DNA of 57,692 bases from contig JAGHAF010000034.1 of NCBI GenBank assembly GCA_021161675.1, positions 1-57,692 on the forward strand, written 5' to 3'. This DNA is from Planctomycetota bacterium. GTDB taxonomy: Bacteria; Planctomycetota; Brocadiia; SM23-32. The stretch's first letter is position 1. Every line of letters begins with the position of its first letter. The notes under the pieces were generated by a model, which did no database searches, was not told the origin of the DNA, and saw only the letters and a program-made list of their open reading frames with translations. Position numbers and translations under genes: made by a program. This document shows, piece by piece, positions 1 to 57,692 of this stretch.

Positions 1-3000
1 CCTTCGGGACGTTGCGAAGCCATTCGATGATCTTGCGCATTACGTTTATACGGCCCGATTCGCCGCTGCCGACAATGCCGGCGCCATCTATGGCCTCGAA
101 CGGCCAGGTGAAGTAGAGCGAGCGGCCGCCACCGGGCAGGATGCGGTTCTGTATGGCCGATGATTTGCTGCCGCCTACGGTGCCAGGGCCGGCTCCCGTA
201 TACCAGGTGAAGACGGTGGCCGCCTCCAGGCCGTTCGGATCGAGTTCGGCCGTTCTGTCGGCGTTGCTCTCGCCGTTGGCGCCCTCGATATCCACGTCAT
301 TGATCAGGGCGCTCATCGTGTTCGGCTGGAGGCCCTCCATGCTGGTATAGTTCGAGTCTTCGGTAATCGTCACGCCGCCGAGGTAGTCCTGCTGGAAATC
401 CTGGATGTAAGGCACCAATCTGTCCGTCGTCACCGGCGGCACAGTAAGGAGGGCGGCTTCATCCGGCATATACTGGTTTGTCAGGAAGTATCGGCCTCCG
501 TTGTCCAGGTAGGTCTGCAGGTTCTGCGCCTCCTCCCAGCAAGTGGTGTCGTAGCGGAACAGGTAACCGTAGGGGCCGTCGGGCAGGAGATCCCCGCTGA
601 AGGCGACGATTATCCCCCCGGAGTCCTGGAAGGACTTCATCGCGCCCGGCGTCAGGTCGCCGTAGTAGCGCTGCTGGTTCTTGATTGTGTCCCCGTTGGG
701 ACTGAGCGTGCAATAGACGTTGGAGCACCAGTACTGGTACTTGAACGGGGCGTCCTTGCCCAGGTCCTCGCCCAACTCCTTGTTCAGGACGGGTAGCGCG
801 GGTTGCGGCAGGGACGAGTGGGCGTCCCATCCCCAACCAGACGAGCCCCAACCGGGAGGGGTATGGTCTCTGGGGTCGTCACCGGGAGCGTACCCTTTTC
901 CGTCATAGCCGGGGTTGACGTAGTAATCCTCGACCTGAGAGCCCCACGCGTCACCGTTCAGGTAGTAGCGGTCGTGCTGGTCCTGATCCACGACGAGGAT
1001 GTTGCATTCGGGGTCCCGGACGAACTGGTTGACGGCCTGGACGTAGAACCACCTTTCCTGGAGCCAGCGCCACTCGTCGCCGTCGCCAGGTTCCCAGACA
1101 GGGTTCTGAGCCTGGACGATCACCAGGTAGATGGACGGGACATAAGCGGTGAAGGCATACAAATACTGGCTGTCAACGGTCGCGCACGTTTCCGGGTCGC
1201 CGTCCCCGTCCATATCGGGATCCGCGTAACTGGGGGCAGGGAAGGACCAGTCTGACCACAGTGTCCCCTCCGCATCGTACCAATACCCACTCGTGTAGGT
1301 CGTGTTCTGTCGGAAGGGCGTGAGCACCCGAACGCGAACGACCTCGGCGTCTGTGGTGATGTGGAGCGCGACATCCACGCCGTCGTTATCTTCCGGGTGG
1401 TCCGGGTCGTAGCGGGGGATGACGTGGACAGGCATGTCGGAGGAGTTGTAGCGTGGCGTCGAGCGGTAGCCTGTCACCGGGACAGGCTGGCGCGGATTCA
1501 TATCCGACAATTCTGGCCGCGGGTCGTCCTTGTGGGCCCGCTGACACATCGGCATGAGCAACGCGCTGTCGCCAAGCAGGCAGGCGCCGAACACGGTGGA
1601 GGCCACCCGGGGCTCCTGGGCCAGGAAATCCTCATTGTGCGCGGCGATGTAATCGCCAAGGGCATGGTTGAAGATGTCGCCCATGCCCGGCCCGGTGCTG
1701 GTCTGGTATGCCTCGGCGATCAGTTTCACGAATTCAACCTTCCCCATCACAGCAGTTTCTATATCGGCCGTCTCCGGGTCGTCCTCCCTTTCGATCTTCA
1801 GGACGCCCTTTTCCAGCCTTGTCATGGTGTGTCCTTCATTCTCGTCCACCGACTTGAGGTAGTTCATGGTGTGAGTGCTCAAGTCCGGATATTCCGTCGT
1901 ATATGGCACTTCGGTGGAGTAGTCGGAACTGCTGAAGCCGATGACTCCGATGGGGCCTGCCGGCGAGAGCGTGGCCGCCTCACCGATGGACTGCTTGGTG
2001 TTTCCGCACAGGGCGTTGTCGAAGCGGTTGAGCATGGCGGTGCACGATATAAGCAGCGGCCGCCTTCCGTCAGTTGCGTCCCCGGGCCAGATGGCGGGGA
2101 AATCGTAATCGTAGATAGGGTCAGAGGGCGTGAGCCACGCGGTATCGCCATCGCCCGCCGCCGTGGGGCTCCACATGTCGCCCCGGCAGAGCAGATAAAC
2201 GAATCCCGGCACATCGGCCTCAGCAGGTTGGCTGAGGTGCGCCAGCACATTCGACCAGTCCAATTCCTCATCCCCGGTTCCAAAGATGTTCTGCTGCAGG
2301 ACTTTTATGCCGCTGAAGGTGTCATGCCCCTGTATCCTGTCGCTCAGCAGGTTCTGCGCGAAACCGGAGAAGAATTGATACCACCTGTAAAACTCGGTGG
2401 AACCGGACACCACCACCGCCCGGCCGAACCAGTTCTCATACGCGGTCTCTTTGTTGGTATCCGAGTTGAGAAGCGCCGCGTAGTTATGAATCTTCTCGAT
2501 GCACGGCTCATCCGGCTCATATGGCAGGCCGTGGGTATCCTCTGTCCTGTAATAGTGCTTGCTGCCAACAGGTATGCGGCCGACCTGGTAAGCGGGGCTC
2601 GTGCTGACGTCGGGCGTCTTAGTCTGGGAGGAGTAGAAGAAATCTGTGGGAACCCAATGGTGAACTGTGGAGCCCCCAGCCACAGAAGAGTAATGGAAAT
2701 AGAAACTGGGGGCGACACGGTCAGCATCGCCGACCAGGATGACGTACTGCAAGTTCTCGGCATCGGCCTTGTCATTTGTTCCGAAGCCATCGGGATCATT
2801 CCACGCGTGCGCCGCATCCTGGAGGAGTGTCCGGATGGCCCGCGCGGTCCATTCTTCGTACCTGTCCTGTGAGCCGTACACGAAATCATCCTTCGCAGAC
2901 AAGCCGCCCGTTTCGTTGGGTCCGGTGGCGGCTCTCTCTGCCCGGGTCATGGTGTACCAGCCGTCGAAGTCGGTGATCTCAGGCACCCAGTCGGCCTGTG

Positions 3001-4144
3001 GCGTGCAGTCGGCACGGTTAGCGGCATCATTGTTCAAACCACCGTAGGAGGCTGTCAGCTCCTCCGAACCGACCATGGCGGTCTGGATGGAGGGGTTATG
3101 AATGTTCTCGTGAATGTTGACCAGGTCCTCAGCAATGCCCTTGAAGTCATAGTCTTTCTCCTCGGGGTCGAGCGCGAGGGTGCCGTACATGCTCTCCCAG
3201 TAAACGACCAACGCCTCGGTCCCGGATTCGTTGAGCTTCGCGCTGCTGAACTCCGGCACGGTCGTGAACTCCCATCCAGCTGCGAAATCGTCGCGGAGGT
3301 CGGCCCAGAAGTACTCCTCGCCGGGGTCCTTGATATCGTCGACGCTAGCGTCGTCGTAGAGGGGATTCCCGTCTCCATCGCAATAAACGATACGCCACTG
3401 GTAGGTCCTGCCCGGCAGCAGTCGCTCGTAGTTGGGGTCAAAGTGCCAGAACTCGCGCAGCTTCTCCTGGTCGGTGCCGTTCACCGGGTCGTAGGTTTTA
3501 ACCACCAGGTCATCGTTGATGCCGGTGATATTTCCGCTCGTATCTGTCACCACCCAGTCGGGCACTTCGTCGGCATCCATGTCCCTGAGCAAGAGCTTCT
3601 CCTGCGCGCCCGCAAGGCCGTCCGGGTGCGCATTCCAGAGGAATCGCACGTACACCCCGACACGAGTGCTTCCGTCCGTCGGCTGGCACATGGGCACGTG
3701 CACTGTCCATCCCGTCGCGTCAGGGTAATAGGAGGACCCGTCGTAGATACGCCACCTGTACACCCTGTTCTCCCTGAGTCCGGCGTAGGGACCGGGGAGA
3801 CGGGGGTCGGCTATGGACACATACGGCCAATTGGGCAGGGGATTAATACTAAAAACGGCGCTGTCCCATTCGTGGGTCTCCGCCTCACCGGTGCTCTTGA
3901 CGTAGGGCGCCTGGGGGAGCCAACTGGGAGGGTTCACGCCGTCGTACTCCGTTATCTGGAGTGTGTACGTGCCGCTGCCTCGTAGCTCGACGGAGAACTC
4001 CCGGCCGGGCGCCACGGCAGAGTCATTCCTCGGGTTGGGGAATCCGACGTCCGCTCCGGCGACATTCGCCAGCAAAGATACGAGACCGAGCGCCAGAACA
4101 AGACTGCAAAGGCGGGAATTGACAGTATGATTACGCTTCTTCAT
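1..4144 (-). CDS. Large secreted C25 (gingipain/PorU)-fold protein with an appended GATase-like domain; 3' end lies outside the window
   Basis: Translated by hand; it is absent from the ORF track because no stop falls in the window. ATG at 4144 with AAGGAG RBS. Signal peptide MKKRNHTVNSRLCSLVLALGLVSLLANVAGA. Frame is open to base 1 (~1381 codons). C25 landmarks occur in order: LQYVILVGD (2726-2752), WVPTDFFYS, YQVGRIPV, PLLISCTAMLNRFD, SIGEAATLSPAGPIGVIG, LLGDSALLMP (~1550-1579). These are followed by ILVVDQD...LQTYLDNGGRYFL...SLYFTWPFEAI...RINVMRKIIEWL. Confidence 0.85.
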   Translation of the reverse strand, partial: MKKRNHTVNSRLCSLVLALGLVSLLANVAGADVGFPNPRNDSAVAPGREFSVELRGSGTYTLQITEYDGVNPPSWLPQAPYVKSTGEAETHEWDSAVFSINPLPNWPYVSIADPRLPGPYAGLRENRVYRWRIYDGSSYYPDATGWTVHVPMCQPTDGSTRVGVYVRFLWNAHPDGLAGAQEKLLLRDMDADEVPDWVVTDTSGNITGINDDLVVKTYDPVNGTDQEKLREFWHFDPNYERLLPGRTYQWRIVYCDGDGNPLYDDASVDDIKDPGEEYFWADLRDDFAAGWEFTTVPEFSSAKLNESGTEALVVYWESMYGTLALDPEEKDYDFKGIAEDLVNIHENIHNPSIQTAMVGSEELTASYGGLNNDAANRADCTPQADWVPEITDFDGWYTMTRAERAATGPNETGGLSAKDDFVYGSQDRYEEWTARAIRTLLQDAAHAWNDPDGFGTNDKADAENLQYVILVGDADRVAPSFYFHYSSVAGGSTVHHWVPTDFFYSSQTKTPDVSTSPAYQVGRIPVGSKHYYRTEDTHGLPYEPDEPCIEKIHNYAALLNSDTNKETAYENWFGRAVVVSGSTEFYRWYQFFSGFAQNLLSDRIQGHDTFSGIKVLQQNIFGTGDEELDWSNVLAHLSQPAEADVPGFVYLLCRGDMWSPTAAGDGDTAWLTPSDPIYDYDFPAIWPGDATDGRRPLLISCTAMLNRFDNALCGNTKQSIGEAATLSPAGPIGVIGFSSSDYSTEVPYTTEYPDLSTHTMNYLKSVDENEGHTMTRLEKGVLKIEREDDPETADIETAVMGKVEFVKLIAEAYQTSTGPGMGDIFNHALGDYIAAHNEDFLAQEPRVASTVFGACLLGDSALLMPMCQRAHKDDPRPELSDMNPRQPVPVTGYRSTPRYNSSDMPVHVIPRYDPDHPEDNDGVDVALHITTDAEVVRVRVLTPFRQNTTYTSGYWYDAEGTLWSDWSFPAPSYADPDMDGDGDPETCATVDSQYLYAFTAYVPSIYLVIVQAQNPVWEPGDGDEWRWLQERWFYVQAVNQFVRDPECNILVVDQDQHDRYYLNGDAWGSQVEDYYVNPGYDGKGYAPGDDPRDHTPPGWGSSGWGWDAHSSLPQPALPVLNKELGEDLGKDAPFKYQYWCSNVYCTLSPNGDTIKNQQRYYGDLTPGAMKSFQDSGGIIVAFSGDLLPDGPYGYLFRYDTTCWEEAQNLQTYLDNGGRYFLTNQYMPDEAALLTVPPVTTDRLVPYIQDFQQDYLGGVTITEDSNYTSMEGLQPNTMSALINDVDIEGANGESNADRTAELDPNGLEAATVFTWYTGAGPGTVGGSKSSAIQNRILPGGGRSLYFTWPFEAIDGAGIVGSGESGRINVMRKIIEWLRNVPK

Positions 4145-4283
4145 GACGACTCCTTATTTAGGCTTCGCAAACGGCGTGTCATCGTAACTCTTATGGACGA
4201 GCGTCCCTTCGCCCTGCCATAACCGGGCCGGCTTCACACACGGGGGCTCTGATAGCGCACTCTTCCCTTTTTCATACCAATCA

Positions 4284-4312
4284 ACTTTAGCGGATGGCAA
4301 TCCTCTTTGCAA
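4284..4312 (-). promoter_or_regulatory. Sigma70-like promoter for the C25-fold gene
   Basis: Minus strand TTGCAA-N17-TAAAGT, about 140 bp upstream of the ATG at 4144. Confidence 0.5.
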
Positions 4313-4339
4313 GTATCGAACCTGGGGGCGGGGACGGCG

Positions 4340-4465
4340 AAGCATGAAGGATAAAGTACAAGCGATGAAATCTAACCTCAACGGCGCCCTTCATAATTCG
4401 GCCTTGGACATTGAGCATTCGATATTGGATATTCTCCTGCAATCCGCAGATTACGCAGATGAACA
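4340..4465. repeat. Degenerate 7-9-mer short tandem repeats (intergenic)
   Basis: gcatgaa/ggataaa/gcgatgaa, then cattgag/cattcga/tattgga/tattc, then ccgcagatt/acgcagatg. Confidence 0.5.
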
Positions 4466-4551
4466 GCAAGGACAGAACGAGAACGGACATTCGACTCCAC
4501 TCAGGGCCATGGGCCTGCCGGAGAATATGAGAAACACGCAGTTCGCGCCGC

Positions 4552-4998
4552 TTACAACCAGCGTCGGACCCTCCTCTTATACTCCTGGTAAGATTCCCCG
4601 AAGGCCTGGCGCATGGCTTTCTCCTCGGAGCGTATGAAGAGCATTTCCATTGCCGCTACGAACGGCGGCACGACGAGCCAGGGAGTAAGGGCGCCGAGCA
4701 GCGCTGCGACACCGGCGAGCACCGCGCACATTCCGAGATACATGGGATGCCGGCTGAAGCGAAATGGGCCTTCGACGATAAGCGACGTCGGGGTCTCGGA
4801 CGGCTTGACGGTGGTCTTCGCCCTCTTGAAGAGCCCGTCCGCCCAGACGTTGACGGCTACGCCGGCCAGAATCGGCAAGATGCCGAGATATCTGTAGGGG
4901 CTCGGTATCACGCGGATCACGGGGAACAGGAAGCCAAGAGCCACCATCGCAACGACGTTGGCGAGCAACCAGGCTGGGGGTTCTATCTTTCTTATCAC
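4552..4998 (-). CDS. Isoprenylcysteine carboxylmethyltransferase / PEMT family membrane protein
   Basis: LIVEGPFRFSRHPMYLG, EEKAMRQAFGESYQEYKRRVRRWL and hydrophobic helices. Confidence 0.92.
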   Translation of the reverse strand: MIRKIEPPAWLLANVVAMVALGFLFPVIRVIPSPYRYLGILPILAGVAVNVWADGLFKRAKTTVKPSETPTSLIVEGPFRFSRHPMYLGMCAVLAGVAALLGALTPWLVVPPFVAAMEMLFIRSEEKAMRQAFGESYQEYKRRVRRWL

Positions 4999-5289
4999 TG
5001 TTCTTGGCTCTCCTGCAGGCTATCAGATACGGCACGGCATGGCAGGACACTCTCAAATATGATAAGGTTCGCAACCAATAGTCACAAGTGGGCAGGCGCC
5101 TGCCTTGACCCAAGAGGAAGCCCAGCGCGCGCAAGCCGAAGAGACAGCGCGGATCCCGCCCATGCGGGCCCGCCTCTTCCGTCCTTCGTCCCGCCGGTGC
5201 GCGACCACAGAGAGGGAAAGAGGAGGCGGGATAATGCTATTCGGCCGGTGTTGGCAGGCCGCAGCTTACAGCGGAAAGGCTGGACCTTT

Positions 5290-6471
5290 ATGGATGATGA
5301 CCGCTATAACGTGAGGATGCTGACCGTCACGTCCTGGGCGGGCCTGTTCGTATTCGCCATCGCTTCCACGCTTCTGTCGGTGAGCCTGAAGCCGATGGGC
5401 GAGGAGTTCGGCATCGGGTTCGCAGCCCGGGGGGCGCTCGGGCCGATCAGGGCCGGCTCCCTGGCCGTGTTCTGCCTCCTGGCCGGATGGGCCGCCGACA
5501 GGGTCGGCAAGAAGTGGCCTCTCGCCGTTGGCATGGCGGCCACCGCCCTGTCGCTGGTCTGGATCAGCGCCAGCCCCACCTTTGCGCTCTTCACCTGCGG
5601 GATAGTCTTCCTCGCGGTAGGCTTTGGCGTGATGGAAGCGCTGGTCAGCCCATTGGTGGCTGAGCTGCATCCGCGGGACGTGGCGTTACACCTGAACCTG
5701 CTGCACGCTTTTTACCCGGCCGGCATTGTCGTCTCGTCGCTGCTGGTTGGCTGGCTGCTCTCGAAGGGGTTGCGCTGGCGCGGGCCGTTTCTCTTCGCCG
5801 CCGTTCCGGCCCTTCTGGTGGGCCTGCTGTTTGTGGCCGCGCGCTACCCCGGCCGTGGGGCGTCGCAGGCCGCATCGCCACTGGGGGTTCGACAGATCCT
5901 CGCCCTCCCCGCGTTCTGGTGGCTGGCGCTGGCCATGTTGTTCGGCGCGGGATGCGAGGGCGGGCTGTTCTACTGGATCCCCAACTTCGTCCAGGATGAG
6001 TATGATGTCTCACCCATGGTCGGGGCGACGGGCCTGACTGTCTTCAGCGCGGCGCTGATGGTGGGGCGCTTCGGTTTCGCAGAACTCTCGCGCGTGCTGA
6101 CGCAGAAGCAGATTCTCGTCGGGCTCTCCGTAGTGGGTTGCGCTGCGAGCCTGGTGTTCGCGCTGGCGCCCGTGCTGTGGATGACCCTCATCCAGGCGGG
6201 CGTGCTGGGCCTGTGCGTGTCGGCCTTCTGGCCGGGCTTACTCTCGCTGGCCGCCAGGCACATCGCCGTGGGCTCGGCCACGCTGTTCGCGATGCTGTCG
6301 GTGGCGGGCATTGTGGGATTCGGCGTCACGCCGTTCCTCATTGGCGCCGTGGCCCAGGGGTTTGGGCTGCGCGCCGGGCTTTGCGTTATGCCGGTGGCGT
6401 TCGTGGGCACGGCGCTGGCCCTTTGCGCGGTTTTCAGGCTGTGGGCGGCGCGTGGGGAGAGCAGGCCGTAA
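5290..6471 (+). CDS. MFS transporter
   Basis: About 12 hydrophobic segments and MFS motif A (GWAADRVGKK). Start reset to ATG 5290; the upstream part of ORF 4747 is antisense to the methyltransferase. Confidence 0.9.
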   Translation: MDDDRYNVRMLTVTSWAGLFVFAIASTLLSVSLKPMGEEFGIGFAARGALGPIRAGSLAVFCLLAGWAADRVGKKWPLAVGMAATALSLVWISASPTFALFTCGIVFLAVGFGVMEALVSPLVAELHPRDVALHLNLLHAFYPAGIVVSSLLVGWLLSKGLRWRGPFLFAAVPALLVGLLFVAARYPGRGASQAASPLGVRQILALPAFWWLALAMLFGAGCEGGLFYWIPNFVQDEYDVSPMVGATGLTVFSAALMVGRFGFAELSRVLTQKQILVGLSVVGCAASLVFALAPVLWMTLIQAGVLGLCVSAFWPGLLSLAARHIAVGSATLFAMLSVAGIVGFGVTPFLIGAVAQGFGLRAGLCVMPVAFVGTALALCAVFRLWAARGESRP

Positions 6472-6677
6472 GCGTCTGCCTTCAGCGTCTCCTCCCGCAG
6501 GGCCGCGTGGCCGCGAGGACGAAGCATGAGTTCTTACATGGCAAGAAAGAATCCGCTGTGTTCCCGATCTGTTGAGGATCTGTTAGAATCAGTGGCCTCA
6601 AGCCGGACCGTTCGGCCGGGAGCCGTCTGGAATTGGGGTGGTGACCTGTTGGATTCGCGAAGGGAGGAGACGGAGAG

Positions 6678-7299
6678 ATGTCAGAGTGGAATGACCTTGC
6701 GCACTGGATGTACGGTGACGTGAAGAGCGATAGGGGGGTTCTGGTACGCGCATCCGCTTCACGAGATCAGCGGGCTCACCGAGGAGCAGCTCTTCTGGAC
6801 GCCGAACGATGATTGCCTCTGCATGTTGTGGCATGTCGGACACATCGCACATCGGGAGCGCCTCCACATCGGCAGGTTCCTTCAAGGCGCCAGCGGCGGG
6901 CTCATTCCGCCGCAGTACGAGGTCTTCGGCGCAGAGTGGTGTCCCGTCGAGAATGTCCGTGCGCCAGTAGTGACAGTATGCGCCACCGGATGTCCGCCCG
7001 GTGATAACCCGCTGTCTCGCGATTCACGTGACGCTGGCGCCCTGCTGTCGGTCATCTGTCTTTATACCTACTCCTGCAGGCGGGGGACGTCCGATCCCCT
7101 GCCTTTGCGAGGGCGACTTAGCGCCCCGCTACGGCGCGCCGGCGGCTTCCGGACTCGCTCTGCTCGTAAGCCGTGTTCCCGCCACAGGCAAGTAAACTCC
7201 GCGCCCTTCGTGAACTTCGTCCCGCAGTGGGGGGGGCAGTCCTTCTCGCGGCTCAAAGCGCTGGCCTTTTCCTGTAACGTAGTGCTCGTCGCGCCGTGA
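6678..7299 (+). pseudogene. DinB/YfiT-family protein, frameshifted and 3'-truncated
   Basis: ATG 6678 with strong RBS gives MSEWNDLAHWMYGDVKSDRG. A G6 tract (6733-6738) shifts the frame; the +1 frame reads FWYAHPLHEISGLTEEQLFWTP...MLWHVGHIAHRE. Protein-like character fades after ~6965. Confidence 0.7.
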
Positions 7300-7314
7300 T
7301 GGCTTGTTTCCTTG

Positions 7315-7560
7315 GTTGCTAATCTCTGTTAATCAGTGAAATCTGTGGATTCCCGCCTTCTTTACCGGACATAGGGGACTCTACGGACACATCAAATCTT
7401 CAGAACGAGTATAATGCAGGCGGCGTGAGCGGCGAATTATGAAGGATGAATTATGGAATACGGCGACGGGACAAAGGTTTCCCTTTCTCTGACGTCGTGC
7501 TCGTCGTGCCGTCGTGGTTAGCTCCTTGCTGTGCTCCGCGTTTTCGTGGCGAGAAGTGAC
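7315..7560. repeat. Cluster of degenerate 7-9-mer tandem repeats
   Basis: aatctctgtt/aatcagtga/aatctgtgg; gaattat/gaaggat/gaattat; cgtcgtgct/cgtcgtgc/cgtcgtggt. Confidence 0.5.
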
Positions 7561-7824
7561 TGAATGATTACGAAAGTAGAAACCACCGGCGCCGCCCCGT
7601 GTGCGCTATGTCCGCAGAGTCCGTCATGTCCCGAAACGACTGTTAGAGCGGGGCGATTGCAAAACGAACCCATTTTGTAGTAGCTATTTACGAAGAAAGT
7701 GGTTGCAGGGAGGTTTCAAGATGTTTCTCGATGCGTCACGCATTGTCGGTAACGGCGGCGTGGCCGTCACAATGTCGAAGAATCTGAGAACGGCGCTTCC
7801 GAACATAGAAAGGCCAGGCGCGAC

Positions 7825-8826
7825 ATGGCGAAACTCATAGTCATCGAAGGACCTCTGACAGGACAGTCCTTCGAGTTGACGGACGAGATGACCATCGGCC
7901 GGTTGCCCGAATGCGCGATAGCGCTGGATGACGCTTCGGTCTCGCGCCGACATACGCGGGTTCAGTCCAGGCCGGACGGCGTCTATGTCGAAGACCTCAA
8001 CAGCAGTAACGGCACTTTCGTCAACGGGCAGAACATCGCAGGGCCGTCGTTGCTTCGCGATGGGGACGTGGTGGAGGTGAGCAAGCACGTCTTCCGCTTT
8101 GCAGGGGGCGAAGAGAGCGCCCGGGCCGTCCCCGGCAAGGGCGATGAGGGCCGGGCCGCCGCCGTGGGAGTATCGGAGGATGCAGGGCTCGGCGTAGAGA
8201 TCACGGATGACGGCGCCGCAGGGGCGAGCATCGAGGGCACGCTGGACATGGGGGCTACGATGGTCGGCGGCTTCACGCCGTCGGCCGCCGGCGACCAGGC
8301 CAAGGCCAATGAGCGGCTCAGGCGCATCATCCAGATAAGCGATGCGCTCCAGACCGAGCTTGAGCTGAAGGTCCTTCTGGGGCTCGTGCTCGACAAACTT
8401 TTCGACGTATTCCGGCTGGCCGACCGAGGCTTCCTGATGCTCTACGATGAGGACGGGAACCTGAAGCCGGCGGCGGCCCGAAACCGCGCCGGCGAGCCGA
8501 TGTCGCCTGGCGCACTGGGGCTGGCTTGGCCGGGCGCCCTGCCGATGCATTTCGGCGATATCCCGACCGAACTGGCCCGGGCAGACGCCACCGATGCCAG
8601 CGGCCCCGAGAATACTGCTGAGATTATCCGGCCCTGCTGGACCATCGCAGGCTGTGGAACTGCTTCATTATTTGCAGCCGGAACCGAACTTCCTGCCCGA
8701 TCAGTTCCTTTTGGGGGAAAATGGGCAGTTTCTTCTCGGCGTCTACCTCAAACGTGTATGCGCAATGGGGGCATTCGTAGTGAGCCGTGTCCCGCTGCAA
8801 CTTGTGTTGGCATCGGGGGCATCTGA
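7825..8826 (+). CDS. FHA domain protein with a truncated GAF domain (probable partial gene)
   Basis: FHA motifs IGRLPEC, VSRRH and DLNSSNGTFVNG. GAF-type start LRRIIQISDAL...LLGLVLDKLFDVFRLADRGFLML. Sequence after ~8500 does not continue a GAF fold. Confidence 0.75.
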   Translation: MAKLIVIEGPLTGQSFELTDEMTIGRLPECAIALDDASVSRRHTRVQSRPDGVYVEDLNSSNGTFVNGQNIAGPSLLRDGDVVEVSKHVFRFAGGEESARAVPGKGDEGRAAAVGVSEDAGLGVEITDDGAAGASIEGTLDMGATMVGGFTPSAAGDQAKANERLRRIIQISDALQTELELKVLLGLVLDKLFDVFRLADRGFLMLYDEDGNLKPAAARNRAGEPMSPGALGLAWPGALPMHFGDIPTELARADATDASGPENTAEIIRPCWTIAGCGTASLFAAGTELPARSVPFGGKWAVSSRRLPQTCMRNGGIRSEPCPAATCVGIGGI

Positions 8827-8869
8827 TATCGGGGAAATAGTCCAGCGATCGAAGCGACGGCGCGCGCAT
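8624..8869 (-). CDS. Small Trm112-like zinc-ribbon protein (possibly the N-terminal fragment of a methyltransferase)
   Basis: IRCPRCQHKL...YECPHCAYTFEV...LPIF. ATG 8869 preceded by AAGGTGG. Overlaps the non-conserved tail of the FHA ORF. Confidence 0.5.
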   Translation of the reverse strand: MRAPSLRSLDYFPDIRCPRCQHKLQRDTAHYECPHCAYTFEVDAEKKLPIFPQKELIGQEVRFRLQIMKQFHSLRWSSRAG

Positions 8870-9206
8870 AAGTGCCACCTTTCCGTTAGCCGAACACCGG
8901 GTAGAAAACTCCTGTGATTTGTGCAAAGAGCGAACAAAGCTGCTTCGCGGCCCCGATACGCCGCCTCCGGCCGGCCCGGGATCCGCTGCGCAGCTCCATC
9001 TTTCAGACCTGCCAGTTGAACAATAATGCCTGGTGGTCAGTTTGTCAAACCGACGCTCGTTTTCTAGGGATTATCGGGCTAAAACATGCCTCGGGGGAGG
9101 GCGTTGACCGGCGGGCCGGCGCCATGGCGCCCGGCGGCGGCTCCGCCTCTTGACTTGCTGCGGGTTTTGCCGTTGAATAGAGCAGGCGAACAAGGAGAAG
9201 GGCCAC

Positions 9207-9548
9207 GTGGCAGGCACGCAAGCGACTGCTGGGATCGGTGATGCGCTGATCGAAGAGATCGTGCGCCGGGTGCTGTCAGTCGCCAGGCCGGACAAGATTA
9301 TCCTCTTTGGTTCCGCAGCCGCGGGCGAGATGAGCCGCGACAGCGACGTTGATCTGTTGGTCGTCGAGCCAGATCCGCACGACCGCCGTCGGGAAAGCAT
9401 CCGCATTGATGAAGCGCTCAGCGGAATGGGATATCCGTTCGACGTCATCGTCATCACCTCGGATTGGTTCGAGGCCAGCAAGACCGTGATCGGCGGCATC
9501 GCCTATCCTGCGAATAAGTACGGGAAGGTCATCTATGCAGCCGCCTGA
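9207..9548 (+). CDS. Minimal nucleotidyltransferase (MNT)
   Basis: IILFGSAAAG...DSDVDLLVV; AAGGAG RBS. Confidence 0.92.
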   Translation: MAGTQATAGIGDALIEEIVRRVLSVARPDKIILFGSAAAGEMSRDSDVDLLVVEPDPHDRRRESIRIDEALSGMGYPFDVIVITSDWFEASKTVIGGIAYPANKYGKVIYAAA

Positions 9549-9945
9549 GGAACAGGTTCGAAGAGAACTGGTCAGCCAGTGGGCGCATAAGGCCGCCCAG
9601 GACATTCGGGCTGCCGAGTCACTGCTCTCAGAAGACTCGCCGCTGTTGTATCCTTCCTGTTTCTTTTCTCAGCAGGCCGCCGAGAGGCGCCTCAAGGCGT
9701 TCCTAACGTGGCGCCAAGTGGAATTCCCGAAGACGCACAGCATCCGCCAACTGCTGAACTTGGCGAAAACAGTCGATCCGTTGCTTGCAAAGCGCCTCAT
9801 AGGGGCCGCAACGTTGACGGTCTACGGCGTCGAAGTGCGCTACCCCGGCGAGCTGCCGGAGCCCGACTCAGCCGAGGCGAGGACAGCTCTCGATCTTGCC
9901 AAGAAAGTGCGTGACGCAGTCTTGCGCGCGTTGCCCTTGACCTGA
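9535..9945 (+). CDS. HEPN domain protein (MNT partner)
   Basis: W..KA.QDI, CFFSQQAAERRLKA, FPKTHSI and VEVRYP; overlaps the MNT stop. Confidence 0.9.
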   Translation: MQPPEEQVRRELVSQWAHKAAQDIRAAESLLSEDSPLLYPSCFFSQQAAERRLKAFLTWRQVEFPKTHSIRQLLNLAKTVDPLLAKRLIGAATLTVYGVEVRYPGELPEPDSAEARTALDLAKKVRDAVLRALPLT

Positions 9946-10046
9946 GGCCGGGGCGCTGTGGCCTTCCACTTCCCCGGCGTCGAGAATAGGCGCGTTTGGG
10001 GAGCGGCGACGGCGCAAGATGTTCTACTGCACTGGAGGTGACAGCA

Positions 10047-11369
10047 ATGAAGATATCCGTCGTCGGTTGTGGTTACGTCGGTCTCGTGAGCGGGACCTGT
10101 TTCGCCGAAATGGGCAATGACGTAGTGGCGGTTGATCGCGACGCGGATCGCGTGAAAACGCTCCAGAGCGGCGGCGTTCCCATCTACGAGCCCGGGCTGG
10201 CGGAACTGATCCAACGGAACCGCTCCGACGGCAGGCTGCGCTTCACCACTGACATGCAGCGGGCCGTGCAGGACGCCCTGGCCATCTTCATCTGCGTGGG
10301 CACCCCTCCGAAGCCCGACGGGTCTACCAATCTGGAGGCCGTCATGGACGCCGGGCGCTGCGTTGCCGAGCAGATGCAGTCCTACAAGCTTGTCGTGGTC
10401 AAGAGCACCGTCCCCGTTGGCACGTGCAGGAAACTGGCGGACGAGATGGCGCAGCATACCGACGTGGAATTCGACGTGGCCTCCAATCCCGAATTCCTCA
10501 AAGAGGGAGCGGCCGTGAACGACTTCTTCCGCCCCGATCGCGTCGTGGCGGGCGTTGACTGCCAGCGGGCCGAGGCGTTGCTGCGCCGGCTCTATACGCC
10601 CTTTCTGCGGACAGGCAAACCATTTATATGCATGTCCACGCCCAGCGCGGAGATAACCAAACACGCGTGCAACACCATGCTGGCCACCCGCATCTCCTTT
10701 ATCAACGAGGTGGCGGCGCTGTGCGAGGCGAGCGGCGCCGACGTGGAGGAGGTCCGGCGGGGAATGGCCGCCGACAGCCGCATCGGCTCCCAGTTCCTGT
10801 TTCCCGGATTGGGCTTCGGGGGCAGTTGTTTTCCCAAAGACATCCGGTCCCTGGCGCACGTCGGCCGCGCGTTCGGCAGCGTGATGCGCGTCGCCGAGGC
10901 CACACGCGCGGCGAACGAGGAGGCGAGGTCTCGATTCCTGGAACGCATCGCGCAGCACTTCGACGGCGACCTGGACGGCCGCAAACTCGCCTTCTGGGGG
11001 CTGGCCTTCAAGCCTCGAACCGACGACGTGCGTGAGGCGCCCGCGCTCTGGCTTATCAAACGCATGCTTCGTCGCTGGCCGGCGCTCGACGTGGCCGCCC
11101 ACGATCCGGTGGCTATCCCCGGCGCCAGAGAGGAGCTGCCCGACCGGGTGGCGTTCTGCGCCAACGAGTACGAGCCGCTTGAGGGGGCCGACGCCCTGGT
11201 GATATGCACCGAATGGAACGAGTTCCGTTCCCCTCAGATCAGTCGCGTGAAGGAACTGTTGAAAAGCCCGGTGATCTTCGACGGTCGAAACCTCTACGAC
11301 CCCGAACGGATGCGGGCGGAAGGCTTCACCTACTACTCTGTCGGGCGCCAGACGTTGCGCCCCCGGTGA
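10047..11369 (+). CDS. ugd: UDP-glucose 6-dehydrogenase
   Basis: GCGYVG, FICVGTP, KSTVPVGT, SNPEFLKEG, GFGGSCFPKD and GLAFKPRTDDVRE. GGAGGT RBS before ATG 10047. Confidence 0.93.
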   Translation: MKISVVGCGYVGLVSGTCFAEMGNDVVAVDRDADRVKTLQSGGVPIYEPGLAELIQRNRSDGRLRFTTDMQRAVQDALAIFICVGTPPKPDGSTNLEAVMDAGRCVAEQMQSYKLVVVKSTVPVGTCRKLADEMAQHTDVEFDVASNPEFLKEGAAVNDFFRPDRVVAGVDCQRAEALLRRLYTPFLRTGKPFICMSTPSAEITKHACNTMLATRISFINEVAALCEASGADVEEVRRGMAADSRIGSQFLFPGLGFGGSCFPKDIRSLAHVGRAFGSVMRVAEATRAANEEARSRFLERIAQHFDGDLDGRKLAFWGLAFKPRTDDVREAPALWLIKRMLRRWPALDVAAHDPVAIPGAREELPDRVAFCANEYEPLEGADALVICTEWNEFRSPQISRVKELLKSPVIFDGRNLYDPERMRAEGFTYYSVGRQTLRPR

Positions 11370-11435
11370 CGGGCCACGCAGAGGAATGGCTGCGCCTGAT
11401 GGCAAAGAAGACTGGAGCGCGCGAAGGAGAGGAAA

Positions 11436-12338
11436 ATGGGAGCGACGGCGAGCGACGCTTCTCTGTGGGCGCCGCGCCCACCCTTTCGCCTGCGCCTTCC
11501 TTCCGGCGCAGAGCTTGGCGCAGAACGGCGCCCGTTGGTGATGGGGGTTCTGAACGTCACGCCGGATTCCTTCAGCGACGGCGGCCGGTTTCTCAAACCG
11601 GTAGACGCCCTCCGGCAGGCGGAGCGGCTTTGCGCGGAGGGAGCGGACGTGCTGGACATCGGCGGGGAGAGCACCCGCCCCGGCAGTGACCCCATCTCCG
11701 CGCAGGAAGAGATGGATCGTGTCCTGCCGGTGATAGAGAAGCTGGCGGGCCAGGCGCAGACCCCCATCAGCATTGACACGCAGAAATCCGACGTGGCGCG
11801 CGCCGCGCTGGAGGCGGGCGCCCAGATCGTCAACGACGTCAGCGCGCTGCGCGGCGATCCGCAGATGGTCGCCCTCGTCGCTGAGACGCGCGTCCCCGTT
11901 GTGCTCATGCACATGCAGGGCCTGCCCAGGACCATGCAGCGCAGTCCCGTCTACCGGGAAGTAGTCTCTGATATAATGAACTGGTTGAAGCGAAGGCTTG
12001 AATTCGCCGTGGCGAACGGCGTAAAAAGGGAGCAGATCGTGTTGGACCCCGGGTTCGGGTTCGGCAAGACGCTGCAGCATAACCTGGAGCTTCTGCGAAG
12101 GCTGCGCGAGTTCCACGCGCTTGGGCGTCCTATCCTGGTCGGCACATCCCGCAAGTCCATGATTGGCATGATTCTGAACAGGCCGGAAACAGAAAGGCTG
12201 CACGGGACGCTGGCAACCGTCGCCTGCGCCGTCCTGAGCGGGTGTCACATCGTGCGGGTGCATGATGTCGGCCCTTGCCTGGACGTGGTGAAGGTCTGCG
12301 AGGCCATACGAGAGGGGGGCCGGCGGGAAGATGCCTGA
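11436..12338 (+). CDS. folP: Dihydropteroate synthase
   Basis: MGVLNVTPDSFSDGG, DIGGESTRPG, DPGFGFGK, SRKS and IVRVHDV. Confidence 0.96.
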   Translation: MGATASDASLWAPRPPFRLRLPSGAELGAERRPLVMGVLNVTPDSFSDGGRFLKPVDALRQAERLCAEGADVLDIGGESTRPGSDPISAQEEMDRVLPVIEKLAGQAQTPISIDTQKSDVARAALEAGAQIVNDVSALRGDPQMVALVAETRVPVVLMHMQGLPRTMQRSPVYREVVSDIMNWLKRRLEFAVANGVKREQIVLDPGFGFGKTLQHNLELLRRLREFHALGRPILVGTSRKSMIGMILNRPETERLHGTLATVACAVLSGCHIVRVHDVGPCLDVVKVCEAIREGGRREDA

Positions 12339-13140
12339 GTTTTTCACTGATGTGCTCAATTCGCTCAGCTCCAACTACCTGATAATAATGCAGGCGGCCT
12401 TCGAGGTGGCCGTCATCTTTCTGCTGGTTTACGCCTTTCTGCGCATCATGGAAGGGACTCGCGGGGCGGGCATCATCAAGGGTCTGGTCGTTCTGACGGC
12501 CATCCTGGCCGTGGTGATAATCTTTCTGTCGCAGAAGCTGAAGATGGCGAACCTGAACTGGACGCTGACGCACCTGGCGCCGGTCGTGCTGGTGCCGATG
12601 TTCATCCTGTTCCAACCGGAGATACGCCGCGCCCTCATACGGTTGGGCCAGAACCCGCTGTTCCGCAAGTTCTTTCGCCCCTACAGCGGTTTCACCGAAG
12701 AACTCGTGCGGGCCACTTTCAACCTGGCGCGGGACCGTGTGGGAGGGCTGATAGTTATAGAGCGGGAGGTGGGCCTGCGAGGATACGTGGAGGGCGGCGT
12801 CAGGCTGGACGCGGAGGTAAGCGCCGAACTGATCAAGAGCATCTTCTGGCCCGGCACGCCGCTGCACGACGGCGCCATCGTGATACGCCAGCAGCGCATA
12901 GCCGCGGCAGGATGCCTGTTCCCCCTGACGGACAATCCGCACTTCAGCCGGGAACTGGGCACGCGCCATCGCGCGGGGATTGGCATCACGGAGGAGTCCG
13001 ACGCCGCCGCCATTATCATCAGCGAAGAAACGGGACGGGTCTCTCTCGCCGTAAGGGGGACCCTCCAGCAGGACCTGGACGAAAAGGACCTGACCCGCGC
13101 GCTGGAAGAGCTCGCCGTTGAAACGGAACGGAAAGGGTGA
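12331..13140 (+). CDS. cdaA: Membrane diadenylate cyclase CdaA (c-di-AMP synthase)
   Basis: Three N-terminal TM helices, FQPEIRRAL, and DAC motifs PLHDGA and GTRHRAG. Confidence 0.95.
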   Translation: MPEFFTDVLNSLSSNYLIIMQAAFEVAVIFLLVYAFLRIMEGTRGAGIIKGLVVLTAILAVVIIFLSQKLKMANLNWTLTHLAPVVLVPMFILFQPEIRRALIRLGQNPLFRKFFRPYSGFTEELVRATFNLARDRVGGLIVIEREVGLRGYVEGGVRLDAEVSAELIKSIFWPGTPLHDGAIVIRQQRIAAAGCLFPLTDNPHFSRELGTRHRAGIGITEESDAAAIIISEETGRVSLAVRGTLQQDLDEKDLTRALEELAVETERKG

Positions 13141-14195
13141 GCGACGCCATGATAAAGAAGCTGATGGGGCACGTTTTTAGCAACTTCCGGCTCAAGGCGT
13201 TCGCCCTGTTGATCTCGGTGGGCATCTGGTTCTACGCTCAGGCGCGCGTCACGCGGGTCGTCACGCTCGAGACCGTCCTCACCGTCACCCCCCCGGCGGG
13301 CTATCAACTGGTATATCAAAGCAGCCGGCAGGGGCAGATTAGAGTCAGCGGGCCGGAGTCGCTGGTCTCTCGAATCCGCAGCGAGGCCGATCGGGCCGCG
13401 ATCGAACTGCACTACAATCTGAGCGAGGATCAATTGGTGAACGGACGGGTCACCTTGCCGGTGCAACCGCGATGGATCCGCAAGGCGATACCGGAGCGTG
13501 AGTTCGTGCAGCTGAAGTTCAGCGACATCTCTCCACAGAGAATCCTGGTAGTCGCCAGCGAGGTGATCGAGCGAAGCATACCCGTGGAGGTTCTGGTTAC
13601 TGGCCATCCTACAAAGGGCCTTCGCCTGAGCGCAGAACCGGCGAGCCGTCCCCAGGAGGTGAGCGTCCGGGGTCCTGCGCTCCTCGTAGAGACTATGAAG
13701 AGCGTCCCGACCGAACCGGTTGAGCTGTGGGGGCTGACGGCCGGCGCTCACCGCCAGCGCACGTCCCTCCAGGGCGCCAGGGAGCTTGCCCTGGGCAACG
13801 GCGAGAAGGTGCGCATACCTCTCAAGCTGGCCCCGGAACACATAATCGCCGAGTTCTGGATTACCGAAGAGGCGTCCGAGCAGAAGTCCTTCCCCGACCT
13901 GTCCGTCACTTTCTGGATGCCGGCGGACTTTCCCTATGAGGCGCGGCTCGAGGAAGGCAAGGTAAAGGTGTCCGTCACCGTCAATGGGCCTTCCGACGTC
14001 GTCCGAAAGCTCGACGCAGATTCGCTCCGGCCCTACGTGGACATCGCCCGCCTGGCCGACGAGCAACTCAAGCCCGGCGAGCAAGGCCCATACCAGGAAC
14101 TGGTTCACCTGAACCTGCCCTCCTACGCGGCGGGCTGCACGACCGAGATCAAACCCGATCGGGTGACCATCCTGTTGACGAATCCCGGCCCGTAA
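13137..14195 (+). CDS. cdaR: CdaR/YbbR-like protein
   Basis: N-terminal anchor NFRLKAFALLISVGIWFY and three repeats of V.V.GP. GTGA overlap with cdaA. Confidence 0.85.
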   Translation: MSDAMIKKLMGHVFSNFRLKAFALLISVGIWFYAQARVTRVVTLETVLTVTPPAGYQLVYQSSRQGQIRVSGPESLVSRIRSEADRAAIELHYNLSEDQLVNGRVTLPVQPRWIRKAIPEREFVQLKFSDISPQRILVVASEVIERSIPVEVLVTGHPTKGLRLSAEPASRPQEVSVRGPALLVETMKSVPTEPVELWGLTAGAHRQRTSLQGARELALGNGEKVRIPLKLAPEHIIAEFWITEEASEQKSFPDLSVTFWMPADFPYEARLEEGKVKVSVTVNGPSDVVRKLDADSLRPYVDIARLADEQLKPGEQGPYQELVHLNLPSYAAGCTTEIKPDRVTILLTNPGP

Positions 14196-14301
14196 TCCAG
14201 AATAATGCCGGCTATAGGTCTTATAGTCTTACTGGACTTATTCCCGCGGGCCGTGGATGGCGCCGTTTGGCTTATTCGATATTCTTGGAGGATGAGATAA
14301 C

Positions 14302-15060
14302 ATGGCATTGCTCGGAGTGAACGTAGACCACGTGGCCACCGTACGGGAGGCGAGGAAGACTTACGAGCCGGACCCCGTCTGGGCGGCGGCCGAGGCCACG
14401 ATCGGAGGCGCGGACATCATCACGATTCACCTGCGCAAGGACCGCCGTCACATCCAGGATAGAGACCTGCGCCTGCTGCGGCAGACATCGGCCACCGACC
14501 TGAACCTGGAGATGTCACTGGCCGATGAGATCGTCGAGATAGCGCTGTCCAGCCGCCCCGACATGGTCACCCTGGTGCCGGAGAACCGCCGGGAAGTCAC
14601 CACCGAAGGCGGCCTGGACGTCCTCGCCCAGAGCAAGCGAGTGGAAGCGGCGATAAAACGCTTCGCAGAACTCGGCATCCCCGTGAGCCTGTTCACCGAT
14701 CCGGTCGAGCAGCAGCTTCAACGCTCGGCGGACCTGGGCGCCACGTTCGTTGAGTTGCATACCGGCGCCTATGCCAACGCGAAGGCCGGCCGGCCCAAAG
14801 AGGACACCCTCACCGCGCTGGAAGAAAGCGCCGCCTACGGGCGCCGGCTGGGACTGGTGGTCAACGCCGGCCACGGGCTCACCTATCAGAACGTCACCGA
14901 CGTGGTGAAGCGCCTGCGCCCCCACGAGCTTCACATCGGCCACAGCATCGTGTCCCGGGCGATCTTCGTGGGCATCCGGGAGGCAGTGCGGCAAATGAAA
15001 GAGATCATCCATCGCGCCCAGGCTGACGGTCGCGGGCGCCAGCAGGAGAAGCAACCTTGA
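14302..15060 (+). CDS. pdxJ: Pyridoxine 5'-phosphate synthase
   Basis: [40 protein letters not shown] and IGHSI. Confidence 0.96.
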
Positions 15061-15626
15061 ACATAGACCAGGACAAGATCGAAAAAGGCGTCCGGTTCAT
15101 ATTGGAGGGTCTCGGTCGCGATATCACCGAGGGCCCCATTGCTGAGACGCCCGCGCGGGTGGCCCGCGCCTACACGGAGATATTCGGAGGACATTCCGAA
15201 CGGGCGGAGGACATTATCAAGGTCTTCCACGAGGAAGGCTACGATGAAATGGTTCTTGTGCGGGACATCCCCTTCTACTCCATGTGCGAGCACCACCTGC
15301 TGCCGTTCTACGGACGGGCCCACGTGGCTTACATTCCCAGGGGCGGTCGCATAACCGGGCTGAGCAAGCTGGCCCGCGTGGTGGAGGCCCATGCACGCCG
15401 GCTGCAGGTCCAGGAGCGAATGACAGCGGACATAGCCGGCGACATCACCCGAGCGCTCAATCCCAAAGGCGTCATGGTGGTCATCGAGGCCGAACATCTC
15501 TGCATGACCATGCGGGGCATCAAGAAACCGGGATCGATCAGCGTCACCAGCGTTGTCACCGGCATCTTCCGCGAGAACCCGGCCACCAGGGCTGAGGCCA
15601 TGAAGCTGGTCGAGAGCCGCAGATAA
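15057..15626 (+). CDS. folE: GTP cyclohydrolase I
   Basis: [32 protein letters not shown] and HLCMTMRG. Confidence 0.96.
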
Positions 15627-15636
15627 AGGGCGCCCT

Positions 15637-16095
15637 TTGACCGTGACAAGCGCAGAACAACAACCGGAGAGGACCGCTGAGTTTATCAAGCTGGCCTCGC
15701 CGCAACAGAAGCGGGAACTGATCTGCATTCGAGCCGCCTTTTGTTACGAGCAGGGCAAGACGGTCAGCGTCTATGCCCCTGATCCGGACGAGGCGGCCGC
15801 CCTGGACGTCGCGCTTTGGACCTTCCGCCAGGAACTCTTCGTGCCCCACGTCCGGCTCGAGCAGGCCCATCGCCCCATGATCGAACCGGTGGTGATCTTC
15901 AGCGAACAGCCGGGCGAGACGACCTCGGACGTCCTCATCCTGGCCTCCGCGGAGGCGCTGCCCGACTGGGCGGTGAGCTTCCCGCACATCTACGACTTCG
16001 CGCCCGTCTACGATGAAGAGCTGCGCGCGAGCGCCCGGGCGCGCTTCAACGCCTGCAAAGAGGCCGGCTATCACATGCGCTTCATCGAGGCATAG
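15637..16095 (+). CDS. holC: DNA polymerase III chi subunit-like protein
   Basis: AAALDVALWTFRQELFVPH and C-terminal ARARFNACKEAGY match HolC motifs (LD..LW.F....F.PH; AR.R...Y...G). Start codon uncertain. Confidence 0.8.
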   Translation: MTVTSAEQQPERTAEFIKLASPQQKRELICIRAAFCYEQGKTVSVYAPDPDEAAALDVALWTFRQELFVPHVRLEQAHRPMIEPVVIFSEQPGETTSDVLILASAEALPDWAVSFPHIYDFAPVYDEELRASARARFNACKEAGYHMRFIEA

Positions 16096-16104
16096 CGCGC
16101 CCTG

Positions 16105-17427
16105 TCAGCCTGCCAGATGCCCGAACAGGGTGAGGGCGGTGGAGTCCACAAGGCGCACGTTCACAAGCTGCCCCGCCAGCTCGCAAGGCCCCTCGAAGAC
16201 CACGATGTCGTTGGCGCGCGTGCGGCCGGTCAGCTTCGTCGGGTCCCTGGGGCTCACGCCGTCCACCAGGGCCTCGACGACGCTCCCTACCATCGCCCGC
16301 CGCCTTTCGGTGTCTACGCGCTCCTGCGCTGCCAGCATCAAGCGGTGCCGCTCGCGCTTCACGCTCGCGGGCACGTCGTCCTCCAGCAGCGCGGCGCGCG
16401 TTCCCGGCCGGGGGGAGTATTTGAAGATGTAGCTCTGCTGAAAACGCACCTCGCGCAGAAGCTCGAGCGTCAGCCGAAAATCATCCTCGCTTTCTCCGGG
16501 GAAGCCGACGATGAAATCGCCGGCGAGTTCCACGCCGGGGATGATGCGCCGCGCCTGCTCGACCATCTTGCGGTAATCGGCGGCGCTGTAGCCGCGATTC
16601 ATCGCGCGCAGGACGGCGTCCGAGCCGCTCTGCGGCGGCGCGTGCAGGTGTTCGCAGACCTTATCCAGGCCCGCCACGGCCCGGAGCAGCTCGGCGCTCA
16701 CGTCTTTCGGGTGGCTGGTCACGAACCGGATGCGCTTCAGTCCGGCAACGCCATTGATCCGCGCCAGCAGGTCCGCCAGGCCAGGCTTGCCGGCGTCCGT
16801 CCCGTAGCTGTTGACGTTCTGGCCGAGGAGGGTTATCTCCCGCACGCCGTCGGCGGCGAGCGCGCGCACCTCTTGCGCAATATCTTCCGGCGCCCGGCTG
16901 ACCTCCCGGCCGCGCACGTGGGGCACAATGCAGTAGGAGCAGAAGTTGTTGCAGCCCCGCATGATGCTGACGTAGGCGCTGTGCGCGGAGCGGCGCATCC
17001 GTGGGTCGCGGGCGAAGCGCAGCGGCCCGTCCCACCCGATGTCGAGGACTGGTCCTTCGCCGCGCATAATCGCGCGCAGATGCTCCGGAACCCGCAGAAA
17101 GGCCCGCGAGCCGCAAACCAGCTTCAGAAACGGGAAGCGTTGTGTCAGCTCCGCCCCGAGGCGCTGCGCCATACATCCCACTACGCCGAGCACGAAGTTT
17201 TCATCCTCCTGCGCCCGGCGTCTCCACGCGCCGAGATGGGAGAACACCTTGTCTTCGGCGTGCTGCCGAACGCTGCACGTGTTGTAGATTACGACGTCCG
17301 CTTCATCCGGCTCCTCGGTGAGGCCGAATCCGGCGCCCGCCAGCTCAGCGCGCATCACCTCGCTGTCCAGCTTGTTCATCTGGCAGCCGAACGTGATTAT
17401 GCAGACTGTGCGATTGTGATCGGTCAT
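16105..17427 (-). CDS. miaB: tRNA i6A37 methylthiotransferase
   Basis: TFGCQMN, NTCSVR, GCMAQ, radical-SAM CNNFCSYC, LLGQNVNSY and C-terminal TRAM domain. Confidence 0.95.
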   Translation of the reverse strand: MTDHNRTVCIITFGCQMNKLDSEVMRAELAGAGFGLTEEPDEADVVIYNTCSVRQHAEDKVFSHLGAWRRRAQEDENFVLGVVGCMAQRLGAELTQRFPFLKLVCGSRAFLRVPEHLRAIMRGEGPVLDIGWDGPLRFARDPRMRRSAHSAYVSIMRGCNNFCSYCIVPHVRGREVSRAPEDIAQEVRALAADGVREITLLGQNVNSYGTDAGKPGLADLLARINGVAGLKRIRFVTSHPKDVSAELLRAVAGLDKVCEHLHAPPQSGSDAVLRAMNRGYSAADYRKMVEQARRIIPGVELAGDFIVGFPGESEDDFRLTLELLREVRFQQSYIFKYSPRPGTRAALLEDDVPASVKRERHRLMLAAQERVDTERRRAMVGSVVEALVDGVSPRDPTKLTGRTRANDIVVFEGPCELAGQLVNVRLVDSTALTLFGHLAG

Positions 17428-17453
17428 GGCGGCGGCCGTGGCGTAACGGAACT

Positions 17454-18989
17454 TCAGGGATTGGACTCGGCGAGGGCGTTCTTAATCAGCTTTTCGACGT
17501 TCTGGCGCGCTTGCCGCACCTGGCGCCTGGATTTGGCCTCGACGTTGAGGCGAAGCTCGGCCGCCCCGGCCGGCTGGCGCAGGTTGAACCACCATTCTTG
17601 CGTGCGCACCGAGAGACCGTCAATCATCTCCCGCTCGGCGTGTTGGAACTGACTGCGTATGTGTTCCAGGACGACTTGCCCCACCTCCGCCGAAGGCAGT
17701 GGGATTACCACCTCCCCGCTCTGGCTCCACTGCTCCAGCTCCGCGACCTGCTGCGAAACGGGCCGCGGGTCTCGCGACAGGTTCGAGGCGAACATCAGCA
17801 GCGCAAGGAACGGGCTGGGGAACCGGTAGAAATCCCGGAAGTAGTGCAATCCCGTCCCATCCACGCCGTAGAGGGCCTCGTTGCGTCGAAAGTGCTGGGC
17901 GAACTCCAGTCTCGAGGCCGGCGCCCTTAGGGCCTGGCCGCCTTTTTGAGTGATCCGGGCCTGGAGCGCTGCGCTGAAGCGCAGGTCCAGCGCCACGGCG
18001 CCGCCGGGATTTCGAGCCAGCATTTCCGTGGCGATCAGCGCCGCCGCCAGGTCGTGGCGCAGCGGCGCTCCGGTTTCATCGAAGAAAACGACCCGCTCCG
18101 CGTTGAAATCGAAGGCGGCCCCGCAGCCGGCCTCGTGCCGCCTCAGCCCCTCTCTGACGGCGGCGACCACGGCCGGAGCGGGGAACTCCTTGCCGAGAAA
18201 GGGGCTGCGCCCGTCTTCTTCGAAGTGCATGGGGATCAGCTCGATAGGCAGGTCCGCGACAAGCCGTCTGGCGACCCGTCCTGCCGCGCCGTTACCGCCG
18301 TCCATGACGATGGCGAGGGGCCTCAGAACCGGAGCGAATGTTTTCAGATAGGAAAGGTAGTCCGCCAGCAGGTCCACCGAATGCATTTCTCCCGGCAGCC
18401 GGCTGCGCCCCAGCCTCATGCGCCGGGCAATCAGACCGATCTTGTCGAGCCCGGAGCCGAATCCAACCAGTTGCGCTTCCGAACGCCACAGCCGGACGCC
18501 GTTGATGCCGCCTGCGCGGTTGCCGCCGCCTATGAAAGCGCCCCCCCCGTAGCCGTCCGCGCCGAGGGCGTAAGCCAGCGCGCCGGGGGGCACAGTCCCA
18601 AGGTTGACGACGTCCGCGCCGCCACGGGTCACCCCCTCCGAGAACGCGCGCGCAAACGAGCGGGAGTTGTCCCGCGCGTCGCAGGCCACCGCCAGGCGAG
18701 AGCTGCCGGGCTCCTGCGAGCGCAAAAACTGGGCGGCGGCCTGCCCGATCTTGCGAATCACGTAGTCGTTTATCTCGTTGGGCACGGCGCCGCTGACACT
18801 CGTGCTGTGAAAGATCGAAGACGAGACCTTAGGGTCCGACGGAATGGAGCCGGCGACTTCCGGATCACGGTGCGGGCATAAGAGGCACTTCGGGTATTGA
18901 TTGCGCTGCCGTGTGCGGCAGATCGCAACCGAAATAGTATACCTCTCTCCGGGGCAGGCGCGCTCCGCTTGCGCGTCCTTTGCACGCAT
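17454..18989 (-). CDS. Phosphomannomutase/phosphoglucomutase-fold protein with an N-terminal Cys4 domain and degenerate catalytic motifs
   Basis: Fold landmarks VACDAR, DGGNGAAG, DLRFS, IDGLSV and LRLNVEA. GAGGGAG RBS before ATG 18989. N-terminal CPGERY...ICRTRQ...KCLLC. Catalytic loop reads GGGNR instead of (T/S)ASHNP. Confidence 0.85.
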   Translation of the reverse strand: MRAKDAQAERACPGERYTISVAICRTRQRNQYPKCLLCPHRDPEVAGSIPSDPKVSSSIFHSTSVSGAVPNEINDYVIRKIGQAAAQFLRSQEPGSSRLAVACDARDNSRSFARAFSEGVTRGGADVVNLGTVPPGALAYALGADGYGGGAFIGGGNRAGGINGVRLWRSEAQLVGFGSGLDKIGLIARRMRLGRSRLPGEMHSVDLLADYLSYLKTFAPVLRPLAIVMDGGNGAAGRVARRLVADLPIELIPMHFEEDGRSPFLGKEFPAPAVVAAVREGLRRHEAGCGAAFDFNAERVVFFDETGAPLRHDLAAALIATEMLARNPGGAVALDLRFSAALQARITQKGGQALRAPASRLEFAQHFRRNEALYGVDGTGLHYFRDFYRFPSPFLALLMFASNLSRDPRPVSQQVAELEQWSQSGEVVIPLPSAEVGQVVLEHIRSQFQHAEREMIDGLSVRTQEWWFNLRQPAGAAELRLNVEAKSRRQVRQARQNVEKLIKNALAESNP

Positions 18990-19179
18990 CGCTCGACTCC
19001 CTCGAGGGCGCTTTCGCCCTGTTGACACCTGACGCAGGCGAGTTGACCAGTCCAATATGCTGTTAGCATACGCTACATGATTGCGGATCGTCAACACACT
19101 TTTCTGTTCCGGGTGGACAGGGCGCAATCCCTGCTCTACCATAGGGGAGCTGAGCAGAGAACAGGATCGGAGGAAGCGC

Positions 19180-20148
19180 ATGGCGTTCTGGGCGGGGATA
19201 GACGAGGCCGGATATGGGCCGCTTCTGGGCCCGCTGGTGGTGGCCGGCTCAGCCTTTAGGCTGCGGGACAAGCCCGGGCTGGGCGTGATGTGGAACGTCT
19301 TGCAGGACGCCGTCTCCCCTCACGCCAGGGGCAGGGGCGGCAGGCTGGTTATAAACGACAGTAAACGGCTCTACACCCCTTCACGCGGCTTGAAGCTGCT
19401 GGAGGAGGGCGTGCTCGGCGCCCTGCAGGTCATGTCGGGGGGGCCGGTGGAAAGGGCTGCGGACCTGTTCTCTCTGCTGCGCGGGGAGGCTAAAGCGGGC
19501 GCTGAGCCGGCGCCCTGGTTCGCGGGAGCGGGGGAACTTGCGCTTCCGGTGGCGAGCAACCAGTCGGCGATCAGCAGCAAGGCGGACATCCTCGAGCGGG
19601 CCATGAGGACCTCCGGGACGGGGCTGTTGGCGATGCGCGCGTGCCTGGCGCTGCCGGCAGAGTTCAACCGCATCGTGGCCCGAACCGGGAATAAGTCGCT
19701 GCTACTGTTCCAGAAAACCGGGCTCATCATGCAGCATTTGTGGCGGCGGGCCGAGGATGGAGAATCCTACATGGCGATTGATCGGCACGGGGGGCGAAAG
19801 CGATACCGGCGCCTGCTCAAGGACGTATTCCCGGAGTGCGGGTGCGACGTGCTGCGGGAGGCGGACTCCCGCAGCGACTATCGCATCCACAACGAGGCGC
19901 GCGCGCTGGTGGTATCGTTCCTCAAGAGCGGAGACCAGCGTGCCCTGCCGGTTGCGCTGGGTTCTATGGTGGCGAAGTACGTGCGGGAACTCTACATGCT
20001 GGCCTTCAACCGCTACTGGTCTGATCGGGTCGAGGGACTCAAGCCGACCGCCGGATACGGTCGTGACGCACGGCGGTTCCTCAAGGACATCGGGCCCGCA
20101 TTGCGCCGGGCAAAGGTGGACGTCTCGCGGCTGGCGCGGGCGCTGTGA
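19180..20148 (+). CDS. rnhB: Ribonuclease HII-like protein (long form)
   Basis: AGIDEAGYGPLLGPLVV, DSKRL, IDRHGG and VALGSMVAKYVRE. GGAGG RBS before ATG 19180. Confidence 0.75.
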   Translation: MAFWAGIDEAGYGPLLGPLVVAGSAFRLRDKPGLGVMWNVLQDAVSPHARGRGGRLVINDSKRLYTPSRGLKLLEEGVLGALQVMSGGPVERAADLFSLLRGEAKAGAEPAPWFAGAGELALPVASNQSAISSKADILERAMRTSGTGLLAMRACLALPAEFNRIVARTGNKSLLLFQKTGLIMQHLWRRAEDGESYMAIDRHGGRKRYRRLLKDVFPECGCDVLREADSRSDYRIHNEARALVVSFLKSGDQRALPVALGSMVAKYVRELYMLAFNRYWSDRVEGLKPTAGYGRDARRFLKDIGPALRRAKVDVSRLARAL

Positions 20149-20155
20149 AGGCGGA

Positions 20156-20812
20156 TCAGAAGAGCGCCTGGGGGGGGCCTTCCTGGAGGGCGAGGATGAG
20201 CATCTTCAGGTCGTGCCACGCCTTCGCCTTCTGCCCCGGGGAGCGCAGCAGGTAGGCGGGGTGGTACGTCGGCAGCAGCGGGATGCCGCGGTAGGAGCGC
20301 CACCGTCCCCGCATGTCCCCCATGGACTGGCTTGTGCGCAGCATTGTCCTGGTGGCAGGCAGGCCGAGCGTGCAGATCATCTCCGGCTGGATGATCTCTA
20401 TCTGCCTCTCCAGGTACGGGGCGCAGGCTTCGGCCTCGTCGGCGAGGGGGTCGCGATTGCCAGGGGGGCGGCATTTCAGGATGTTCGTGATGTAAACTTC
20501 GTCCCGCTCCAGGCCCATGGCGTAGACCATGCGGTCCAGCAGTTTTCCGGCGCGACCCACGAAGGGGACGCCCTCCCGGTCTTCATCCGCCCCAGGGGCT
20601 TCCCCGACGAACATGAGGCGCGCGCGCAGGTCCCCACGCCCGAACACAGTCCGGGTGCGGGTCTCGTGGAGGCGGCACGTGGTGCATTTTTTGACCTCTT
20701 GCTCGACCCGCGCCAGCTTCGCCGCCCTTTCATCTCGCCTGCGGCGGGGAAGGGCGTCAACGCCCATCATCTTGTCCAACTCCAGCCGTCTGCGAAGCTG
20801 CCGCGAGTCCAT
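20156..20812 (-). CDS. Uracil-DNA glycosylase, family 4
   Basis: [31 protein letters not shown] and [17 protein letters not shown] before ATG 20812. Confidence 0.93.
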
Positions 20813-20847
20813 AATTCCTCTCTCCGTTCTGAGCCGACTATCGTAGC

Positions 20848-21807
20848 TCAAGCCAGCTCGCTGAGCAACCGGAGGGCCGTCTCGAGCACGGCGTCCACTG
20901 TCGGCCAGCCGCCCTCGGCGCCGGGCACAGCGCACACTGCCGGGCCGTGGGGCATCCACACGCGTGGGTCCGTCGGGCCGAAAATCGCGACGGTCGGTGT
21001 TCCGAGCGCCGCCGCCATGTGGCTCATCCCGCTGTCGTTGCCGATGTAAAGAAGCGCTTGCTGCAGCAAGGCGGCCACCTGCAAGAGCGGCATTCCGGCC
21101 GCCCTTGTCACCCGACAGCCGGACGGCAGCCGGCGGCTCACCTCGCGGCATTGCTGAGTGTCCGCCGGCCCCTCGATGAGCGTCACGGGCCGCCGCAGAC
21201 GCGCGATAAGCCGCGCAAAGCGCTCCGGGGGCCAGCGCTTGCGCGCGCCGCCGCTGCCGGGATGGACGGCCACGGGGCAGGCGCCTTCCTCCGGTTCGTC
21301 GGACGCCGGGAGGCTGAGTCGCGCACAGGGCAGATCGCCGGCTCTTATTTCTCCGGCTGTGACGGCCCGGGCGAAGTGAACCGCCGCCGGCTCGGCGCCG
21401 GAGGGCCGGACGGGCCAGCCGATCACCGGGCCGGGGCACAGGCGCCGCGCCGCATCGAGAAGCGGGTCGCTCGCCCCCGAGGTGTAGATGACGGCGGCGT
21501 CCGCCTGGCTGAACACGCCGGCCGGATCGAGCTGGGCGCCTTTGCGAAACAGTGGCGTCATCGAGGGCGAATCGGAGTTGATCACCCGGACGGGGATGTC
21601 GAGCATGGGCTGGAGCCGCTCGGCCCAGGCGGAGCCCAATAGAGTCAAAGCGAGCTCGGGCAGGCTGTCGTGGATCAATTGCAGCGTCGGCGCGACGAGC
21701 AAGGTGTCCCCGAGCCCGCCGGCGCGGACGACGGTCAGGGCGGGGCGCGCTTTGCCCTGGAGTGCGCCGGCTAATTGATCTCGCAGTGCCAACACGTTTG
21801 CGCCCAT
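20848..21807 (-). CDS. Glycosyltransferase family 9 (heptosyltransferase-like)
   Basis: GGLGDTLL, HPGSGG..KRWP, YIGNDSGMSHMAAALG and IFGPTDP. Confidence 0.92.
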   Translation of the reverse strand: MGANVLALRDQLAGALQGKARPALTVVRAGGLGDTLLVAPTLQLIHDSLPELALTLLGSAWAERLQPMLDIPVRVINSDSPSMTPLFRKGAQLDPAGVFSQADAAVIYTSGASDPLLDAARRLCPGPVIGWPVRPSGAEPAAVHFARAVTAGEIRAGDLPCARLSLPASDEPEEGACPVAVHPGSGGARKRWPPERFARLIARLRRPVTLIEGPADTQQCREVSRRLPSGCRVTRAAGMPLLQVAALLQQALLYIGNDSGMSHMAAALGTPTVAIFGPTDPRVWMPHGPAVCAVPGAEGGWPTVDAVLETALRLLSELA

Positions 21808-22583
21808 TACTTCGTCGGTTTCTTCGCCACTTTTCTTCCCGCGGGGGTGAACACAAGGCGGATCAGCGTAAGGACGGCGCCGATGATTTCCCGCAGTGAC
21901 ATCTTTGAGGCGCCGCCCCGGCGATCGGCGAACGTGATGGGGACTTCGGCTATGCGCAGCCCGCGCCCGCAGCAGAACCAGAGCATCTCTTCCTGGAAGG
22001 AGTAGCCGGTGGAGACGATGTTGTCCAGGGCTGTCTGCTCGAGCGCGGAGCGGCGGAAGCAGCGGAAGGCGCCGGTGCAGTCGGCCGGCTTCAGTCGGAG
22101 AGCGCTGCGGGCCACCAGGTTCGAGATGGAGCTGAGCGCCAGCCGATGGAAGGGCCAGTCCGCGTGCCCGCCGCCGGGGCAGTATCGGGAGCCGATCACC
22201 ACGTCGCTGGCGAGGCTGGCCTCCAGCATGGCGGGTATGCGGCCGGGGGGGTGGGAGAAATCGGCGTCCATGGTGATGATGCGCTCGTAGTCGCGCTCCA
22301 GCGCCCAGCGATAGCCGGCGAGGTGCGCCGTGCCGAGCCCGAGTTTGCCTCGGCGCCGCAGCAGATGTATGCGGGGCTCGTCCGCCTTCAAGCGGGCGAC
22401 AGTTCGAGCGGTGCCGTCGGGGGAGTTGTCGTCCACCACCAGGGCTTCTATCGCTGCGCCTTGTGCGAGTATATCCCGCAGCAGAGGCTCGATGTTCTCA
22501 CGCTCGTTATAGGTGGGCACGATGACCAGAGTCTTGAGTTCCTTGTATCCGCCCAGCCTTTTGGCGTTGGTTTTGCCGTTCAA
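21807..22583 (-). CDS. Polyprenol-phosphate mannose synthase-like GT2
   Basis: IVPTYNE, VVDDNSPDGT, KLGLGTA, MDADFSH and F.DR.GG.SKM. Start uncertain. Confidence 0.9.
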   Translation of the reverse strand: MNGKTNAKRLGGYKELKTLVIVPTYNERENIEPLLRDILAQGAAIEALVVDDNSPDGTARTVARLKADEPRIHLLRRRGKLGLGTAHLAGYRWALERDYERIITMDADFSHPPGRIPAMLEASLASDVVIGSRYCPGGGHADWPFHRLALSSISNLVARSALRLKPADCTGAFRCFRRSALEQTALDNIVSTGYSFQEEMLWFCCGRGLRIAEVPITFADRRGGASKMSLREIIGAVLTLIRLVFTPAGRKVAKKPTK

Positions 22584-22637
22584 TTCATCCTTCTGCCTTC
22601 ATCCTTCATACTCGGCGCCTTCGGCGCCCCCGGCCGC

Positions 22638-24353
22638 TCAGCCCAGCCGGACGGCCCGCCCGGGGATATCCTGCATGGTCACCTTGCCGTGAGAGATTTG
22701 CATTTGCTTATCTGCGTAAGGAAGTTCCTCGGGATAGTGAGTGATGGTCAGAACGGTGCGGTCGTGTATCAGCTCGTGCAGTCCCTCGGTGACCTGCTTG
22801 CGGGCCTCGGGGTCCAAAGACACCAGTGGTTCATCCATGATCAGTATCTTCGGGTTCTTCAGTATGGCCCGGGCGACCATGAGGCGGCGTTTCTGGCCGG
22901 CGGAGAGCTGAATGCCCCCGCTTCCGACCTGAGTCATGTATCCATCCGGCAGATGCAGTATGAACTCCTCGGCGTAGGCCCTGCGGGCCGCTTCCATGAC
23001 CTGCTCTGTGCTCGCCTGTGGCCAGGCGTACCGGATGTTGGCTATTACGGTGTCGTTGAACAGGAAGCAGTCCTGGAAGACGAATCCGATCTGGCGGCGC
23101 AGCGACGCCAGGGTGAAGTCCTCGATGTCAATACCGTCAATGAGGATGCGGCCCTCCTGTGGCTCGTGGAAGCGGGGTATCAGGTTGACGCACGAGCTCT
23201 TGCCGGCGCCGCTGGGTCCCGTCACAAGGACGTGTTCGTTGGGCTCTATGGTAAACGATACGGAAGAGAGCAGCCTCTCGTCGTGGTAGCCGAAGGTGAC
23301 GTTGCGGAACTCGATCTTCCCCCGACTTATCTCCGCAGGGATCGCATCCGGTTTCTCCTGCACGCCCGGTTTGATGGCCATTATCTCATCAACCCTGTCC
23401 AGGCAGGTGGCCACTTTGGTGAACTTGCCGGCCTGGGTGACCACGTTCAGCAGGCGCGGATAGACCAGCCCCACCAGGCCGTAGAATGCTATGAACTGCC
23501 CGGCCGTCAGGTCCCTATAAAGCACGAGGAAGCCGCCAACACTGAGCACGATGATGCCGCCGACTCCGATAAGCATGTCTGCGGCGATCTTCTGGAGGGC
23601 GTAGTACTTGCTGTGCTTGATCTGGGCCTTCATGCTCTTTTGCATGGAATCATTGATTTTCTCCTGTTCCAGTAGCTGGGTGGCAGCCGCTTTGACAGTG
23701 GCCACGCTGCTGGCGTCGAACTGGGTCACCAGGTTTCCGCTTACGTCCGCCATGCGCTCGCTGACCTCTCGCGCATAGACTGCAATCGGTTTGCGGAAGA
23801 AGTAGTAGACCAGAACGTGCAGCGGCATGACGGCCAGCGTAACCAGGGCCAGCAACCAGTTGAGGCGGAACATCATCCCGGCGCCCACCACGAGCATCAG
23901 CAGGTTGATCGTGAGCTTGGAGAGTTCTTCCTGGATGAACAGTTTCAGTCCTTGCACGTCCCGCATCACGCGGGAAGATATCTTGCCGGGGTTGCTGCGC
24001 TGGTAGAAGTCCACTGACAGGGTGTGCAGGTGGCGCACGAGTTTCTGGCGCACCTGAAAGGCGACATTCTCCCCGATGGCGGTCATCCTGGGCCTGGAGA
24101 GGTAGTAGAGGCCGTTGCGCGACACATAGATGGCTAAGACGACTACCAGCACCTTCGCCAGCAGGACCATCCGCTGCCCGGGGGGGGAGTCGCCTTTGAA
24201 TACGTGATCCACCACGTAGCCGATCACCTGGGGCATGGCCAGCTCCAGGAAGGCGAGCAGGACAAAGCAGAACAGCACGGCCCCCAGAACGCGCGCATGC
24301 GGCTTGAGCAGGGACAACATGCGGAGCAGCGAATTGGATTGAGAGCGTTTCAT
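22638..24353 (-). CDS. ABC exporter, fused TMD-NBD (MsbA/MdlB-like)
   Basis: N-terminal TM domain, Walker A GPSGAGKS, signature LSAGQ and Walker B ILIMDE. Confidence 0.92.
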   Translation of the reverse strand: MKRSQSNSLLRMLSLLKPHARVLGAVLFCFVLLAFLELAMPQVIGYVVDHVFKGDSPPGQRMVLLAKVLVVVLAIYVSRNGLYYLSRPRMTAIGENVAFQVRQKLVRHLHTLSVDFYQRSNPGKISSRVMRDVQGLKLFIQEELSKLTINLLMLVVGAGMMFRLNWLLALVTLAVMPLHVLVYYFFRKPIAVYAREVSERMADVSGNLVTQFDASSVATVKAAATQLLEQEKINDSMQKSMKAQIKHSKYYALQKIAADMLIGVGGIIVLSVGGFLVLYRDLTAGQFIAFYGLVGLVYPRLLNVVTQAGKFTKVATCLDRVDEIMAIKPGVQEKPDAIPAEISRGKIEFRNVTFGYHDERLLSSVSFTIEPNEHVLVTGPSGAGKSSCVNLIPRFHEPQEGRILIDGIDIEDFTLASLRRQIGFVFQDCFLFNDTVIANIRYAWPQASTEQVMEAARRAYAEEFILHLPDGYMTQVGSGGIQLSAGQKRRLMVARAILKNPKILIMDEPLVSLDPEARKQVTEGLHELIHDRTVLTITHYPEELPYADKQMQISHGKVTMQDIPGRAVRLG

Positions 24354-24376
24354 CTTCTACTTCTACCGCACGAGTC

Positions 24377-24775
24377 TCATGGAGCCATTCTGCCTTTATC
24401 ACTTGGGCCCACCAGGCCGGCGGGGCCGGCGGCCATTCCCTTGAATCTTACTTTATCCTCGTTGAGCAGCACGGCCGCGCCGTCCGCGTAGTACCAACTC
24501 TCCATGTGTTGGTCGGTTCCGTCCCGGACGATCATCTCAGGTTCGCCCAGCAGGTCCCTGACCTGGTCGGCCGGCATGCCGATTGTGACCTTTGAGAAGG
24601 CGTTGGATTGCAGGTGGCGGCCCTGCGCCTGAGGGGAAGAGGCGACACATCCCACAAACAGCGCCAGGGCGGCGAAAGCGGCAAGTATGAAGTGTGGATT
24701 ATGAGGGATGAAGGTAAAATGAGGGCTTCCATCCAGACTTCTGTCGTTGGATTTGAAATTCATCCTTCTGGTCAC
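24377..24775 (-). CDS. SmpA/OmlA (BamE)-like lipoprotein
   Basis: Lipobox-like FVGC and KVTIGMPADQVRDLLGEP...ESWYY. GTGA overlap with the secretin stop. Confidence 0.75.
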   Translation of the reverse strand: MTRRMNFKSNDRSLDGSPHFTFIPHNPHFILAAFAALALFVGCVASSPQAQGRHLQSNAFSKVTIGMPADQVRDLLGEPEMIVRDGTDQHMESWYYADGAAVLLNEDKVRFKGMAAGPAGLVGPSDKGRMAP

Positions 24776-26880
24776 TTGCTTTCCAGTTCTGACAGCGCGC
24801 CTTCGACTATGCGGGAGGCGGCGTCGAGCTTCTGTTCGAGCGCAGGATAGTAGTAATCGCTCTTGTAGAAGAGCTCGGCGACGCTGTGATCTACCAGGAA
24901 CATCCTGTCACTGGCCGCTCCAAGTTCCGGGATGATAATTCGCCGCCCGACGCGGAAGTTGCTCAAGGTCATCTGGGTTTCAAAATCATTCACTTTTGCT
25001 ATCTCACGCAGTATAACGGCGCTCTTGAGTCGCACCAGGTCGGCCTCGTCCTGGATGGCCAGTCCAAACTGATGGTAGCTGTAGTCGTCGTGGAACCGGT
25101 TTATCTCCAGGAGCCGCTCCTGGACGGCCCTGTCGTCCTTGTTCTGGAGGGTTACCCATTCCATTTCGGCCACCGGAGTCTGCAAGGCGGCGACGGGGCT
25201 TTGCGCTTCGGGCTTGTCGAAACGGAGGATGAGAATGTCCTTCGGATAGGGCCTGTCGAAGTAGCCCTGCAATGTGCCGTCGGGGCTGGCTTTCTCCAGG
25301 ACCCCTTTGCCCTTGTGCACAAGGAAGCCGATCCTGAAGCCTGCCGGCTTGCTGGGGTCTCTCTGGAAGAACAAGAGGTTTTCCGTGGCAATCTGCTTGT
25401 AGAGTTCCAGGTGGTCCCGCACGATCTCAAAGAGCATCCTGACCACCACCGCGTCCTCGCCGGGTATGCGGCCGACGGCCAGCCTGCTGAAGGGCTCCTT
25501 GTGCGCATATTCGGGATGCTGATGCACGAAGCGGCGTGTGCTCGCTATGATGTCTTGCACCGCGGGGTTGTTCTCCAGGAAGCCGAGGTCCAGGATGTCC
25601 TCCGCCTTCAAGCGATAGGAATTGCGGAACAGGCGGTTGTCCAGGAAGTCAAATCTGTCGCTGTCCTTGGGCAGGAGGGCCCTGTGGGTTCCCTGCGGCT
25701 CTATGACCCGGGGGGTGAGCACGATGATGACTTCGCGTTTCTCTCGATGGTCGGAGCGGAGCTTGAAAAGAGCGCCCAGGATGGGGATCTGACCCAGCAA
25801 GGGGATTCTATCTTGCATCTGCGATTTTTCGTTGCGGATCAGTCCGCCGATTATGAATGGCGTCTGGTCATGCACGCGCGCAATGGTCTGGACCACGCGG
25901 CGGTTAATCTGCGGGGCGAGTGGCTGGTTATCGACCATGATCCAGTCCGCTTCCGGGGCTTCGCTGACCTCCACCAGGATCTGAAGCGCCACGGTTGAGC
26001 TATCCTCGCTGATCCTGGGCTTGATGTTGAGGGTTATCCCCACGGTCTCGAACCTTACCTTGACGTTTTTTACGTTCTCCCAGAGGATGGTGTCGAATAT
26101 GGGGACGTCGCGCACGACCTTTATCTGGGCGTTCTGGTTGTTAATGACCAGTACGGACGGGCTGGAGAGGACTTCTCCCTTGCCTTCCTGAATGATCGCT
26201 TCCAGGCTGGCCCGCACCCGATGGGCCAGTCCCTCCGGCGTAGCGAGACCTTCCGGATTCTGGTAAAGCATAAACGGAATATAGTCGCCGCGGGACCAGC
26301 CGGAAGGCCTGGTGAACTTGCCCCATTCCCAGTCGTTGCCATATATTTCCCACTCGGCGCCGAGCGATTTGAAGTTATCCTCAGTCAGCTCGATGAGCAT
26401 CCCTTCTATGAGAACCTGTTTTCCCGGCACGTCCAGGGTGTCCTGGAGCAACTCTTTCAGCTCCGCAACGCGGGCGGTCTGGCTCTTGTGGTAGAGGATC
26501 ATCAGCCTGTCCTGCGGGGCGGTGATGGTCGAGTTCTCCAGCTTCTGCTTCCCCGCGTCCCCCCCGACCACGCTGCCGGTGCGCCCCACCGGCAGGGGGA
26601 AGATGGCGGGCAGCGCGTCCATCTTCGCCTTGCCGCCCGGCGGCTTGGTGTTATAGCCGAGCTCCTTGAGGCTCTTCATGCAGCTTTCCACGTCAATGTA
26701 GCTCAACTGGTAGGTCTCATGGGAGAGTTCGCTGAAGCTGAAAGGGCCTGCGTTCTCCGCCATGCGTTCAACTGGCCTGGGGGCAGCGGCCCCGGGCGCC
26801 TCAGCGGCGAACGCGCGCGGGGGCGCCGAAAGAAGAATACACAGGAGCAAAAGCGCCAATCCTGTCTTCGCCTGTTTCAT
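24772..26880 (-). CDS. Secretin (type II/III family) with a long C-terminal extension
   Basis: Signal peptide; QVLIEGMLIE, VLSSPSVLV.NNQNAQI, VGITLNIKPRI, IIGGLI, IPLLGQIPILGALFK and VIIVLTPRVI, followed by ~310 further residues. Confidence 0.9.
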   Translation of the reverse strand: MKQAKTGLALLLLCILLSAPPRAFAAEAPGAAAPRPVERMAENAGPFSFSELSHETYQLSYIDVESCMKSLKELGYNTKPPGGKAKMDALPAIFPLPVGRTGSVVGGDAGKQKLENSTITAPQDRLMILYHKSQTARVAELKELLQDTLDVPGKQVLIEGMLIELTEDNFKSLGAEWEIYGNDWEWGKFTRPSGWSRGDYIPFMLYQNPEGLATPEGLAHRVRASLEAIIQEGKGEVLSSPSVLVINNQNAQIKVVRDVPIFDTILWENVKNVKVRFETVGITLNIKPRISEDSSTVALQILVEVSEAPEADWIMVDNQPLAPQINRRVVQTIARVHDQTPFIIGGLIRNEKSQMQDRIPLLGQIPILGALFKLRSDHREKREVIIVLTPRVIEPQGTHRALLPKDSDRFDFLDNRLFRNSYRLKAEDILDLGFLENNPAVQDIIASTRRFVHQHPEYAHKEPFSRLAVGRIPGEDAVVVRMLFEIVRDHLELYKQIATENLLFFQRDPSKPAGFRIGFLVHKGKGVLEKASPDGTLQGYFDRPYPKDILILRFDKPEAQSPVAALQTPVAEMEWVTLQNKDDRAVQERLLEINRFHDDYSYHQFGLAIQDEADLVRLKSAVILREIAKVNDFETQMTLSNFRVGRRIIIPELGAASDRMFLVDHSVAELFYKSDYYYPALEQKLDAASRIVEGALSELESK

Positions 26881-26906
26881 ACTTGGAGCCCTCAGTGGTT
26901 TACGGG

Positions 26907-27521
26907 CTAATCGACTTTTCCAGCCAGTTCGTTGCGCGATTGGACGATTCGGTTCACCAGGCCGTATGCCAGCGCTTCCCCTGCGTCCATCCAGTAATTG
27001 CGCCTGGTGTCCTGATCCACTTTCTCAGTGTCCTGGCCGGTCTCCCGGGATATGAGTCCGTTTATGCTTTCACGGATCTTCAGTATCTGATTGGCCTCTA
27101 TCTCAACGTCGGTGGTTGAGCCATGCACGCCTGCGGAGGGCTGGTGCAGCAGGAACCTGGAGTTCGGCAGGCTGAGCCGGTCCTCTTTCTTCGCCGCCAG
27201 CAGGACTATGACGGCGGCGCTGGCGGTCAGGCCCGTGCAGATGCAACGCACCGGGGACGATATGAAGCGTATCATGTCGTAGATAGCGAAGCCCGCGTCC
27301 ACGCTTCCGCCCGGCGAATTGATGTAGAGATCAATGGGCGAGTCCGGATCTTCCCCGTCCAGCAGAAGCAACTTGGTGGTTATGTCCTCGGCCAATTGCG
27401 GAGAGATCGTTTCAGTCAGCAGAATCGTCCGGGATTCCAACAGCTTCTCCGCCAGGGGCTTACGCTCCAGGCCTTCTTCCTCAGACGACTCCACCTCGTT
27501 TTTGGGGACTGACTTATTCAT
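26907..27521 (-). CDS. clpP: ATP-dependent Clp protease proteolytic subunit
   Basis: YINSPGGSV, GLTASAA and LLHQP. AGGAG RBS before ATG 27521. Confidence 0.92.
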   Translation of the reverse strand: MNKSVPKNEVESSEEEGLERKPLAEKLLESRTILLTETISPQLAEDITTKLLLLDGEDPDSPIDLYINSPGGSVDAGFAIYDMIRFISSPVRCICTGLTASAAVIVLLAAKKEDRLSLPNSRFLLHQPSAGVHGSTTDVEIEANQILKIRESINGLISRETGQDTEKVDQDTRRNYWMDAGEALAYGLVNRIVQSRNELAGKVD

Positions 27522-27643
27522 CAGGGCTCCTATCAGGAATGTTTGGCGCACGCACAATCATTTTAGCCAATGGCGAGCGGTATTTCAAAAATCGTTCTCA
27601 GCGAACCCGACATGCTGGCGAAATAATCCCGGGCCTGCGCCGC

Positions 27644-28225
27644 TTATAATTTGCCATCCATAGGCCTGCCTCGCCTTTGGGGGGGCGCCGTAGCGCTGCG
27701 CTTCAGCGAGCCGGCGCCTTGTGCCTTTCCCCGTTCGCCACGCTTCAGGACGGGGAACAGCAAGGGCACAAGCGCCAGCGTGAATACCGATTGCCCGGCG
27801 GCCTGCCGAAGAAGAAAGCGCAGGGAAGGGGCGCCCGTAAGCAGCAGCAGGGCGTTCTCCCCGAGGCTGAAGGAGACGATAAGCAACGCCGCTATCGCGA
27901 GGCGAACGCCCCACGAGCCGCGGATGCTCTCTCTCAACATAACCGCGCCGGCCACGACGGGGCAGAGCAGCAGTGAGCTGACGCCCAGAGGGCCCCCCGA
28001 ACCCAGGTCTCGCAACGCGCCCAGGACGAAGGCCCCGACCAGGGCCGCCTTGAAATCAGTCTCCAGTGCGAAAAAGGCCGCGACCAGGAGCAACAAGTCC
28101 GGCCGCAAGGATCGGCAGCTGAAGCGCGGCACAACGCTGACCTGCAGCAGGAAGGCGCCGATGACGCATAGAGCTAACCCGCTTGTTCTTCGAGCGTTTC
28201 TCGGCTTTGCCCGCTCTGCGTTCAT
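27644..28225 (-). CDS. mreD: Rod shape-determining protein MreD-like
   Basis: RPDLLLL, AFVLGALRDLGSGGPLG and multiple TM helices. Confidence 0.75.
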   Translation of the reverse strand: MNAERAKPRNARRTSGLALCVIGAFLLQVSVVPRFSCRSLRPDLLLLVAAFFALETDFKAALVGAFVLGALRDLGSGGPLGVSSLLLCPVVAGAVMLRESIRGSWGVRLAIAALLIVSFSLGENALLLLTGAPSLRFLLRQAAGQSVFTLALVPLLFPVLKRGERGKAQGAGSLKRSATAPPQRRGRPMDGKL

Positions 28226-28254
28226 CCTTTTGGTTTTTCATCGGCCGCCCGCTC

Positions 28255-29733
28255 TTACTCCTTCAGCAACTGCACGGCGGCCTCGAGGACGGGGTCCATG
28301 TTGGCCAGAGTTTCCTTGGTTGTCTGCACGGGTTTGTCAGGTTCAACTCCGTTGCGCCCGATAAGTTTCCCCCTGGGGGTGACGATCTTTCGGACAGGCA
28401 GCTCCACGGTGACGCCGTTGCCCAGGTCCACCTGTTCGCACTCGACGGCCGCGCCGGCGGTTTTTGCGCCGACCAGGTTGCAGCCGAAGACCTGTTTCAT
28501 CATAAGGAGGAAGGACTCGGAGGCGCCGCGGTTCTGGGGGCCCATCAGCACGGCCACGTAGCCCCGGTAGCGGATGCGACCTTTCTTCCTGTCAATAGTG
28601 AGGGGCTTCTCATCTTTGTCCTCGCCGCCGGCAATGGAGCGAGCGTAGACGACTGAATCTTCCACGAAGCAACCGGCGAACCAGGTGGCCAGTTTCATGG
28701 AGCCGCCGGCATTAGGACGGATGTCGATGATCAGTCCGCTGCCGTCGCGGTAATCATCCAGGGCCTCGAAGGCCGGCTCCAGGTCGTCGCAGTTGGCCTG
28801 CTGCCAGGATGTGATAAGGATGTAACCGATGTCCCCCGGGAACTTGCCGGTGGCGACCATGCCGTTGTGCCGTTTCCAGCCGGGCACTATTTTCGGCAAG
28901 TTCTGCACGTTGATGTTGCTTATCGAAGGGTATTGCGCGGTGTGGACGGTAATGGGCCCTGCGTGAAGCGTGAGCGCCGGGTCGCCGGCCTGTTTGAGCA
29001 GTTCGGCAAGCCCTTCTGCGAAGGCCGTGGCGCTCTTCTTGAGCAGCAGTTTGGGCTTGTATTCCTCGATAGCGGCCTGCCAGTCAACTTGCTGGCCCTC
29101 CGGGCGGACATACCTGGTGCTGAGAGCTTGACGGAGTCGTTTCAGCGCCTCGACATTCTCTTTCACCGAGATTGGCGCCGCCTCGTGTGCGGGGGCGGGC
29201 TTGCCCTTCTGAGGCGCCTGTTCGGGTTGCTCCGCGTTTGGCTTCTGGGGGGTGGTTGTTGGTTGCGTCGTCTGGGGCGGCTCTTCCGGAGCGGCTGCGC
29301 CGGTTTGGAACTCCAGCTTCGAGGGCCGTATGAGGACGCCGGATTTGCTTTGGAAGAATTCTTTCGGTTTCTGGCGTGCCCGGTTAATGCCGATACAGTA
29401 ACTCATGTTGGGCCTGAGCAAAACCGGAATGGTGCAGGTGAGCTGGTCTTTTGACCATCTTGGTTTTCCCGTCACTTTCGGGAAAGCGCCCGTTGTCTGA
29501 GGTTCGAAGCAGACTGTCTGCTCCATGGGCTCGCTGAATGTGATTTGGATATTGGTGGGGCCAGGGGGCACGTCCTGCGCGTTTCTTGCCGGTATGGTCT
29601 TTACGACCGTTGGCGGGGCAGGCCTGTCCCTTCTGGGTGGGCCCTGTGCGAATGTCGTCGGCGCCAGCGCTAGAATCGCGGCGCCTGCCAAAAGAAGGCG
29701 AAGCCCTGTGCGCGGCTTGCGGAAAAGTGCCAT
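28255..29733 (-). CDS. Secreted S41-family peptidase-like protein with an N-terminal Ig-like (Big_5) domain
   Basis: Signal peptide, PPTVVKTIPA...IQITFSEPM, Pro/Gln linker, IGYILI, LIIDIRPNAGG, GASESF, LVGAKTAG and GVEPD. Confidence 0.85.
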   Translation of the reverse strand: MALFRKPRTGLRLLLAGAAILALAPTTFAQGPPRRDRPAPPTVVKTIPARNAQDVPPGPTNIQITFSEPMEQTVCFEPQTTGAFPKVTGKPRWSKDQLTCTIPVLLRPNMSYCIGINRARQKPKEFFQSKSGVLIRPSKLEFQTGAAAPEEPPQTTQPTTTPQKPNAEQPEQAPQKGKPAPAHEAAPISVKENVEALKRLRQALSTRYVRPEGQQVDWQAAIEEYKPKLLLKKSATAFAEGLAELLKQAGDPALTLHAGPITVHTAQYPSISNINVQNLPKIVPGWKRHNGMVATGKFPGDIGYILITSWQQANCDDLEPAFEALDDYRDGSGLIIDIRPNAGGSMKLATWFAGCFVEDSVVYARSIAGGEDKDEKPLTIDRKKGRIRYRGYVAVLMGPQNRGASESFLLMMKQVFGCNLVGAKTAGAAVECEQVDLGNGVTVELPVRKIVTPRGKLIGRNGVEPDKPVQTTKETLANMDPVLEAAVQLLKE

Positions 29734-29745
29734 TATGTCCTCCCG

Positions 29746-31020
29746 TTATTCGTGGCGTAAAGCTTCGATTGGGTCCATATTAGCCGCTCGATAGGCGGGA
29801 TAGATGCCGAAAATCAATCCCACCGCGGCGCTTATTCCGAACGCCATCAGCAAAGACCAGAGCGTGACGCTCGTCTGCATGCCGGCTGTGCGCTGGACTA
29901 TCGCCGGCAATATGACTCCGAGGCCAATTCCCATCACCCCGCCGAACAGCGCCAGCAACAGGGTTTCAATCAGGAACTGGAACACGATGTGACGCTTCTT
30001 GGCGCCCATTGCCCGGCGGATTCCTATCTCCCGGGTCCGTTCCATGACCGTGGCCAGGCTTATATTCATAATGCCTATGCCGCCGACAAGCAAGCTTATC
30101 GCTGCGATGGAGCCCAGGACCACCTTGAAGATAAACTCCGTGTGCCGCGCCTGGATCAACAGTTGCAGTGGGACGATTATCTGATAGTCCTCCTTGTCGT
30201 GAAGGGTCTTCAGAATGTGCCGGATAACCCGCTCGGCCGGTCGGACGTGCTCCGGGGACCGGGTGGCCACAATTATCTCGTGCAGCTCGACACGTTCCGC
30301 GCTGAACGTGCCCGAACTGTTGTAGATGTTGTTGGCGCCGAAGTACCTCTTCATCGTGCTGAAGGGAATGTAAACTTCGGAGTTCGGATCTGCCGCCATC
30401 TCTTGAGCGCCGAACTTCCCCCTCTGAAGGGACGTCATGACGCCCACTACGCGGAATCGGAGCTTGCTCCTGCTGATGACTTGCCCGATGGCATCCTCGA
30501 GGGGGAAGAGCACTTCCTGTGCGTGTCGGCCCAGAACGCATACGTTGCTCTTGGTCTGCATGTCCAGCGGGGTGAGGAATCGTCCCTCCAGGATCGTTGA
30601 TTTCGTCACCGGCAGATACTCCGGCGTGGTGCCGACGATGCTCGTGTCCATACGGTGGCTTCTGCGGAAGATGCTGGTGCGGACCTGACGCGTGGGCACT
30701 GTGCGGATCACCCCCGGCACTGTCCCTGAGATCACGTCGAGGTCGGTGTAGGTCAGTCCGTACTGGAGCAGACGACTCTGCTCCTGGGAAGCCCGCTGGT
30801 TTTCTGGGGGTTTGACGCTCTGGATGATGATATTGTCTCTGCCCAGCTTCTTTAGCTGCGCCTGGGCCTCTTCGCTGGCCCCGGCGCCTATTGCCAGCAT
30901 GGCGATCACCGAGCAGACGCCGAACGTGATGCCCAGCACAGTGAGCATGCTGCGCAGCTTGTGCAGCCAGAGGCTCTTGACGCCGATTTTCAGGGTCCGC
31001 TTCAGTTGGAATCCAATCAT
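29746..31020 (-). CDS. MacB/FtsX-like ABC transporter permease
   Basis: LRSMLTVLGI, ISLLVGGIGIMNI, ERTREIGIRRAMGA and DPIEALRHE. Confidence 0.94.
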   Translation of the reverse strand: MIGFQLKRTLKIGVKSLWLHKLRSMLTVLGITFGVCSVIAMLAIGAGASEEAQAQLKKLGRDNIIIQSVKPPENQRASQEQSRLLQYGLTYTDLDVISGTVPGVIRTVPTRQVRTSIFRRSHRMDTSIVGTTPEYLPVTKSTILEGRFLTPLDMQTKSNVCVLGRHAQEVLFPLEDAIGQVISRSKLRFRVVGVMTSLQRGKFGAQEMAADPNSEVYIPFSTMKRYFGANNIYNSSGTFSAERVELHEIIVATRSPEHVRPAERVIRHILKTLHDKEDYQIIVPLQLLIQARHTEFIFKVVLGSIAAISLLVGGIGIMNISLATVMERTREIGIRRAMGAKKRHIVFQFLIETLLLALFGGVMGIGLGVILPAIVQRTAGMQTSVTLWSLLMAFGISAAVGLIFGIYPAYRAANMDPIEALRHE

Positions 31021-31028
31021 GTCGCCGC

Positions 31029-31706
31029 TCAGGAGTTGGAGATGTCGAGCCTGCCGTCTGCCATATTATAGGTCCGATGGGCGGTGGCGGCTACGTTGGG
31101 ATCGTGAGTCACTACGACGAGTGTCACCCCCTCCTGGTTCAGTTCATAGAGCATGTCCAGTATCTGCCGGCCGGTGGCGGTGTCCAGGTTCCCGGTTGGT
31201 TCGTCTGCCAGGACGATCAGCGGCGAGTTCGCAAGTGCGCGCGCGATGCCCACCCTTTGCCGTTCCCCGCCGCTCAGCTCGGTGGGAACGTGCCGCAGCC
31301 GCTCTCCCAGGCCCACCCGCCGGGCCAGGTGGACGGCCCTCTCGTAACTTTCCCTCTCTGAGACGCCCTTGTAGTAGAGCGGGATTTCGATGTTTTCCAC
31401 CACGTTCAGCTGTGGGATCAGGTTGTACGACTGGAAGATGAACCCTATGTGGCTGGCGCGGACCTCGCTCAGCTCATCGTCGTCCAGGGTGGACACATCG
31501 CGCCCACCCAGCTTGTAGGCGCCCAGCGTGGGCCGGTCCAGACAGCCCAGCAGGTTGAGCAGCGTTGACTTACCGCTGCCTGAAGGTCCCATTATAGCGA
31601 TCATGTCCCCCGCCTCAAGGATCAGGTTTGCCCCCTGAAGGGCGTGCAGCAGCAAGTGTCCCATGCGGTAGGTCTTCCAGACGTTGTTCAGCTCTACTAT
31701 GGGCAA
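31029..31706 (-). CDS. MacB/LolD-like ABC ATP-binding protein
   Basis: [17 protein letters not shown] and [10 protein letters not shown]. Confidence 0.95.
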
Positions 31707-31790
31707 GCCTTTACCTCCGAGCTAAGCGTTCAGGCGCTTCTCAGCGCGGCTTTGAGAAAGTAGAAGGACGTAAGACGCCCAGGGCGCCAG

Positions 31791-31913
31791 GCATGAAGGA
31801 TGAAGGCAAAAAGGAAAGCTCCCGCCCGGACTCTTGCCGTTTCCGCCTGCCATGCTCCCGCGACTGCGGGACGAAGGGTTGCCGTTCAATTCGTCCTTCA
31901 TGATTCATCCTTT
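31791..31913. repeat. Inverted pair of heptamer repeat tracts
   Basis: gcatgaa-ggatgaa-ggcaaaa on the left faces ttcgtcc-ttcatga-ttcatcc on the right. Confidence 0.6.
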
Positions 31914-31915
31914 TC

Positions 31916-33973
31916 TTAGGGTCTTCCTCGTCCGGGCCCGGGGCGGCCCCCTGGCCGGCCGCCGGCGCCGGGCCCGGCGCTTCCTGGCTTGCCGCTGGCG
32001 CCTGCCTGGCCGCCTTCCACGCTCTTGGGCCCCATTTCCATCAGCTTCTGCCGTTTCTCCGGTGAGAGGTCCTGGAAGTATTTCATGCGTTCTTCGCGGG
32101 ACATGCCTTCCATCTCTTTGCGCAGTTTGTCCAGGTCGATTTGCTGTTCAGGTTCTTTCTTTTCCTGTTTGGTGGGCGCTTCACCGGCTTTTGCGGCCGG
32201 CGGGGTTTGCTGCTTGTCTTTCGGGGGTTGCGATTCGGTTAACTGGCCTCTGGCCTCCTCGAGAAGCTCGGTGGGGGGCGCCAGGTAAACCGGCTCTCCC
32301 TCGTGCAGTCCGCTCTTTATTTCCACGAATTTGTCGGTGCAATAGCCCGTTTCGAGCTCGCGCAACTCAGGGCCGTCCGCCGTCTTCACCCAGCAGATTC
32401 TATGTCCTTTCACCGAGGTGACGGCCTGGACGGGAACATAAAGCACATCCGCAAGTTCGGCGATAATGATTTCGGCGGTGGCGCTCATTCCAGGCGTCAG
32501 ATCATCGGGATCGCTCGTGATCGCCACGTCGGTCTCGTAGACCATCACGTCGGGGTTGAGCCAGCGGTTTTCCGAGCTTGCCATGGGGCTTACCTTCTTG
32601 ACCTCGCCCTCCAGTTCCTTGTCGGGCATGGCATCAAGTCTGATTCTCGCTTTCTGCCCGACTTTCACCTTTGCGATGTCGGTCTCGTGGATGTTGACGC
32701 GCGCGGCCAGCGTGGCCAGGTCGGGCATTCTGATGATGCTTTCGTTGTCAAAGACTTCGACGCCTTCCTGGATGGGGGTGCTTCGCCAGCGCCGCGAGTT
32801 GCCGGTGGAGGCGTAGACGACCAGTCCAGGCTTGGTGGCCCGGATAGTGGCCTTATCGAGCATTTCCTTGGTCTTCTCGAAGCGTTCGCTCTTGAGCTCC
32901 AGGTTCGCTTTCTGGGATTCCAGGTTGGCCCTGGCCTTGGCCAGTTCGCTGTTGGCGCGCGCTTTGACGCGCTCCAACTCCCTTTTGGACTCCTGGTAGT
33001 CGCTGAGCCGCTGTTCGGCTTCTTTCGGCAGTGTGTAACGGATGTAGAGGCGAAGTTCTTCTTTTGCGGAGTCGAGCCCGACCTTGGCGCGGTCGGCGGT
33101 CAGTTCGTCTGCTTTCAGGCGGTTGCGGCTCACGTAGTTCTTTTCTTCGAGTTGCCGGGTCCAATAGAGCTTGTCCTGGGCTTGCTCGAGTTCTTGTTTG
33201 GCCAGTTGGACCTGGGAGCTGAACTGGCGTAGTTTCTGCCGCGCGACCCCGCCGAGTGTCTCTTCCGGGCTCTTCCCTCTTGTGGAGTAACCTTCGCCAA
33301 ATATCTGCGCAGCCAGTTCGGGATCATCCAGCAGATTTGCTGAGATGGCTTTGGCGGTGTCCTGCAAGGAGCCGAAGTCGAAGGAGCCTTCCAGCAGCTT
33401 GTCCGCCTGGCCCTTGCCCAAGTAGCTCTCCAGTTCCATGCGGGCGAACTTGCTGCGCAGCTCCGCCTGCTTGATGTTGCTCTCGTTCTGGTTGACCTGT
33501 ATGTCGTAGCTCTCCTTCGCCTGCACATAGCTGGCCTCGGCGTTCCGATAGGTCATCTCGTCCTGGGTCCTTTTTTCGTCCAGGCCGGAGGCGTCGAGCC
33601 TGGCCAGCACCTTCCCGTTCTCCACGTCCTTCTGGGTGATGATGGTCCCTTCGGGGATGATTTCCAGTATCTGGTGCCGTCCCTCCACTTCGCTCTTTAT
33701 CTCCAGAGACTCCATCGCCTGGAGTGTGCCGCCTTCTGTGACGGAGATGGTCAGCTCTCCTCGCTGGACCGTGGCGGTGGGGATATTGCTGAAGGCTGCG
33801 TCCTTGCCCCCCGATACTGTTCGCAAGAGCAGCGCGGCCACGAAGACCATCACTATCAGCGCAATCGCTATCTTGAGAACCGCTCGCCTGCCGCGGCGGC
33901 CCTTGCCCTCCGATGGGGCTTCTTCTGTGCGAACGGTCGGTTGTTTCATCTGGTTGCGCTCATCAATACTCAT
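31916..33973 (-). CDS. Efflux periplasmic adaptor (MFP/HlyD family) with a very long coiled coil
   Basis: TM anchor, ATVQRGEL.ISVTEGG, IRATKPGLVVY, IHETDIAKVKVGQ, LTPGMSA and VEIKSGL. ATG 33973 overlaps the TolC stop. Confidence 0.9.
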   Translation of the reverse strand: MSIDERNQMKQPTVRTEEAPSEGKGRRGRRAVLKIAIALIVMVFVAALLLRTVSGGKDAAFSNIPTATVQRGELTISVTEGGTLQAMESLEIKSEVEGRHQILEIIPEGTIITQKDVENGKVLARLDASGLDEKRTQDEMTYRNAEASYVQAKESYDIQVNQNESNIKQAELRSKFARMELESYLGKGQADKLLEGSFDFGSLQDTAKAISANLLDDPELAAQIFGEGYSTRGKSPEETLGGVARQKLRQFSSQVQLAKQELEQAQDKLYWTRQLEEKNYVSRNRLKADELTADRAKVGLDSAKEELRLYIRYTLPKEAEQRLSDYQESKRELERVKARANSELAKARANLESQKANLELKSERFEKTKEMLDKATIRATKPGLVVYASTGNSRRWRSTPIQEGVEVFDNESIIRMPDLATLAARVNIHETDIAKVKVGQKARIRLDAMPDKELEGEVKKVSPMASSENRWLNPDVMVYETDVAITSDPDDLTPGMSATAEIIIAELADVLYVPVQAVTSVKGHRICWVKTADGPELRELETGYCTDKFVEIKSGLHEGEPVYLAPPTELLEEARGQLTESQPPKDKQQTPPAAKAGEAPTKQEKKEPEQQIDLDKLRKEMEGMSREERMKYFQDLSPEKRQKLMEMGPKSVEGGQAGASGKPGSAGPGAGGRPGGRPGPGRGRP

Positions 33974-35612
33974 CGAGATTATCCTCCAACTTTCCTTTCG
34001 GGCCGACGCTGAGAACCTCCATGTCGCGGGCCAGTTCAAGGCGCGCCACCTTGTAATCGACCAGCGCGCGCGCGAGCGCGTTCTGGGCGTTGACGAGCGC
34101 CGTGTGGGCGTCCAGCATGTCACGCGTGGTCGCGTCGCCGGCTTCCAGCAGCATCTGCGTGCTCTCCACCCGTTTTTCCGCCAGGGAGACGCTGGTTTTC
34201 TGGATTTCGTAACTTCGCCCCGCCCGCTGGTATTCGCGCCACGCATCCTTTGCTTCCAGCACGATACGATCGCGTTTCTCCGAGAGGGCGCGGCGCGCCC
34301 GATCTAGCGCGATCAACTTGCTCCTGTAGGTGTTGCGTTCGGATTTCTTATCCAGGGGAAGCTCCAACTCCAGCCCGACGGATGTGTCCGTGCGATCCAC
34401 CCGGAAGTCCGTCGGGCTCTTGTCGCCCTCTGTGTCGCTCGAGATGGAGGCGCTCAGGTCCAGCCCGGGCAGCAGGTCGCTGGCTGCCACCTTCACCTGC
34501 CGCTCGGCGTCATCCACGTCGTCGCGTGCGGTCGCCAGGTCCAGGCGCCGGGCCAGCGCTATCTGGACTGCGCGATCCATGTCCAGCTGGAGGCTGTTCT
34601 CCGGCTCTTGCTTCAAGCGGTCGAGTTCCACTTCGTCCAGCGCAAGCAGCGTCTCCGTAGGCAGCCCGAGCGTCATCTTGAACTGGTCGAGCCGGCTCTC
34701 GTATTGCCGGCGGGTGGTTTGCAGCCGGTCTCTGGCCTGGAGCTCCTGCTGGCGTGTTTGGTCCACCTCGAACTCCGGCAGCTCGCCGGCCTTGGCCAGC
34801 CACTCGGCCCGGTCCCGCGCCAGCGCAAGGCTCTCGTGGTTCAGCTTCTCGTTCTTTAGTATCTGCTTCTCCCGCAGTACGCCGTAGTAGGAGGAGAGCA
34901 CGTCCACGAAGAAGCTCCTCTTGAAACGCACAAAGTCCCGGATGCTGTACAACAGGTTGCGCTCAGCCTGGATCAAGGGCTCGTTCGTCGCCAGGCCGGC
35001 GCCCTGAAGGAGGGGCTGCGTCACTCCGAGTTGCAGCAGCGAAGAGGCCGCCTTGCGGGGGTCGTCGGTCAGGAACCGGCTGATATCCGTGCTCAGGGAG
35101 GCGGTTATCCGGGCGCCGGTCTTCAGCAGCCGGCTCAGCGCCAGTCGCCCGCCGCCGCTTATGCTCTCCTCGTCGCCGACGTCGGTATTGTCGTAGCCCG
35201 CATTGAGTGAACCGCTCCACTGCGCCCCGTAGGCGTGTCGCGTCAGTGAGAGGCCCAGCGCGCTCAGGTAGAGCGATTCCTTCTTGCTCTGGTAGGCGCG
35301 GCTGTTGGTCGCGGCGATCTGGAGCGCTTTATCCAGCGAAACGAGGACGGGCAGCGTCCCCGCGGCCGTCTCTGTTTCGTCCGGGGCGCTCTCCCCGGAT
35401 GGTTTGCATTGCGGGCAGCCCGCCAGGGGGGCCGTCTCCTCCTGCTCGATGGTGAAGTCCTGTCTCATGCCCGGAACGCGCTCGCCTTTCTGCCTCAGAA
35501 TCTGGTAAGTTTCTTTGTCGGCGCTGCGGCGATAGCGCTCCGGGCTGCAGGCGCTCAGAGCCAGCAGGCCCACGCAGAGCGCGGCGGTAATCAGCCCCTT
35601 CTCAGCCTTCAT
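33963..35612 (-). CDS. TolC-family outer membrane efflux lipoprotein
   Basis: Lipobox LSAC, VSLDKALQIA, TQPLLQG and LPGLDL. Start reset to ATG 35612. Confidence 0.9.
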   Translation of the reverse strand: MKAEKGLITAALCVGLLALSACSPERYRRSADKETYQILRQKGERVPGMRQDFTIEQEETAPLAGCPQCKPSGESAPDETETAAGTLPVLVSLDKALQIAATNSRAYQSKKESLYLSALGLSLTRHAYGAQWSGSLNAGYDNTDVGDEESISGGGRLALSRLLKTGARITASLSTDISRFLTDDPRKAASSLLQLGVTQPLLQGAGLATNEPLIQAERNLLYSIRDFVRFKRSFFVDVLSSYYGVLREKQILKNEKLNHESLALARDRAEWLAKAGELPEFEVDQTRQQELQARDRLQTTRRQYESRLDQFKMTLGLPTETLLALDEVELDRLKQEPENSLQLDMDRAVQIALARRLDLATARDDVDDAERQVKVAASDLLPGLDLSASISSDTEGDKSPTDFRVDRTDTSVGLELELPLDKKSERNTYRSKLIALDRARRALSEKRDRIVLEAKDAWREYQRAGRSYEIQKTSVSLAEKRVESTQMLLEAGDATTRDMLDAHTALVNAQNALARALVDYKVARLELARDMEVLSVGPKGKLEDNLDEY

Positions 35613-36192
35613 TGTTCTCGTTCCTTGTGCGCAGTCCATTCTCGAAGAGTCGCACGACAGCTTCAGGCCAGTCCTTGTCCGGCATCTCGTCCAGGCGCCA
35701 CAGGCCCGATCGCACCATCGCCATCAGCATGTGCGCCGCCCCGGACGGAGGGAACGCAGCTGAGTAGATTCCCTTCTCGATCCCGTCCCGGACGAAACCC
35801 GCGATTACGTCGACCATCTTGCTGGTTTTCTGGCGCCATTGTTTGTGGAGCCCCTTCTTGCGCGTGGAGCGGCGCAGTTGCTCGCTGCGCATCAACTGGA
35901 ACAGCGCGCGGCGTTCGCCGTAGAAATCGGCGACCCTTTGCACCACCCCGCGCAGTCCCAGGGCCGGGTCGCACTCCTGTTGGCCGACTTGTTGAATCGA
36001 CTCGACCAGTTCGTCCAGGCCGGAGAGGATCACCTGGTAGTAGAGGTCTTCCTTATCCTCGAAGTAGCGATAGATAGTGCCCTTGCCGACGCCAGCTTTG
36101 TGGCAAATCTGGTCGAGCGTGACCTCATGGTAGCGGCCCGCGGCGAAAAGCCGCTCCGCGCTGGCCATTATCTGCCGGGCTTTCTCTGACAT
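35602..36192 (-). CDS. TetR/AcrR family regulator
   Basis: HTH VTLDQICHKAGVGKGTIYRYFEDKEDL. Confidence 0.95.
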   Translation of the reverse strand: MSEKARQIMASAERLFAAGRYHEVTLDQICHKAGVGKGTIYRYFEDKEDLYYQVILSGLDELVESIQQVGQQECDPALGLRGVVQRVADFYGERRALFQLMRSEQLRRSTRKKGLHKQWRQKTSKMVDVIAGFVRDGIEKGIYSAAFPPSGAAHMLMAMVRSGLWRLDEMPDKDWPEAVVRLFENGLRTRNENNEG

Positions 36193-36227
36193 TATGCGTT
36201 ATCTGTGAAGTGAGATGTCGCCTTCTA

Positions 36228-38039
36228 TCACAGTTCCATGCCCGCGTCCAGGCGCTGCATGTTGTAGAGCTCGGCGAAGCTGCCGCCCAGGGCGAGCAGC
36301 TCCTCCTGCGTTCCGCTCTCCGTAATGCGGCCGTCTTCCAGCACGATTATGCGGTCTGCGATGTCCGTGGTGGACAGCCGGTGGGCGATCAGGATAGTGG
36401 TTCTGTCGCGGGCTGCAACCGCCAACGCCTTCTGAATCTTCCTCTCCGTGATGGTGTCCACCGAGGACGTGGCTTCGTCCAGGACGAGAATCGCCGGGTC
36501 CTTCAGCAGGGCGCGGGCTATGGCGATGCGTTGTTTCTGCCCCACCGAGAGCTTCACGCCACGTTCGCCGACAACTGTTTCGTAGCCGTCGGGAAGTTTT
36601 CGGATGAATTCGTCGGCGCCGGCCCGGCGGGCCGCCGCCCAAATCTGGTCTTCCGGGGCGTCGGGACGGCCGTAGGCTATGTTCTCCTTGATCGTGGTGT
36701 TGAACAGGAACGGCTCCTGTAGCACCATGCCGATGTGCCTGCGCAGGGACACGGGGTCCACCTCGCGCAGGTCCATCCCGTCTATTGCCACGCGCCCGCG
36801 TTCCGGATCGTAGAAGCGGCATATCAGGTCCACCAGCGTCGTCTTGCCCACTCCGCTCGGGCCGACCAGGGCCACGGTCTCGTTCGGCGCGATGTCCAGG
36901 TATATGTTATCGAGGACCGGTTCGTTCTCGTCGTATCCGAAGGACAGGCCCTCTATTTCGATTCGCCCCTCGATCCTGTGCGGTTTCGTGGCGTCCGGCG
37001 GTATGTCGAATTGACTCGACTCGTCCATGAACTCAAAGATTCGATCCGCCGCCGCCAGTGACCTGGGCAGCATGTGGCCGAGCAGCCGCGATATCTCGCC
37101 TATGGGCTGGTAGAAACGGCCTACCAGCAAGACGAACGCCATAAGCTGGCCGGGCGTCAGCACATCCGGTCCCCCGCGAATGGCCATCCAGCCGCCGGCG
37201 AAGATTACGATAAGGGTTCCGGTGCCGGACAGCAGTTGCATCAGCGGGAAGAAGACGGTGAAACTGCGCGCGGCATCCATGAAGGCGTCGTAGTAGTCGC
37301 GGCTCCTGTCCTCGAAATGGCTCTGTTCCTGTCTCTCTCCGGTGAAGAGCTTTACGACGCGGACGCCGGCGATGCGATCGTGCACGAATGAGTTCAGGTC
37401 GGCGACCTTCTGCCTGAAAATGCGGAAGCGTCCTTTGAGCCGGTGGCTGAAGAACCACACGGTCGCGCACATCACTGGTATGGGGATCAACGTCAGGGCC
37501 GCCAGGCGGGCATTCGTCAGGAAGATGTAGATGGTGACCCCCACCAGGAGCAGCACGGAGCCGATCAGCGTCTGGACGGCGTGGACGATCACCTGTTCCA
37601 CCACCTCCGTGTCGTTCACCACGCGGGACATCACCTCGCCGGTCTGCTTTTCCTCGAAGAAGCGCACGGACAGCGTTTGCAGGTGCTCGTAGAGATCGTT
37701 GCGCAACTGGCGCACGAGCCGTTGTCCCAGTTCGTGCCCATAGTAGCTGTGCAGGAACCGGAACGCGGAACTCAGCAGGATGGTCCCGAGAAAAACCAGG
37801 ACGATGATTATCAATAGGCCGAAGTCGCGATTCGGGATGGCGTTGTCAATCAGGCGCCTGATCAGGTCTGGATGCACCAGTTGCAGGCCGGCCATGGCGA
37901 CGATGAGCAGCAGCAGCAGGACCACCCGCAGCCAGTAAGGCTTCACGTATTTCAGGAGCCGCGCCGAGGAGCGGGCCATCTCCCACTTGCTCTTGTCCGG
38001 CTCTTCGCCCGGCGGTCCGAAATGATGTCCGTGCCGCAT
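36228..38039 (-). CDS. ABC exporter, fused TMD-NBD
   Basis: TM domain, GPSGVGKT, LSVGQKQR, ILVLDEATSSVD and AHRLST. Confidence 0.94.
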   Translation of the reverse strand: MRHGHHFGPPGEEPDKSKWEMARSSARLLKYVKPYWLRVVLLLLLIVAMAGLQLVHPDLIRRLIDNAIPNRDFGLLIIIVLVFLGTILLSSAFRFLHSYYGHELGQRLVRQLRNDLYEHLQTLSVRFFEEKQTGEVMSRVVNDTEVVEQVIVHAVQTLIGSVLLLVGVTIYIFLTNARLAALTLIPIPVMCATVWFFSHRLKGRFRIFRQKVADLNSFVHDRIAGVRVVKLFTGERQEQSHFEDRSRDYYDAFMDAARSFTVFFPLMQLLSGTGTLIVIFAGGWMAIRGGPDVLTPGQLMAFVLLVGRFYQPIGEISRLLGHMLPRSLAAADRIFEFMDESSQFDIPPDATKPHRIEGRIEIEGLSFGYDENEPVLDNIYLDIAPNETVALVGPSGVGKTTLVDLICRFYDPERGRVAIDGMDLREVDPVSLRRHIGMVLQEPFLFNTTIKENIAYGRPDAPEDQIWAAARRAGADEFIRKLPDGYETVVGERGVKLSVGQKQRIAIARALLKDPAILVLDEATSSVDTITERKIQKALAVAARDRTTILIAHRLSTTDIADRIIVLEDGRITESGTQEELLALGGSFAELYNMQRLDAGMEL

Positions 38040-38053
38040 GAGTTTCTTCCCAG

Positions 38054-38081
38054 GAATAGAACTGACCAGTCAGTTCTATTC
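38054..38081. promoter_or_regulatory. Perfect 13-2-13 inverted repeat, probable TetR operator
   Basis: GAATAGAACTGAC-CA-GTCAGTTCTATTC, 14 bp upstream of the first ATG of the TetR-containing efflux operon. Confidence 0.8.
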
Positions 38082-38186
38082 TCGCCGAAGCGATCCCGTT
38101 CGTCAAATGCAGGAGGGAAAAAGGCGGAGAGGGGGGCGGGGGAAAGGGGAAGGCAGAAGGTAAAAGGGGAAAGGTAGAAAGGGTTG

Positions 38187-38573
38187 CTATTGTCCGAGTT
38201 GCTCTTCAACCCACTGGATGACGGCCTCGGCCATGGATAGTGTATCGCGCAGTCGCTGCTGGGTGACCGGCTCAAAAACGCCCGGGTAGCGTGCCAGCGC
38301 TGCGTAAGGTGTAAGTGACTCGGCGCGCCGCACGTCTTCAGGGATTTCCGTGCCGGCGCCTTCCAGAAGCGTCAGCAAGTGCGCCAAATCGTGGACATAG
38401 GGGAACTCAACATGGCCTTAATCGCTTTCTCCGCGGCCTGCTGGGCGTCGAAACACAGACCCTCCAGATACACTCCCTCCAGACGGGAGTCGGCGCAAAG
38501 TCCGCAGTAAGTTGCTCTTTGCCCTGCTGAGCCACTCCAGCGGGTCATCAGGTGGTTTTCTCTGACGCGCCAT
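38187..38573 (-). pseudogene. HEPN domain pseudogene with two frame disruptions
   Basis: Three frames give MARQRKPPDDPLEWLSRAKSNL / GVYLEGLCFDAQQAAEKAIKAM / VEFPYVHDLAHLL...LTPYAALARYP. Breaks at ~38500 and ~38410. Confidence 0.85.
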
Positions 38574-38892
38574 AGAGGACAGTCCCCTCCTTCAACGCAG
38601 GGGCGATCACAAGTGCGTGAGTATGCCTATGTTTTTCAATGTCGTCCGGCGTTACCACAATGATATCCACCGGCTCGCCAACCCCGTGCAGGTTCCTGTA
38701 TATCTTGTCCGCGAGTTCGAGGCGATTGGCCCCCCGCTTGACAACGAGCAGGTCTATGTCGCTATTCGGGCCGTGTCGTCCGGCCGCCGCCGAGCCGAAC
38801 AGGATGATCTTCTCCGGTTCAGCGACCTCCACAACCCTCTGGACTATCCGCTCCAGGATTTCAGCGGAGACTGTTCCCGATGCCTGAGACAT
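38548..38892 (-). CDS. Minimal nucleotidyltransferase (MNT)
   Basis: IILFGSAAAG...NSDIDLLVV and PVDIIV. Confidence 0.92.
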   Translation of the reverse strand: MSQASGTVSAEILERIVQRVVEVAEPEKIILFGSAAAGRHGPNSDIDLLVVKRGANRLELADKIYRNLHGVGEPVDIIVVTPDDIEKHRHTHALVIAPALKEGTVLYGASEKTT

Positions 38893-39046
38893 TTGTGCGC
38901 GCCACCTTACCGATTAGCATCGGGCACTCGGGTTATAGTCAGAAGCCGATTCCGCCTCGTTGCAAACCGCTCCGGCAACATTAGATACCTGCCGCGCGAA
39001 CATATCGAGCCGCGGGAGACGCGTTCTGCGTCGTGTTCGTTGCGAG

Positions 39047-40387
39047 CTATTTATTCTGTGCGGCGGAGTCGCTTTCCTGCGCGACGCGCGCGCCGTCCTC
39101 CAGTTCAGTGGGCGGGCGCAGCACGACCGTCTCGCCCTCTTTAAGCCCTTCGAGGACCTCGTAATATTCTTCGCCCGCCAGGCCGGTCTTGATGTTTCTG
39201 AGGCGCGCTTTGCCCTCCTCTACGACGAACACCGCCGCCCCTTTCGGGGCCGCGAAAACCGCGTCCCCTGGCACGAGGACCGCCCGCTCCTTGCGGGCCA
39301 CGGCGATCTTGACGTCCAGCTCGTAGCCGGAGCCCAGGTTCACCTCCGAGTTGTCGAACTCTATAAGCACGGGCACCCTCTGCTCGCGGACGCCCAGCGA
39401 AGACATCTTGGTGAAGCCGGAGGGGTATATCTTCTTGACGCGCGCCTGCGGGCTGGCGCCTCCGAGGGCGGGGCCTTCGAGGAGGACTTTCTGGCCGACG
39501 CGGACCCGTCCCACCTCGTCGGAGAGTATGTCGGCCCGTATCTCGATGGAACTCGGCTCGCCGACCCTGAGAAGCCTGGCGCCCGGCTGGACGAATTGCC
39601 GGCTGTCCAGGTACTTCTGGAGCACTACGCCGTCAATGGGTGATTTGACTACGGCCTGGCGCAGCAGCAGCGCCTTCACCTTCTGCAACTGTTTCGCCTG
39701 CGCCTCGTAGAGATCGTGCAGGTATGCGGTGTCCTCCATGGACTTTCGGAGCGTCTCGCGGTTGAGCCGGGCGATCTGGACGGCCACCTGGGCGGCGGCC
39801 AGTCGCCGGTCCAGCTCTTCGGCCCGCGCCTTTGCCGTTTCATGTTTGCGATCGGCGTCGTCGCGCTCTCGCTTTGTGGCGGCCCCTTTCTCGTAGAGGG
39901 CCGTGAACCTGTCGGCTTCTTCGGCGGCGTAGCGCAATTCGACACCCGCCGCGTCTTTACTGCGGCCCAGCGCCTCCGCATCCAGTTTCGCGCGCTCCAC
40001 CTCCTGGTCGGCGGCTTCGAGCTGGGAAGGCTTCGGCAGCGTCACGTCCGCTCCGGACAGCCTGGCGCGGACCTCGGCAAGGCTGTCCTCCAGCTTGCCC
40101 ACGATCAGCCCGAGCTGAGCGTCTTCTATCTTCGTGATGGTCTGCCCTCGGCCGACCGGATCGCCTTCTTCAAGCTCGATTCGCTGGATGGTTCCGGCGC
40201 GGTCGGCGGCGATGACGCGCTCCACCTCGAGTTGAGTCTCCGCCTCTTCGGTGACGTACTCCTCGATGGGCCCGCTGCTCACCTTGCCGAGCTGCGCCGG
40301 GACGGCCTTGTTGAGTTCGTGGAGGTACAGCGCCGCGGCGACCACCACCACGAGCGCGACCCAACCGTAGCTTCTCAATATCTTCAT
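39047..40387 (-). CDS. Efflux periplasmic adaptor (MFP)
   Basis: TM anchor, VKSPIDGVV, SSLGVREQRV and EVLEGLKEGE. Confidence 0.9.
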   Translation of the reverse strand: MKILRSYGWVALVVVVAAALYLHELNKAVPAQLGKVSSGPIEEYVTEEAETQLEVERVIAADRAGTIQRIELEEGDPVGRGQTITKIEDAQLGLIVGKLEDSLAEVRARLSGADVTLPKPSQLEAADQEVERAKLDAEALGRSKDAAGVELRYAAEEADRFTALYEKGAATKRERDDADRKHETAKARAEELDRRLAAAQVAVQIARLNRETLRKSMEDTAYLHDLYEAQAKQLQKVKALLLRQAVVKSPIDGVVLQKYLDSRQFVQPGARLLRVGEPSSIEIRADILSDEVGRVRVGQKVLLEGPALGGASPQARVKKIYPSGFTKMSSLGVREQRVPVLIEFDNSEVNLGSGYELDVKIAVARKERAVLVPGDAVFAAPKGAAVFVVEEGKARLRNIKTGLAGEEYYEVLEGLKEGETVVLRPPTELEDGARVAQESDSAAQNK

Positions 40388-40466
40388 GATTTGTGACAGT
40401 TCACCCGTTTGAGAAAGAGAACAGCGCCAGGAGTCAGGAGAATATCCGTTCCTGCCTCCTGATTTG

Positions 40467-42842
40467 CTACTCTCTCGTCTTGAGCCGCTGCGCGATCTTG
40501 ATCCGCTCCGCGCGGCGGCGGCATATCCAGCGGGCTATCAGCAAAAAGAGCATCACCACCACGGCCGATTCCCCGTAGCTCGTCGCGCTGACGATTACGG
40601 GCAGCCTGTAGATATCCGTCTCGTACGCTTTTGCCATGGCCTGGCAGGCCATGTGGGCGATGGGCATTCCGAGGCAGATACCAGCGATTCCCAGTGGCAT
40701 TATATCGTTGGTGGCGATGTCGGCAACTTGCCCGCGCCCGTAGCCCAGGCTTCTCAGGCCGGCCAGGTCGCGTTCCTGCTCGGCGATGTTGACGGACGTG
40801 ACGTTGTATATCACGGCGAACGCTATGATGGCGGCGGCGAAAATCTGGATCAGCGTGGCCACGTTCATCAGGTCCGCCATCTCCTCCATCAGGTTTTGCA
40901 GCATCCGGCGCGCGCTGGTCACGGCCATGACGCCCGGCATGTCATCCAGCCGGTCCATCGCTTGCTGCGTTGGGACGGCGTCGCTGTCCACCAGGGCGCT
41001 GTTTACCATGTCGCCTTCGCCGAGCAGCCGGCTCAGGTAGCGCCGATCGGCGTAGACGACGAGGCCGATGTATTGCTTCACCACGCCTCGGACAACGGCC
41101 GGACGTTCGTCTTTGCCGCGCAAGTAAGGATCGAGGGTGATCTGCTGGCCCCTTCTGATGCCCAGCGCGTCGGCGATGCGCGCCGGGACGATCAGCCCGT
41201 CGGGCGGCAGTGGGACGCGGTTGCCTTCGGCGTCGCAGACGCGATAGAGTTCGCTGCCGGCCGGCAGGCCCATGATGAGCGCCTCTTTCTTTCGCCAGCC
41301 GTTGCGCAGCTCCGCCCCCACTTGCAGGACGCCTTCCGCCCTTCGCACCCCGGCGACGGCCTCCACGTCCAGGATCGAATGGGTGGGGCGCTGGTCGGCG
41401 AAGTCCACCCGGAAGTCGGCCAGCTCCACGTCCTCGTACTGGTGCTTGACGATCCAGTTGAACAGGTTCATGTTGTTCCTGCCGACGACCAGCATCATCA
41501 TGGATATCGCCACGCCGAAGACGGTGAAGGCGGCGCGCGTCTTGTTGCGCAGCGCGTTGCGCGCGTTCATCCGCCAGGTCAGCGGGACTTTCTCCCACAG
41601 GGGCGCGAGCGCGTCGCGATGCACGATGCGCTCCAGGCGCGGCGCCCGCGGCCGTAGCGCAACGGCAGGGTCGAGCCGCATCGCTTTCCACGCCGAACGC
41701 AGCGCGCCCAGCACGCACATACCGCAACTCAACCCGAAGGCCAGCAGCAGGGCGGACGGCGCCGACTGGACCCGCAGCGAGGGGAACCGGAAGAACGGGT
41801 GGTACATCGCGAGAATTCCCCGCGCCAGGTACAGCCCGCCCACCACTCCAAGCGCCGCGGCCGCCACGCCGACCACCAGGGCGTAGGAGATGTAGTGCAA
41901 GGCGATCCTGAGCCTGCCGTAGCCGAGCGCGCGCAGCAGGCCGATCTGCGTCCTCTGCATCTGGACCATCCGGCGCATGATTATGTGGATCACCACGGCG
42001 GCCACGGTGAGGAATATGGCCGGCACGATCCGCGCGCTAACCTTTACCCCTTGCAGTTCCTGCTCCAGGTAGTTATGTGATAGCTGCCGGGCGCGGCCGT
42101 ACCTGGCGTAGACCCCGTAGCGTGAAAACCGCTCTTTGGCGCGGTCCAGCACCGCCTCGACGTCCGCCCCCGGCCGCAGGACGCCCACCAGGTTGTTGAA
42201 GTCGTTGGTCATGTCGAAAGCGTCTTCCACGAAGCCCCGGCGGGCGAAGATGATGGCGAATCCCTTGTCGTCGGGGGCGAACTGGCGGGCGTCCCGCAGG
42301 GGGTAAACGTACTCAGGGCTGTAGGCCGTGCCCACTATGCGCAGGTCTTCTTTGCGCTCGTTGATGGTGGCCCGCAAGCTGTCGCCCACCGCAAGCCCGT
42401 TCGCCTCGGCGAAGCGCTGGTTGATGATGACCTCTTCGGACGCCGCCCCGGGGAAATAACTGCCGCTGACCATGTAGATGTCATTGATCAGGTCGTCGCG
42501 CCGCCGGGGCATGGAGATGATCCGGCCGACGGCGGCGCCCTCCTCGCCCTCCATCTCGAGGGAAACTTCCTTAACAATACGCCCACGCACGCGCCAGACG
42601 CCCTTGATGGACTGTGCGGCGCTGAGGGCCGAAGATGGCGCGTTCTCCAGGTCCACGAAGAAGTCGGCGAAGTTGCACCGGCGGTAGTAGCTGTCCCGCG
42701 AATGCAGAAGGCTCCGGTAGGTCACCTGGAAGGAGACGAACAGCACCGTCGCCCACAGAACGACCGCCGCCGCGGCCGTGAACTGCCCCCAGCCGCCGCG
42801 CAGGTCGCGCGCGAGCTTCCTGTGCAGGACGTTCCCTACCAT
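40467..42842 (-). CDS. Double FtsX-domain ABC permease
   Basis: KLARDL, VGTAYSPEY, QRTQIGLLRALGY and EQERDLAGLRSLGY. Confidence 0.92.
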   Translation of the reverse strand: MVGNVLHRKLARDLRGGWGQFTAAAAVVLWATVLFVSFQVTYRSLLHSRDSYYRRCNFADFFVDLENAPSSALSAAQSIKGVWRVRGRIVKEVSLEMEGEEGAAVGRIISMPRRRDDLINDIYMVSGSYFPGAASEEVIINQRFAEANGLAVGDSLRATINERKEDLRIVGTAYSPEYVYPLRDARQFAPDDKGFAIIFARRGFVEDAFDMTNDFNNLVGVLRPGADVEAVLDRAKERFSRYGVYARYGRARQLSHNYLEQELQGVKVSARIVPAIFLTVAAVVIHIIMRRMVQMQRTQIGLLRALGYGRLRIALHYISYALVVGVAAAALGVVGGLYLARGILAMYHPFFRFPSLRVQSAPSALLLAFGLSCGMCVLGALRSAWKAMRLDPAVALRPRAPRLERIVHRDALAPLWEKVPLTWRMNARNALRNKTRAAFTVFGVAISMMMLVVGRNNMNLFNWIVKHQYEDVELADFRVDFADQRPTHSILDVEAVAGVRRAEGVLQVGAELRNGWRKKEALIMGLPAGSELYRVCDAEGNRVPLPPDGLIVPARIADALGIRRGQQITLDPYLRGKDERPAVVRGVVKQYIGLVVYADRRYLSRLLGEGDMVNSALVDSDAVPTQQAMDRLDDMPGVMAVTSARRMLQNLMEEMADLMNVATLIQIFAAAIIAFAVIYNVTSVNIAEQERDLAGLRSLGYGRGQVADIATNDIMPLGIAGICLGMPIAHMACQAMAKAYETDIYRLPVIVSATSYGESAVVVMLFLLIARWICRRRAERIKIAQRLKTRE

Positions 42843-43546
42843 GTCAGGTCCTTCGGCTCAATGGGGGATTGGTTTTCCGTCACGTCTTGAACCTGTCCGC
42901 TGCGCAGCCGCACGACCCGGTCGGCGATCCCCCCGATGGCCACGTTGTGCGTGACCATCACGACCGTTTTGCCGCTCTGCCTGTGCACGTCTATCAGCAC
43001 GTCGAGCACCAGCTTGCCGGTTTCATAGTCCAGGGCGCCGGTGGGTTCGTCGGCCAGGACGACCGCGGGATTCTTGCAGATGGCGCGGGCGATGGCGACC
43101 CTTTGCTGTTCTCCGCCGGACATCTGAGAGGGGAAGTGGTCCGCGCGCTCGAGCAGGCCCACCATGTGCAGGGCGTCGTCCACGGGCAGGGGCTGATCAG
43201 CGATCTGCGCGGCCACCTGCACGTTCTCGCGCGCCGTCAGCGTGGGGATCAGGTTGAAGAATTGGAAGACGAACCCCACGCTCTTGCGCCGGTAGGCCGT
43301 CAGTCCGCGCTCGGAGAGGCCCCCGATCTCGACCTGGCGCAGCTCGATCGTGCCGGAGGTGGGCGAGTCCATGCCGCCCAGCAGGTTCAGCAGGGTGCTC
43401 TTGCCGCTGCCGCTGGGACCGAGCAGGACCAGCAGCTCGCCCTCGTGTATCTCCATGTCCAGCCCGCGCAGCGCATGGACCGTCACCTCGCCCATCAGGT
43501 AGCTCTTGGTCAGCTTACGGACGTTGTACAGTATGCGGTGGCTCAA
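42836..43546 (-). CDS. ABC ATP-binding protein (LolD/MacB-like)
   Basis: [17 protein letters not shown] and [10 protein letters not shown]. Confidence 0.95.
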
Positions 43547-43612
43547 TTGCCGTTCCCCGGAGCAGCGACGTGCACGAAAATACCAGCAATGGCGCCGGGC
43601 GCCGGGGCTATT

Positions 43613-44974
43613 CTACAGCATTTCAAGCGCAGCCGCCCGCGCGAAGCGAGTGTAGATGTTGAGGCGTCCCTGCCGCGCGAAGCCTGCCAGGACCTGGCCG
43701 CGCTCCTCCGCCATATCCACCGCCAGCTGTGTGGGCGCGCCGCGGGAGACGACGACCGGTATCCCCGCGCGAAGGGCCCTGGCGATAGTCGTGGCGCACG
43801 CTCGCCCGGTCAGCAGCAGGGCAGTCCGGCTCAGGTCTGCGTGTCGGATCAGACACTCTCCGACCACCTTGTCCAGTGCGCTGTGGCGGCTGACGTCCTC
43901 GTGGAAGGAGATCACTCGCTCCCCGTCCGTGATGGCGGCCTGGTGGGTTGCGCCGGTTCGCTGGAAGACGGGGGCCATCTGGCGGAGCCCATCGGCCAGC
44001 TCCAGCAGGCGCCGCGCGCTCAGGCGGAAATCGGCGGCGCTTTCGATCCCGGCAACCTCGCGCGGCGCGGGCGCCACCGGCTGACGGAGCAGACGCGCAA
44101 CCGCTATTGTCGCCCCCACGTCCATCCCCGTCTCCGCCGTCGCGCGGCACAATTCGTAATCAACGCTCAGCCCCTTCACGTCCTCGTAGCTCTCGATGAG
44201 TCCGAGGGACAGCAGGTGACCGACGGCCAGCTCGCGCAGCGCGTTCGGCAGGCAGGGCAGGGCGGTCAGGAACAGATAGTTCAGATATAGCTGCAGTGTG
44301 CGCTCCACGGCGAGCAGGTCTTCTTGGAGCTCCGGGCGGCCCGCGCGGCGGATCTGTACGCGGCGCACCGGCAGCGGCTCGACCCGCCCGAACGCCTCCT
44401 GGAGTATGGGCAGGTCCTCCGGGCTGTCTACGTCGCGGAAGCAGGCGGCCTCTTCGCCGGTGAAGTCCAGGTAATCGGCCCCGTTCTCTTTGAGGAATCG
44501 CCTCAGGCCCAGGTCCCTTCCGGTTTCGAGACGTTTCGCCAGCGCCGGCGCCAGATCGGTCGAATACACCCCGCAGAGCGGCTGCGCGCGCCGGGGGGTT
44601 CGGGCGACCAGCGCCGGCGCCGAGGACTTCGCAGCGGCCTCCAACAGGCGGCGGATCAGCCGGGAGGTGACCAGCGGCATGTCGCAGGCCAGAAAAAACG
44701 CCGCCTTACCCCTGGTGCGTTTGAGACCGGCGTGGATGCCCGCCAGCGGCCCCAGGCCGGGGTATTCGTCGCCCTGGATCGGCACGGCGAGCGAGCGGCG
44801 CAGATAGGCCGGGTCATTGGTGACGACGCAGACGTCACTGAACACGTCCCGCAGCCGGTTCACCATGGCGACGGCCAGTGGAGCGCCCTGGACGCGGAGC
44901 AGTTCCTTGGGGAATCCGAGTCGCTCGCTTTGCCCTCCGCAGAGCAGAAATGCCGAGTTGACTTCACCTCGCAT
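43613..44974 (-). CDS. MobA-like guanylyltransferase fused to an FdhD-like domain
   Basis: N-terminal LCGGQSERLG.PK, GPLAGI, ACDMP, QPLCGVY and DVDSPED. C-terminal ELAVGHL, FQRTGATHQAA, EDVSRHSALDK, APT.LAV and LAGFAR. Confidence 0.88.
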   Translation of the reverse strand: MRGEVNSAFLLCGGQSERLGFPKELLRVQGAPLAVAMVNRLRDVFSDVCVVTNDPAYLRRSLAVPIQGDEYPGLGPLAGIHAGLKRTRGKAAFFLACDMPLVTSRLIRRLLEAAAKSSAPALVARTPRRAQPLCGVYSTDLAPALAKRLETGRDLGLRRFLKENGADYLDFTGEEAACFRDVDSPEDLPILQEAFGRVEPLPVRRVQIRRAGRPELQEDLLAVERTLQLYLNYLFLTALPCLPNALRELAVGHLLSLGLIESYEDVKGLSVDYELCRATAETGMDVGATIAVARLLRQPVAPAPREVAGIESAADFRLSARRLLELADGLRQMAPVFQRTGATHQAAITDGERVISFHEDVSRHSALDKVVGECLIRHADLSRTALLLTGRACATTIARALRAGIPVVVSRGAPTQLAVDMAEERGQVLAGFARQGRLNIYTRFARAAALEML

Positions 44975-45089
44975 GATGCTCTCCCCACCCCATGTCTCAG
45001 ACAGCCTGCAAGCCCCTGTGCGACGAAACCACACTACCCCGCCCAAAGGAGTATATCAAGATCGGATTTGCGATGCCAGCGCTTCGCGG

Positions 45090-45117
45090 TTGCCTTTGGA
45101 CAAACAGTTTCTATAAT
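45090..45117 (+). promoter_or_regulatory. Sigma70-like promoter upstream of gpsA
   Basis: TTGCCT-N16-TATAAT. Confidence 0.5.
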
Positions 45118-45165
45118 GGTCTTCGTCTCGATCTGCCCCCGAATGCCACGAGAGGGCCTGAGCCT

Positions 45166-46203
45166 GTGAGTGAAGGTAAGAGCAGAACTGCGGAGCGGAT
45201 AGCCGTCATCGGCTGCGGCGGATGGGGCACGGCGCTGGCCCTTCTGCTGCACGAGAATGGACATCAAGTCACCCTCTGGGGGGTTGAGCCGGACTACGTG
45301 GATCAAATGAGAGAGAGCCGGCGCAACCCGCGCTACCTGCCGGACATCGAGATTCCCGGCGGGCTTCAGCTCACCTCATCAATGTCCGACTGCGTCCCCA
45401 CCAGCGCGATAGTGGTGGCGGCCACCCCCACGATCTATCTGCGCGAAGTCTGCCGCAGGCTCAGCGCCCACCTGCGAGCGGGACAGATGGTGCTCAACGT
45501 GTCGAAGGGCATCGAGGAGGAGACGCTGCTGCTGGGCAGCCAGGTGATCCGGGACGTCTGCAAGGGCGCATATCGGCTGGCCGGGCTCTACGGGCCGAGC
45601 CACGCCGAAGAGGTGGCTCGAAAGCTGCCCACCACCGTGGTCGCCACCGCCGAGAGCGAGGAAGACGCGCGGCGCGTTCAGCGCACGTTCATGGCGCCCA
45701 TGTTCCGAGTCTACACTAACACGGACATGCTGGGGGTGGAGCTGGGGGCCGCGCTGAAGAACGTAATTGCGATAGCGGCGGGCATTTGTGACGGAATGGG
45801 CTTCGGCGACAATGCCAGGAGCGCCCTCCTGACGCGGGGCCTGGCCGAGATCAGCCGGCTCGGCGCCGCGATGGGCGCCCGCCCGCACACTTTCGCCGGC
45901 CTGACGGGCCTGGGCGACCTGATCACAACGTGCGTCAGCCCGTACGGGCGCAACCGTTCGGTGGGGATACGCCTGGCCCGGGGAGAGGGCCTCGATGCCA
46001 TAGTCGAGCAGATGGACCAGGTGGCCGAAGGGGTGCGAACCACGCGCTCCGTTCTGGCGCTGGCCCACGAATACGACGTTGAAATGCCTATTTCCCGCGC
46101 CGTTCACGCCGTGCTGTTCGAGGGAATGGCGCCGCGCCGGGCGGCGGTGGAGCTGATGCAGCGCGACCCCAAACCCGAACACCAGGGCGATGTTCCTGAT
46201 TAG
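45166..46203 (+). CDS. gpsA: NAD(P)H-dependent glycerol-3-phosphate dehydrogenase
   Basis: GCGGWGTALA, SKGIE, GPSHAEEV, ALKNVIAIAAG and GLGDLITTC...RNR. Start set to GTG 45166. Confidence 0.95.
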   Translation: MSEGKSRTAERIAVIGCGGWGTALALLLHENGHQVTLWGVEPDYVDQMRESRRNPRYLPDIEIPGGLQLTSSMSDCVPTSAIVVAATPTIYLREVCRRLSAHLRAGQMVLNVSKGIEEETLLLGSQVIRDVCKGAYRLAGLYGPSHAEEVARKLPTTVVATAESEEDARRVQRTFMAPMFRVYTNTDMLGVELGAALKNVIAIAAGICDGMGFGDNARSALLTRGLAEISRLGAAMGARPHTFAGLTGLGDLITTCVSPYGRNRSVGIRLARGEGLDAIVEQMDQVAEGVRTTRSVLALAHEYDVEMPISRAVHAVLFEGMAPRRAAVELMQRDPKPEHQGDVPD

Positions 46204-46215
46204 CGAGGATATGCC

Positions 46216-47496
46216 ATGAGGCCGTCCAAAGCCCTCGAGCGGCGTCTGGCGGGGCGGATCGCCGACATCCCCGTCGTTGACGTGCACTCGCACGTGCCGT
46301 CCGCCGCCCCCTGCGCCCGGACGCTCCGCGACCTGCTGGGCTACCACTACTTCACGGAACTCGCCCACAGCGCGGGCATGAACGCCGAGGTGATCGCTCC
46401 CGACAGGCCCGATGAGGAGATGCTCCCGGAACTGCTCGACGCCATGGAGAACATCAATAACACCGTCCAGTATAGCTGGATGATGGAGCTGGCGCGGGAG
46501 CTTTTCGGCTTCGAGGATGATAGGCTCACGCGGGACAACTGGCAGCCACTGGACGAGGCGATCCGCAGGGCGGCCGACGATGAGAACCGGGCCCGCGCTG
46601 TCCTTTCCAGGGCGAACATCGAGAAGGTGTTCCTCACCAACAGCTTCGACGACGACCTGGAGGGAATTGATACCGACCTGTTCGTGCCCGCCCTGCGATT
46701 GGACGACCTGGTCTTCGGATTCCAGGACGAGTCCGTCCGCGAGTCCCTTCAGCGTGTGACGGGGGTCGAACTGGCCGGAGGGCGCAGCCTGGCGGAGGCG
46801 CTCGGACGGCTGGTGGAGCGTTTCCGCGTCCGGGGCGCCAGGAGCGTCGCCATCTCGCTGCCTCCGGGGTTCGAGGTCTGCCAGGTGGACGAGGCCGCGT
46901 TCGACCGGGTGGCGCAGAACGCCCTCAGAGGAGCACGCATCTCCCAGGACGTCCATGTCCTGCAGAGCGGCATGTTGCTGAAGGTCGCCGAGAATTGCGG
47001 CCACCTTGGATTGTGCTTCCAGATTATGTACGGCGTGGTGCGGGGGGCCTACGAGCACGGCGTCCTCCAGGGGACGGACCTGCCCGTCGCCGGATGCTCG
47101 CTCAGCGGACTTCTGCCGCTGCTGAACGGCTTTCCGGAGGTCACCTTCTGCCTGTCCGTGCTCAGCGCCGGCCAGCTGCAGGAACTCGCCGCCTACGGGT
47201 GGCTCGTTCAGAACGTGGTTCTCAGCGGGCACTGGTGGTATCTTAACGTGCCGGCCCGCATAGAGCGGGACCTGGCGGCCCGGCTCCAGAGCGTCCCGAA
47301 GAACAAGCTGATCGGATATTACAGCGATGCTTACAAAGCGGAGTTCGCGCTGGCCAAGTTCAACATGTACAGGCGTATTCTGTCGAGGGTTCTGGCCAGA
47401 GATTTCGTGGAGGCGGGGTTCGGCGCGGAGGAGGATGCCGTGCGCATCGCCAGCCTGCTGCTGCGGGAGAACCCCATTCGGATAATGCGGCTATGA
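46216..47496 (+). CDS. Uronate isomerase-like amidohydrolase-fold protein
   Basis: VDVHSH, LLGYHY, HWWY and YYSDAY..EF...KF.MY. Confidence 0.75.
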   Translation: MRPSKALERRLAGRIADIPVVDVHSHVPSAAPCARTLRDLLGYHYFTELAHSAGMNAEVIAPDRPDEEMLPELLDAMENINNTVQYSWMMELARELFGFEDDRLTRDNWQPLDEAIRRAADDENRARAVLSRANIEKVFLTNSFDDDLEGIDTDLFVPALRLDDLVFGFQDESVRESLQRVTGVELAGGRSLAEALGRLVERFRVRGARSVAISLPPGFEVCQVDEAAFDRVAQNALRGARISQDVHVLQSGMLLKVAENCGHLGLCFQIMYGVVRGAYEHGVLQGTDLPVAGCSLSGLLPLLNGFPEVTFCLSVLSAGQLQELAAYGWLVQNVVLSGHWWYLNVPARIERDLAARLQSVPKNKLIGYYSDAYKAEFALAKFNMYRRILSRVLARDFVEAGFGAEEDAVRIASLLLRENPIRIMRL

Positions 47497-47501
47497 TAGG
47501 C

Positions 47502-47575
47502 GGTTGTTGAGTTGCCAGGTTGTTGAGTTGCTGAGGGACGTCGGCCTTAGCGACTTAGCAACCTATCAACTCAAG
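47502..47575. repeat. Inverted octamer repeat tracts (imperfect hairpin)
   Basis: GGTTGTTGAGTTGC exact twice (47502, 47518), facing cttagcga-cttagcaa-cctatcaa-ctcaa. Confidence 0.65.
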
Positions 47576-47588
47576 ACACGGAGGTCCG

Positions 47589-48305
47589 ATGGACACACAG
47601 CTTGAGAGCGGCCGCCTGGTCGTGTTGAGCGGCATAGACGGCAGCGGAAAGACCACCCAGGCCGCATTGCTGGCAGGGCGGCTGCGGGAGGAGGGGCGGC
47701 CCGTGCGCCTGCTTTCCTTCCCGCGCTATGAGGATGGCTTCTTCGGGGAGTTGATACAGCGATACCTGCACGGGGAGTTCGCGGGAAGCGCCGGCGAGGT
47801 CAGTCCCTACCTGGCCGCGCTGCCCTACGCGTGCGACCGATGGGAGGCCGCCTCCGAGCTGGGCCGATGGCTCGACGAAGGCGCCGTGGTCATCTCGAAC
47901 CGCTACGTGGCGGCCAACATGGCCCATCAGGGCTCGAAGATCGAGTCCACGCGGGAGCGCCGCCTTTTTTGGGAATGGATCGAGACGTTGGAATACGGCG
48001 TCTTCCGGGTTCCGCGCCCGCATCTTTGCGTCCTTCTGGATATGCCGCCGCAGGTGGCGGCCCGGTTGTTGGAGGCCCGGCCGGAAGACGAACGGATAGC
48101 TTTCCAGGACGATATCCACGAGAGCGATCCGCGCCATCTCGAACTGACGGCGCAGGCGTATCGCGAGATCGCCGCCGGCGCACCCTCGGCGCAACTCGGG
48201 ACGGGCCGACGTTGGGCGGTGGTGGCTTGCGCCGCGCAGGGGCAGCCGTTCGATCCGCTCGATATAGCGGCGCAGGTGTGGGAAGAGGTCCGACAGATAC
48301 TGTAG
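47589..48305 (+). CDS. tmk: Thymidylate kinase
   Basis: GIDGSGKTTQ, FPRY, YACDR, NRYVAANMAHQ and DIHE. Confidence 0.88.
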   Translation: MDTQLESGRLVVLSGIDGSGKTTQAALLAGRLREEGRPVRLLSFPRYEDGFFGELIQRYLHGEFAGSAGEVSPYLAALPYACDRWEAASELGRWLDEGAVVISNRYVAANMAHQGSKIESTRERRLFWEWIETLEYGVFRVPRPHLCVLLDMPPQVAARLLEARPEDERIAFQDDIHESDPRHLELTAQAYREIAAGAPSAQLGTGRRWAVVACAAQGQPFDPLDIAAQVWEEVRQIL

Positions 48306-48339
48306 AATAGGCCGCGCGCGAATGTGGGAAAGGAATACG

Positions 48340-49056
48340 ATGGCGCATAAGGTCTGGCTCCTCCTGGTGGCTCTACCTTTGTTTGCGGCGGGGTGTCAGA
48401 ATCCCAGGCGGGTCCGCGAGGTCCCAATGCGGGACAAGCTGGAGCCTGTGCGGCAGCCGAGCCAGAAGGACACATTTGAGGTGATCAAGCAGTATGCGCC
48501 GCTCGAGGAGCCGGCGGGGACTCGCTTTTTCTCCGCTCAGGGCGCCCCCGAATGCCCGGAGATCCCGCTCGAGCATCAGAAAGGCGCCGCCGCCGCAGTC
48601 CAACCCGCCCATACGGGATGCGTGACGCTGGTGCTGTTCTGGGCGGCGGACAACGGCAATGCGCTGTTTGCCCTTCAGCACGTCAGCGACCTGACGCAGA
48701 AATACGTGCGCTGGGGCGTCCGGGGCTTTACCGTGGTGGAGAAAACCGCGGCCGTGGGGCAAGCCGCGAAGATATGCGATTCCTACGGCTTTCAATTGCC
48801 GCTGCGTTACGACAATCTGTCCATGAAAGCCTTGAAGAAGATGGCCCGGTGTGTGGACGCGGAGGACCCGACGGCCATTCCGGCCATCTTCATCGTTGAC
48901 GCGCAGGGCCGGATTCGCTTCTACCGTCCGGGGTTCCGATACACATTCAACATCATCCAGCAGAAAGATCATCCTGGCCGCACGGGGCTGAAAGAAAGCG
49001 CCCCCGAGGGGAAAAGTATCGAGGACTACCTCAAGCGCATCCTCGAAGAACGTTAA
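48340..49056 (+). CDS. TlpA/redoxin-fold lipoprotein lacking CxxC
   Basis: Lipobox AAGC, VTLVLFWA...VSDLTQKY and AIPAIFIVDAQGRIRF. Confidence 0.75.
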   Translation: MAHKVWLLLVALPLFAAGCQNPRRVREVPMRDKLEPVRQPSQKDTFEVIKQYAPLEEPAGTRFFSAQGAPECPEIPLEHQKGAAAAVQPAHTGCVTLVLFWAADNGNALFALQHVSDLTQKYVRWGVRGFTVVEKTAAVGQAAKICDSYGFQLPLRYDNLSMKALKKMARCVDAEDPTAIPAIFIVDAQGRIRFYRPGFRYTFNIIQQKDHPGRTGLKESAPEGKSIEDYLKRILEER

Positions 49057-49412
49057 CCCGCCGTGCCTACGTTGAGCAGCACGTAGAATACCGCGGCGAT
49101 AAGCGCGAGGAGCAGCGCGTTCTCAAGCACGTAGATCAGCTTGCGGTCACCCTCCGAGCGCAGCCGCTGGTGAATGAAGAATCGGCACAACAGGAAGAGC
49201 CCGCCCGTCAGATAAATCACCGCCGCCCCCACGCCGTGCTTGCCATGCACGGTCGCGGTCCCGCCACGCAGCCCCGGCAGGTAGGCGCTCCCGTCGAGCA
49301 ACGCGTACAGGCCGTAAGCGGCCGAGAGTAGGCCCAGAATCAGTCCGATCGCATAGCTGACGAACCAGGGGCGCTTGCGGCGCTGTTCATCCGGTTGTTC
49401 TTTAACGATCAT
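49053..49412 (-). CDS. Hypothetical membrane protein (3 TM)
   Basis: Three hydrophobic segments; co-oriented with the upstream genes. Start uncertain. Confidence 0.7.
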   Translation of the reverse strand: MIVKEQPDEQRRKRPWFVSYAIGLILGLLSAAYGLYALLDGSAYLPGLRGGTATVHGKHGVGAAVIYLTGGLFLLCRFFIHQRLRSEGDRKLIYVLENALLLALIAAVFYVLLNVGTAG

Positions 49413-49447
49413 CTTCGATCGGCTTATATCACAGCGCCGCGCGCGAA

Positions 49448-50398
49448 TCAACAGGTCTGCTGCGGCAGTTGGACCTCGCGCAGACGCCCGTCGTCATCCC
49501 GCACAAGGAGCAGGTCCGCCCGGGGGGCCGTTTCCAGGATAATCTCCCGGTTTCTGCGGTCTACCTGCTCGTAATGGCGGCGGGCGTCCTGGGGGGGGCG
49601 TCCGCCGGCGACGTGCCGCGCGATCATCGCCACTCGGAGGCGTCCCGGCGGGGCGGTGATCAGCAGGCGCAGGTCCAGCAGCTCGCGAACGGCGGCCCAC
49701 TCGCCACTGCCCAGCAACAGGTAGTTGCCCTCGACGAGGACGATGCGCTGCCCGGGTGCGACGCGTATCGAGTCCGCGACAGGATTATGGAGCCGCCGGT
49801 CATATCGTGGCAACAGGACGGTCGGTTCGCTCCGGAGCCGGCGAAGGGCGCTCACGAACGATTCCACGTCGAAGGACGCCGGGGCGCCCTTTATGCGCTG
49901 GAGGCTCACGCGGCGCCCCAGTTCGTCTACTGTGTAGTGCGATTCCAACCAATCGTTCGGGTAGTGGAAGCCATCCAGGGGGCAGAGCGCGGCCGGGGCG
50001 GCCCCGTCTCCTCCCAGGCGGGCGAGAATCTCCGCCATCAGCAGCGCGAAGACCGACTTGCCCGCCGCTCCAGGACCGGTGACGCCCACCAGGCGCCGCC
50101 GTGCGCCTGACCCCGTCGGACCGCGTATCAGGCGCGCCAGCGGCAGGTAAAACCGCCAGAGCTCTTCGAGGGATAGGCGCGCCTGCACGGCATGGCCGGC
50201 CACCGTAAGCGGCAGGGAAGGGCACAGGCCCGCCGTGCGCCGCAATGCGCCGGCCCGCCAGCCCGGATCGGGTTTGTATCCCAGCCCGAGCAGAACCTTC
50301 GTGGCCGGATCGCGGCGTATAAGATCGGCGGCCAGGGGGGCGGTGAGCGCGCCCTCACTGAGCAGGTTTTTCAGCGGCGCAGCGAGCGAATCATCCAT
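49448..50398 (-). CDS. P-loop kinase, YggC/pantothenate-uridine kinase-like
   Basis: GPGAAGKS, LDGFH, KGAPASFD, YDRRLHNP and VEGNYLL. Confidence 0.85.
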   Translation of the reverse strand: MDDSLAAPLKNLLSEGALTAPLAADLIRRDPATKVLLGLGYKPDPGWRAGALRRTAGLCPSLPLTVAGHAVQARLSLEELWRFYLPLARLIRGPTGSGARRRLVGVTGPGAAGKSVFALLMAEILARLGGDGAAPAALCPLDGFHYPNDWLESHYTVDELGRRVSLQRIKGAPASFDVESFVSALRRLRSEPTVLLPRYDRRLHNPVADSIRVAPGQRIVLVEGNYLLLGSGEWAAVRELLDLRLLITAPPGRLRVAMIARHVAGGRPPQDARRHYEQVDRRNREIILETAPRADLLLVRDDDGRLREVQLPQQTC

Positions 50399-50402
50399 GA
50401 TC

Positions 50403-51479
50403 TCACATGCTGATCAGCGAGGCGGCTTCCTGCGCCGAGAGTGCGCGGACGATGGCCAGCAGGAGGTGAAGGGTGGCGTCGTAGTCGTCGGTGTGGATCA
50501 CCCCCGCGTGGCTGTGGATGTAGCGGGCGGGTATGCCGACGAGCACGCTGGGAACGCCCCGTGCGTGGACGTGGATGGCGCGCGCGTCGGTGGAGCCCTG
50601 TTCGAGCAGGCTGAGCTGGTAGGGGATGCCCTCCGCATTTGCCTGTGCGAGCACGAATTCGTTGAAACGATGGTGCGCGATTGTGCCGCCGTCCTGGACG
50701 TAGATAAGCGGCCCCTTTCCCAGCTCACTTTTGGGTTCATCTTTTATCCCAGGTGTGTCGGTGACAATCCCGACGTCCAAAACGACACAAAAATGGGGGT
50801 CAACGACGTCCACGGCGGTCTTCGCGCCACGGACGCCCACTTCCTCCTGGGTGGTGCCCACGGCGAACACGGTGTTCGGATGCTCTTCGTGCTGGAGCTG
50901 CTTGACGATGTCGACTATCAGGGCGCAGCCCACGCGGTCGTCCCATGCCTTTCCCAGCAGATATTTGTCATCGGCCATCCGTTCGAACGGCTGTCGGGGA
51001 ATGATGGGATTGCCGATCCGCACGCCCAGCTCTTCCTGCGCGTGCTCCTTGTCGCGGGCGCCGATGTCAATGAACATCGTCTTTCTCTCGATGACCTTCT
51101 TGCGTTCATCGCGTGGCATAAGATGAGGCGGGGTGCATCCGATAACGCCGGGCAGCTCGCCGTTCGCCGTCTTCACGGTCACGGTGTGCCCGAGCAGCGT
51201 CTGGTCAAGCCACCCGCCCAGGGGCGCGAAACGGATGAACCCCTCGTCGGTGATGTCCTTGACCATGAAGCCGATCTCATCCATGTGCGCAGGCAGCATG
51301 ATGCGCGGCTCGGCGCTGCTGCCCGTCTTCTTGCAGATTAGACTGCCAAGGTTATCAGTCTCGAACTCGGCGAGCCCGTCCAGTTCATCGCGCAGGCAAT
51401 CCCTGACCCGGTTTTCGAAGCCGGAGACGCCGTCCAATTCGCTCAGTTTCTTCAGCAACGCCAGGCTTTCATCGTTCAT
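50403..51479 (-). CDS. M42 family aminopeptidase
   Basis: AHMDEIG, KAWDDRVG, QEEVG.RGA, GSTDA and RYIHS. Confidence 0.93.
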   Translation of the reverse strand: MNDESLALLKKLSELDGVSGFENRVRDCLRDELDGLAEFETDNLGSLICKKTGSSAEPRIMLPAHMDEIGFMVKDITDEGFIRFAPLGGWLDQTLLGHTVTVKTANGELPGVIGCTPPHLMPRDERKKVIERKTMFIDIGARDKEHAQEELGVRIGNPIIPRQPFERMADDKYLLGKAWDDRVGCALIVDIVKQLQHEEHPNTVFAVGTTQEEVGVRGAKTAVDVVDPHFCVVLDVGIVTDTPGIKDEPKSELGKGPLIYVQDGGTIAHHRFNEFVLAQANAEGIPYQLSLLEQGSTDARAIHVHARGVPSVLVGIPARYIHSHAGVIHTDDYDATLHLLLAIVRALSAQEAASLISM

Positions 51480-51514
51480 GTTAGGTCCCTGTTTCTGAGT
51501 TTGAGGGGGCTGTT

Positions 51515-52660
51515 TCAATCTGTGTGGTCCGTGTGGCGGTATCGGGCCGCGTAGTCTTTGGTCGCATACTCGGCCACCATGTCCGCGTCCAGCGGATAGC
51601 GGCCGAACTGCCGGGCGGCGCGCACCATGGCGCGGTAGTTGGCCGGGCTGACCGACGGGTGGATGCTGTTGCTGGAGGCGAGGATCAACCCACCACCCAC
51701 ACCGCCTTTGGCGAGCGTTTCCTTGACGGCCTCGACTACCTCCTCCTCGGTTCCGCGGGGCAGCAGGTAAGAGCAGTCCACGTTGCCCGCAAGGGCGATT
51801 CTGTCCCCGTAGAGCCGCTTTACGCGCCCGATGTCCATGCCAGCTACCGGTTCGATCGGGTCCAGCGCGTCAATGCCCGTGTCTACGATCATGTCCAGTA
51901 TGCGCCAGAGGTTCCCGTCGGTATGCTTCAAGAACGGCAGGCCCGCCGTATGCGCGACATCCACCACTTCCTGCAGGTAAGGGAGCACGAACTCCTCGAA
52001 ATGCGCTGGCGACATGATGGGGCCCTGGTTATGGGCATAATCGTCCCCCGTGCACAGGACGTCCGCTCCTATCTCGGCCGCGCGCTCGAGCACGCGGGCC
52101 TTGTAGTCCGTGACGATGCGGGCCATCCGGCGCGCGAAATCCGGGTTTACCAGGTAATCCATCAGCAGGTTCTGCATGCCCCGCAGGTAGTGGGAGAACT
52201 CGAAGCCGTCGTGCCCCAGGAAGACGATTGCGCGGCGGCCCTTGAACCTGTCCACCACCATCTCCAGGCTCTTCATGCGGTAGTCCGCTTCGGGGTCCGG
52301 GGCGCTGTAGCCGTCCAGGTCCGATTCGCTCCGGATGGGGTGCTCCACCGCGTAGGGGATGCCGCTGTCGGGGACCTGCCAGACTATGCCCCATTCGTCC
52401 CGGTAGATATCGTCCTTGAGCCACTCGACGTGACCGTCTTCAAACACGGTGATGCCGTCGAGGTCTTCCATCTCGATGAAATCGGCCTGGAGCCGCGTTG
52501 CCCCCTGCGGGTCGGCCTCGTAGCTGCGCTTCTTCCCCGGGGTGAACAAATCCGGGGCGAGGCCCTCGATCACGGGACGGTTGATAATCAGTTCCCAAAG
52601 CGGCGCCCTGTCCGGCTGCTCGCGCCGGATGGCCGCCATCATTCTCTCGTAGCCGTTCAC
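51515..52660 (-). CDS. Uroporphyrinogen decarboxylase-family (MtaA/CmuA-like) protein
   Basis: DEWG, LRGMQNLLMD, GDDYA, KHTDGN, GNVDC and ASSNSIH. Confidence 0.88.
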   Translation of the reverse strand: MNGYERMMAAIRREQPDRAPLWELIINRPVIEGLAPDLFTPGKKRSYEADPQGATRLQADFIEMEDLDGITVFEDGHVEWLKDDIYRDEWGIVWQVPDSGIPYAVEHPIRSESDLDGYSAPDPEADYRMKSLEMVVDRFKGRRAIVFLGHDGFEFSHYLRGMQNLLMDYLVNPDFARRMARIVTDYKARVLERAAEIGADVLCTGDDYAHNQGPIMSPAHFEEFVLPYLQEVVDVAHTAGLPFLKHTDGNLWRILDMIVDTGIDALDPIEPVAGMDIGRVKRLYGDRIALAGNVDCSYLLPRGTEEEVVEAVKETLAKGGVGGGLILASSNSIHPSVSPANYRAMVRAARQFGRYPLDADMVAEYATKDYAARYRHTDHTD

Positions 52661-52697
52661 AGGGCTCCCCCGAATGCAAACACGAAGTCGAGCGCCG

Positions 52698-52725
52698 ATT
52701 CTAAAGCAAAGCAGGTGGATGTCAA
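52698..52725 (-). promoter_or_regulatory. Sigma70-like promoter for the URO-D/M42/kinase run
   Basis: Minus strand TTGACA-N16-TAGAAT. Confidence 0.65.
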
Positions 52726-52739
52726 GGCAGAGCCCGGTT

Positions 52740-54608
52740 CTACTCCGTGCGTTCCAGGCGCGCCGCTATTGCGCGGGCCAGGCGTTCTGATATTCCCGGG
52801 ACAGTTCTCAGCTCCTCGATAGAGGCCCGCCTGATCTTGTTGAGTCCCCCGAAGTGTTCCACCAGGCGGCGGGCCTTTTTGGGGCCGATGCCGTCGACGT
52901 CCTCCAGGGGCGATCTTGTGGCGGACTTGCGCCTGAGGAGGCGATGATACTGAATGGCGAAGCGGTGCGCCTCGTCGCGGATGCGCGTGATAAGACGGAA
53001 CCCGTAGGTGTCCTTCGGAACTTCGATCGGCTCGTCCCCCCCGGGCAGGTAGACGCGCTCGGCCTTCACCTGCCGCCCATCCTCAACGCGCGCTTTGGCC
53101 AGCGCGGCGACCGCCGCGGGGCGAATGCCCAGCTCCTCCAGCGCCTCCAACGCAGCCCCCAACTGTCCCCTCCCCCCGTCAACGAGGATCAGGTCCGGCG
53201 CCTCCGCGTCGCCCTCTTTCACCTTCCGATAGCGCCGCCGCAGCGCCTGGCGCATCATCCCGGGGTCGTCCTGTCCTTCGACGCCCCGTATCTTGTAGCG
53301 CCGATAGGAGGATTTGTCCGGCTCCCCCTCCCGGAACACGACCATTGAGCCGACGGCCTCACGTCCCTGGAGGGCCGAGATGTCGAAACATTCTACGCTC
53401 CGGGGCGGCGCATCCAGGTCCAGGATGCGTTGCAGTGACTCCATCTCCAGGCGGCGCCTCTGGACGCCCGCGGTGGCGGCCCGTTCGGCCTGCCGTGCGT
53501 TCTGATTCGCCATCTCGACCAGGCGGCGTTTCTGCCCTCGTTTGGGATGCAATATGCGAACCCGGCGGCCCTTCTTCTCGCTGAGCCAGGACTCGAGCAG
53601 CTCGGCGTCTTCCGTCTCCACGGGCGCAAGGACCTCCTCCGGGACGAACCGGTTGGCCCTGTAGAACTGGCCGAGAAAGCAGCGGAATATCTCCTCCCTG
53701 CTGTCCAGCGCCGCGGGGAAGCGGTAAGAGGCCACGTCCCTGACGTTGCCGTCCCGTACGAAAAGCGCCGCCACGCAGACATACCGGTCCAGGGCGCAGA
53801 TGCCGAACACGTCGCGGTCCACGTCCCCGGCGGATTCGGCGACGCGCTGGGACTCGACCGTCTGCCGGACGGCGCCGATGCGGTCGCGCAGGCGGGCGGC
53901 CAGCTCGAAGTCCAGATTCCGCGCCGCCTGCTCCATCTCGGCTCCAAGCCTGTTAAGCAGCTCCTCCGCATCCCCCTTGAGGAACATCACCACCTGGTCC
54001 ACGAGATCGCGGTATTGCTCCTCGGAGATCCCGTGGCAGCAAGGCGCGGCGCATTTGCCCATCTCGCCGTAAAGGCACGGCCGCCGGCGCGCACGGCACT
54101 CGCGGATGGAACACTTGCGTAGTGGGAATACGTCGCCCAGCGTCCGCAGCGTGCGGCGCGCCGCCTTCGCGCTGGCATACGGGCCGAAATACATCGCCTC
54201 GGGCTCGTCCAACCGGCGGGTGACGATCGGGCGGGGCCACGGCTCGGTCATGTCTATCTTGATGCTGACGAAACTCTTGTCGTCTCGGAAATTGACGTTG
54301 TATTTCGGGCGCATCTGCTGGATTAAGTTGCTCTCCAGCAGGAACGCTTCCTTCTCGGAAGCGGTCACGACCACGGCCACGTCTTCCACCTGGCCGATGC
54401 GCTCCGAGATGAGGCGCCTCTCCCGGCGGCCCTCCTGCCAGTAGCTGCGCACCCGCAGGCGCAGGTCCTTCGCCTTGCCCACGTAGATCACCTCGCTGCG
54501 GGCGTCCTTCATCATGTACACGCCCGGCCTGTGGGGCAGGTCGGCGATCTTCTCTTGCAGGCTGTGCGGCATCTGGATGGTCATCAGGTCACGTCCGAAA
54601 ATCACCAT
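52740..54608 (-). CDS. uvrC: Excinuclease ABC subunit C
   Basis: PGVY, IYVGKAKDL..RVRSY, FELAARLRD, ECFDIS, LVDGGRGQ, RDEAHRFA and HhH GIGPK. Alternative starts at 54584 and 54572. Confidence 0.96.
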   Translation of the reverse strand: MVIFGRDLMTIQMPHSLQEKIADLPHRPGVYMMKDARSEVIYVGKAKDLRLRVRSYWQEGRRERRLISERIGQVEDVAVVVTASEKEAFLLESNLIQQMRPKYNVNFRDDKSFVSIKIDMTEPWPRPIVTRRLDEPEAMYFGPYASAKAARRTLRTLGDVFPLRKCSIRECRARRRPCLYGEMGKCAAPCCHGISEEQYRDLVDQVVMFLKGDAEELLNRLGAEMEQAARNLDFELAARLRDRIGAVRQTVESQRVAESAGDVDRDVFGICALDRYVCVAALFVRDGNVRDVASYRFPAALDSREEIFRCFLGQFYRANRFVPEEVLAPVETEDAELLESWLSEKKGRRVRILHPKRGQKRRLVEMANQNARQAERAATAGVQRRRLEMESLQRILDLDAPPRSVECFDISALQGREAVGSMVVFREGEPDKSSYRRYKIRGVEGQDDPGMMRQALRRRYRKVKEGDAEAPDLILVDGGRGQLGAALEALEELGIRPAAVAALAKARVEDGRQVKAERVYLPGGDEPIEVPKDTYGFRLITRIRDEAHRFAIQYHRLLRRKSATRSPLEDVDGIGPKKARRLVEHFGGLNKIRRASIEELRTVPGISERLARAIAARLERTE

Positions 54609-54631
54609 GAGCCCGGTTAGCGCCGCCCCCT

Positions 54632-54660
54632 ATCATAGTGGGAAGGGCCCGCCCTGTCGA
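54632..54660 (-). promoter_or_regulatory. Sigma70-like promoter for uvrC
   Basis: Minus strand TCGACA-N17-TATGAT. Confidence 0.6.
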
Positions 54661-54858
54661 GTTTTCCGCTTCATAGTCTCACTTCACCGGAGTGAAGCGC
54701 TCGTCCCGGTAAGTGCGAGCCTTGTGGCCGTGAGAACCTCGGCAGACCGACAAAACATGGTGATGGGCGGCGCGCCAGGGAACTGACGCAGCACAAAATG
54801 TCAAAGAGCAACCGTCGCCTGCGGCCGCCGGACGTGTCGGGATATCCGAGCCCCGCCA

Positions 54859-54884
54859 ATTTTTCGCCGACGTCGGCGAAAAAT
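54859..54884. repeat. Perfect 26-bp palindrome
   Basis: ATTTTTCGCCGAC|GTCGGCGAAAAAT with no spacer. Confidence 0.8.
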
Positions 54885-55274
54885 AGAGCAGGCGAACAAC
54901 AGATAAGTGAACAGGTGAAAACGGCCAAACGTTGCGGCTTCTACGGGATTCGTTGATAGTTCGGGAATCCACTCGTCCCGCAGGTGCGGCATCAACTGCT
55001 CAACTGGTCACCCGACCCGAATGAGTTTTGTTTTGTCATAGGCCCCCTCGCCTGAGATGCGCAGCCTGCTCTGCGGGCTGCGCTTGGATTAGAAAAACGG
55101 CCGCCGGCGCGGGAGCGCGCCACGTGCATTGTCTTTCTTCGTGGTCTTCAGCTTGCCCTCCGTAGCCTCCCGGCCTTCGTAGCCGAAGCTACTTCGGCGC
55201 AGTAGGCGCTTCGCAGAGCAGCATTCCATATTGGATATTCTTGTTGTCTTAGCATTTCTCAGTTTGGTGAAGTG

Positions 55275-55487
55275 TTACTCCGGATCATCAAAGCGAAGGG
55301 AGTGGCGCAGCACGTAATCGTCGAGGGCTTCGTGGTCCACCCGCCACGCCCTGCCCACTCGCATCCCGCTCAACTCGCCCCGCTTCAGCAGGCGCCTGAT
55401 GTGCTTAGGGCTGCAGTTGAATTGGCGGGCCACTGTGTCTACGCGCAGCCAGCGCGCGGACGGACATCCACAGGTCTCACACGGCAT
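55275..55487 (-). CDS. Excisionase-like HTH (HTH_17) protein with N-terminal CxxCxC
   Basis: WLRVDTVARQFNCSPKHIRRLLKRGELSGMRVGRAWRV; GGAG RBS. Confidence 0.85.
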   Translation of the reverse strand: MPCETCGCPSARWLRVDTVARQFNCSPKHIRRLLKRGELSGMRVGRAWRVDHEALDDYVLRHSLRFDDPE

Positions 55488-55558
55488 GATGTTCTCTCCA
55501 GTTCAAATTGTCCCGATGGAAGCAAACAGAACAGGCGCCAGGGGGCAGGGGTCAGGAG

Positions 55559-55945
55559 TCAGAAAAAAACATCCGCTCTTGCCACTTGCTTCCTGTATCC
55601 TGCATCCTCCTTCGTGGTCACTGCTATCTGATAGCTGCCTTCTGCCTCGTGCCTCCTGATTTCCGCCCCCCGCCTTCGTTCGCGCGCCAGCCGCGTTCGG
55701 AACCAGTCGGCCAGCCGGCGCGGCGCCTCCTGGAAGCCGCAGCAGATCGGGCAGTATCGCAGCGTGCGGCGGTCCAACCAGCCCGTGCCCCCGCAGGCCG
55801 GACAGCTCACCTCTTCAACCCCCAGCTTCTCGCAGAAGGCCTCCAGCATTAGCTTTCCCCGCAGCGATTTTAGCCCCCGGGGCATCCGCCGGGCGATACG
55901 GCTCACAATTATTATCGCTTCCTCCCGGTCCAGGCTCTCCATCAC
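55559..55945 (-). CDS. Hypothetical zinc-finger protein
   Basis: CPACGGTG...YCPICCG; GTGA-coupled to the gam stop. Confidence 0.7.
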   Translation of the reverse strand: MMESLDREEAIIIVSRIARRMPRGLKSLRGKLMLEAFCEKLGVEEVSCPACGGTGWLDRRTLRYCPICCGFQEAPRRLADWFRTRLARERRRGAEIRRHEAEGSYQIAVTTKEDAGYRKQVARADVFF

Positions 55946-56517
55946 ACTGCGCCTCCCGTCCGCGCGGGAGATTCCGTTCGCTCACGCCCTGCGGCGCACT
56001 CAGGCCACGCCGGGCGGGGAACGCACTGGAAGCTGTCCTGTCCTTCGACGAACTGAAGCCCGCAGGGATCGAGTTGGTCCTTCGTGATGCGGCCTTCCAT
56101 CACGGCCCGTCGCAGGCCGCTGCGGTCCGGTCTCTCGGTGATGCGAATGAACTCGCCGAGCTGCGCCTGGCGCATCCGGCGGCAGACCTCCTCGGGCCTC
56201 ATCTCGTCTTTGACGAGCACGCGGTGGGGCAAGCGGCGAAATCCTACCTGTCCGAATGCGGTTTCCAGGCTCTTGCGATCGTGGGGGATGAGGATTCGCC
56301 GGTTCTGGCGGCAATATCGCTCCAGGCCGGCCCGCATCCTTTGCAACCTGCCCTCCACGGAGGTGATGGGGCGCTCGTATCGCGCCTTCAACTGCTGCAA
56401 CTGGTCATCGAACTCGGCCTGGAGGAGCTCCAGTTCCGTCTGCGCCCGTGCGATGAGGCGCAGTTTGCGGGCCACGACGGCCCGGGCTATCCGTAGGGGT
56501 TGGTCGGCTGCATTCAT
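55942..56517 (-). CDS. gam: Mu Gam-like host-nuclease inhibitor (DNA end-binding protein)
   Basis: N-terminal coiled coil, then LERYCRQNR...RKSLETAFGQVGFR, FIRITERPDR and GLQFVEGQDSF. GAGGAG RBS before ATG 56517. Confidence 0.85.
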   Translation of the reverse strand: MNAADQPLRIARAVVARKLRLIARAQTELELLQAEFDDQLQQLKARYERPITSVEGRLQRMRAGLERYCRQNRRILIPHDRKSLETAFGQVGFRRLPHRVLVKDEMRPEEVCRRMRQAQLGEFIRITERPDRSGLRRAVMEGRITKDQLDPCGLQFVEGQDSFQCVPRPAWPECAAGRERTESPARTGGAV

Positions 56518-56593
56518 GGTAAGGCTCCTCACTGCGCCGGCAGGGATTTGCGAATCCGACAGGGTTCGGGTTCGCTATTCATCTGATGCGCCT

Positions 56594-56622
56594 ATCATAT
56601 GCGTTAGCGCCTGTATTGTCAA
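56594..56622 (-). promoter_or_regulatory. Strong sigma70-like promoter driving gam
   Basis: Minus strand TTGACA-N17-TATGAT. Confidence 0.75.
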
Positions 56623-56632
56623 GATAATTAGC

Positions 56633-56650
56633 GCAATAACATATTATTGC
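56633..56650. promoter_or_regulatory. Candidate repressor operator
   Basis: GCAATAA-CATA-TTATTGC inverted repeat between the two divergent -35 boxes. Confidence 0.6.
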
Positions 56651-56651
56651 C

Positions 56652-56680
56652 TTGCATTATGCCTTATAAGTCGCTATAAT
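56652..56680 (+). promoter_or_regulatory. Sigma70-like promoter driving the repressor
   Basis: TTGCAT-N17-TATAAT. Confidence 0.75.
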
Positions 56681-56736
56681 ATCCGTAATGGATACAGCGG
56701 GGACGCCCGCGCCGTCCACAGGAAAGGAGCCCGGAC

Positions 56737-57468
56737 GTGAATACCACCGAGGTCACGGGGAAAGCGCAGACGCCCGGAGAGCGCCTGCGCCAGGTGCGCA
56801 AGGAACTCGGACTCAGCCAATCTGAACTGGGCCGGCCCGTCGGCGTGACCCAGAGCAGCATCGCCGCTTACGAAAGGGATCGCCGCGAGCCGCCGCTCTC
56901 GCTCTTGCTCGCGCTGGAACACGAGTTCCGGATAAACCATGAGTGGCTGGCCACCGGCCGGGGAGAGCGCCTGGCCGGGGTGCGCCCCTCCTTGCCCGTG
57001 GTCGTCACCGACCCGCGTCAACTCCAGCGGCTCACTCGGCTGGAAGGCCACGATCAATTTTACGCCGTGCCATACCTGCGCGACCCCGCTGCGGCGGGGG
57101 AGGGCCTGATCATGGACGAGCAGGTGGCCGGATACTGCATAATTCACCGCCGGGTCGCCCCCCGGCCCGAAACGATTCGCTGCGTGCGCATCTCCGGCGA
57201 GAGCATGTTGCCAACCCTGACCGACGGGAGCATCGTGGCCGTGGACATCACGCCCATACCCCGGCGGGCGCTCCAGGGAAAGATCGTCTGCTCGCGCACC
57301 GCAGATGGCGGAGTGGTCATAAAGAGGCTGCGGGTGCGGGGCCACTACGCGCTCCTGCTCAGCGACAGCGAAGACCAGCAGCGCCACCCGCCCATCGTGG
57401 TTGACCTGCGGGAGATGGAGCAGCCCATCATCGGCCAGGTGATATGGGCCTGGGTTGACCTGCGCTGA
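56737..57468 (+). CDS. XRE-HTH plus S24 peptidase repressor (CI/LexA-like)
   Basis: HTH RKELGLSQSELG..VGVTQSSIAAYE, INHEWLATG, cleavage site AAAG, catalytic GESM and IKRL. AAGGAG RBS. Confidence 0.93.
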   Translation: MNTTEVTGKAQTPGERLRQVRKELGLSQSELGRPVGVTQSSIAAYERDRREPPLSLLLALEHEFRINHEWLATGRGERLAGVRPSLPVVVTDPRQLQRLTRLEGHDQFYAVPYLRDPAAAGEGLIMDEQVAGYCIIHRRVAPRPETIRCVRISGESMLPTLTDGSIVAVDITPIPRRALQGKIVCSRTADGGVVIKRLRVRGHYALLLSDSEDQQRHPPIVVDLREMEQPIIGQVIWAWVDLR

Positions 57469-57692
57469 GCCGGCTGCCCCGCTCGCAGACTCCGGGCTCA
57501 CCGCGCAGGCCTGCCTCCCCACCGCAAAACAAAACACGCGCGACACAAAGACAACGGAAATATCAACCACGAAGATACTCATGAAGATGCCTCCCATGAA
57601 GTGAGCCGTGTCAAGGCAAAGTCTCGAGGCTTCGGTGCGTGGAGTCGACCAATCTCCCATTCGCGCTGGTCCACGCCTCTCGGGGGACCGCA

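Follow-up and report, generated by a model that had tools for sequence, protein, structure and literature searches.

Introduction

The closest known system to the locus described here is the FddR module of Francisella, for which PMC13148647 describes a co-opted phage-type S24 repressor that is found clade-wide, divergent from its target and outside any prophage; its operator is a palindrome, the unit that it controls is self-contained, and dinB is sometimes nearby. The operator given there is GTG-N11-CAC and the one found here is TAY-N9-RTA; the cargo here comprises Gam, a Zn-finger protein and an HTH_17 protein, and dinB is convergent and without an operator. According to the same paper, Francisella is without a working LexA response, whereas canonical LexA occurs in 28 of the 30 family genomes considered here and probably binds the locus too, and induction of the FddR module by damage has been shown, whereas that of the present locus is a prediction from sequence.

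Additionally, the non-canonical S24 SOS repressors of Bacteroidetes and HdiR combine phage-like HTH_3 and S24 domains with a host damage response (PMC8565304); these repressors are described there as replacing LexA and running a regulon, whereas the operator of the present locus is not enriched genome-wide. The Gam family (PF07352) is that of phage Mu and Mu-like phages, in which the repressor is divergent from the gam-containing operon, as in two prophages of the same class (L057 and L058), and bacterial Gam has been described as derived from prophage insertions or as lying in defective prophages (PMC8705779, PMC1378119 and PMC8987985). In contrast to Mu-type Gam, the gene studied here is single-copy, at a fixed site and under selection. 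To our knowledge, RstR of the CTX prophage is not an S24 self-cleaving repressor. CTX resembles the present locus in pairing a host LexA site with a phage repressor at divergent promoters, and differs in being a mobile phage (both as described in PMC3323433), whereas the present unit is immobile, with both locks predicted to be RecA-cleavable and LexA binding predicted. A further likeness is to Ku/LigD, in that a DNA-end-binding protein (predicted here) could permit end-joining, as MuGam is stated to do with LigA (as cited in bioRxiv 2022.02.08.479637); unlike in Ku/LigD, no ligase gene lies beside the module.

What a host gains from Gam, namely end-joining or DNA uptake, has mostly been demonstrated or suggested by expressing the protein in E. 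coli. The present locus is a natural, long-inherited, selected case of Gam with predicted operators and natural gam-deletion lineages, and whether bacteria use Gam as Ku can therefore be tested with four small proteins. The locus is also a test case for the model in which damage networks expand out of self-contained phage-repressor units, with LexA still present in this instance. No paper on the module was listed in searches of the open-access literature.

Results and Discussion

The four-gene unit and its products

The window, i.e. the whole stretch of DNA analysed, comprises 57,692 nucleotides from a Planctomycetota bacterium (Brocadiia; SM23-32; GCA_021161675.1, contig JAGHAF010000034.1, positions 1 to 57,692). 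This whole contig (C27) stops 224 bp beyond the repressor gene, and relatives were therefore used for the flank analysis; its end matches repeats on contigs C19, C72 and C115, and no reliable continuation was found among contigs from other sequencing runs. Contigs from those runs span the module in pieces, with 0-2 differences per piece. Two joints that appear to skip the module (55046/55048 to 57565) were rejected as evidence of excision, their sides being only 25-27 bp and in repeats. The locus is a four-gene unit beside uvrC that is conserved across a Ca. Brocadiia family:

52740..54581, minus strand: uvrC (Pfam), with the module upstream of it in 18 of 20 relatives
55275..55487, minus strand: excisionase-like HTH_17 protein with an N-terminal CxxCGCP motif (PF12728, E=2e-11; TIGR01764)
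55559..55945, minus strand: Zn-finger protein with two DnaJ-like CxxCxG motifs and 4 invariant Cys
55942..56517, minus strand: Mu Gam-family protein, 191 aa (PF07352)
56737..57468, plus strand: CI-like XRE-S24 repressor, 243 aa (Pfam HTH_3 and Peptidase_S24, both above cut-off)

The repressor matches phrog_4 (E=4e-40) and is at best about 29% identical to lambdoid-type CI among GenBank phages. A cleavage site at Ala120-Gly121 and catalytic Ser156 and Lys196 were read from its sequence, and among full-length orthologues the Ala and Gly are retained in 21/21 and the Ser and the Lys in 20/21 each. Together with the two domains above cut-off, this upholds the preliminary description, which had reported an intact XRE-S24 repressor with these residues. 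Against the LexA model TIGR00498 the protein scores 29 bits, far below the cut-off of 110.95, and it does not have the LexA winged-helix domain; its identity as LexA was thereby ruled out. A recA gene is present; RecA*-dependent self-cleavage and operator binding are predictions from the conserved residues and palindromes.

Gam matches PF07352 with 85 bits (E=6e-24; cut-off 28.3), and a conserved ATG at 56517 sets its length at 191 rather than 196 aa. A profile match to PDB 2P2U was obtained (E=3e-14), and the structural model (pLDDT 90) has a long N-terminal helix followed by beta strands; a Foldseek search with this model gave no significant match, with 2P2U unlisted. Residues R70, G89, F93, R94 and R125 are invariant. 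A tblastn search of GenBank phages returned no match to the protein, which is predicted to bind DNA ends. The start of the Zn-finger gene overlaps the gam stop, and 19 of 20 relatives have the two genes -4 to +15 bp apart. The 4 Cys of the Zn-finger protein are invariant across 23 homologues, and its conserved core is about 90 aa. Its unconserved tail runs into a repeat; this tail and the gap between the HTH gene and uvrC consist of REP-like repeats found genome-wide. A DnaJ-type or anti-TRAP zinc finger was considered for this protein; it has no Pfam match (sub-threshold ones only for its homologues), its fold search gave nothing significant, with atlas matches below 0.9, and the viral proteins that it matches have only the Cys motif in common with it. 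In viral contig L240, a homologue of the HTH_17 protein immediately precedes the terminase and portal genes, and all four module genes are of phage type.

Promoters and predicted repressor operators

The switch region between gam and the repressor gene, and the start of uvrC, contain the following elements:

54632..54660, minus strand: uvrC promoter TCGACA-17-TATGAT (promoter scan)
56594..56622, minus strand: gam-operon promoter TTGACA-17-TATGAT (promoter scan)
56598-56612: conserved operator half-site TAnnCGTT (on the plus strand), inside the gam promoter spacer
56629..56643: predicted middle operator, adjoining the gam -35 box
56652..56680, plus strand: repressor promoter TTGCAT-17-TATAAT (read in the sequence)
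56680..56694: strong 15-bp palindrome TATCCGTAATGGATA (TAY-N9-RTA), over the repressor start site

The leftward promoter scan found 3 sites against 0.7+/-0.8 in shuffles, and the gam-ward promoter was located through a -35 anchor pattern at fixed spacing in 21/21 loci. The repressor promoter is present in the sequence, unlisted by the scanner, with an equivalent at fixed spacing in 19/21 loci. The four genes and the back-to-back, near-consensus promoters of the preliminary description are thus all real (Pfam, sequence, conservation), and the -10 box of the leftward promoter, which it had placed about 75 bp from gam, lies 77 bp from the conserved ATG. The palindrome that it had placed between the promoters does have perfect 7-bp arms (56633-56650); relatives do not conserve it, however, and position 56634 is C>T in 4/4 other sequencing runs, so that one pair is lost. 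The palindrome that relatives do share is strongest at 56680-56694.

With a 15-bp matrix trained on the same regions that it scores, this latter site reaches 17.3 bits, the best score genome-wide, and at least 9.7 bits in 13/21 loci, while the middle operator scores 5.1 bits in the window copy, which is weak, and at least 8.8 bits in 11/21 loci. The palindrome at 56680..56694 is the predicted auto-repression operator of the repressor. The 15-bp TAY-N9-RTA palindrome is confined to the module locus: it is not enriched genome-wide (55 matches vs. 58-71 in shuffles), and sites of at least 11 bits were found upstream of 1/26 recA (in a module-less genome), 1/30 dinB and 0/21 lexA genes. A role for the repressor as a LexA replacement or regulon head was rejected on these grounds. 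A third promoter, convergent and directed toward the repressor, was scored in 12/21 loci, about 10 of them sharing one position; its copy in the window is degenerate.

LexA and a candidate LexA box

The preliminary description had overlooked two elements: the same genomes have a canonical LexA, and a probable LexA site lies where gam starts. Besides the 28 family genomes, a canonical LexA domain was found in G000, and the true LexA genes lie on contigs C121 and C105. The candidate box is as follows:

56576..56589: 14-bp motif at the gam start site, with the family pattern TATnC-N4-GnATA, degenerate in the window copy

A 14-bp matrix that was built from lexA and dinB promoters only, and that overlaps the -10 sequence, has its top match at the gam start in 15/21 loci, including the window copy, which scores 5.4 bits with 5 mismatches to the strict consensus; strong copies of the site occur in L028 and L035. 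TATAC-N4-GTATA is perfect at the lexA promoters of the module-less outgroups G031 and G032, and we propose it as the LexA box of the lineage. Sites with at most 2 mismatches stand at the promoter start of gam in 10/21 and of dinB-type-2 in 10/18 cases, of uvrC in 1/19, of the repressor in 0/19 and of recA in 0/22; lexA promoters themselves have at most 2 mismatches in only 2/21 and at most 3 in 15/21. Genome scanning with the matrix gave weak enrichment (42 vs. 20 and 27) and mixed targets. ACA-N2-TGT was also considered as the LexA box, and the N4 form was taken instead because nothing of the former is conserved in the module. Combined, the 15-bp palindrome and the 14-bp motif suggest a double lock, with co-control of the gam operon by LexA slightly favored.

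Conservation, selection and origin

Of 30 same-family genomes, 20 carry gam, each as a single copy. Beside it, the repressor was found in 18 of these 20 relatives (the other 2 are contig breaks), the Zn-finger gene in 20, the HTH gene in 19 and uvrC in 18, so that the four-gene order, whose presence in relatives without phage flanks the preliminary description had proposed as a check, is indeed conserved. In metagenome loci, gam and the Zn-finger gene are in order in 11/11, some of which may be the same organisms. The module occurs across 16 genera and in both deep clades of the family; 6/30 family genomes (66-92% complete) are without any part of it, and 2 have repressor fragments only.

As a second check, dN/dS had been proposed, and most close pairs do point to purifying selection. 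Across 9 same-genus pairs the ratio is 0.12-0.36 for the repressor and 0.04-0.19 for the HTH gene, which is the lowest in several close pairs; gam gives 0.22-0.30 in 6/7 pairs, with one exception at 0.74, and the Zn-finger gene reaches 0.43-0.69 in 3/8 pairs. Gam is the least conserved module protein (mean identity 42%), distances among module proteins track those of UvrC (rho 0.49-0.56, p<=0.01), and the 21 family Gams form one clade (support 98/99). This monophyly, together with purifying selection in most close pairs, indicates an old, vertically inherited module. Two lineages, G010 and G016, have deleted gam and keep the repressor and the HTH gene; in G016 the Zn-finger gene is also interrupted, and G010 has a long repressor branch and an IS-like end between its promoter and the operon.

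Among 93 selected ORFs flanking the module in relatives, 70 have Pfam families and 23 none, two are an IS pair, and none belongs to a phage structural, terminase or phage integrase family. Genes for Ner, transposase and virion proteins are absent from the module loci. A Mu transposase search of G000 found none, the control of this search likewise matching nowhere. Mu-like prophages with repressor, transposase and gam occur in other families of the class, and the module is likely a cut-down remnant of such a prophage. That it is domesticated rather than a prophage, as the preliminary description had proposed, is held with high confidence from the conserved order, the lack of any phage family among the selected flanking ORFs, purifying selection and Gam monophyly.

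Proposed mechanism and alternative explanations

The locus is likely a virus-derived switch now used by the host after DNA damage, possibly held by LexA too. The CI-like repressor would bind TAY-N9-RTA sites next to the gam -35 box and across the start of its own gene, keeping the operon off and limiting its own expression, while host LexA would probably occupy another site, at the start of gam. Both proteins would cleave themselves once RecA is activated, and the operon would therefore fire only under strong or lasting damage; damage-inducibility is plausible, and considered likely, from the conserved cleavage residues and the LexA-like box. Once made, Gam would cap the double-strand ends and hold back AddAB-type resection, reducing chromosome degradation and possibly permitting end-joining in a family where Ku was not found (0/31 genomes). 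Since Gam blocks recombination repair, the lock would have to be tight. A downstream regulatory role is likely for the HTH protein, and uvrC is a neighbor and not a target of the switch. The whole explanation, a domesticated prophage remnant kept as a probable DNA-damage switch for gam, the Zn-finger gene and the HTH gene, is moderately favored, whereas the case for end-capping by Gam as the selected function is evenly balanced. DNA-end protection as the purpose of the module is uncertain because gam was lost in G010 and G016 and because MuGam is toxic under breaks: it lowers break survival in E. coli, inhibits the repair of breaks and kills cells in which breaks are chronic (bioRxiv 2022.02.08.479637). 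A more specific proposal, which we regard as speculative, is that Gam is the family's Ku substitute, released by RecA through two keys (the host's LexA and a phage CI that it captured) only under severe breakage, with ends capped against AddAB, joining by NAD-ligase and resetting or relaying by the Cys-HTH protein; no ATP-dependent ligase (PF01068) was found in G000 (90% complete). If true, the locus would be a natural, inherited form of Gam-based end-joining and a preserved stage of SOS networks absorbing phage switches.

The selected core could instead be regulatory, a damage-triggered relay from the repressor to the HTH protein for host genes elsewhere, with Gam a useful, dispensable passenger. 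PrtR/PrtN of pyocins is a comparable damage-triggered repressor-to-regulator relay, and the low dN/dS of the HTH gene and repressor, their persistence through two separate gam deletions and the slot of the viral HTH homologue before terminase genes would all fit. This is nevertheless unlikely given that 20 genomes spread over the depth of the family have an intact gam, mostly at dN/dS 0.22-0.30, that the gam stop overlaps or abuts the Zn-finger start, and that the long repressor branch and IS-like end of G010 suggest decay after gam loss. An arrest or anti-phage module of last resort, in which Gam blocks AddAB/RecA repair so that cells with bad damage or an infection arrest or die, would agree with the toxicity of MuGam, and double repression would suit harmful genes; in a variant, Gam shields incoming linear DNA for uptake, a link proposed in PMC1378119. 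Such a module is improbable here, as PADLOC gives no match for Gam or the Zn-finger protein, only generic HTH matches, and no defence genes cluster in the flanks. Defence systems also rarely keep one site throughout a family, which counts against the anti-phage reading.

The end of the contig 224 bp after the repressor and the phage-type character of all four genes would also be expected of the left end of a recent or functional prophage, or of a neutral relic. This is extremely unlikely: nine relatives with at least 5 kb beyond gam show host genes there, purifying selection and Gam monophyly argue for the domesticated module, and TnpA and TnpB, which form the core of a transposable phage according to PMC8705779, are missing from the loci, with a gap of only about 200-450 bp between repressor and gam in 18 of them. 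Read-through or regulatory coupling to uvrC, which the preliminary description had suggested, would make the locus an SOS-coupled excision-repair operon, and uvrC does lie on the same strand, only 80-162 bp from the HTH gene in 7/18 relatives, with no terminator found between the two in the window. It is very unlikely all the same, because uvrC has its own promoter at the same place in 15/19 loci and no operator, the gap extends to as much as 4.8 kb with unrelated genes in between, several on the opposite strand, and in G012 and G016 uvrC is on another contig or separated. Under the favored explanation of a domesticated damage switch, uvrC is a conserved neighbor and probably marks the ancient landing site of the module. 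As a separate observation on this neighborhood, 4/20 loci have dinB within 10 kb, in convergent orientation and with no operator.

Results and Discussion

Gene content, conservation and descent of the module

The window is an entire contig (C27) of the host genome G000 (2.47 Mb, 90% complete), and its four-gene layout beside uvrC is as the preliminary description had it:

56737-57468, + strand, repressor with HTH_3 and S24 domains
55942-56517, - strand, gam (PF07352); the start kept across relatives is ATG 56517
55559-55945, - strand, Zn-finger gene encoding a Cys4 protein, between gam and the HTH gene
55275-55487, - strand, HTH gene encoding an HTH_17 protein
52740-54581, - strand, uvrC, next after the HTH gene

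Public contigs cover the module piecewise, and REP-like repeats with copies on many contigs occur at the contig end, in the hth-uvrC gap and in the Zn-finger tail. Several families of these repeats (54760-55200, 55530-55620 and 57560-57692) have copies frequently at contig ends, and a perfect 26-bp palindrome (54859-54884) lies within the repeat region.

Gam is single-copy in 20 of 30 genomes of the same family; the remainder comprise two gam-less genomes (G010, G016), two with repressor fragments only (G007, G020) and six in which no module part was found. Across the 20 gam loci, the Zn-finger gene is next in all 20, the HTH gene is present in 19, an adjacent divergent repressor in 18 and uvrC downstream in 18, the absent neighbours being at contig ends. 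The order gam then Zn-finger also holds in 11 of 11 metagenome loci, which may overlap with the genome set. All 21 Gams of the family fall into a single clade (support 98/99); the repressor tree is poorly resolved, with one long-branch outgroup inside the family. Pairwise distances of all four module genes correlate with those of UvrC (rho 0.49-0.56, kin not being independent). Both the RecA and UvrC trees divide the family in two, with the module in both halves and the six part-less genomes confined to one, a distribution that points to a single, old acquisition followed by loss in some lineages. By a simple counting method on nine same-genus pairs of these GC-rich genomes, dN/dS was 0.12-0.36 for the repressor, 0.04-0.19 for the HTH gene, 0.22-0.30 for gam in six of seven pairs (0.74 in the remaining one) and 0-0.69 for the Zn-finger gene, compared with 0.11-0.13 for uvrC.

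Probable prophage origin and the role of uvrC

Among 93 flanking ORFs hand-picked from a crude ORF call, 70 could be placed in Pfam families, which cover sugar metabolism, transport, tRNA synthetase, dinB and a single IS pair, and none of these 70 belonged to a phage structural or packaging family. Additionally, the module lacks the TnpA/TnpB core of transposable phages (PMC8705779). The proposal of a domesticated module rather than a prophage is supported by the fixed order, the host-type flanks, the Gam clade and selection. In two genomes from other families of the class (G039 and G050), Gam lies inside Mu-like prophages that also carry transposase as well as terminase or portal genes, and on a viral contig an HTH homologue immediately precedes terminase and portal genes; a transposable-prophage origin is therefore supported. 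Bacterial Gam is described as prophage-derived in PMC1378119 and PMC8987985. The ancestor would have been a transposable prophage from which all genes between repressor and gam, and all those after the HTH gene, were lost. Combined, the module is real, old, selected and phage-derived, with a function that we infer throughout.

The suggested coupling to uvrC was not supported: a separate uvrC promoter was found at 15 of 19 loci, and the hth-uvrC gap varies between 80 bp and 4.8 kb, with unrelated genes lying in it; uvrC is best read as a landing site.

A different family of the class has gam and two small ORFs (one Cys-rich) adjoining dapF (L054:8376-9615 from G041; L055:8232-9351 from G036). 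This gam has its own promoter, TTGACA-17-TAT(T/A)AT, with an inverted repeat upstream; no phage families were seen near these two loci, which are possibly a second Gam domestication. At L059:1580-7477 (G038), an XRE-S24 repressor is divergent from a pair of small ORFs, gam, a ParB-like gene and another Gam-like piece, with no transposase seen among the ORFs scanned.

Predicted repressor operators and a candidate LexA site

The leftward gam promoter of the preliminary description was recovered by a promoter scanner, and the rightward TTGCAT-17-TATAAT is present in the sequence. Both promoters keep constant spacing in an alignment of 19 intergenic regions; with two further loci, the gam-ward promoter is found in 21 of 21 and the repressor-ward one in 19 of 21. 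A 15-bp palindrome, TAY-N9-RTA, occurs at the repressor start in 13 of 21 loci (at least 9.7 bits) and beside the gam -35 in 11 of 21 (at least 8.8 bits), where position rather than score counts as operator evidence because the matrix was trained on the very regions scored. The gam promoter spacer holds a half-site, with full sites in 6 of 21 loci. The top site genome-wide is 56680-56694 of the window. Other genome matches were no more than chance, and no site was found upstream of recA, lexA or dinB except in 2 of 77 regions; local action of the repressor, at its own locus, is predicted.

All four other sequencing runs compared carry 56634 C>T and 56656 A>G; the former disrupts a 7-bp palindrome, yet is a closer match to the conserved operator. 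About half of the relatives' loci have a third sigma70-like promoter, located ~80 bp from the gam -35 on its gam side, that faces the gam promoter and points to the repressor (remnant TTGCGA at 56548 in the window).

G000 encodes canonical LexA, as do 28 of 30 relatives. A second, 14-bp motif lies at the gam start site. Similar 14-mers come after the -10 box both at lexA (19 of 21) and at a second dinB gene, and a perfect TATAC-N4-GTATA is found at lexA of two module-less outgroups; from these occurrences we infer a LexA box. Other lexA promoters of the class have TGAAC-N4-GTTCA or GGTAC-N4-GTACC. With a matrix built from 19 lexA and 12 dinB sites only, the gam start window was the top-ranked one in 15 of 21 regions, at a mean of 7.2 bits; non-overlapping windows scored at most -0.5. 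Sites with at most two mismatches occur at gam (10/21), dinB (10/18), lexA (2/21) and uvrC (1/19), with none at the repressor (0/19) or recA (0/22). Against this reading, the window's own copy has five mismatches, the matrix takes in part of the -10 sequence, no site was found at lexA of G005, and a genome scan gave weak enrichment with mixed targets. LexA would probably act as a second lock on the gam operon.

The three related N4-spaced palindromes within one class (lexA promoters of L191, L196, L203, L204, L206, L207 and L193) are candidate LexA boxes. The family's second dinB gene (L165-L182) encodes a DinB with an internal insertion, behind a near-perfect TTGACA-17-TATAGT and then TATAC-N4-G(T/G)ATA. 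No dinB of this subtype was found in G000; that genome carries a small gene-dinB-PHP (dnaE2-like) cassette on contig C74 and, at C105:11356-14010, a second lexA, after which come two ORFs that have no Pfam family.

Relation to known systems

The module would work like FddR, the co-opted phage-type S24 repressor module of Francisella (PMC13148647), whereas its hosts have LexA and its cargo is different. Unlike the Bacteroidetes repressors (PMC8565304), its repressor does not head a regulon. Dual control by LexA and a phage repressor is already known for the CTX prophage (PMC3323433). The open-access literature searched yielded no description of such a Gam module; we read the module as a co-opted phage-repressor damage unit with Gam cargo and a probable second LexA lock.

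Gam cargo and its loss

Gam family membership was assigned by Pfam and a profile match to 2P2U; a fold search returned no significant match. Ku was not found in any of 31 family genomes, and G000 (90% complete) gave no ATP-dependent ligase or RecC match; its two PD-(D/E)XK domains, whose reading frames are roughly 1,070 and 1,140 aa long, may represent AddAB-type enzymes. According to bioRxiv 2022.02.08.479637, MuGam slows resection and blocks recombination repair, is lethal under chronic breaks, and favours LigA joining when LigA is overexpressed. Tight, late induction of gam would fit these effects, and Gam may provide less degradation, end joining, arrest or shielding of incoming DNA.

Two separate gam deletions (G010, G016) kept the repressor and HTH gene; therefore, gam is not the sole selected part. 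In G010 the repressor has a long branch and gam is a short stub. Its promoter and operon are separated by an IS-like end; such ends on both contigs (L103:1-230, L048:1-130) have a common 17-bp flank, which suggests an IS at that place. In G016 (L049:615-2367), gam is deleted, a stop interrupts the Zn-finger gene, and the HTH gene and repressor are intact; recQ adjoins the repressor, and uvrC is on a different contig.
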